A stretch of DNA of 12,818 nt from positions 1 to 12,818 of the forward strand of contig QNES01000128.1 in the NCBI GenBank assembly GCA_003645255.1. The letters run 5' to 3'. The notes beneath the pieces are model-generated. The model was not told the origin of the DNA and ran no database searches. It worked only from the letters and a program-made list of their open reading frames with translations. The position numbers and the translations under genes are program-made. This document shows positions 1-12,818 of the stretch, one piece after another (position 1 is the first letter of the stretch; each line of letters begins with the position of its first letter). The DNA is from Gammaproteobacteria bacterium (GTDB taxonomy: Bacteria > Pseudomonadota > Gammaproteobacteria > Beggiatoales > Beggiatoaceae).

Positions 1-406
1 CTTCTGGGATTTTGCCACCGCCGGCAAAAAACTCGCTAACTTGCACCTCAACTATGAACAGCAACCAGAATACCCCTTAAAATGGATGGCTCAACCTGAC
101 ATGCCCTTAAACTGGCGCGTCGACAAAATGAAACTCTCCCGCGACAAGCGACAAATCATTTACAACGACTCCCTCACCCTCGGCGGCATTCCACCTGAAG
201 CTTTTGAATACAAACTTGGTAATCGCTCCGCCCTTGATTGGGTTATTGATCAATATCGGATTAAAGTGGATAAACGGAGTGGCATTGTTAATGATCCGAA
301 TCGGTTGGATGATGAAGAATATATTGTGCGCTTAATTGCGAAAGTGGTTTTTGTGAGTTTGGAGACTGTGGGGATTGTGTTGAAATTATCGGATTTGACA
401 CTATAA
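1..406 (+). CDS. C-terminal end (partial; the ORF is open to the window start) of a Type ISP/IIG restriction-modification enzyme or N6-adenine DNA methyltransferase-endonuclease fusion
   Basis: The frame is open from position 2 with no upstream stop. The translated C-terminus is ...LSRDKRQIIYNDSLTLGGIPPEAFEYKLGNRSALDWVIDQYRIKVDKRSGIVNDPNR..DDEEYIVRLIAKVV.VSLETV. This matches the conserved extreme C-terminal motif of single-polypeptide Type IIG/ISP (LlaGI/MmeI-like) enzymes. The 5' portion of the gene lies outside the window. Confidence 0.7.
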   Translation, partial: FWDFATAGKKLANLHLNYEQQPEYPLKWMAQPDMPLNWRVDKMKLSRDKRQIIYNDSLTLGGIPPEAFEYKLGNRSALDWVIDQYRIKVDKRSGIVNDPNRLDDEEYIVRLIAKVVFVSLETVGIVLKLSDLTL

Positions 407-412
407 TAGATA

Positions 413-433
413 AACAACGCAGAGCGTTGTTTT
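413..433 (+). terminator. Putative intrinsic terminator of the RM gene
   Basis: Hairpin AACAACGC-aga-GCGTTGTT (8-bp stem) running straight into a T tract, 7 nt after the stop codon at 404..406. Confidence 0.5.
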
Positions 434-542
434 AGTTATTAACTCTTGTTGCAGCCATTTTAACGTCGAATAACTAAATTTGGAGGAAAAATTGCCTAAA
501 AACTGAGTTTGAAAACAACTAAAGGAGGAACTTAATATTTAA

Positions 543-1112
543 ATGAACAAATTATTGGTTGTGTTTATATTATCGTCTTGTTTTTTGTCATGTGTGCCAG
601 TTAAAAAACACAGCACAGATGAACAATTTACAAGTTTTATTGAGCAAGAAGTGACAACGGCTCAAAAAAGAGTCTATCATTTCAAGGTTAATGCTATACC
701 CTCAAATAGTACTATAAAGGTGATGAATATCACACCAAAATATCGACATAATATGAATCTTTCCTCAGGAAAGTATGATATTTTGGTTCAAAAAAAGGGT
801 TATAAATCTAATAGAAAGTGGATTGAGATAAAAGACAGAGATGTTACGATTAATGTGACTTTGCAAAAAGTCACTAAGTATCGTCAATCTTCCACTAAAA
901 AAGTCACTAAATCCCGTAAAAAATCTTCCACTAAATATGGGACCAAGCGACATCAAAAAAAGGCAAGTAAATCAGGTTGTTCTCCCAGAAAATCTTGCCG
1001 CACTGTCGCATCATGCAAGGAAGCCTATTACCATCTAAAAACTTGTGGTAATAAGAGGCTGGATAGGGATAAAGATGGTGTGCCCTGTGAATCAATTTGT
1101 TCTGGTGGTTAA
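543..1112 (+). CDS. Lysine-rich lipoprotein with a C-terminal Excalibur (calcium-binding, DxDxDGxxCE) domain
   Basis: The N-terminus MNKLLVVFILSSCFLSC carries a signal peptide with lipobox-like LSSC/FLSC. The middle is a K/S/T-rich low-complexity stretch (KVTKYRQSSTKKVTKSRKKSSTKYGTKRHQKK). The C-terminus reads CSPRKSCRTVASCKEAYYHLKTCGNKRLDRDKDGVPCESIC, which fits the Excalibur motif. A strong RBS AAAGGAGGA sits at 520..528. Confidence 0.65.
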   Translation: MNKLLVVFILSSCFLSCVPVKKHSTDEQFTSFIEQEVTTAQKRVYHFKVNAIPSNSTIKVMNITPKYRHNMNLSSGKYDILVQKKGYKSNRKWIEIKDRDVTINVTLQKVTKYRQSSTKKVTKSRKKSSTKYGTKRHQKKASKSGCSPRKSCRTVASCKEAYYHLKTCGNKRLDRDKDGVPCESICSGG

Positions 1113-1122
1113 GCCAACGTAG

Positions 1123-1166
1123 GGTGGGTTAGGAGCTTCTTCGCTGCAACCTGCCCATTTTTCTTC
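1123..1166 (+). terminator. Putative intrinsic terminator of the lipoprotein gene
   Basis: The RNA stem GGGUGGGUU / AACCUGCCC has 9 bp including two G-U wobbles, with a 17-nt loop. It is followed by ATTTTTCTTC, 11 nt after the stop. Confidence 0.4.
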
Positions 1167-1200
1167 AACCTTCATATCATAAAACAACAAGAACTATAAT

Positions 1201-1324
1201 AATAATTCTAAGTGCCTTCAGCGGTGTTGGTAAAACCACTCTCGCAGTACATGTGGCTGGTTTACTCGCAGAAACAGGGCGAGTATTATTAATTGAGGCT
1301 ACCAACTTAACCCGCGACACCTAA
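1201..1324 (+). pseudogene. ParA/MinD-family partition ATPase N-terminal fragment, frameshifted, with no start codon
   Basis: The translation IIILSAFSGVGKTTLAVHVAG has a degenerate Walker-A P-loop. After a 1-nt frame change at the TTT run near 1261 it continues as LLAETGRVLLIEATNLTRDT*. Only about 40 codons remain. Confidence 0.4.
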
Positions 1325-1432
1325 TAAAATCAAATTAAGTTGAAAGCCTAATTTTCTATTCCCTTTACGCAAAGTACAACAGCCCCCCCATTGTTTTTTT
1401 GTAATTCTATCAATCAAACCAAAATATCAGTT

Positions 1433-1714
1433 ATGAAAAGTTTTCATTTTGAATGGGATCAGAATAAAAATCGATCAAACCATGAGAAACATGCTGTATC
1501 ATTTGAGGAAGCTCTAACCGTTTTTTACGATGAAAATGCTGTTGAATATTATGACGATAATCATTCCTCAGAAGAAGAACGTTTTATTATGTTAGGAATC
1601 AGTTATCAACTGAGATTACTCGTGGTATGCTATTGCATAAGGAACAGTGATGCCATTAGAATTATATCAGCCAGAAAAACGACTAAAAAGGAGGCAAAAG
1701 CCTATGGAAAATGA
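1433..1714 (+). CDS. brnT: BrnT toxin (DUF497 ribonuclease) of a BrnT/BrnA type II TA pair
   Basis: MKSFHFEWDQNKNRSNHEKHAVSFEEALTVFYDENAVEYYDDNHSSEEERFIMLGIS..LLVVCYCIRNSDAIRIISARKTTKKEAKAY matches the BrnT/DUF497 consensus (FEWD..K...N..KHGVSFEEA...F.D......D..HS..E.R......S....LL.VV...R.D.IRIISAR.A...E). The start was chosen at the ATG at 1433, not the upstream in-frame ATG at 1391. Confidence 0.8.
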   Translation: MKSFHFEWDQNKNRSNHEKHAVSFEEALTVFYDENAVEYYDDNHSSEEERFIMLGISYQLRLLVVCYCIRNSDAIRIISARKTTKKEAKAYGK

Positions 1715-1922
1715 ATATGACTTTGAAAAGATGACAAGGCGTAAAAACCCTTACGCGTCAAAACTAAAACAACAAATTACGATTAAAGTAGAAACTGATA
1801 TATTAGAATATTTTCAAGATCGATCAAAAGAGACCGGAATACCCTACCAACAACTCATCAACTTATATTTACGTGACTGTGTTGTTTCTAATCGTAAACC
1901 TGTTCTTACTTGGGTATCTTAA
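1704..1922 (+). CDS. brnA: BrnA antitoxin (DUF4415-like), partner of BrnT
   Basis: MENEYDFEKMTRRKNPYASKLKQQITIKVETDILEYFQDRSKETGIPYQQLINLYLRDC matches BrnA (KNPYA..LKKQ.TIRLD.DV..YFK.....GIPYQTLIN.YLRD). Its ATG overlaps the BrnT stop in ATGGAAAATGA, an 11-nt coding overlap. Confidence 0.8.
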   Translation: MENEYDFEKMTRRKNPYASKLKQQITIKVETDILEYFQDRSKETGIPYQQLINLYLRDCVVSNRKPVLTWVS

Positions 1923-2092
1923 TAAAGCAAGCATAGCCAGTGGGTAGGTATTTGCTACGCTAAACTCAAACACAGCCAAGCGATAGATATCAACCCATCA
2001 TTTTTCGGCTAATTATTAATGAACGGTGGGTTTAACTTCGGTAACCTCGTATCGTTCTTCTATAGATATTCATAAAAATAACTTCCAAAAAT

Positions 2093-2117
2093 CTGACAGG
2101 TATTCGAGACCTGTCAG
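2093..2117. terminator. Perfect 9-bp hairpin, probably a bidirectional terminator with its U-tract on the minus strand
   Basis: CTGACAGGT-attcgag-ACCTGTCAG. On the minus strand it is followed by ATTTTTGGAAGTTATTTTTATG. On the plus strand it is followed by GTTTAAAGTG. Confidence 0.35.
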
Positions 2118-2181
2118 GTTTAAAGTGTGAAGTTATTTATCTGAAAAACTATATACACCTAACGAACACCAACCAGCTAAT

Positions 2182-2385
2182 GAATACAAACTTGGTAATC
2201 GCTCTGCCCTTGACTGGATTATTGATCAATATCGGATTAAAATGGATAAAAGGAGTGGGATTGTTAATGATCCCAATCGGTTGGATGATGAAGAGTATAT
2301 TGTGCGGTTAATTGCGAAAGTGGTGACGGTTAGTTTGGAAACGGTGGGAATAATTGAAAAATTAGTTAAGATTTTAATAGATTAA
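2182..2385 (+). pseudogene. Orphan duplicate of the last ~68 codons of a Type ISP/IIG RM gene (3' remnant, no start codon)
   Basis: The translation EYKLGNRSALDWIIDQYRIKMDKRSGIVNDPNRLDDEEYIVRLIAKVVTVSLETVGIIEKLVKILID* is about 90% nucleotide-identical to 206..385. Homology begins abruptly at the EYKLG codons, and there is an in-frame stop upstream at 2128..2130. Confidence 0.6.
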
Positions 2386-2468
2386 AATTTCTGTACTTGA
2401 TGTTCAATTTTTTAAAAATACTATTTTTGCACAAATAGTATTTCTTTAAGCTTTTTAACTTTAAAAAC

Positions 2469-2498
2469 TTGAACATCAAGTTGTATATATGATATACT
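2469..2498 (+). promoter_or_regulatory. Sigma70-like promoter for the TMEM43-family gene, embedded in nested palindromes
   Basis: -35 TTGAAC (2469..2474), an 18-nt spacer, then -10 TATACT (2493..2498). The RBS GGAG at 2537..2540 lies 10 nt before the ATG at 2551. The palindromes GTATATatgATATAC and ACTTGtCAAGT overlap the spacer and -10 region. Confidence 0.35.
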
Positions 2499-2550
2499 TG
2501 TCAAGTTCAATTTTTGCAACAACAAGAAACACAGATGGAGAAATTTTTAG

Positions 2551-3297
2551 ATGTTTAATTCATATACCAGCGTAACCCATAAATCATGGGGTGATCGCAT
2601 TAAAGAAAGCTTTATACTTGCTGCATTGGGGCTCTGTTTATTTTTCGTCGCATTTCCAGTGCTGTTTTTGAACGAAGGTCGTTCTGTTTACCAGGTACAA
2701 AAATTGGAATATGGCAAAAGTATCGTGGTTCCAATTAATGCCGATAGTGTAGCAAAAGATAATGAGGGCAAACTGGTTCATACAAGTGGTGAGGCCACAA
2801 CGGATGAAACTTTGACAGATGAGGTGCTTGGGGTTAAAGCTGCCGAAACTATCAAGTTACAGCGCGTGGTAGAAATGTACCAGTGGCAGGAACATGAATC
2901 CTCAGTGACTGAAGAACACTATGGAGGTGATGAAACAACGACAACGACCTATTCCTATTCAGAAGAATGGTCAGATGATCCCATTGACTCCAGCAGTTTT
3001 GACGAGTCCAACGAACATCGCAATCCTGATATGCCAATTCACGGAAAAGAAATTAAGGCTCAACAGGTGACACTGGGTCAGTTTTCCCTATCGGAATACT
3101 TTATTGGGCATATGGACGATTATCAACCTCTGCAAATGCCAGATGAAGAACAGACGCAGGTGTTGGAAAAACTCAGTGCCTTAATGGAAGGTAAAAAAAA
3201 CAAACTTACGGTGACTATTATTACGTCAGTGAAAACCCTGCTGCTCCTCAAATCGGTGATCTACGGATACGATTTAAAGTTGTCCTGCCTGCTATAA
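2551..3297 (+). CDS. TMEM43/DUF1625-family membrane protein, N-terminal part, terminated early by a frameshift in an A8 tract
   Basis: SWGDRIKESFILAALGLCLFFVAFPVLFLNEGRSV has the N-terminal TM segment plus the NEGR motif, and VVEMYQWQEHE follows. Both are hallmarks of the TMEM43/DUF1625 family. The reading frame changes at AAAAAAAA 3193..3200, and the true protein continues in frame 0. Confidence 0.6.
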   Translation: MFNSYTSVTHKSWGDRIKESFILAALGLCLFFVAFPVLFLNEGRSVYQVQKLEYGKSIVVPINADSVAKDNEGKLVHTSGEATTDETLTDEVLGVKAAETIKLQRVVEMYQWQEHESSVTEEHYGGDETTTTTYSYSEEWSDDPIDSSSFDESNEHRNPDMPIHGKEIKAQQVTLGQFSLSEYFIGHMDDYQPLQMPDEEQTQVLEKLSALMEGKKNKLTVTIITSVKTLLLLKSVIYGYDLKLSCLL

Positions 3298-3329
3298 TAT
3301 CTGTTGTTGCCAAACAAGCCGGTACTAGC

Positions 3330-4208
3330 TTGGATACCTACACAACTGAACGGGATTTTAGCCTTAAATTTTATGGTTTTTCAATCGTTGACAATAACAT
3401 TCAACTTTTTGAATATGGCAATGTGACAGCCAATAGCATGTTTAAACACGCCAAACAGGCTAATGCACTCATGACCTGGATTTTTCGCCTTATTGGCCTT
3501 ATTATGATGTTTGTTGGCTTACGTATGATATTCGGTGTACTGGAAAAACTTGCAGCGGTCGTACCGTTTTTTGGCAAGATTATTGGATTCTTCAGTTCTT
3601 TGATAGCTTTTGTCATAGCTGCTGTACTTTCCTTAATCACCATTGCAATTGCTTGGTTATTTTTCCGCCCATTGTTAAGTGTCATACTTTTCATGATTGC
3701 AGGTGGACTTTTGTATTTATTAAAATATTTGCGTAAACAACCACAACAAGAGCCAATGATGGTTCCTGGAATGGGAGTACCTCAACCGATGCTAATCCCT
3801 CAGCAAGGTGTTCCACAAGCAATGGTTATGCCTCAAGGCACTCAACCAATGCCTCAAGGCGCTCAAGTTGTCATGGCTCAACCAATGCCTCAAGGCGCTC
3901 AAGTCGTCATGGCTCAACCAATGCCTCAAGGCGCTCAAGTTGTCATGGCTCAACCAATGCCTCAAGGCGCTCAAGTTGTCATGGCTCAACCAATGCCTCA
4001 AGGTGCTCAAGTCGTCATGGCTCAACCAATGCCTCAAGGCGCTCAACCCGTCATGGTTCAACCAATGGTAATGCCTCAAGCCGTTCAACAAACAGGCGTT
4101 CCCCAAAACGTCAATTCGGTCCAACAGTATGGGGTGACAACAGCCGTTACACATCCACAAACTCCACCAATGCTGGTTCCTGAGATGGTAATCCCCCCAA
4201 AGTCATAA
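3330..4208 (+). CDS. TMEM43/DUF1625-family membrane protein, C-terminal part (3 TM helices plus a Pro/Gln/Met-rich tandem-repeat tail)
   Basis: Frame 0 is open from 3195 as KKQTYGDYYYVSENPAAPQIGDLRIRFKVVLPAIISVVAKQ..., so the ORF caller's TTG start at 3330 is an artefact. The three hydrophobic helices (WIFRLIGLIMMFVGL, VVPFFGKIIGFFSSLIAFVIAAVLSLITIAIAWLF, LLSVILFMIAGGLLYLL) match the TMEM43 C-terminal region. The tail carries 6x PMPQGAQVVMAQ. Confidence 0.6.
   Translation: MDTYTTERDFSLKFYGFSIVDNNIQLFEYGNVTANSMFKHAKQANALMTWIFRLIGLIMMFVGLRMIFGVLEKLAAVVPFFGKIIGFFSSLIAFVIAAVLSLITIAIAWLFFRPLLSVILFMIAGGLLYLLKYLRKQPQQEPMMVPGMGVPQPMLIPQQGVPQAMVMPQGTQPMPQGAQVVMAQPMPQGAQVVMAQPMPQGAQVVMAQPMPQGAQVVMAQPMPQGAQVVMAQPMPQGAQPVMVQPMVMPQAVQQTGVPQNVNSVQQYGVTTAVTHPQTPPMLVPEMVIPPKS
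3843..4075 (+). repeat. Tandem 36-bp direct repeat (about 6.5 copies) encoding PMPQGAQVVMAQ
   Basis: The unit caaccaatgcctcaaggcgctcaagttgtcatggct repeats near-perfectly, with only synonymous gtt/gtc and ggc/ggt changes. It creates spurious ORFs on both strands (3808..4071+, 3792..4160-). Confidence 0.9.
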
Positions 4209-4247
4209 TTAAGTAGCTGTACAAAAGTTTATTAACATTTTAGGTAG

Positions 4248-4275
4248 GGTGGGCAAAGTGTTTTTATTGCCCACC
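4248..4275 (+). terminator. GC-rich hairpin downstream of the TMEM43 gene (putative terminator)
   Basis: GGTGGGCAA-agtgttttta-TTGCCCACC has a 9-bp stem and sits 40 nt after the stop at 4206..4208. The T-run lies in the loop, not 3' of the stem, so the assignment is tentative. Confidence 0.35.
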
Positions 4276-4345
4276 GACAGTTAAAAAAGTCCAAAATTTA
4301 CCCGTTATTAGTATTGTTAATTGGGAGTGATAAAAAATACAGAAT

Positions 4346-5470
4346 ATGATGCAAAATGATGAATTAATGGAAATCGAAAAAGAAGAAGTTGGAGAGTTTG
4401 ATGTTGCTTCAGAAGATACCGATTCTCCCTTTAAACCTAAAGATATTGATATTGCTATCGAACAAAATAGTTTGTCAACGATTATTGGCATGATTGAAGA
4501 TGATGCCATTGATATGAATACCGAATTTCAAAGGAGTGGTAATTTATGGGCTGAATCAGTGATGAGTCGGCTTATCGAATCTATTTTATTGCGTTTACCT
4601 TTGCCAGTATTTTATTTTGACGCTTCTGATGATAATAGGTGGCTCATTGTAGATGGCTTACAACGGCTTTCGACATTTAAACGCTTTATGATTGATCACA
4701 ATTTAACGTTAGATGGTTTAGAGATACTGACTGATCTCAATGGTAAAACTTATGAACAATTAAGCCATCTTCTCAAACGAAAAATGGCACGTTATCAAGT
4801 AACCACTTATTTGATCAAACCGGGAACGCCAAAAAGAGTGAAATATGATATTTTTCGGCGAATCAATACGGGTGGGCTTATTTTAACCACACAAGAAATA
4901 CGTCATGTACTCAATCAAGGAAAATCAACCAGTTATCTAAACAAATTGGTTGAAGATAGTCGCTTTACCAAGATTATTCGTCTTAAAGACAATCGAATGC
5001 AAGCGCGTGAATTAATTGTGCGTTATTTGGCTTTTTCCATGACACCTTATCAAGAATATTATCAAGAATTTAAGGGAGCCAATTTTACTGTGTTTCTTGA
5101 TAAAGCAATGGAAAAATTAGCCCATTTGAGTCCTGCAAAACAAGAACAGTTTAAAAGTAATCTTTGGAAAGCATTGCGAGTTTGCCATGCATTATTTGGT
5201 GAACATATTTTTAGTAAATCCATTCTTGATGGTCATAAAAGGCAAAACGGTGCTTTATTTGAAGTATGGACTGTACTCATTGGACAATTGAGTCATAGCG
5301 AAAATAAACGTTTATTGTCATCAAAATCTCAGCTAATTAAGGAATTCAAATCATTGTTGAAAAATGATGATGATTTTTTTAAATCAGTCTCTCGCTCAAC
5401 TTTAAGCAAAAATCTGGTGATAAAAAGATTTGAAACCATTGAATCGCTGATTAAAAAATATACCTTATGA
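4346..5470 (+). CDS. DUF262-domain protein (ParB/sulfiredoxin-fold, GmrSD/DndB-like N-terminal domain) with no DUF1524/HNH C-terminal domain
   Basis: NTEFQRSGNLWAESVMSRLIESILLRLPLPVFYFDASDDNRWLIVDGLQRLSTFKRF matches the DUF262 core (FQR...W.....LIDSI..G.P....................DGQQRLTT). The DGQQR signature appears here as DGLQR at 4652..4666. The C-terminal half contains the RELIVRYLAF helical region. Its stop overlaps the next gene's start in ATGA. Confidence 0.8.
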   Translation: MMQNDELMEIEKEEVGEFDVASEDTDSPFKPKDIDIAIEQNSLSTIIGMIEDDAIDMNTEFQRSGNLWAESVMSRLIESILLRLPLPVFYFDASDDNRWLIVDGLQRLSTFKRFMIDHNLTLDGLEILTDLNGKTYEQLSHLLKRKMARYQVTTYLIKPGTPKRVKYDIFRRINTGGLILTTQEIRHVLNQGKSTSYLNKLVEDSRFTKIIRLKDNRMQARELIVRYLAFSMTPYQEYYQEFKGANFTVFLDKAMEKLAHLSPAKQEQFKSNLWKALRVCHALFGEHIFSKSILDGHKRQNGALFEVWTVLIGQLSHSENKRLLSSKSQLIKEFKSLLKNDDDFFKSVSRSTLSKNLVIKRFETIESLIKKYTL

Positions 5471-6585
5471 TCACGAATATTTACGTACAAAACTTCAAAG
5501 CTTTTCAGGAGGCTGAAATACCGCCCTGCCCACTCAATATTCTCACCGGTTTAAATGGCATGGGTAAATCGACGTTTCTGCAAAGCTTATTATTGCTCAG
5601 GCAATCTTATCGACAAAACACCTTATTAGATAAGGGCTTATTATTAAATGGTGAATATATTGAAATTGGTAAAGGCAAAGATGCTTATGCAATGTATGGC
5701 ACCACGGAAAAGCTCATTACCTTTGAAGTAGAATGGAACGAAGAAATAGAACTTCGTTGCGAATTTGAATCACGCGATGAATTAGATTTACTGCCCACCC
5801 ATCAACAACTCCAAATTTCCGATCAAAAAGTGTGGCAACAAGCCTTATTTCAGGATAAGTGGCAATATTTAAACACCGAAAGAGTGAGTCCTAAAACCTT
5901 TTTTCCGGCTTCAGCTTATCATATTGAACAAATCCATACTTTGGGCAATCACGGCGAATTTACCACGCATTTTATTGCGAAAAATCAACGCAAAGATATT
6001 CCCATAAAAGCCTTAGCGCATCCAAAAGCAAACTCTCTCGCTTTACTCGCCCAATTAGATGCGTGGTTGGGAGAAATTACGCCCAATATTCGCTTGACTT
6101 CTGTTTTATATAATGAATTTGAAATTGCCCGATTATCGTATAAGTTTGAAGTCGGTGAAGAATTTACCGAAGATATGAAACCCACCAACGTCGGGTTTGG
6201 CTTGACTTACGTCTTACCCGTCGTGACTGCCGTTTTATTTGCCAATCCTGGTGACTTACTCATTATTGAAAATCCAGAATCCCATTTACATCCGCAAGGG
6301 CAAGCTCGGTTAGGAAAATTGTTTGCGCAAGCGGCTGAACAGGGTGTACAACTGTTCATTGAAACCCATAGCGATCATGTTCTCAATGGCGTGCGTGTTG
6401 CCACAAAACAACAGTTAATTTCACCGGAAAATGTGGGTATTTTCTTTTTTGAACGCCATTTGGAAGCTAATGAACATCGAACTGAAATTATTCAGCCGAT
6501 TATAGATGAAAATGGTCGAATTAATCAATGGCCATCAGGCTTTTTTGATGAATGGGGTAATCAGTTAGATGAATTATTGAAATAA
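5467..6585 (+). CDS. RecF/ABC-like AAA ATPase (AAA_21-type) with a DUF3696 C-terminal region
   Basis: The N-terminus MITNIYVQNFKAFQEAEI..LNILTGLNGMGKSTFLQSLL is an SMC/RecF-like N-terminus with a Walker A motif (5548..5574). Walker B/D-loop reads DLLIIENPESHLHP (ENPE at 6268..6279). The C-terminus reads LFIETHSDHVLNGVRVA...NQWPSGFFDEW, consistent with the DUF3696 (THSDH..NG.R) signature. It overlaps the upstream gene by 4 nt (ATGA). Confidence 0.8.
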   Translation: MITNIYVQNFKAFQEAEIPPCPLNILTGLNGMGKSTFLQSLLLLRQSYRQNTLLDKGLLLNGEYIEIGKGKDAYAMYGTTEKLITFEVEWNEEIELRCEFESRDELDLLPTHQQLQISDQKVWQQALFQDKWQYLNTERVSPKTFFPASAYHIEQIHTLGNHGEFTTHFIAKNQRKDIPIKALAHPKANSLALLAQLDAWLGEITPNIRLTSVLYNEFEIARLSYKFEVGEEFTEDMKPTNVGFGLTYVLPVVTAVLFANPGDLLIIENPESHLHPQGQARLGKLFAQAAEQGVQLFIETHSDHVLNGVRVATKQQLISPENVGIFFFERHLEANEHRTEIIQPIIDENGRINQWPSGFFDEWGNQLDELLK

Positions 6586-6591
6586 CACGCT

Positions 6592-7557
6592 ATGGATATT
6601 TACATTTTTAATGAACTCTCAAGCCCTTTTGCAACGATAACTGAAGCTAAAGAACATTTAGTGACTTTTATAAATATTTGCTTTAGAGCACGGAAATTAG
6701 GTTTTAAAACACTTCATTTACATGAAAATATTGGAAAAAGTCTTTATGAATTGCCAATAGCTCCAAATTACACCGTGTCACAATGGTTGCAAGACTCAGA
6801 GGAAGATGTCAAAAATCAATTTCGAGAAATAATAACTAAAACACCTCTGATAACGAAAGATTATCCCATTGAAAAAGAACGTAATGAACTGTCAGAATTT
6901 AAAATAGAAATCAATCATAAAACGCAATTTGCTGATGGATTAGGGGCAGCTTACTTATTAGAAACACTTTGTGTCAGCTTTTTGTCCCATGATTTATGGA
7001 ATACTGATGAGATAAAAAACGTTAAACATTGGTGTCTGACAGAAGCCGGTAATGAGCTCACAGAAATAATTGCGGTTAAACATGCGTCAAAACCAGCACA
7101 TTTAGCGAAACATCAAGCTTGGTTTGAACAGAAAAAGCGGGAAAATCTCCAAAAAAGTCGAGATTTATGGGAACTTCGATACGAATTTTTTCCTCATTTA
7201 GTTTTATGTGGTGAAGTAGAAAAACAATTGACTCGCTTAGGTATTCAATCAAAATTTTTTGATCAAATCATTGAAAAGCTGAAACGGCTCAATGAATATG
7301 CCAAAAATTGGCAAAATGGTTCATACAGTGACACAAAAGCTAAACAATATGGGCTTGATGTCAGTGGCGAATCAGAAGGTACACTTAAAAAATATGGTAG
7401 ACAACGTAAATTCAGATTACCTAATAAAAAAAAGCAATTATTTGAAAAACATATCAAAACGGGCAATTTACGTTTTCATTTTTATCCTGATGAAGAAAGT
7501 CATACGATTTATGTAGGATATATTGGTTCTCATCTAAGTACAGTTAAATTTAAATAG
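6592..7557 (+). CDS. Hypothetical 321-aa protein, third gene of the DUF262-ATPase operon, with a C-terminus resembling the RelE/ParE fold
   Basis: It starts 6 nt after the ATPase stop with no separate RBS, implying translational coupling. No recognisable N-terminal domain. The C-terminal GNLRFHFYPDEESHTIYVGYIGSHLS resembles the RelE/ParE C-terminal consensus (GDYRIIY.IDDE...V.VLRIGHR). Confidence 0.7.
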   Translation: MDIYIFNELSSPFATITEAKEHLVTFINICFRARKLGFKTLHLHENIGKSLYELPIAPNYTVSQWLQDSEEDVKNQFREIITKTPLITKDYPIEKERNELSEFKIEINHKTQFADGLGAAYLLETLCVSFLSHDLWNTDEIKNVKHWCLTEAGNELTEIIAVKHASKPAHLAKHQAWFEQKKRENLQKSRDLWELRYEFFPHLVLCGEVEKQLTRLGIQSKFFDQIIEKLKRLNEYAKNWQNGSYSDTKAKQYGLDVSGESEGTLKKYGRQRKFRLPNKKKQLFEKHIKTGNLRFHFYPDEESHTIYVGYIGSHLSTVKFK

Positions 7558-7564
7558 CTAGGTG

Positions 7565-7582
7565 TCCAAAATATATTTTGGA
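7565..7582 (+). terminator. 18-bp perfect palindrome immediately after the operon stop (putative terminator)
   Basis: TCCAAAATA|TATTTTGGA begins 8 nt after the stop at 7555..7557 and is followed by TTTCAATAAATTC. The stem is AT-rich, so it is weak. Confidence 0.35.
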
Positions 7583-7651
7583 TTTCAATAAATTCTAAAT
7601 GCTATTTTCGTCTGTGAAAAACAAACATAAAATTTTTATCGGGAAAGCGCA

Positions 7652-7746
7652 GGGAATGCGTATCATGATGCACCAGTGTGAAGGTAAAAGCAGGAAACTC
7701 ATCATAAAAATACGTTCAATGTTAGAACGCCTCAATACGCATTCCT
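7652..7746. other. About 95-nt structured element (three-way-junction-like) in the convergent intergenic region; candidate small RNA or element remnant
   Basis: Outer stem GGGAATGCGTAT (7652..7663) pairs with ATACGCATTCCT (7735..7746). Inner stem ATGATG (7665..7670) pairs with CATCAT (7700..7705). A third hairpin CGTTC-aatgtta-GAACG lies at 7713..7729. Confidence 0.3.
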
Positions 7747-7785
7747 AACGAAGACATTGGAAACGATAAAAGAACTTTATCGCCT

Positions 7786-7809
7786 AAAAAAAACTAACAA
7801 CGGTGTTAG
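7786..7809 (-). terminator. Putative intrinsic terminator of the NuoE/HoxE-like gene
   Basis: On the minus strand, CTAACA-ccgt-TGTTAG (6-bp stem) is followed by TTTTTTTT, 45 nt downstream of the stop at 7854. Confidence 0.4.
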
Positions 7810-7853
7810 ATTTGCTACCGGCATGGAATCAAAATACGAGTGGAAATAACTAT

Positions 7854-8363
7854 TTAATCTAACTTTGCCAAAATTTCATCCACTGTATCAGGTGTTAGAT
7901 TTTCATGATATTTTCGCCCAATTTGCATCATTGGAGCCCCCCCACATGCGCCTAAACATTCTACTTCTTTCAAGGTGAATTTTTTATCAGACGTGGTTTC
8001 TCCCAATTTAATGTCCAATTTCTTTTCTAGGTGCTCAACAATTTCTTCAGAACCGCGTAGCATACAAGAAACATTGGTACACATACATAATTTATGTTGC
8101 CCTACCGGTTTAAGTTCATACATAGAATAAAATGTAGCCACTTCATAAACAGCAATAGGTGACATATCTAAATAATCGGCAACGGCATCCATTAACTCTG
8201 TTGTCAACCAACCACCGTTAGCTTCTTGGACAACCGTTAAAGCACCCATCACTGCTGACTGTTTTTGATCCGATGGATATTTAACGAGCCAACGGTCAAT
8301 TTCCGAACGAGTTTCATCCGATAAGATGGCAGAAGCATTGGGTTTAGACATACGTATTGACAT
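7854..8363 (-). CDS. NuoE/HoxE-family thioredoxin-like [2Fe-2S] ferredoxin subunit (24-kDa NADH-dehydrogenase/hydrogenase diaphorase subunit), encoded as a stand-alone gene
   Basis: GQHKLCMCTNVSCMLRGSEEIVEHLEKKL....EVECLGACGGAPMMQIG shows the four-Cys C-x4-C ... C-x3-C pattern and overall NuoE/NqoE/HoxE similarity. No nuoF/nuoD neighbours are present. Confidence 0.75.
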   Translation of the reverse strand: MSIRMSKPNASAILSDETRSEIDRWLVKYPSDQKQSAVMGALTVVQEANGGWLTTELMDAVADYLDMSPIAVYEVATFYSMYELKPVGQHKLCMCTNVSCMLRGSEEIVEHLEKKLDIKLGETTSDKKFTLKEVECLGACGGAPMMQIGRKYHENLTPDTVDEILAKLD

Positions 8364-8566
8364 AATTATTTAATGGTTAATGGTTAATGAACACTATACC
8401 AATATAATGTAAACCATTGATTTATTTAAGCCATTTTTGATAACGCTCATAAAATCAATTATTTAAATTAAATCGGTATAATGTCTAATGATTGATAATT
8501 AGTAGCTACTCAGTTTTGAAATAAAGCTTGAATTGATTTATTTCAAAATTAAAAAATTAATAAAAA

Positions 8567-8713
8567 GAAATACTATTTTGTAACAAATCAGGGCAACCAC
8601 AAGGGATTGCCCCTACGTTTGAATATTTTCTGAACTCGCCAACAAAAAAAATGTTGTAGGGGCAATCCTTTATGATTGCCCTGAGTAGCGATTTTTGAAA
8701 AAAATAGTATTTC
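8567..8713. mobile_element. Small palindromic MITE-like element: 13-bp terminal inverted repeats around two hairpin-forming inverted arms
   Basis: TIR-L GAAATACTATTTT (8567..8579) and TIR-R AAAATAGTATTTC (8701..8713). Internal arm A CAGGGCAAccacAAGGGATTGCCCCTAC (8589..8616) is the reverse complement, apart from a 4-nt centre, of arm B GTAGGGGCAATCCTTTATGATTGCCCTG (8656..8683). Each arm is itself a GGGCAA/TTGCCC hairpin. The same TIR pair occurs back-to-back at 2415..2444. Confidence 0.4.
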
Positions 8714-8889
8714 TAGTACGCTCAGACTAAGTAGTTACAATAATTAATGGTTAATAATTAATGCTCAACGGGGATAGTCCACCATTAATCATTAACTATT
8801 AATCAACCTAAGAATATGCATAAAATAAAATCGACAAGTAAGAACGAAGAATTTTAAAAATTATTTTATGCACGTTCCCTAACACTTGT

Positions 8890-9174
8890 CTAATATCTTC
8901 CCCCACCTCCTCTGGGTTTGCGAGGACGTTCGTCCCTCGGACGAGCCTGATTCACCTTGAGATTTCGATCCTTCATAAGACTTGAATTGAGGACTTTGAT
9001 TGCTTCTTCCGCATCTGCTTGCCTTGTCATTTCAACAAAAGCAAACCCTTTTGATTGCCCTGAATATTTATCGGTTATTATGTTGACAGTAGTGACTTCG
9101 CCATATTCACCAAAAAGTTCTTGCAGTTCATCTTCAGTCACACTATAGGGCAAGTTACCCACATATATATTCAT
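8890..9174 (-). CDS. rbp: Glycine-rich RNA-binding protein with a single RRM domain (Rbp-type)
   Basis: RNP-2 is NIYVGNL and RNP-1 is KGFAFVEM. The tail is RPRDERPRKPRGGGGRY. The canonical bacterial or cyanobacterial Rbp is 90-100 aa. Confidence 0.9.
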   Translation of the reverse strand: MNIYVGNLPYSVTEDELQELFGEYGEVTTVNIITDKYSGQSKGFAFVEMTRQADAEEAIKVLNSSLMKDRNLKVNQARPRDERPRKPRGGGGRY

Positions 9175-9205
9175 CTATATTTTCTCTGTGCTTTGAATCA
9201 AAAAA

Positions 9206-9260
9206 CACTATTGAATAATCAAGCGCACAAATTAAACAATAGTGATTAGCCCATTAATGG
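9206..9260 (-). promoter_or_regulatory. 5' leader and promoter region of rbp, with an inverted repeat and a 10-bp palindrome
   Basis: CACTATTG (9206..9213) pairs with CAATAGTG (9237..9244) across a 23-nt spacer. The palindrome CCATTAATGG lies at 9251..9260, between the yqiK stop and the rbp start. Confidence 0.3.
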
Positions 9261-9280
9261 CTAATTCTGTGTTGTTTCAC

Positions 9281-10684
9281 TCACACCTTCTTTAAGGGAT
9301 CAGGTGAAACATGGTTTTGCAATCCTACCTCATGGGAACTTTCTTTCAGAAATTTTCCAAGTGTATCAGGTAACTCAACACCAGCCATTTTAGCAAATTC
9401 ATGCAAAGGAGGCAATACCTTAGTGATATTAGAAAGCCAATTAGCGGTTGTAGAACGACCGCTATCATTCCCCCCATCCATCACCAAAATCTTATCGAAC
9501 TGAATACCACTGATTGCCTGAGATTGAGCTTCAACAATTTTTGGCATTTGTTCAACGATCATTAACATCGCAGCTTTATCAGGCTCATTCCCCGCTGCGT
9601 TCACGATAGCCTCGAATCCCTTAGCTTTCTTTGCCAATTGCTCATAAATACCTTCTGCGTGACCCAACATTTCAGCCTTAATCGCTTCACCTTTACCTTG
9701 ACCATCTAATGCAAGCTGTGCTTTATTAGCTTCCGCTTCGATGATATATTTTGATTTAGCGATTTCCGCCGGCACGACAACATCTGCTTGCTGAGTCGCA
9801 CGCTCACGTTCTGCACGCGCTATTTCTGCCAGTCGTTCAGCCTTATAACCTTCTTCTTGAGCCGCAGCTACACTTACCGCTTCGGCGGCATCACCCCGAC
9901 GCTTAGCTTCAGCTTCAGCTTCACGACGCTTCGCATTGGAATTAGCCTCAACGACAGTGGCTTCATTTTCACCCGTCACCGCACGGGCATTAGCATTAGC
10001 TACATTGACTCGTTCTTCCTGTTTTGCATTAGATGCCCCGGTTTCACCATCACGGTGTTGCAAAGCGACTTGGACCTTTGCCCGATTGACTGCTTCAGCG
10101 GCAGCTTTTTCACCCAGGGCTTTCAAATAACCTGACTCATCTGTAATGTCAGCAATATTAACATTAATAAGACGCAATCCTATTTTTTTCAACTCCTCCT
10201 CAATATTTTCCATCACATTATGACTAAAGGTATCCCGATCAGCATTGATTTCTTCAATATCCATCGTTGCTATCGTGGCACGCAATTGTCCGAAAATAAT
10301 TTCTTGAGCCATTCCCTCAATGGCTGAAGGAGTCAAACCAAGCAAACGTATTGCTGCATTAGTCATGAGATCTTCAGTCGTACCAATGCCAAATGTAAAC
10401 TTCGAGGGTACATTGACTCGAATGTTTTGCTTTGAAAGCGCAGAGCGTAGAGGTACATCTGTCGTTATAGGTGTCAAATCCAAATAGGAATACTGCTGGA
10501 TAAGGGGCCAAACAAAAGTAGCACCCCCATGAATCGGCAACGCCGATCTACCAACACCCACTTTACCATACTTAACCAATATCCGATTAGAAGGACAAGT
10601 TTTATAGCGACGAATGGCTAACATAAAGGTTCCAAAAACCATCAAGCCAATGACAGTCACTATCATAATAATATAAATTGACAT
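9281..10684 (-). CDS. yqiK: Flotillin-like SPFH/band-7 protein (YqiK/FloT family)
   Basis: It has an N-terminal TM helix, an SPFH domain and a long Ala/Glu-rich coiled-coil (AEAEAKRRGDAAEAVSVAAAQEEGYKAERLAEIARAERERA) followed by a flotillin C-terminus. It lies immediately downstream of an NfeD-like gene. Confidence 0.85.
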   Translation of the reverse strand: MSIYIIMIVTVIGLMVFGTFMLAIRRYKTCPSNRILVKYGKVGVGRSALPIHGGATFVWPLIQQYSYLDLTPITTDVPLRSALSKQNIRVNVPSKFTFGIGTTEDLMTNAAIRLLGLTPSAIEGMAQEIIFGQLRATIATMDIEEINADRDTFSHNVMENIEEELKKIGLRLINVNIADITDESGYLKALGEKAAAEAVNRAKVQVALQHRDGETGASNAKQEERVNVANANARAVTGENEATVVEANSNAKRREAEAEAKRRGDAAEAVSVAAAQEEGYKAERLAEIARAERERATQQADVVVPAEIAKSKYIIEAEANKAQLALDGQGKGEAIKAEMLGHAEGIYEQLAKKAKGFEAIVNAAGNEPDKAAMLMIVEQMPKIVEAQSQAISGIQFDKILVMDGGNDSGRSTTANWLSNITKVLPPLHEFAKMAGVELPDTLGKFLKESSHEVGLQNHVSPDPLKKV

Positions 10685-10707
10685 ATTTTAATCCTATAGT
10701 TGAAATT

Positions 10708-11253
10708 TTAAATTTCCAATGGGTTCACAATCAATTGATTATTGGAAACGCGCACCACTTTCACTGTATGCCCTCTGGTAATTTTTTCACCTTCTGTAAT
10801 AGCTTCAAGCTCTTCAAGTCTGCCCTGAAAAGAAATATTCACTTTACCACAGCCACCGAATTTGCCTGGTATGGAAATGGAAACGATTGCTTCCTTTCCA
10901 ACCGTATTTTCTAAGTCAATATTGCCTGATTCATTTAAGGTAGCAAGCCCTTTAAGCAATAACAAATTTAAAGCTACCATAAACAACCCAATTAAAATTG
11001 CCCAAACAATAGAAATGCCCGCCTCAACGCAAGCCAGCCCTCCCCAGGAAAACCCCAGGAAAAAAACAATCGCATTTCTGAGGGTAAAAAACATGGAAGC
11101 ATCCCCACTTCCATCGTGATCCCCTCCATCTCCATCATCTGCTCCAATAAATAAGGCTACCACCATTTGAAGCATGAATAATAATGTAAAGGGAATAGCT
11201 AACCCCCAAAGAAGCTGCTGAACCCCGGTTAAACTAATCCACCATTCTTGCAT
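10708..11253 (-). CDS. yqiJ: NfeD-like membrane protein (YqiJ family), partner of flotillin
   Basis: Hydrophobic helices, an acidic Gly/Asp loop (GADDGDGGDHDGSGD) and a C-terminal OB-fold-like soluble domain, in the conserved yqiJ-yqiK order. The start is placed at the ATG (MQEWW...) with AGGG 9 nt upstream. The ORF track's GTG at 11280 would overlap the upstream gene. Confidence 0.7.
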   Translation of the reverse strand: MQEWWISLTGVQQLLWGLAIPFTLLFMLQMVVALFIGADDGDGGDHDGSGDASMFFTLRNAIVFFLGFSWGGLACVEAGISIVWAILIGLFMVALNLLLLKGLATLNESGNIDLENTVGKEAIVSISIPGKFGGCGKVNISFQGRLEELEAITEGEKITRGHTVKVVRVSNNQLIVNPLEI

Positions 11254-11263
11254 ATATTTTACC

Positions 11264-11746
11264 CTATAACGATACACCACTATTTTTTAAATCAACCTGA
11301 TTCAACAAAGCCTGATTTGATAAAAAATCTTCCAACTTCTTTGAAAAAACTTTTTCCAATACAGGTGGAATAACCTTTTCTAACTGTTTCTCAATCATAA
11401 GACTAAGTCGTTTTTCCAATTCATCTGATGAAATTTCCACATCCGGCTTAACTTCTATTGTAAAAGTTTCTTTTGCTTCCAAACTTTTTAAAGCTTCTGA
11501 TGCCACATTAGCTGCCTCCAATAATTGATTTTCATCTAAATCGCCTTCGTCACGCAATGTTGGATCTGCACAAAAATCTTCAACTGCCCAAAAAAGGGTA
11601 TTGAGTATTTTATATTCTGTTTCTGAAAAATCAGTGTTGTCATATTCAAATAATTTTAAATACTCAGCTTCAAATTGGAGCGCAGATAACTGTCCTTGCA
11701 TGAAGGAATTGATAAGTGTTCCATACGGATAAATTGTTGATTTCAT
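11264..11746 (-). CDS. Hypothetical protein, possibly a colicin/pyocin-type immunity-like protein
   Basis: MKSTIYPYGTLINSFMQGQLSALQFEAEYLKLFEYDNTDFSETEYKILNTLFWAVEDFCADPTLRDEGDLDENQLLEAANVASEALKSL resembles the colicin-immunity-like family pattern recalled from memory (EE.Y.IL..LF.AVD.F.PDP.LR.EGDIDEE.L). The start ATG overlaps the stop of the upstream gene (ATGA) at 11743..11746. Confidence 0.45.
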   Translation of the reverse strand: MKSTIYPYGTLINSFMQGQLSALQFEAEYLKLFEYDNTDFSETEYKILNTLFWAVEDFCADPTLRDEGDLDENQLLEAANVASEALKSLEAKETFTIEVKPDVEISSDELEKRLSLMIEKQLEKVIPPVLEKVFSKKLEDFLSNQALLNQVDLKNSGVSL

Positions 11747-12105
11747 GTTATATTCCCATCTGATAATAGATGCTTTTCCTGTTTCATGCTCAAATGCCAT
11801 GCCGATAAAAATTGATGGTTTTTGCATAAAACATTGAGTTTGGTTCCTGGATTAAAAAAATGTTTAATCGGTTGTCCTTTATAAGTGCCTTTTATCACTA
11901 CCGTGTTCACATCAATAATATGCTTTAACAATGCTTGTTTAAAAGCAATTAGATTTGACAAATTATAATGACCCTCTACACCAAAAACAAGAGCATGTTT
12001 AAATTTTTTCTGCAATTGTTTATCACTAAAATGGCACCGCCAAATCAGGGGCAATAACCCATTTTTTCTTATCCACTGTAAAGCATTTTGATAAATATTA
12101 TACAT
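11743..12105 (-). CDS. Hypothetical 120-aa protein translationally coupled to the immunity-like gene
   Basis: No recognisable domain. The ORF is clean, and its TGA stop sits inside the downstream gene's ATG. Confidence 0.4.
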   Translation of the reverse strand: MYNIYQNALQWIRKNGLLPLIWRCHFSDKQLQKKFKHALVFGVEGHYNLSNLIAFKQALLKHIIDVNTVVIKGTYKGQPIKHFFNPGTKLNVLCKNHQFLSAWHLSMKQEKHLLSDGNIT

Positions 12106-12140
12106 TTTTAAGTAGGTACAAGTCTTTTAACATTTTTTTT

Positions 12141-12163
12141 CGGAAATAAACCCAGTTTTTTCA
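12141..12163 (-). terminator. Putative terminator downstream of the DUF2442 cassette
   Basis: On the minus strand CCAAGTTTTTT-g-AAAAAACTGGG forms a 10-bp hairpin with one mismatch, followed by TTTATTTCCG. Confidence 0.35.
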
Positions 12164-12188
12164 AAAAACTTGGTTTCTAAACAGAGCA

Positions 12189-12311
12189 TTATAAAACCGC
12201 CTCAACCCGTGCTAACATTTTATCTGTTACTTTAGTACTGCGTTCAATTTTAGCAATATAACCTTTTGAAACACCTAAACGCTATAACGATAAAACTTTT
12301 GTCCTTTTCAA
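12189..12311 (-). pseudogene. Remnant of an XRE-family HTH gene (no start, in-frame TAG)
   Basis: The minus-strand translation IKPLKRTKVLSL*RLGVSKGYIAKIERSTKVTDKMLARVEAVL matches the XRE HTH pattern (IK.LR...GLSQ..LA..LGVS..YIS.IERG.......L..IA.AL). It is interrupted by TAG at 12282..12284. Confidence 0.3.
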
Positions 12312-12321
12312 TGGTTTTATA

Positions 12322-12564
12322 TTATTTTTTTGGACACTTGCTTTCCAAATACAAACTATCAGGGCAAAAATCTTGTCCATTTTGCCATTGAACACTGCCT
12401 AAAAAGGGTTTAACTGAGTTAAATAAACTTATTTCTTTTAATTCTCTAAATATACCTTTATCTAAATAAGGCTTAACATCAAATACTTTAACTTCTCCAT
12501 TGTTAAAAGTAAGGGTTATAGTGTAGTTTAAATTGGGTTTAACATGTTCAACTCTTGGATTCAT
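12322..12564 (-). CDS. DUF2442-family protein (small partner of DUF4160 in two-gene cassettes)
   Basis: VKPNLNYTITLTFNNGEVKVFDVKPYLDKGIFRELKEISLFNSVKPFLGSVQWQNGQDFCPDSLY fits DUF2442 (..L.v.F.dG..r.fD..P.L..G.F..L.d...F..V.v..g.v.W.ngiD..Pd.LY). Its start is 10 nt after the DUF4160-fragment stop. Confidence 0.7.
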   Translation of the reverse strand: MNPRVEHVKPNLNYTITLTFNNGEVKVFDVKPYLDKGIFRELKEISLFNSVKPFLGSVQWQNGQDFCPDSLYLESKCPKK

Positions 12565-12574
12565 AAAAATATCC

Positions 12575-12706
12575 CTATTTCAATGGAGCAATCTTGAAGA
12601 TAGTTTCACCCTGGGTAGCTAATTCCCAATCAGCCATCAATTCTTCTTGGTGTATTTCAATCCATGCCTGAATTAATTTTAGTTTACTGGACTTGAGATA
12701 ACAATT
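12575..12706 (-). pseudogene. DUF4160-family gene, C-terminal fragment only; the upstream part is disrupted by stops or frameshifts
   Basis: ...KLKLIQAWIEIHQEELMADWELATQGETIFKIAPLK* matches the DUF4160 C-terminus (..AL.LV.EW..LH..ELLENWELA..G.PL.KI.PL). An in-frame TGA lies at 12707..12709, and no intact N-terminal MPTI...DHNPPHFH segment is found in any frame up to the window end. Confidence 0.4.
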
Positions 12707-12735
12707 TCATCGACAAATATCTACATGTGGACATA

Positions 12736-12749
12736 AAATGTATACATTT
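12736..12749. promoter_or_regulatory. 14-bp perfect palindrome flanked by TGTGGAC direct repeats; putative operator upstream of the DUF4160/DUF2442 cassette
   Basis: AAATGTA|TACATTT lies at 12736..12749, ACATGTGGACAT at 12723..12734 and CATTGTGGACT at 12753..12763. Confidence 0.3.
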
Positions 12750-12818
12750 CAACATTGTGGACTAGGGAGTATCAACCCTTTATCCCCTCGCTTGCACTTG
12801 GGGTTACTTTTTTTCAAC

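What the first reader, a model, noticed from the sequence alone, without database searches (positions are those of the whole stretch)
3193..3200. TMEM43/DUF1625 membrane-protein gene is split by a frameshift inside an A8 homopolymer
The 2551..3297 ORF encodes the TMEM43 N-terminal half (NEGR and YQWQEHE motifs). Frame 0 is open from 3195 and encodes the expected continuation (GDYYYVSENPAAPQIGDLRIRF..., then the three C-terminal TM helices). The two halves join exactly at AAAAAAAA. One A more or less would restore a single ~550-aa protein. Possible explanations are a sequencing or assembly error at the homopolymer, slipped-strand phase variation of a membrane protein, or recent pseudogenisation.
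Basis: seen in the sequence. Interest (0 to 1): 0.55.

Follow-up and report, generated by a model that had tools for sequence, protein, structure and literature searches.

The report
Naturally segregating frameshift in TMEM43-like gene
A membrane-protein gene of unknown function in an uncultured marine sulfur bacterium is broken by a real one-base deletion just after a run of eight A's, and intact and broken copies coexist in the wild population, which is an ordinary case of recent gene inactivation.

Summary
The split is real. ORF 2551-3297 and the frame open from 3195 to 4208 are the two halves of one Pfam TMEM43 (PF07787) gene.

The lesion is not a length change in the A8 run. Fourteen near-identical (about 99.9%) contigs from other assemblies carry an intact 516-552 aa gene reading GGT-A8-CC-AAAC. 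The window and eight other independent contigs read GGT-A8-C-AAAC. The A run is eight bases in 23 of 24 contigs and in the 93% and 76% orthologues. One C of a CC pair is missing at position 3201.

The broken allele comes from several read sets and pipelines. It sits on at least two flanking SNP backgrounds and is linked to SNP 7036C (Fisher p = 0.003). It is therefore a genuine population variant, not an assembly error.

No frame-restoring A9 allele was found, so homopolymer phase variation is not supported. A_AAA_AAC (3195-3201) is a canonical -1 slippery heptamer, and a -1 slip there would recreate the exact wild-type protein. However, there is no downstream structure, the orthologues are single ORFs, and unstimulated slippage is well below 1% in E. 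coli.

Best reading: a recent null or strongly hypomorphic allele of a weakly constrained gene. Interest is low.

The parts
2469..2498 (+). Sigma-70-like promoter candidate for the gene (TTGAAC, 18-nt spacer, TG-TATACT)
   Evidence: Consensus scan. This is a pattern match only. No promoter-like site on the + strand lies between the break and the second half.
2537..2540 (+). GGAG Shine-Dalgarno 10 nt before the ATG at 2551
   Evidence: Read directly from the sequence.
2551..3201 (+). Native N-terminal coding part, codons 1-217 (M1...N217). It holds TM helix 1 and the first two thirds of the beta-rich domain.
   Evidence: Translation. Pfam TMEM43 profile positions 1-98. Identical to residues 1-217 of the intact allele P0001. 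Topology.
3193..3200 (+). A8 run (AAA AAA AA of Lys-Lys-Asn). Its length does not differ between the broken and intact alleles.
   Evidence: The run is A8 in 23 of 24 near-identical contigs and in the 93% and 76% orthologues.
3195..3201 (+). A_AAA_AAC, a canonical -1 slippery heptamer in the ORF1 frame. A -1 slip here would read ...GKKN-QTYGDYYYV, identical to the intact protein.
   Evidence: Frame arithmetic. Motif class from PMC4066793. No stimulatory element was found. Any function as a shift site is inferred, not shown.
3201..3201 (+). Lesion site: a single C where the intact alleles and orthologues have CC (1-nt deletion)
   Evidence: Pairwise and multiple comparisons.
3202..3297 (+). Out-of-frame tail of the truncated product (31 codons, KLTVTIITSVKTLLLLKSVIYGYDLKLSCLL) and its TAA stop at 3295-3297
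   Evidence: Translation, compared with P0001.
3201..4208 (+). Native C-terminal coding part in the other frame (Q218...S552 plus stop). It holds the rest of the beta domain, three TM helices and a P/Q/M-rich tail. There is no start codon until a TTG at 3330, which has no SD.
   Evidence: Translation. Pfam profile positions 107-250. ORF list. Identity to the intact alleles. Model.
3841..4067 (+). 36-bp tandem repeat, 6.3 copies, encoding (PMPQGAQVVMAQ)n in the disordered C-terminal tail. The assembled copy number differs between contigs (3.3, 4.3, 5.3 or 6.3).
   Evidence: TRF, repeat spans, protein lengths. Some of the variation may be short-read assembly collapse.

Best explanation
The window carries a genuine, naturally segregating 1-nt deletion allele of a single-copy TMEM43/DUF1625-family membrane-protein gene. 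The organism is an uncultured marine Beggiatoaceae-type gammaproteobacterium from Guaymas-type sediment metagenomes.

The ancestral sequence ...GGT AAA AAA AAC CAA ACT TAC... lost one C of the CC pair directly after the A8 run. Translation from the normal start then reads 217 native residues, 31 out-of-frame residues and a stop. The 248-aa product keeps TM helix 1 and part of the beta-rich domain. It lacks the conserved GDYYY...PQIGDLRI segment, the three C-terminal TM helices and the tail.

The allele is therefore a null or strong hypomorph, that is, a pseudogene in the making. It coexists in the same habitat with intact alleles that are otherwise about 99.9% identical.

Shown: the lesion, its reproducibility, its linkage to flanking SNPs, the intactness of the orthologues and the position of the break inside the domain.

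Inferred: loss of function. Also inferred: only trace amounts of full-length protein could arise, by unprogrammed -1 ribosomal slippage on A_AAA_AAC or by RNA-polymerase insertion of an extra A in the A8 run.
For: 1. Split of one domain. Pfam TMEM43 positions 1-98 and 107-250 fall in two frames.
2. Intact counterparts. P0001 (540 aa) is 100% identical over the joined halves. Cluster members of 516, 528, 540 and 552 aa are all intact.
3. Exact lesion. A8-CC versus A8-C is the only indel between the window and L001 outside the 36-bp repeat, alongside 7 SNPs in 12.4 kb.
4. Census. A8CC occurs in 14 contigs, A8C in 9 and A7C in 1.
5. Both alleles come from the same pipelines and from neighbouring sample accessions, for example ERZ27248454 broken and ERZ27248455 intact.
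6. Linkage. All 5 broken contigs that reach position 7036 have C, whereas 10 of 12 intact contigs have T (Fisher p = 0.0034). Several other SNPs are private to broken contigs.
7. Orthologues at 93%, 76% and 68% identity are single ORFs reading GKKNQTY or GKKTQTH.
8. The break after N217 lies inside a confidently modelled beta-rich domain (pLDDT above 90). It is upstream of invariant G236 and Q256 and of all three C-terminal helices.
9. The second half has no SD or start codon before the TTG at 3330, and no internal promoter.
10. The gene is weakly constrained, with dN/dS of 0.4-0.9 against the orthologues. A related copy is 5'-truncated next to a transposase gene. Both fit a dispensable gene.
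Against: - No reads were available, so within-sample allele frequencies and platform-specific error could not be examined directly.
- Some contigs may be re-assemblies of overlapping read sets, so the number of truly independent observations is smaller than 9 and 14.
- The broken allele shows no second lesion. Both halves are still open and identical to the intact allele. That is expected for a very recent event, but it is also what a still-used allele would show.
- The broken allele is common (about 40% of assemblies) and lies on at least two flanking haplotypes. That is somewhat surprising for a purely deleterious null, and it leaves room for neutrality, selection for loss, or leaky expression.
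- A canonical slippery heptamer overlaps the lesion.
Confidence: 0.72

Rival explanations
1. Leaky or programmed recoding. The A8-C allele is still expressed as full-length protein. One route is -1 ribosomal frameshifting on A_AAA_AAC (3195-3201), which would give exactly the wild-type sequence GKKN-QTY. The other is RNA polymerase adding an A in the A8 run, which would give GKKK-QTY. The allele would then be a low-expression or two-product variant rather than a null.
For: - The heptamer is in the correct frame, and the -1 product equals the intact protein.
- A_AAA_AAC is a proven frameshift motif in one IS cluster with no established stimulator (PMC4066793).
- Transcriptional single-A insertions occur in A/T runs and rise exponentially with run length (PMC5574713).
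- A frameshifted tssM1 is rescued in this way in Citrobacter (PMC4256274).
- Both halves are still undamaged, and the allele is frequent.
Against: - The 89 nt downstream fold no better than shuffles (z = +0.74; 153 of 200 shuffles fold at least as well).
- The only SD-like element (AGGT, 3189-3192) abuts the run rather than lying about 10 nt upstream as in dnaX. The dnaX spacing is from my own knowledge.
- Without stimulators, heptamers in E. coli give only 2-10 times a 0.055% background (PMC4066793).
- The Citrobacter rescue uses A11, not A8.
- All orthologues and 14 sister alleles are plain single ORFs, and the 68% orthologue lacks the heptamer (A7CCC). The arrangement is therefore not conserved.
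Confidence: 0.1
2. Slipped-strand phase variation: a contingency locus that switches ON and OFF reversibly through length changes of the homopolymer.
For: - A homopolymer lies at the break inside a membrane-protein gene.
- ON and OFF alleles coexist in one habitat on otherwise near-identical DNA.
- All four combinations of break state and SNP 4631 occur. This could mean recurrent switching.
- One contig has A7.
Against: - A8 is invariant in 23 of 24 contigs and in two orthologues. ON and OFF differ by the number of C's (2 versus 1), and a dinucleotide is not slippage-prone.
- No A9-C revertant exists among the members of the 90% cluster.
- The single A7 variant does not restore the frame. It comes from an old-numbered SRA run whose platform I could not check.
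- The OFF state is linked to SNP 7036C (p = 0.0034), as expected for one mutational origin followed by recombination.
- Mixed SNP combinations can also come from chimeric metagenome consensus sequences.
Confidence: 0.06
3. Sequencing or assembly artefact: a homopolymer-associated deletion call in the window's assembly, with the real genome intact.
For: The site directly follows an A8 run, a context prone to indel errors on some platforms. The gene is intact in many near-identical contigs. One contig (L035) shows a further A7 miscall-like variant.
Against: - The exact 248-aa product is encoded on 8 further contigs, from 4 ENA assemblies, 1 JGI assembly and 3 Logan run assemblies.
- The same pipelines give A8-CC in sister samples.
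- The deleted base is a C, not an A.
- The state is significantly linked to flanking SNPs and sits on distinct strain backgrounds. Random or context-driven error would not produce that pattern.
Confidence: 0.05
4. Functional gene fission: the two halves are now separate, independently translated proteins that work together.
For: Gene callers annotate both pieces, 248 aa plus 256 or 292 aa. Both are still open. The ORF1 stop (3295-3297) lies 33 nt before the TTG at 3330, so re-initiation is conceivable.
Against: - No SD precedes TTG 3330, and there is no internal promoter.
- A protein starting at 3330 would lack native residues 218-260. That stretch contains the nearly invariant Y225, P230 and D237 and the invariant G236 and Q256.
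- The break falls within one beta-rich domain.
- No orthologue is split.
Confidence: 0.03

Closest known systems
Pfam PF07787 TMEM43 / DUF1625 family (eukaryotic LUMA/TMEM43 and its uncharacterised bacterial homologues)
   Same: Both halves together cover the whole profile (positions 1-98 and 107-250 of 250). The intact allele has the family's topology: one N-terminal TM helix, a large beta-rich loop domain and three C-terminal TM helices. Hundreds of bacterial homologues of about 390 aa exist.
   Different: This lineage adds a 150-aa disordered P/Q/M-rich tail with 36-bp tandem repeats. The window's copy is frameshifted. No bacterial member has a known function. There are no PADLOC or NCBIfam hits, no solved fold match, and nothing turned up in the literature search.
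Segregating frameshift (loss-of-function) alleles and nascent pseudogenes in natural bacterial populations
   Same: A single 1-nt deletion on an otherwise identical background, intact orthologues, no secondary lesions yet, coexistence with the functional allele, and weak long-term constraint on the gene.
   Different: Nothing essential. The allele is unusually frequent among the assemblies sampled (9 of 24) and lies on at least two flanking haplotypes.
Homopolymer contingency loci (phase-variable surface genes of Haemophilus, Neisseria, Campylobacter; from my own knowledge)
   Same: A homopolymer next to the frame break in a membrane-protein gene. ON and OFF alleles occur in one population.
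   Different: The tract length does not vary, and the change is in the adjacent CC pair. No frame-restoring tract variants were seen. The tract is mid-gene and only 8 nt of A, which is common in this AT-rich DNA.
-1 ribosomal frameshift sites of the A_AAA_AAN class (dnaX and IS911/IS3 with A_AAA_AAG; one IS cluster with A_AAA_AAC) and transcriptional-slippage rescue (Citrobacter rodentium tssM1, A11)
   Same: An identical heptamer class in the right frame. The shift would yield the full-length protein.
   Different: No downstream hairpin or pseudoknot. The frameshift arrangement is not conserved in relatives. The A run is shorter than in documented rescue cases (A11). Expected unstimulated efficiency is well below 1%.

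Membership tests
Pfam PF07787 TMEM43/DUF1625 | Match to the family HMM above the gathering score (23.3 bits) | tested here: met
   ORF1 scores 93.8 bits and the second frame 147.3 bits. Together they cover profile positions 1-98 and 107-250.
Pfam PF07787 TMEM43/DUF1625 | Four-TM topology: one N-terminal helix, a large loop domain and three C-terminal helices in one polypeptide | tested here: not met
   The intact allele P0001 has this topology. The window's allele cannot make it as one polypeptide without a frameshift. The window therefore holds a disrupted member.
Homopolymer phase-variable (contingency) locus | Tract length varies among very close relatives, and that variation toggles the reading frame | tested here: not met
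   A8 occurs in 23 of 24 near-identical contigs. The frame state is set by C versus CC. The single A7 contig stays out of frame.
Homopolymer phase-variable (contingency) locus | ON/OFF state independent of the strain background (recurrent switching) | tested here: inconclusive
   OFF is fully linked to 7036C (p = 0.0034), yet it occurs on two flanking haplotypes and with both 4631 alleles. Recombination or chimeric consensus sequences explain this equally well.
Programmed -1 ribosomal frameshift | Slippery X_XXY_YYZ heptamer in the upstream frame at the frame junction | tested here: met
   A_AAA_AAC lies at 3195-3201 with codons AAA|AAC in the ORF1 frame.
Programmed -1 ribosomal frameshift | Stimulatory element: a downstream hairpin or pseudoknot 5-9 nt away, or a properly spaced upstream SD | tested here: not met
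   The fold of 3202-3290 is -12.3 kcal/mol, z = +0.74 against shuffles. The SD-like AGGT abuts the run.
Programmed -1 ribosomal frameshift | Two-frame arrangement conserved in orthologues | tested here: not met
   All orthologues and 14 sister alleles are single ORFs.
Transcriptional-slippage rescue | Long A/T run (documented cases have 9-11 or more) giving heterogeneous mRNA lengths | not testable with these tools
   The run is 8 nt. No RNA data were available. The literature shows a length-dependent rate and an A11 example.
Sequencing/assembly artefact | Variant not reproducible across independent data sets and unlinked to true polymorphisms | tested here: not met
   The variant was reproduced in 8 other contigs from several sources and is linked to flanking SNPs.
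Recent pseudogene / null allele | ORF disrupted relative to intact orthologues, with no independent expression signals for the distal part | tested here: met
   The first in-frame start (TTG 3330) has no SD.
Recent pseudogene / null allele | Loss of protein function or expression | not testable with these tools
   This needs proteomics, a reporter assay or genetics. It is inferred from the loss of conserved residues and three TM helices.

The most novel reading that the evidence does not exclude
The A8-C allele is not dead. It would be a naturally maintained low-expression allele. Occasional -1 ribosomal slippage on A_AAA_AAC, or insertion of an A by RNA polymerase in the A8 run, would regenerate the exact or near-exact full-length protein alongside a truncated TM1-plus-half-domain product.

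The intact and leaky alleles would then be kept as a balanced polymorphism. They might even coexist within single, highly polyploid giant sulfur-bacterium cells. That these bacteria are polyploid is my own knowledge and was not tested here.
Probability: 0.08. Interest if true: 0.45.

Novelty: new member of a known kind. Interest (0 to 1): 0.18.

Why it matters
It matters mostly for annotation. GenBank carries the 248-aa fragment as an ordinary hypothetical protein (RKZ73442.1). It should instead be flagged as a frameshifted allele of the 552-aa TMEM43-family gene (RKZ39130.1 / RKZ41632.1).

Biologically, the case shows that a bacterial TMEM43 homologue is dispensable, or at least polymorphic for presence, in a natural Beggiatoaceae population. 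That is a small clue about a family with no known bacterial function.

It is also a clean example of how cross-assembly comparison can separate a real indel next to a homopolymer from a sequencing error without access to reads. If the leaky-expression reading were true, it would add a natural 'saviour' frameshift case, but the evidence here does not favour that.

Tried and rejected
- **Pattern scans.** Exact and gapped patterns spanning the site found nothing in metagenome contigs or genome contigs. Those collections apparently do not hold these contigs. The census was made instead through exact-protein look-ups.
- **Genome relatives.** The search for related loci in genome contigs gave only distant relatives, at most 46% identity. 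These were of no use for the junction.
- **Literature search on accessions.** SRR058882, Ga0073581, 3300005264, JAPOGW and GCA_029935835 gave no papers. The platform of the A7 contig and the naming of the assemblies remain unchecked.
- **Literature search on the family.** The TMEM43/DUF1625 search turned up nothing on bacterial function.
- **Downstream RNA structure** as a frameshift stimulator: rejected.
- **Rfam scan** of the window: no hits.
- **Foldseek of the AF2 model against the PDB:** no significant match (best E 6e-3, TM below 0.1).
- **PADLOC and NCBIfam on the intact protein:** no hits. The gene is therefore not a recognised part of the neighbouring defence system, and the 93% orthologue sits in a different gene neighbourhood.
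- **TAACTGA repeats**, reported for Beggiatoaceae (from my own knowledge), gave 5 matches against 1.9 expected, and 7 of 200 shuffles did as well. This is too weak to use.
- **Repeat copy number as a biological signal:** set aside. Most k141 MEGAHIT contigs show the shortest form, so assembly collapse is plausible.

Full report
**1. The observation**

The window has AAAAAAAA at 3193-3200. ORF 2551-3297 (248 aa) begins with a good GGAG Shine-Dalgarno at 2537-2540 and contains LNEGR and MYQWQEHE. The frame of position 3195 has a TAA at 3192-3194. It is then open to 4208 and reads KKQTYGDYYYVSENPAAPQIGDLRIRF..., followed by three hydrophobic helices and a P/Q/M-rich tail.

Pfam TMEM43 (PF07787) matches ORF1 with profile positions 1-98 (E 1.4e-26). 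It matches the second frame with positions 107-250 (E 6.7e-43). This is one gene broken inside its domain, and chance cannot explain it.

**2. Where the lesion really is**

A search with the joined protein found P0001 (540 aa). It is 100% identical over the query and is encoded on NCBI contig JAPOGW010002353. That contig is collinear with the window. Over 12.4 kb it differs only by 7 SNPs, one 36-bp repeat unit and one single-base indel.

| Sequence | Reading at the site |
|---|---|
| Intact allele | GGT AAA AAA AAC CAA ACT TAC (A8-CC) |
| Window | GGT AAAAAAAA C AAACTTAC (A8-C) |

The A run has the same length in both. The missing base is one C of the CC pair, at window position 3201. The 93% orthologue (L010) and the 76% orthologue (L036) also read A8-CC, and the 68% orthologue (L037) reads A7-CCC, all in frame.

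Rebuilding the variants shows the following:

| Variant | First open product |
|---|---|
| A8-CC | 552 aa |
| A9-C | 552 aa |
| A6-C | 551 aa |
| A8-C (window) | 248 aa |
| A7-C | 220 aa |

So 'one A more' would repair the gene and 'one A less' would not. The A8 run is not unusual. The window has five A8/T8 runs, and here the run simply encodes Lys-Lys-Asn in AT-rich DNA.

**3. Artefact or real?**

The exact 248-aa product is encoded on eight further contigs. They come from four ENA MEGAHIT assemblies, one JGI metagenome and three Logan run assemblies. It also corresponds to GenBank RKZ73442.1, from a 'Gammaproteobacteria bacterium' MAG. All eight read A8-C.

The same pipelines, often on samples with neighbouring accession numbers, give intact A8-CC alleles in 14 contigs. 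These encode proteins of 516, 528, 540 or 552 aa, including GenBank RKZ39130.1 and RKZ41632.1. One contig (L035, Logan SRR058882) reads A7-C.

Apart from one Ser/Asn SNP at position 2747 in two intact contigs, the gene shows no difference other than the C indel and the repeat number. In the flanks there are 23 informative SNPs:

- All five broken contigs that reach position 7036 carry C, while 10 of 12 intact ones carry T (Fisher p = 0.0034).
- Alleles 2138C, 124C/151A/178C and 9131G/9142G/9368T occur only in broken contigs.
- The broken allele sits on at least two distinguishable flanking haplotypes: window/L003, and L002/L004/L005/L006.

A context-driven sequencing error would not be tied to strain SNPs. 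I therefore conclude that the deletion is a true genomic variant. It most likely arose once, on a 7036C background, and was then spread by recombination. Chimeric metagenome consensus sequences could also blur the haplotypes. No reads were available, and several contigs may share read sets, so the count of independent observations is an upper bound.

**4. What the gene is and what is lost**

An AlphaFold2 model of the intact allele was built from a 50-sequence alignment. It is confident for residues 1-390 (block pLDDT about 86-98). Its layout is as follows:

| Residues | Feature |
|---|---|
| 13-58 | Long N-terminal helix containing the TM segment |
| about 60-290 | Beta-rich domain |
| 294-335, 339-369, 374-395 | Three C-terminal helices |
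| from about 400 | Disordered tail holding the (PMPQGAQVVMAQ)n repeats |

The break after N217 falls inside the beta-rich domain. It is upstream of invariant G236 and Q256, of the nearly invariant Y225, P230 and D237, and of all three C-terminal helices.

The second half has no start codon before a TTG at 3330, no SD and no internal promoter-like site. A protein started at 3330 would lack the conserved 218-260 stretch. The normal-frame product is thus a 248-aa stub, with 217 native and 31 foreign residues.

The function of bacterial TMEM43 homologues is unknown. There is no PADLOC or NCBIfam hit, no significant solved-structure fold match, and nothing turned up in the literature search. Long-term constraint on the gene is weak. 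dN/dS is 0.39 and 0.87 for the two halves against the 93% orthologue, and 0.47 and 0.51 against the 68% orthologue. A 76% relative is 5'-truncated next to a transposase gene. Both observations fit a dispensable gene.

**5. Could it still be expressed?**

The lesion overlaps A_AAA_AAC (3195-3201), a canonical -1 heptamer in the ORF1 frame. A -1 slip there would give GKKN-QTYGDYYY..., exactly the wild-type protein. An extra A inserted by RNA polymerase would give GKKK-QTY....

In favour: A_AAA_AAC is a proven shift motif in one IS cluster without a known stimulator (PMC4066793). Transcriptional A insertions rise exponentially with run length (PMC5574713).

Against:
- The 89 nt downstream fold no better than shuffled sequence (z = +0.74).
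- The only SD-like element abuts the run.
- Unstimulated heptamers in E. coli give only 2-10 times a 0.055% background.
- The documented transcriptional rescue of tssM1 uses A11 (PMC4256274).
- The two-frame arrangement is absent from every orthologue and from 14 sister alleles.

I therefore regard any full-length product as trace-level and unprogrammed. I give about 10% to the alternative that it is biologically meaningful.

**6. Phase variation**

This rival fails its defining test. The tract length does not vary (A8 in 23 of 24 contigs). ON and OFF differ by C2 versus C1. No A9-C revertant is present among the members of the 90% protein cluster, and the single A7 variant remains out of frame. 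The occurrence of both break states with both alleles of SNP 4631 is the only hint of recurrence. Recombination or consensus chimerism explains it as well.

**7. Organism and context**

The NuoE protein encoded at 7854-8363(-) is 81-86% identical to those of Beggiatoa sp. PS, Candidatus Parabeggiatoa, Thiomargarita and Thioploca. The nearest named TMEM43 homologues are also from Beggiatoaceae. One sister contig is labelled DOMB18. The window is thus from an uncultured marine Beggiatoaceae-type bacterium. From memory of the RKZ/DRQ accession series, the source is probably Guaymas Basin sediment metagenomes.

The gene lies in an accessory region interrupting the nuo neighbourhood:

| Window position | Feature |
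|---|---|
| 41-406 | End of a Type ISP restriction-modification gene |
| 543-1112 | Excalibur-domain protein |
| 1433-1922 | BrnT/BrnA toxin-antitoxin pair |
| 2551-4208 | TMEM43-family gene |
| 4346-7557 | Complete NsnA/B/C candidate defence system |
| 7854-8363(-) | NuoE |
| 8890-9174(-) | RRM RNA-binding protein |
| 9281-11280(-) | Flotillin and NfeD |
| 11264-12105(-) | Colicin-D-like toxin and immunity pair |

The 93% orthologue sits in a different neighbourhood, next to ccmBC and a T2SS F gene. I therefore do not link the gene functionally to the defence genes.

**8. Verdict**

It is a 1-nt C deletion adjacent to an invariant A8 run. It is a genuine allele that segregates at appreciable frequency with the intact allele in a natural population. 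It is best explained as a recent null or strongly hypomorphic allele of a weakly constrained TMEM43-family gene. It is an ordinary kind of event, hence the low interest score. Its practical value is in correcting the annotation, and it gives a minor hint that the bacterial TMEM43 homologue is dispensable.

Noticed in passing
window 199-388 and 2175-2364; L026: A 190-nt direct repeat (87% identity) brackets the Excalibur plus BrnT/BrnA cassette. The first copy is the 3' end of the Type ISP restriction gene. Contig L026 aligns to the window only from 2175 onward and has a 962-aa gene ending 166 nt before the TMEM43 gene. The roughly 2-kb cassette therefore appears to be present or absent between population variants, bounded by the repeat.
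   Followed up: partly
window 3841-4067: A 36-bp tandem repeat (6.3 copies, 95% matches) encodes PMPQGAQVVMAQ units in the disordered tail. The assembled copy number is 3.3, 4.3, 5.3 or 6.3 in different contigs, giving proteins of 516, 528, 540 or 552 aa. Most k141 MEGAHIT contigs show the shortest form, so part of this may be assembly collapse.
   Followed up: partly
window 4346-7557 (+): Three co-oriented genes, two of which overlap, match the PADLOC models NsnA (E 8e-118), NsnB (E 1e-116) and NsnC (E 2e-88). This is a complete candidate anti-phage system directly downstream of the TMEM43 gene. In Pfam terms the three proteins are GmrSD_N/DUF262, AAA_15/AAA_21 plus DUF3696, and a protein with no Pfam hit.
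   Followed up: partly
L036 1-3324 (sample ERZ27250292): A 76%-identical homologue starts at the MYQWQE motif, so it lacks about 108 N-terminal codons. It lies 90 nt downstream of a DDE_Tnp_1 transposase gene. This is an apparently independent disruption of the same gene family by an IS element in a relative.
   Followed up: no
L035 (Logan SRR058882), equivalent to window 3193-3201: A third allele, A7-C, gives a 220-aa product ending GKKTNLR*. It is otherwise identical to the window over 1.6 kb. It could be a homopolymer undercall in an old run or a real second deletion. The platform was not checked.
   Followed up: partly
window 11264-12105 (-) and 12322-12564 (-): A colicin-D-like toxin gene (PF11429 in the sister contigs) overlaps a colicin-immunity-like gene (PF09204). 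A DUF2442 gene lies next to them, and in longer sister contigs an IS605 OrfB/TnpB gene follows. This looks like a small toxin-immunity and mobile-element patch beside the flotillin-NfeD pair.
   Followed up: no
window 1433-1922; L004 1593-2003: The BrnT toxin (93 aa) and BrnA antitoxin (72 aa) overlap by 11 nt. In contig L004 the two are called as one 136-aa fusion, where L004 differs by SNPs at window 1600 and 1606. Contigs L002, L004 and L006 carry an extra G after window 1941.
   Followed up: no
window 2395-2481: A near-perfectly centred 43-nt inverted repeat (74% complementary, 1 nt between the arms) overlaps the promoter-like site 2469-2498 upstream of the TMEM43 gene. It is a possible operator or a remnant of a small mobile element.
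   Followed up: no
window 8588-8684: A 29-nt inverted repeat (90% complementary, 39-nt spacer) lies in the intergenic region between nuoE and the RRM-protein gene. A related copy of one arm lies at 9041-9066, which suggests a small dispersed repeat family.
   Followed up: no
L027 (JGI 3300005264, Ga0073581): This sister contig is collinear with the window but lacks many short stretches, for example window 4268-4344, 5236-5328 and 6878-6900. It has many fragmented gene calls, although its TMEM43 gene is intact (A8-CC, 552 aa). It looks like a low-quality or patchy assembly of the same organism.
   Followed up: partly

What the first reader, a model, noticed from the sequence alone, without database searches (positions are those of the whole stretch)
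4346..7557. Tightly coupled three-gene operon (DUF262 protein, RecF/ABC-like ATPase with DUF3696, unknown 321-aa protein): candidate uncharacterised defense system
The sequence shows a 4-nt ATGA overlap between genes 1 and 2 and a 6-nt gap with no RBS between genes 2 and 3. The operon has its own upstream AT-rich region and a downstream palindrome.

Gene 1 has the DUF262 ParB/Srx-fold core (FQR...W...SRLIESIL...DGLQRLSTF). This is the N-terminal domain of GmrSD/BrxU/SspE/DndB-type proteins, which sense or cleave DNA in several phage-defense and modification-dependent restriction systems. Here it lacks the usual DUF1524 HNH partner domain.

Gene 2 is an SMC/RecF/OLD-like ABC ATPase with the THSDHVLNGVR (DUF3696) C-terminus. 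The same ATPase class supplies the motor or sensor in Gabija, PARIS, Septu and AbiL-type systems.

Gene 3 has no recognisable domain except a possible RelE/ParE-like C-terminus.

The context supports an island: an RM gene, a TA pair, decayed plasmid genes and MITE-like repeats. I cannot match the trio to a named system from memory. By inference it is a plausible new nuclease-sensor, ATPase and effector defense module.
Basis: partly seen in the sequence, partly recalled or inferred. Interest (0 to 1): 0.85.

Follow-up and report, generated by a model that had tools for sequence, protein, structure and literature searches.

The report
Known Menshen (NsnABC) anti-phage operon
The three tightly packed genes are an intact copy of Menshen, an anti-phage defence system that was named and tested in 2022 and catalogued in about 2000 genomes in 2025, so the locus is real but not new.

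Summary
Three same-strand ORFs sit at 4346-5470, 5467-6585 and 6592-7557, with an ATGA overlap and a 6-nt spacer. The domain calls are also right: DUF262, then an ABC ATPase with DUF3696, then a protein with no Pfam hit.

The trio is not an unnamed system. PADLOC models NsnA, NsnB and NsnC match the three proteins end to end (E = 8e-118, 1e-116, 2e-88). These are the three components of Menshen. Published sources report that Millman et al. 2022 validated it against T2, T4, T6 and Fado, and Li et al. 2025 (NAR, PMC12065111) dissected it.

All defining features I could test are met:
- NsnA has the DUF262 motifs, no DUF1524 domain and no extra N-terminal domain, which makes it Type I.
- NsnB has the family's atypical ABC motifs (Walker B ending in EN, GFG signature, Arg in the Q-loop).
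- In 58 of 66 genomes from many phyla, the A-B-C order is conserved directly upstream of an NsnC relative.

The mechanism is inferred, not shown: NsnA senses DNA, NsnB transduces the signal, and NsnC acts as an RNase effector. The upstream AT-rich region and the downstream palindrome are local features and are not conserved with the operon. Low interest; already known.

The parts
4346..5470 (+). nsnA: Menshen sensor candidate with a ParB-fold DUF262 domain and a C-terminal helical domain ('ParBDB' in Li et al. 2025). It has no DUF1524 and no extra N-terminal domain, so it is Type I.
   Evidence: PADLOC NsnA PDLC03877, E = 8.2e-118, residues 6-373 against model 20-383/385. Pfam GmrSD_N, 1.8e-16. 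Invariant F61 Q62 R63 W68, D103 G104 Q106 R107, and R172 I173 N174 T175 G176 across 40 orthologues. The first ~27 residues are not conserved.
4652..4666 (+). NsnA DGLQR motif (D103-R107), the predicted nucleotide-binding centre of DUF262.
   Evidence: D103, G104, Q106 and R107 are invariant and L105 is nearly invariant in alignment A2. The motif aligns to BrxU 7p9k 'DGQQR'. The role assignment comes from PMC12065111.
5467..6585 (+). nsnB: Menshen ABC ATPase of the OLD/SMC class with a DUF3696 C-terminal tail, the proposed signal transducer.
   Evidence: PADLOC NsnB PDLC03878, E = 1e-116, residues 1-371 against model 1-343/345. Pfam AAA_15 4.3e-24, AAA_21 1.2e-22, DUF3696 4.8e-18. The profile hits OLD ATPase 6p74, PtuA 8ee4, GajA and Rad50.
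5548..5574 (+). NsnB Walker A (G28-T36, GLNGMGKST; catalytic K34).
   Evidence: G28, N30, G33 and K34 are invariant in 42 orthologues.
6256..6279 (+). NsnB atypical Walker B (L264-E271, LLIIENPE). It ends in EN where ABC ATPases normally have DE, as described for the family.
   Evidence: E268, N269, P270 and E271 are invariant. Li et al. report the EN replacement as a feature of the family's reference NsnB.
6418..6576 (+). NsnB DUF3696 tail (residues 318-370), predicted in the literature to clamp the NsnC N-terminal domain.
   Evidence: Pfam PF12476, 4.8e-18, residues 318-370. G350, P356, F359 and D361 are invariant. The interaction is an AlphaFold 3 prediction in PMC12065111 and was not tested here.
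6592..7557 (+). nsnC: Menshen effector. It has an N-terminal PIN-like domain without the catalytic acidic tetrad (~res 1-166), a helical linker (~168-240) and a C-terminal RelE/YafQ-like BECR domain (~257-316).
7360..7539 (+). NsnC BECR (RelE-fold) putative RNase domain with candidate catalytic residues H287, R294, H296 and H314.
   Evidence: H287 and R294 are invariant and H296 and H314 are at least 90% conserved in 42 homologues. The secondary structure is one helix plus four strands. The H-R-H triad is described for PB-BECR1 in PMC12065111.
4248..4275 (.). Flanking hairpin (GGTGGGCAA/TTGCCCACC) between the upstream TMEM43-like gene and nsnA. It is a local feature and is not conserved with the operon.
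   Evidence: -16.1 kcal/mol, z = -2.9. It is absent from the flanks of ~90%-identical operons in L007-L009.
7565..7582 (.). 18-nt perfect palindrome (TCCAAAATA/TATTTTGGA), 8 nt after the nsnC stop. It may be a weak local terminator and is not conserved with the operon.
   Evidence: -7.8 kcal/mol, z = -2.0, no T-tract. Homology to L007-L009 ends at 7558-7561.

Best explanation
Window 4346-7557 encodes an intact Type I Menshen anti-phage system, nsnA-nsnB-nsnC, on the chromosome of an uncultured Beggiatoaceae-like gammaproteobacterium related to Thiomargarita and Parabeggiatoa.

Shown here: family membership, domain architecture, motif integrity, conserved synteny, and mobility as a compact three-gene unit.

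Inferred, following Li et al. 2025 and what is known of related systems:
1. NsnA (ParB-fold DUF262 NTPase plus a helical DNA-binding domain) recognises a feature of invading phage DNA. This could be modified DNA, as for the DUF262 domains of GmrSD, BrxU and SspE.
2. The signal passes to NsnB, an OLD/SMC-class ABC ATPase predicted to form a GajA-like tetramer. NsnB is predicted to hold NsnC by clamping its inactive-PIN N-terminal domain between two DUF3696 tails.
3. ATP binding or hydrolysis by NsnB then releases or allosterically activates NsnC.
4. The RelE/YoeB/YafQ-like domain of NsnC (candidate H287/R294/H314 site) cleaves RNA. By analogy with RelE-family toxins, the target may be mRNA on the ribosome. 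Translation stops and the infection aborts.

The 4-nt overlap and 6-nt spacer imply translational coupling, which would help fix the subunit stoichiometry.
For: - Full-length, very strong matches of all three proteins to PADLOC NsnA, NsnB and NsnC: 8.2e-118, 1e-116 and 1.9e-88.
- Pfam: DUF262 for gene 1; AAA_15/AAA_21 plus DUF3696 for gene 2; nothing for gene 3.
- The atypical motifs reported for the family's reference NsnB are present and invariant across orthologues: Walker B ending in EN, a GFG signature and Arg139 in the Q-loop, along with the three DUF262 motifs in NsnA.
- In the N-terminal domain, E8 is the only acidic residue conserved at 90% or more, so the PIN D-E-D-D site is missing.
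- Synteny: in 58 of 66 eligible loci from Pseudomonadota, Bacteroidota, Cyanobacteriota, Desulfobacterota, Chloroflexota, Acidobacteriota, Spirochaetota and Bacillota, NsnA and NsnB relatives lie directly upstream of the NsnC relative on the same strand. Four of the eight exceptions are NsnC N-domain swaps that still have A and B upstream.
- Reported experimental basis for the family: Li et al. 2025 state that S. silvestris Menshen protects against T2, T4, T6 and Fado (PMC12065111). A 2023 review states that mutating or deleting the DUF262 gene abolishes defence (PMC10952713). Both cite Millman et al. 2022, which I did not read directly.
- Context: a Type ISP/IIG restriction-modification enzyme and toxin-antitoxin pairs lie nearby.
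Against: - No experiment exists for this copy or for any close relative. The validated system is from a Bacillota species, and I could not align it directly to the window proteins. The link is through HMMs built for the family.
- No mechanistic step (the trigger, NsnA-to-NsnB signalling, the NsnC substrate) has been shown for any Menshen system. No Menshen structure was found in the PDB copy.
- I could not assign the published inPIN family number or confirm PB-BECR1 rather than another BECR family, because the paper's supplements are not held.
- No convincing promoter was found. The only hit upstream of nsnA scores 9 of 12 and its -10 hexamer overlaps the start codon. Promoter-like hits in the region (21) are not significantly above the shuffled expectation of 14.7 +/- 3.8.
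Confidence: 0.93

Rival explanations
1. A new, unnamed defence system that only shares domains (DUF262, ABC ATPase) with known systems.
For: Gene 3 has no Pfam or NCBIfam match. The proteins are annotated 'hypothetical protein' in NCBI and JGI.
Against: All three proteins match the Menshen-specific PADLOC models end to end at E between 1e-88 and 1e-118. The architecture, atypical motifs, NsnC fold and synteny all match the published description. The NsnC family has 2741 representative clusters.
Confidence: 0.02
2. A selfish addiction (toxin-antitoxin-like) cassette. NsnC would be a RelE-type toxin restrained by NsnB, and the operon would mainly stabilise itself or its island rather than defend against phage.
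For: NsnC has a RelE/YoeB/YafQ-fold C-terminal domain. NsnB hits AAA_21, the 'AbiEii toxin, Type IV TA' Pfam family. The operon moves as a compact unit between unrelated chromosomal sites. Toxin-antitoxin pairs lie nearby.
Against: Published sources report phage protection for the family, dependent on the DUF262 gene. A DNA-sensing NsnA component is conserved in 62 of 66 loci, which an addiction module would not need. The two roles are not mutually exclusive.
Confidence: 0.04
3. A housekeeping ParB/SMC-like DNA partition or repair module, with a ParB-fold protein working with an SMC/RecF-like ATPase.
For: NsnA has a ParB fold. NsnB weakly matches SMC_N, RecF, RecN and Rad50 at the Walker A region. 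The operon lies next to nuo genes.
Against: The matches to RecF, SMC and Rad50 cover only the N-terminal ~45 residues and fall far below the curated cut-offs. NsnB has no coiled coil. The third gene is a toxin-fold nuclease. The genomic context is not conserved: near-identical operons sit in at least three different neighbourhoods. Distribution across phyla is patchy, which is typical of horizontal transfer.
Confidence: 0.01

Closest known systems
Menshen (NsnABC), Type I, as in Solibacillus silvestris StLB046 (Millman et al. 2022; Li et al. 2025, PMC12065111)
   Same: Same three-gene order and tight coupling. NsnA is DUF262 plus a helical C-terminal domain, without DUF1524 or an extra N-terminal domain. 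NsnB is an ABC ATPase with Walker B ending in EN, a GxG signature, Arg in place of the Q-loop Gln, and a DUF3696 tail. NsnC is an inactive-PIN-like N-domain plus a BECR (YafQ/RelE-like) C-domain with a conserved His/Arg/His set. All three match the PADLOC Nsn models over their full length.
   Different: The host is an uncultured Beggiatoaceae-like gammaproteobacterium rather than a Bacillota species. The sequences have diverged, and the inPIN subfamily could not be assigned. The S. silvestris NsnC is inPIN11, whereas the commonest class is inPIN1. This copy is untested.
GmrSD / BrxU / SspE (DUF262-DUF1524 type IV restriction and PT-sensing nucleases)
   Same: NsnA shares the DUF262 NTPase domain and its three motifs. 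The NsnA profile aligns all three to BrxU 7p9k. Li et al. report a homologous helical middle or C-terminal domain.
   Different: There is no DUF1524 HNH nuclease. The effector is a separate RNase-fold protein coupled through an ABC ATPase. The similarity to BrxU is weak (E = 0.022).
Gabija (GajA), Septu (PtuA-PtuB), PARIS (AriA-AriB) and OLD-family ABC ATPase defence systems
   Same: NsnB belongs to the same ABC ATPase class (PADLOC AriA 3e-27, GajA 2e-16; PDB profile hits to OLD 6p74, PtuA 8ee4 and GajA). The logic of an ATPase oligomer restraining or activating a bound nuclease effector is shared, as a prediction in PMC12065111.
   Different: NsnB has no Toprim domain. The effector is PIN-like plus BECR, not Toprim or HNH. 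Menshen also has an extra DUF262 sensor protein that these systems lack.
PD-T4-2 (Vassallo et al. 2022), a DUF262-containing system
   Same: Gene 1 matches PD-T4-2_A over its full length (6.5e-35).
   Different: That match is far weaker than the NsnA match (8e-118). None of the matches listed for genes 2 and 3 is a PD-T4-2 partner model (gene 2: best 25 of 129 families shown). The gene content is different.
RelE/YoeB/YafQ type II toxins
   Different: The domain is fused to a PIN-like domain and a helical linker. There is no cognate antitoxin gene. Control is presumably exerted by NsnB.

Membership tests
Menshen (NsnABC) | Three co-directional, adjacent genes in the order NsnA-like, NsnB-like, then a third (NsnC) gene | tested here: met
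   ORFs at 4346-5470, 5467-6585 and 6592-7557, with a -4 overlap and a +6 gap. The same order is found in 58 of 66 eligible loci.
Menshen (NsnABC) | Each protein matches the family-specific HMMs used by PADLOC to call Menshen | tested here: met
   NsnA 8.2e-118, NsnB 1e-116 and NsnC 1.9e-88, all near full length on both protein and model. PADLOC's system-level rule was not run.
Menshen (NsnABC) | NsnA has a ParB-DUF262 domain with the QRxxxW, DGxQR and FxxxN motifs | tested here: met
   Pfam GmrSD_N, 1.8e-16. Q62-R63...W68 (four residues between R and W), D103-G-L-Q-R107 and F170...N174. All are conserved (F170 in at least 90% of sequences, the rest invariant) in 40 orthologues.
Menshen (NsnABC) | NsnA has a C-terminal helical 'ParBDB' domain and no DUF1524 nuclease | tested here: met
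   The NsnA HMM match extends to residue 373 of 374. There is no DUF1524 or HNH hit in Pfam at E of 0.1 or below. The fold of the C-terminal domain was not modelled here.
Menshen (NsnABC) | NsnB is an OLD-class ABC ATPase (AAA_15) plus DUF3696, with Walker B EN, a GxG signature and Arg in the Q-loop | tested here: met
   Pfam AAA_15, AAA_21 and DUF3696. I266-I267-E268-N269, G243-F-G245, R139, and K34 in Walker A are invariant in 42 orthologues.
Menshen (NsnABC) | NsnC has an N-terminal PIN-like fold lacking the D-E-D-D catalytic residues (inPIN) | tested here: met
Menshen (NsnABC) | NsnC has a C-terminal effector (nuclease/toxin) domain; in the commonest class this is a BECR RNase with an H-R-H triad | tested here: met
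Menshen (NsnABC) | NsnB tetramer binds the NsnC N-domain through its DUF3696 tails | not testable with these tools
   This is only an AlphaFold 3 prediction in PMC12065111. No multimer prediction tool is available here.
Menshen (NsnABC) | Confers resistance to phage infection | not testable with these tools
   Li et al. 2025 report this for S. silvestris Menshen, citing Millman et al. 2022. It has not been shown for this copy.
Menshen Type II | An extra sensor domain at the NsnA N-terminus | tested here: not met
   Only ~56 residues precede DUF262. The first ~27 are acidic and not conserved. This makes the operon Type I. Contrast L075, where NsnA is 463 aa.
GmrSD/BrxU type IV restriction | DUF262 fused to a DUF1524 HNH nuclease in one polypeptide | tested here: not met
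   No DUF1524 was found in any of the three proteins.
Gabija / OLD nucleases | ABC ATPase fused to a Toprim nuclease domain, plus GajB for Gabija | tested here: not met
   NsnB is 372 aa and ends in DUF3696, with no Toprim hit. The GajA models match only the ATPase parts.
PD-T4-2 | PD-T4-2_A together with its cognate partner gene | tested here: not met
   Gene 1 hits PD-T4-2_A at 6.5e-35, much weaker than NsnA. All 12 families matching gene 3 are NsnC models. No PD-T4-2 partner model appears among the 25 best of the 129 families matching gene 2.

The most novel reading that the evidence does not exclude
In this Beggiatoaceae clade the operon appears to move as a promoter-less unit bounded by its ORFs. 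Copies that are ~90% identical sit in at least three unrelated chromosomal contexts, and homology starts about 10-14 nt before the nsnA ATG and ends 1-4 nt after the nsnC stop. A sibling locus, L010, keeps only nsnB-nsnC plus 28 nt of the nsnA 3' end. One reading is that an unrecognised precise cassette-exchange or gene-conversion mechanism swaps defence operons in these repeat-rich genomes. More likely this is ordinary illegitimate or homologous recombination, with rapid turnover of non-coding flanks.
Probability: 0.07. Interest if true: 0.45.

Novelty: already known. Interest (0 to 1): 0.12.

Why it matters
This changes annotation, not biology. Three 'hypothetical proteins' in a MAG from a relative of the giant sulfur bacteria can be labelled nsnA, nsnB and nsnC (Type I Menshen).

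Menshen itself is still mechanistically unsolved. Its trigger, the NsnA-to-NsnB signal and the NsnC substrate are unknown, and I found no solved structure. Any intact copy is therefore a possible experimental subject. This copy offers nothing beyond the roughly 2000 loci already catalogued.

The analysis independently reproduces the published NsnC fold assignment and the domain shuffling, which adds some confidence to that bioinformatic model.

Tried and rejected
- **NCBIfam:** nothing reached a curated cut-off for any of the three proteins. NsnB gave only weak hits to MAD3, RecF and PtuA.
- **PDB sequence searches:** NsnA alone found nothing. The NsnC profile gave only chance-level hits such as Rab5. 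So there is no solved Menshen structure to lean on.
- **Rfam over the whole window:** no RNA family.
- **Promoter and terminator scan:** hits were not significantly above the shuffled expectation, so I assign no promoter. The palindrome after nsnC lacks a T-tract and is only a weak terminator candidate.
- **Paper supplements:** not held, so I could not look up whether this lineage, or which inPIN and BECR subfamily, is in the catalogue of Li et al.
- **Codon-position identity:** the calculation was invalid because an indel put the sequences out of register. I do not use it.
- **Direct comparison with S. silvestris NsnABC:** I considered spending a homology search to fetch these proteins but judged it unlikely to surface them among the top hits. 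The link to the validated system therefore rests on the PADLOC family models and the published description.
- **NsnA structure model:** not built. Only window or database-returned sequences may be submitted, and the answer would not change the verdict.


Full report
**Observation**

Genes 1 and 2 overlap by ATGA. Genes 2 and 3 are 6 nt apart with no Shine-Dalgarno-like sequence.

Pfam gives GmrSD_N/DUF262 for gene 1 (1.8e-16). For gene 2 it gives AAA_15 and AAA_21 plus DUF3696 (4.8e-18, residues 318-370). Gene 3 has no match.

One detail needs correcting. The THSDHVLNGVR string is the ABC H-loop, not DUF3696.

The upstream hairpin (4248-4275) and the 18-nt palindrome after the stop (7565-7582) are real but thermodynamically modest. 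No promoter or terminator call stands out from shuffled controls. Rfam finds nothing in the window.

**Identity**

Against PADLOC-DB the three proteins match NsnA (8.2e-118), NsnB (1e-116) and NsnC (1.9e-88, with a second NsnC model at 7.8e-76). Each match is near full length on both the protein and the model. NsnA, NsnB and NsnC are the components of Menshen.

The literature held here describes the system as follows:
- Menshen was discovered by Millman et al. 2022. Li et al. report that the Solibacillus silvestris system protects against T2, T4, T6 and Fado (PMC12065111).
- Mutating or deleting the DUF262 gene abolishes defence (PMC10952713).
- Li et al. 2025 catalogued 1997 loci in at least 27 phyla, a third of them in Gammaproteobacteria.
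- They defined the architecture as NsnA = ParB-DUF262 plus ParBDB, NsnB = ABC ATPase plus DUF3696, and NsnC = inactive PIN (inPIN) plus a variable effector, most often the BECR RNase domain PB-BECR1.

**Independent tests of the defining features**

*Motifs.* I extracted orthologues from 80 genome loci found with an NsnC profile and aligned them.
- NsnA keeps F61-Q-R...W68, D103-G-L-Q-R107 and F170...N174. Its first ~27 residues are not conserved and no extra N-terminal domain is present, so it is Type I.
- NsnB keeps Walker A (K34) and the atypical features reported for the family's reference NsnB: Walker B ending in E268-N269, a G243-F-G245 signature, R139 in place of the Q-loop Gln, and the H-loop H301-S-D-H304.

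In the N-domain, E8 is the only acidic residue conserved at 90% or more, so the PIN catalytic tetrad is absent. In the C-domain, H287 and R294 are invariant and H296 and H314 nearly so, consistent with the H-R-H site described for PB-BECR1.

*Synteny.* Using tblastn with the window's NsnA and NsnB, 58 of 66 loci with enough upstream DNA have A, then B, then C adjacent on one strand. The loci come from Thiotrichales, Bacteroidota, Cyanobacteriota, Desulfobacterota, Chloroflexota, Acidobacteriota, Spirochaetota and Bacillota.

Four of the eight exceptions (L067, L075, L080, L084) still have A and B directly upstream. Their NsnC shares only the C-terminal module with the window protein, at about 50% identity from roughly residue 190 onward. 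L075 is a Type II system next to a Type I hsdR gene. This is the domain shuffling described in the paper.

The A-B -4 overlap is the modal junction across the family (43 of 62).

*Family size.* The NsnC profile finds 2741 cluster representatives at 50% identity (835 at E of 1e-30 or below), nearly all 305-330 aa. This is a large, common family.

**Context**

The exact NsnC protein occurs on at least 19 contigs, including the MAG GCA_029935875.1. Its close relatives are Candidatus Thiomargarita and Parabeggiatoa.

Upstream lie the 3' end of a Type ISP/IIG restriction-modification gene (PADLOC 1.8e-29), an Excalibur-domain gene, a BrnT/BrnA toxin-antitoxin pair and a TMEM43-like gene. Downstream on the other strand are nuoE, an RRM RNA-binding protein, flotillin, NfeD, a colicin-D-like toxin with its immunity gene, and DUF2442. 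The 'island' idea is loosely right (restriction-modification plus toxin-antitoxin pairs plus Menshen), but the region is interleaved with housekeeping genes.

Copies that are ~90% identical at the nucleotide level (L007, L008, L009) lie in other contexts. Homology to the window is confined to 4332-7561.

**Mechanism**

Shown here: family membership, intact catalytic motifs, and the folds.

Inferred, from PMC12065111 and from established knowledge of DUF262 proteins, OLD-class ABC ATPases and RelE-family toxins:
1. NsnA senses phage DNA.
2. NsnB, predicted to be a GajA-like tetramer, holds NsnC through its DUF3696 tails and couples ATP binding or hydrolysis to effector activation or release.
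3. The BECR domain of NsnC cuts RNA, possibly ribosome-bound mRNA as RelE, YoeB and YafQ do. This halts translation.

None of these steps has been shown experimentally for any Menshen system. The profile searches found only BrxU (weakly) for NsnA, and OLD, PtuA, GajA and Rad50 for NsnB, with no solved Menshen structure.

**Rivals**

- *A new, unnamed system:* excluded by the HMM, motif, fold and synteny evidence.
- *A ParB/SMC-like housekeeping module:* contradicted by the non-conserved context, the patchy phyletic spread and the toxin-fold third gene.
- *A selfish addiction cassette:* compatible with the RelE-fold effector and the operon's mobility. It does not explain the conserved DNA-sensor gene or the reported phage phenotypes, though it could coexist with defence.

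**Verdict**

This is a standard Type I Menshen operon. Already known; low interest.

Noticed in passing
window 7854-12564 and beyond (L001/L002/L005, e.g. L005:3933-13280): The nuo operon is interrupted. Between nuoE (7854-8363, minus strand) and nuoD/nuoC (outside the window) lie an RRM protein, flotillin, NfeD, a colicin-D-like toxin with its immunity gene, DUF2442, an IS605-type TnpB and DUF4160. The TnpB sits between DUF2442 and DUF4160, which together form a described toxin-antitoxin pair, so the insertion sequence appears to have split that pair.
   Followed up: partly
window 199-388 and 2175-2364: A 190-nt direct repeat (87% identity) duplicates the 3' end of the Type ISP restriction-modification gene. 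The two copies bracket the Excalibur gene and the BrnT/BrnA pair (1976 nt apart). This suggests an insertion or a rearranged second restriction-modification gene remnant.
   Followed up: partly
window 2551-4208 (tandem repeat 3841-4067): The TMEM43-like membrane protein gene is split into two ORFs here (248 + 292 aa), and also in L003 and L004. It is intact (516-552 aa) in L001, L002 and L006. It contains a 36-nt tandem repeat (6.3 copies, PMPQGAQVVMAQ units) whose copy number differs between assemblies. The gene appears polymorphic or decaying within the population.
   Followed up: partly
window 11264-12105 (minus strand): A colicin-D-like toxin (120 aa, PF11429) overlaps a colicin immunity protein gene (PF09204). 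This looks like a chromosomal tRNase-type toxin-immunity pair, and neither protein matched any PADLOC model.
   Followed up: no
L010:4548-6969: In another gammaproteobacterial MAG from this group (72-80% protein identity), nsnB and nsnC sit between dnaK-dnaJ and dapB with no nsnA. Nucleotide homology to the window starts 28 nt inside the nsnA 3' end, so nsnA was probably deleted. L054 (Prochloron) also shows no NsnA hit. L016 holds only an NsnC fragment, and L066 has only partial matches to all three genes.
   Followed up: partly
window 4332-7561 vs L007:3016-6228, L008:3765-6973, L009:3765-6969: Homology between ~90%-identical Menshen operons in at least three different chromosomal contexts is bounded almost exactly by the coding region (about -10 to -14 nt and +1 to +4 nt). 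No conserved promoter or terminator travels with it. L007 and L008 share their upstream flank (94%), while the window and L009 do not.
   Followed up: yes
window 8577-8688 and 2059-2156; L010 several sites; L012:869-948: Short (35-110 nt) dispersed repeats are shared with other Beggiatoaceae MAGs and occur in multiple copies and both orientations. They resemble MITEs. A 43-nt imperfect palindrome lies at 2395-2481, and a long palindrome lies just upstream of nsnA in L008.
   Followed up: no
window 7653-7663 / 7735-7745: An 11-nt perfect inverted repeat (GGAATGCGTAT/ATACGCATTCC), with arms 71 nt apart, lies in the 296-nt nsnC-nuoE intergenic region. The region folds at -27.6 kcal/mol (z = -1.9) and matches no Rfam family.
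   Followed up: partly
L075:3072-9481: A Flavobacterium Type II Menshen. NsnA is 463 aa with an extra N-terminal domain. NsnC is 262 aa and shares only its C-terminal module with the window NsnC (about 50% identity from roughly residue 190 onward). A Type I hsdR gene follows immediately downstream. It is a clear example of the published domain shuffling and association with restriction-modification systems.
   Followed up: partly

What the first reader, a model, noticed from the sequence alone, without database searches (positions are those of the whole stretch)
8567..8713. Palindromic MITE-like element whose terminal inverted repeats also occur fused back-to-back at 2415..2444
At 8567..8713, the 13-bp TIRs GAAATACTATTTT and AAAATAGTATTTC enclose two ~28-bp arms that are mutual reverse complements and individually hairpin (GGGCAA...TTGCCC). 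This gives a ~147-bp element that can fold into a long cruciform or stem-loop. At 2415..2444 the same two TIRs sit next to each other separated only by TTGCAC (AAATACTATTTT-tgcac-AAATAGTATTTC), like an empty or collapsed version. That copy is nested inside another 13-bp inverted repeat at 2395..2407 and 2469..2481 that overlaps a promoter.

On this evidence it is a family of small non-autonomous palindromic elements, or a protein-binding palindrome that attracts insertions. The 8567 copy sits between the 3' end of rbp and the 5' region of the NuoE-like gene. It could act as a terminator and/or a regulatory RNA structure.
Basis: seen in the sequence. Interest (0 to 1): 0.6.

Follow-up and report, generated by a model that had tools for sequence, protein, structure and literature searches.

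The report
Nested miniature transposons between rbp and nuoE
The 147-bp palindrome is one small non-coding mobile element inserted into the hairpin loop of another, in the repeat-rich genome of a giant sulfur bacterium: ordinary for such genomes, but a close relative still has the empty hairpin.

Summary

**The 13-bp "TIRs" are a hairpin stem.** They lie at 8567-8579 and 8701-8713. They form the stem of a small AT-rich hairpin found at 133 or more distinct places in metagenome contigs. One copy is at 2415-2444.

**The inner arms are a separate element.** Each arm is a GTAG-tagged REP-like hairpin (GTAG-GGGCAATC-loop-GATTGCCC). Together they form a 113-bp doublet at 8580-8692. It belongs to a MITE family bounded by GTAACTACTCAG...CTGAGTAGTTAC. 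Intact members carry 8-bp target-site duplications (12 of 21 pairs, against 0 of 83 controls).

**A close relative shows the insertion directly.** In a relative with 93% identical NuoE and the same gene order, the hairpin is intact and the window's extra 120 nt (8579-8698) are missing.

**The hairpin sits inside a third, outer MITE.** It spans 8502-8738, has the same kind of TIR, and is flanked by the duplication GATAATTA/AATAATTA.

**The 2415-2444 copy lies in yet another MITE.** That one spans 2395-2481, with 13-bp TIRs and a 3-bp duplication.

**The REP core 26-mer is nearly invariant in hits from many phyla.** It also appears, undescribed, in published Thiomargarita repeat consensus sequences.

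No RAYT or parent IS was found. Verdict: a new member of known kinds (MITE/REP). Interest is modest.

The parts
8494..8501 (.). Target-site duplication, left copy (GATAATTA), of the outer MITE
   Evidence: It matches AATAATTA at 8739-8746 in 7 of 8 positions. The same 8-bp flank test gave at least 7 of 8 in 12 of 21 TIR pairs of this family and in 0 of 83 shifted controls.
8502..8513 (+). Terminal inverted repeat GTAGCTACTCAG of the outer MITE (8502-8738)
   Evidence: It has 1 mismatch to the family TIR GTAACTACTCAG, found 66 times in the fetched loci. It is present at the same place in the ortholog L261.
8514..8548 (.). Second AT-rich hairpin inside the outer MITE (TTTTGAAATAAA-11 nt-TTTATTTCAAAA)
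   Evidence: Direct reading, part of I9, and paired in the fold. In L261 this hairpin carries a different nested palindromic insert of about 125 nt.
8567..8579 (+).
   Evidence: The family has 134 copies in 133 contexts. Lineage variants keep the pairing: ACT:AGT, CCT:AGG and CCG:CGG, plus one ACC:GGT copy.
8580..8692 (.). Nested REP-doublet MITE. It consists of a degenerate TIR GTAACAAATCAG, REP unit 1, a 39-nt spacer, REP unit 2 and a degenerate TIR CTGAGTAGCGAT.
   Evidence: It has the same architecture as the 111-121-bp elements L243 1548-1658, L225 1338-1448, L196 4491-4611 and L198 6192-6303, which have perfect 8-bp TSDs. It lies within the 120 nt (8579-8698) that are absent from the orthologous hairpin of L261/L262.
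8588..8616 (-). REP unit 1. On the - strand it reads GTAG-GGGCAATC-CCTTGT-GGTTGCCC-TGA (loop type CACAAGG on the + strand).
   Evidence: (I2). The core 26-mer was almost invariant in the 197 hits in 122 sequences.
8656..8684 (+). REP unit 2. It reads GTAG-GGGCAATC-CTTTAT-GATTGCCC-TGA (loop type CATAAAG). With unit 1 it forms a tail-to-tail heterodimer with the GTAG tags facing inward.
   Evidence: TT heterodimers of these two loop types are the commonest arrangement, 22 of 44 TT pairs.
8701..8713 (+).
8727..8738 (+). Terminal inverted repeat CTAAGTAGTTAC of the outer MITE
8739..8746 (.). Target-site duplication, right copy (AATAATTA)
2395..2481 (.). A separate 87-bp MITE. TIRs ACTTGATGTTCAA and TTGAACATCAAGT lie at 2395-2407 and 2469-2481. 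The intact small hairpin lies at 2415-2444. The 3-bp duplication TGT lies at 2392-2394 and 2482-2484.
   Evidence: (I1). Other members carry the same internal hairpin: L127, L187, L206 and L221. L127 (ATA) and L206 (TTT) show 3-bp direct repeats; the flanks of L187 and L221 are unclear.
8807..8877 (.). A further 71-nt palindromic element of the GGAACGTGCAT... family. It starts 13 nt after the rbp stop codon and is bounded by a TTAGG direct repeat.
   Evidence: It is absent from the ortholog L261/L262. Longer relatives occur in L200 and L218.

Best explanation
The region is a nest of non-autonomous mobile elements, not a single MITE.

**Order of events.**
1. A 12-bp-TIR MITE (now 8502-8738) inserted into the rbp-nuoE spacer and duplicated 8 bp. 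This happened before the window's lineage split from its closest sampled relative. The MITE carries a small AT-rich hairpin module, GAAATACTATTT-loop-AAATAGTATTTC.
2. Later, in the window's lineage only, a second MITE of the same TIR superfamily landed in the loop of that hairpin (8580-8692). Its long arms are GTAG-tagged REP-like hairpins.
3. Its ends have since decayed.

**How it moves (inferred).** Intact members of this MITE family make 8-bp target duplications. I therefore infer movement in trans by a DDE transposase. The GTAA termini and the 8-bp duplication are the hallmark of IS66-family elements, but that is only a lead.

**Effect on the host (inferred).** The elements are most likely selfish. 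As a by-product they put a very stable stem-loop, followed by a U-rich stretch, on the rbp/nuoE coding strand. This could terminate or stabilise the rbp transcript.

**Shown versus inferred.** Shown here: the nesting, the family membership, the duplications and the empty site. Inferred: the enzyme and any effect on transcripts.
For: 1. **Independent hairpin family.** At least 120 contigs hold it, with 134 copies in 133 contexts. Only 9 copies lie near a GTAACTACTCAG TIR, 10 near an ACTTGATGTTCAA TIR, and 92 near neither. Both arms change together between lineages: 15 of 19 arm pairs are complementary, against 1 in 64 expected for unrelated triplets.
2. **REP-doublet elements have their own ends and other flanks.** This holds in related genomes. 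REP cores occur in 17 of the 120 hairpin-bearing contigs, and none is flanked by the 13-mer.
3. **Target-site duplications.** 12 of 21 GTAACTACTCAG...CTGAGTAGTTAC pairs have 8-bp flanks identical at 7 or more positions, 7 of them perfect. None of 83 shifted controls reaches that. The window pair 8502/8738 scores 7 of 8.
4. **Empty site.** L261 and L262 have 93% identical NuoE and the same colicin-NfeD-Band7-rbp-nuoE order. They carry the outer MITE with the uninterrupted hairpin AAATACTATTTTTTAAATAGTATTT. The window has exactly 120 extra nt there.
5. **Other inserts in the same hairpin.** Copies L022 3854-4005, L124 1771-1892 and L210 4793-5000 carry unrelated palindromic inserts between their stems.
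6. **Literature on the ends.** IS66 terminal repeats start with GTAAGCG or GTAACCG and make 8-bp direct repeats (PMC11946415 and PMC12888890).
7. **Fold.** The whole 253-nt unit folds at -86 kcal/mol, z = -10.4, with TIRs, hairpin stem and REP arms all paired.
Against: - The nested element has no clean duplication. Its flanks are ACTATTTT and TTTTGAAA. A duplication can be recovered only by assuming a 5-nt deletion and one substitution (6 of 8 matches). The empty allele in L261 could therefore be an excision or deletion product rather than the ancestral state.
- No autonomous element with these TIRs, and no IS66-type transposase, was found in about 1.5 Mb of fetched loci.
- The IS66 link rests on 4 shared terminal bases and the duplication length.
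- REP doublets without the 12-bp TIR show no duplication at any offset from 0 to 20. The REP core may therefore spread by a different route.
- There are no expression data, so any terminator or stabiliser role is conjecture.
Confidence: 0.75

Rival explanations
1. REPIN/RAYT system. The two inverted GTAG hairpins are a REP doublet (REPIN) copied by a REP-associated tyrosine transposase through single-stranded DNA. The hairpin loop was the single-stranded target.
For: - Each arm has the defining REP anatomy: a GTAG tag plus a short imperfect palindrome (definitions in PMC3733652).
- Inverted dimers dominate: 44 TT, 11 HH and 16 HT.
- Stem variants with the same GTAGGGG...CTTGTG...CCC frame show compensatory changes.
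- Doublets without the 12-bp TIR have no target duplication, as expected for Y1 transposition.
- A Roseiflexus RAYT (rca_2775) starts with two REP-encoded peptides, GRPQGVAPT. These back-translate to the same superfamily.
- REP dimers nested in palindromes are described for Anabaena variabilis.
Against: - The members closest to the window's copy have 12-bp TIRs and 8-bp duplications. Y1 enzymes do not make these.
- No RAYT lies next to any of the roughly 200 REP cores in 118 loci, except one unrelated Y1 gene 808 nt away in L119.
- The Y1 genes most similar to the only Beggiatoaceae-like fragment found (L225) are flanked by a different inverted repeat, AATCAATGGGGTCAGACTCGATTGATT.
Confidence: 0.2
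2. One reading: one 147-bp MITE whose 13-bp ends (8567-8579 and 8701-8713) are its TIRs, with 2415-2444 as a collapsed copy.
For: The 13-mers are exact inverted repeats that recur at 2415-2444.
Against: - No second copy of the composite was seen among 134 hairpin copies or about 235 REP cores.
- The ortholog has the 13-mers joined by a 3-nt loop without the inner arms.
- The inner arms have their own ends elsewhere.
- No direct repeat flanks 8567-8713, whereas one flanks 8502-8738.
Confidence: 0.03
3. A host-selected RNA element. The structure exists because it terminates or stabilises the rbp transcript, or regulates nuoE. Its repetition reflects a shared functional module.
For: - On the coding (-) strand the closing stem is followed by CUUUUUAUUAAUUUUUU.
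- The reconstructed uninterrupted hairpin folds at -14.5 kcal/mol, z = -4.2.
- The consensus scan calls REP unit 1 terminator-like on the - strand.
- REPs in other bacteria lie mostly downstream of genes and are thought to act as RNA elements (PMC3733652 abstract).
Against: - The close relative lacks the 120-nt insert and carries a different insert nearby, so the large structure is not conserved.
- Most copies of the small hairpin are not followed by a T run.
- No Rfam family matches. Only generic long-hairpin miRNA models scored, far below threshold.
- Target duplications indicate transposition.
Confidence: 0.1
4. The 13-bp palindrome is an operator bound by a dimeric DNA-binding protein, and the two sites belong to one regulon.
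For: It is a perfect palindromic half-site pair. The copy at 2415-2444 lies upstream of a gene.
Against: - The half-site spacing varies from 2 to 12 nt among copies.
- There are more than a hundred copies in unrelated contexts, many inside MITEs.
- Lineage variants change both arms together, which fits pairing of the arms better than recognition of a fixed half-site.
Confidence: 0.03

Closest known systems
GTAG-tagged REP elements and their dimers (REP/BIME; REPINs), as catalogued by Di Nocera et al. 2013 (PMC3733652) and Bertels & Rainey 2011 (PMC3116915)
   Same: - A short imperfect palindrome tagged by GTAG.
- It occurs as singletons, inverted dimers and clusters. The tail-to-tail dimer with the GTAG tags inside, made of two units with different loops (a heterodimer), is a described class.
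- The dimer can fold as one long hairpin.
- It is intergenic, often just downstream of genes.
- Dimers nested inside other palindromes are described.
   Different: - No RAYT was found beside it.
- The window's subfamily has extra 12-bp TIRs and 8-bp target duplications, which REPs and REPINs lack.
- The same 26-mer recurs almost unchanged in hits from many phyla, whereas REPIN-RAYT systems are described as mostly vertically inherited within lineages (RAREFAN preprint abstract).
- That invariance is partly forced by the search, because the pattern fixed 20 of the 26 positions.
MITEs of Candidatus Thiomargarita nelsonii (Flood et al. 2016, PMC4853749): the hupL MITE family and the RepeatModeler consensus rnd-3_family-176
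   Same: - The same bacterial family (Beggiatoaceae).
- Their supplementary sequences contain the identical REP core GGGCAACCACAAGGGATTGCCCCTAC.
- They also contain a tail-to-tail doublet of it.
- Their genomes likewise hold many palindromic repeats nested in one another.
   Different: - The paper describes the hupL MITE as having 10-bp direct repeats and 19-bp inverted repeats.
- It does not single out the GTAG hairpin, the GTAACTACTCAG TIR or the AT-rich hairpin module.
- The window's elements have different ends and different duplication lengths.
IS66-family insertion sequences, as a possible parent
   Same: Termini begin with GTAA, and insertion duplicates 8 bp (PMC11946415 and PMC12888890).
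   Different: - Only the first 4-5 bases of the TIR agree (GTAAC TACTCAG against GTAAGCG or GTAACCG).
- No IS66 transposase gene with these ends was found.
- The link is a lead, not a demonstrated relationship.
Nested small repeats in other repeat-rich bacteria: Anabaena variabilis GTAG-15 dimers inside long palindromes, and Neisseria mosaic intergenic regions (described in PMC3733652)
   Same: - Several unrelated small palindromic families pile into the same intergenic spacers.
- They insert into one another.
   Different: - Different sequences and a different host.
- Here an orthologous empty site documents one nesting event directly.

Membership tests
MITE (miniature inverted-repeat transposable element) | Terminal inverted repeats shared by many dispersed copies | tested here: met
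   GTAACTACTCAG / CTGAGTAGTTAC was found 66 times with at most 1 mismatch in the fetched loci. It bounds 75-280-bp units. The window copies are at 8502-8513 and 8727-8738 (1 mismatch each) and at 8580-8591 and 8681-8692 (2-3 mismatches).
MITE (miniature inverted-repeat transposable element) | Target-site duplication of fixed length flanking the element | tested here: met
   For the family and the outer window element, 12 of 21 pairs match at 7 or more of 8 positions, 7 perfectly, against 0 of 83 controls. The window pair 8494-8501 / 8739-8746 scores 7 of 8. For the nested element 8580-8692 the test is not met as the sequence stands (2 of 8), or reaches 6 of 8 if a 5-nt terminal deletion is assumed.
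MITE (miniature inverted-repeat transposable element) | Small size and no coding capacity | tested here: met
   The elements are 113 and 237 bp. No ORF of 60 aa or more lies in 8364-8889.
MITE (miniature inverted-repeat transposable element) | Presence/absence polymorphism at orthologous sites | tested here: met
   120 nt (8579-8698) and 71 nt (8807-8877) are present in the window and absent from L261/L262. Three near-identical strains (over 99.9%) all carry them.
MITE (miniature inverted-repeat transposable element) | A related autonomous element that supplies the transposase | tested here: not met
   No TIR pair 330-6000 bp apart with a duplication was found. No transposase ORF lies behind solitary TIRs in about 1.5 Mb.
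REP / REPIN-RAYT system | A 20-40-nt imperfect palindrome with a GTAG tag at one end | tested here: met
   The unit reads GTAG-GGGCAATC-6 nt-G(A/G)TTGCCC. The TAC/GTA tail was present in nearly all hits although it was not part of the search pattern.
REP / REPIN-RAYT system | High copy number, mostly intergenic, often as inverted doublets | tested here: met
There are 218 cores, forming 44 TT, 11 HH and 16 HT pairs. Neighbouring genes are unrelated housekeeping genes. Copy number in the window's own genome was not measured.
REP / REPIN-RAYT system | A cognate RAYT (Y1 transposase, PF01797) flanked by the same REPs (a REPtron) | tested here: inconclusive
   - None was found next to the REPs in 118 loci.
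- Y1 genes of Beggiatoaceae-like contigs are flanked by a different repeat.
- The peptide GRPQGVAPT at the start of Roseiflexus rca_2775 hints at an association for a sister variant.
REP / REPIN-RAYT system | No target-site duplication on insertion | tested here: not met
   The subfamily to which the window's copy belongs has 8-bp duplications. Doublets without the 12-bp TIR have none.
IS66-family-derived MITE | Termini starting with GTAA and 8-bp direct repeats | tested here: met
   for the elements. for the family definition as given in PMC12888890 and PMC11946415.
IS66-family-derived MITE | TIR similarity to a known IS66 member beyond GTAA, or a co-resident IS66 transposase with these ends | not tested
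   ISfinder is not available here, and no such gene was seen in the fetched loci.
Intrinsic (Rho-independent) terminator | A stable hairpin immediately followed by a U tract on the transcribed strand, with 3' ends mapping there | not testable with these tools
   The sequence is compatible on the - strand, where the stem is followed by CUUUUUAUUAAUUUUUU. The closing stem is AU-rich, and no transcript data are available.

The most novel reading that the evidence does not exclude
The GTAG hairpin GTAGGGGCAATCC(C/T)TT(G/A)TGGTTGCCC is a horizontally spreading REP module. Nearly the same 26-mer was found in genomes labelled as:

- Beggiatoaceae
- Methylococcales
- Leptolyngbyaceae cyanobacteria
- cultured Bacteroidota (Rufibacter, Dysgonomonas, Arcicella)
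- Chloroflexi and Dehalococcoidia
- Desulfobacterales
- Campylobacterota
- Chlorobi
- Syntrophomonadaceae
- 14 stretches of viral contigs

If one enzyme clade, or one conserved host process, recognises this exact hairpin across phyla, it would be a promiscuous REP system. That would contrast with the mostly vertical, lineage-bound REPIN-RAYT systems described so far. Its capture as the long arms of a DDE-type MITE would link the two kinds of small mobile DNA.
Probability: 0.2. Interest if true: 0.6.

Novelty: new member of a known kind. Interest (0 to 1): 0.35.

Why it matters
**For annotation.** The rbp-nuoE spacer of this Beggiatoaceae genome is a mosaic of at least four small mobile repeats, so the region should not be read as a single regulatory element. 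The metagenome contig L002 ends at window position 8750, just past this mosaic. The NCBI contig ends inside a different repeat, the 36-nt tandem array near 3922.

**For mobile-DNA biology.**
- The locus gives a clean, dated example of one MITE landing in the hairpin loop of another, with the empty site preserved in a relative.
- It defines a 12-bp TIR (GTAACTACTCAG) with 8-bp duplications, shared by elements with different cargos.
- It flags a GTAG hairpin whose sequence is nearly fixed across distant phyla.

**If the insert affects transcripts.** Strains with and without the insert would be a natural experiment on rbp and nuoE expression.

Tried and rejected
1. **Rfam.** There was no hit at gathering thresholds. 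At permissive thresholds only generic long-hairpin miRNA models scored, far below their cut-offs. The element is not a known RNA family.
2. **Plasmid collection.** A blastn search with the 161-nt unit found no match.
3. **Literature string searches.** No relevant paper contains the REP core or its translations. Hits to shorter strings were primers.
4. **Recurrent neighbouring protein.** All-against-all BLAST of 260 ORFs within 600 nt of REP cores found only unrelated housekeeping families.
5. **RAYT hunt.**
   - Regex and phmmer over all six-frame ORFs found one unrelated Y1 gene (L119) and one pseudogene fragment (L225).
   - The closest full-length homologs, P0001, P0004 and P0007, are flanked by a different GGGGTCAGAC-containing repeat.
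6. **IS605 TnpB gene next to the window (L001 4203-5615).** Its ends are ATCTACAT...ATGTAGAT hairpins, unrelated to the REP.
7. **Do REP doublets in general sit inside palindromes?** Flank complementarity was 7.7, against 7.5 in controls. This was rejected as a general rule; only a few cases fit.
8. **TSD for doublets without the 12-bp TIR.** None was found at offsets 0-20.
9. **Autonomous element with GTAACTACTCAG ends.** None was found.
10. **CRISPR array.** I considered this because of regular spacing in L017, L051 and L083. I rejected it because the units alternate in orientation and the spacers are 6-45 nt.
11. **Similarity of the REP arm to the RNP1-coding part of rbp (9041-9070).** I judged it probably coincidental and did not pursue it.
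Full report
**1.

- GAAATACTATTTT (8567-8579) and AAAATAGTATTTC (8701-8713) are exact inverted repeats.
- The arms 8588-8616 and 8656-8684 are 29 nt long and 90% complementary (I2). Each also folds alone into a 9-pair hairpin.
- The unit folds at -62 kcal/mol (+ strand) and -66 kcal/mol (- strand), with z near -10.
- 2415-2444 is a near-perfect 30-bp palindrome built from the same 11-13-mer. It is enclosed by exact 13-bp inverted repeats at 2395-2407 and 2469-2481.
- The 13-mer occurs four times with at most 1 mismatch, against 0.07 expected.

**2. Setting**

- Both flanking genes are on the minus strand. One is an RRM-type RNA-binding protein (8890-9174). The other is a 2Fe-2S thioredoxin-like protein (7854-8363).
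- Homologs of the second gene are named NuoE by their sources. The closest named ones come from Parabeggiatoa, Beggiatoa sp. PS, Thiomargarita and Thioploca.
- The window matches an NCBI MAG contig (GCA_029935875.1) and two JGI metagenome contigs at over 99.9% identity.
- The host is therefore a member of the Beggiatoaceae, the giant sulfur bacteria. Their genomes are known to be full of MITEs, introns and palindromic repeats (PMC4853749).

**3. The inner arms are GTAG-tagged REP-like hairpins**

- Read on the appropriate strand, each arm is GTAG-GGGCAATC-(6 nt)-G(A/G)TTGCCC-TGA.
- In the 197 hits in 122 sequences, the free positions take essentially two states, CACAAGG and CATAAAG. A TAC tail that was not in the pattern is almost always present. 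The pattern itself fixed 20 positions, so part of this invariance is built into the search.
- The hosts include many Beggiatoaceae. They also include Methylococcales, Leptolyngbyaceae cyanobacteria, cultured Bacteroidota (three Rufibacter species, Dysgonomonas, Arcicella), Chloroflexi, Desulfobacterales, Campylobacterota, Chlorobi and others. There are also 14 viral-contig stretches.
- Related variants keep GTAGGGG...CTTGTG...CCC and change both sides of the stem. Examples are GGGTAGG/CCTACCC in cyanobacteria, GGGCGAT/CTCGCCC in Chloroflexi, and GGGCGAAC/GTTCGCCC just after nuoD in the same genome.
- This is the anatomy of GTAG REPs as defined by Di Nocera et al. (PMC3733652). In their terms the window's pair is a tail-to-tail heterodimer.
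- That is the commonest arrangement in my sample: 44 TT, 11 HH and 16 HT pairs, with 22 TT pairs combining the two loop types.

**4. The window's doublet belongs to a MITE subfamily with its own ends**

- In a gammaproteobacterial MAG (CSMAG_1672), in Thiotrichaceae MAGs and in many metagenome contigs, the doublet is bounded by GTAAC(T/G)ACTCAG...CTGAGT(A/C)GTTAC. The centre resembles ...AGAATATT....
- The window reads GTAACAAATCAG at 8580-8591 and CTGAGTAGCGAT at 8681-8692. These are degenerate versions of the same ends.
- The same 12-bp TIR bounds elements with quite different interiors.
- I tested 8-bp flanks of every TIR pair 50-330 bp apart. 12 of 21 pairs are identical at 7 or more positions and 7 are perfect (for example GTTTTTAT, TATTTCTT, CAATATTA, ATTCTTTA). 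None of 83 shifted control comparisons reaches 7.
- These are therefore true MITEs with 8-bp target-site duplications.

**5.

- Relatives of the doublet are never flanked by the 13-mer.
  - 23 copies belong to an unrelated repeat.
  - 9 lie near a GTAACTACTCAG TIR.
  - 10 lie near an ACTTGATGTTCAA TIR.
  - 92 lie near neither.
- In loci chosen without regard to this hairpin, other lineages carry AAATCCTATTT/AAATAGGATTT or AAATCCGATTT/AAATCGGATTT. 15 of 19 such arm pairs are complementary. One ACC:GGT copy was also seen.
- The half-site spacing varies from 2 to 12 nt. That argues against a dimeric-protein operator and for a hairpin.

**6. The real outer element**

- On the minus strand the hairpin is preceded by GTAACTACTTAG-TCTGAGCGTACTAG. 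Further on it is followed by CTGAGTAGCTAC.
- This is the layout of the 75-77-bp small-hairpin MITEs L236 658-734 and L133 5652-5726.
- In window coordinates the TIRs are 8502-8513 and 8727-8738. The flanks GATAATTA (8494-8501) and AATAATTA (8739-8746) agree at 7 of 8 positions.
- The 253-nt stretch folds at -86 kcal/mol, z = -10.4, with TIRs, hairpin stem and REP arms all paired.

**7. The empty site**

- Contigs L261 and L262 encode a NuoE that is 93% identical. They keep the order colicin D, immunity protein, NfeD, Band 7, rbp, nuoE.
- Their rbp-nuoE spacer aligns with the window's.
- They contain the outer MITE, but the hairpin reads AAATACTATTTTTTAAATAGTATTT without interruption.
- From the anchors on either side, the window has exactly 120 extra nucleotides, 8579-8698.
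- The relatives also lack a 71-nt palindromic element at 8807-8877, which is bounded by a TTAGG direct repeat.
- They carry instead their own insert of about 125 nt in the second AT hairpin of the MITE.
- The outer MITE therefore predates the split, and the nested elements are lineage-specific.
- Other copies of the small hairpin hold unrelated palindromic inserts between their stems: L022 3854-4005, L124 1771-1892 and L210 4793-5000.

**8. The copy at 2415-2444**

- It sits in an 87-bp element with TIRs ACTTGATGTTCAA and TTGAACATCAAGT, flanked by TGT on both sides.
- Four longer members of this TIR family also carry the hairpin. L127 (ATA) and L206 (TTT) show 3-bp direct repeats. The flanks of L187 and L221 are unclear.
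- The same hairpin module thus rides in at least two MITE families with different ends and different duplication lengths.

**9. Mechanism**

- Shown here: the nesting, the TIRs, the duplications and the presence/absence polymorphism.
- Inferred: mobilisation in trans by a DDE transposase, because of the 8-bp duplications.
- GTAA termini with 8-bp direct repeats are the stated hallmark of the IS66 family (PMC11946415 and PMC12888890). I found no autonomous element with these ends in about 1.5 Mb of fetched sequence, so this remains a lead.
- The nested copy has no clean duplication. Its flanks are ACTATTTT and TTTTGAAA. A 5-nt deletion of the right terminus plus one substitution would restore 6 of 8 matches. 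The L261 allele could therefore also be an excision or deletion product.

**10. The RAYT alternative**

- The REP anatomy invites a REPIN/RAYT reading.
- Doublets without the 12-bp TIR show no duplication at any offset.
- A Roseiflexus RAYT in the Di Nocera alignment begins with two REP-encoded peptides of a sister variant.
- However, no Y1 gene lies beside the REP cores sampled.
- The Y1 genes most similar to the one fragment found in a Beggiatoaceae-like contig are flanked by a different repeat, AATCAATGGGGTCAGACTCGATTGATT.
- I therefore rate RAYT mobilisation of the window's element as the main rival, not the best explanation.
- It may still explain how the bare hairpin spreads.

**11. Possible effect on the host**

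- On the coding strand the composite is a long stem-loop followed by CUUUUUAUUAAUUUUUU.
- The uninterrupted hairpin alone would fold at -14.5 kcal/mol.
- A terminator or mRNA-stabilising effect on rbp is plausible but untested.
- The large structure is not conserved in the closest relative.
- A promoter-like site for nuoE (8487-8458, minus strand) lies outside the MITE.

**12. Novelty**

- The REP core and a doublet of it are already present in the supplementary repeat consensus rnd-3_family-176 (family size 49) and in the hupL-MITE sequence of Thiomargarita nelsonii (PMC4853749). They are not described there.
- No paper in the searchable library contains the sequence in its text.
- REP dimers nested in palindromes are a described phenomenon.
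- The finding is therefore a new, well-resolved member of known kinds.
- The most unusual aspect is the near-identity of the 26-mer across distant phyla. I could not explain it.

Noticed in passing
window 9041-9070 (inside rbp, - strand): The RNP1-coding part of rbp (...GGGCAATCAAAAGGGTTTGC..., encoding GQSKGFA) is 80-85% similar to the REP arm (D14, I3). In principle it could pair with the distal arm in the rbp transcript. It is probably coincidence, with a post-hoc chance of about 0.02-0.05 by my rough estimate.
   Followed up: partly
window 8807-8877: A 71-nt palindromic element (GGAACGTGCATAAAATAA...TTATTTTATGCATATTC) starts 13 nt after the rbp stop codon. It is bounded by a TTAGG direct repeat and is absent from the ortholog L261/L262. 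Longer relatives are in L200 12143-12343 and L218.
   Followed up: partly
window 8365-8392, 8741-8800, 9234-9277: There are runs of TTAATGG / TTAACCA-like short repeats just upstream of nuoE and around the MITE (D12, D17, I12). Similar 'attaatggttaatg' runs flank MITE ends in L123, L207 and L215. They recall the TAACTGA intergenic repeats reported for marine Beggiatoaceae (PMC4679880) but have a different sequence.
   Followed up: no
window 2061-2153: This is another palindromic element. It has 25-nt arms that are 84% complementary (I4). They enclose AATCTGACAGGTA...GACCTGTCAGGTT, the AACCTGACAGGTT family that is nested in the L261 copy of the outer MITE and occurs in L195.
   Followed up: no
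window 12146-12180 and 11332-11351: A small AT-rich hairpin, AAACCCAGTTTTTTCAAAAAACTTGGTTT, built like the GAAAT..ATTTT hairpin family. A partial complement lies at 11332-11351 (I16).
   Followed up: no
window 199-388 and 2175-2364: A 190-nt direct duplication at 87% identity (D2). The 3' end of ORF 41-406 is repeated just upstream of the 2395-2481 MITE. L002 calls a 47-aa gene there.
   Followed up: no
window 3805-4092 and ORFs 2551-3297 / 3330-4208: Six tandem 36-nt units lie inside a TMEM43-like gene (D1). The gene is split into 248-aa and 292-aa ORFs in the window and in L003, but is called as one 552-aa gene in L002. The NCBI contig ends inside this array, at window position 3922.
   Followed up: no
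L001 3800-3840, just beyond the window end, after nuoD: A second GTAG REP variant, GGGCGAACACTTATGTTCGCCCCTAC, occurs in the same genome. Next to it an IS605-type TnpB element, with ATCTACAT...ATGTAGAT end hairpins, interrupts a DUF4160 gene.
   Followed up: partly
window 7854-12818 with L001 and L261: The nuo genes are scattered. nuoC and nuoD are separated from nuoE by a block of colicin D, immunity protein, NfeD, Band 7 and rbp genes. nuoE is not followed by nuoF.
   Followed up: no
L242 5880-5960 and 6710-6740; L243, L245, L225: Y1 transposase genes (PF01797) of Beggiatoaceae-like contigs are flanked by the inverted hairpin repeat AATCAATGGGGTCAGACTCGATTGATT. It contains the GGGGWSAS motif that Di Nocera et al. 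describe for TIR-associated Y1 transposases.
   Followed up: partly
L051 2534-2859 (Ca. Thiomargarita nelsonii): Four tandem copies of an 87-bp unit, each holding a tail-to-tail REP heterodimer. This shows local amplification of whole doublets.
   Followed up: no
L246-L259 (IMG/VR contigs): The REP core occurs in 14 stretches of contigs classified as viral. Three of them (L247, L249, L254) have inverted pairs 41 nt apart, start to start, with the GTAG tags facing outward (HH-type). I did not check whether these are prophages of the same hosts.
   Followed up: no
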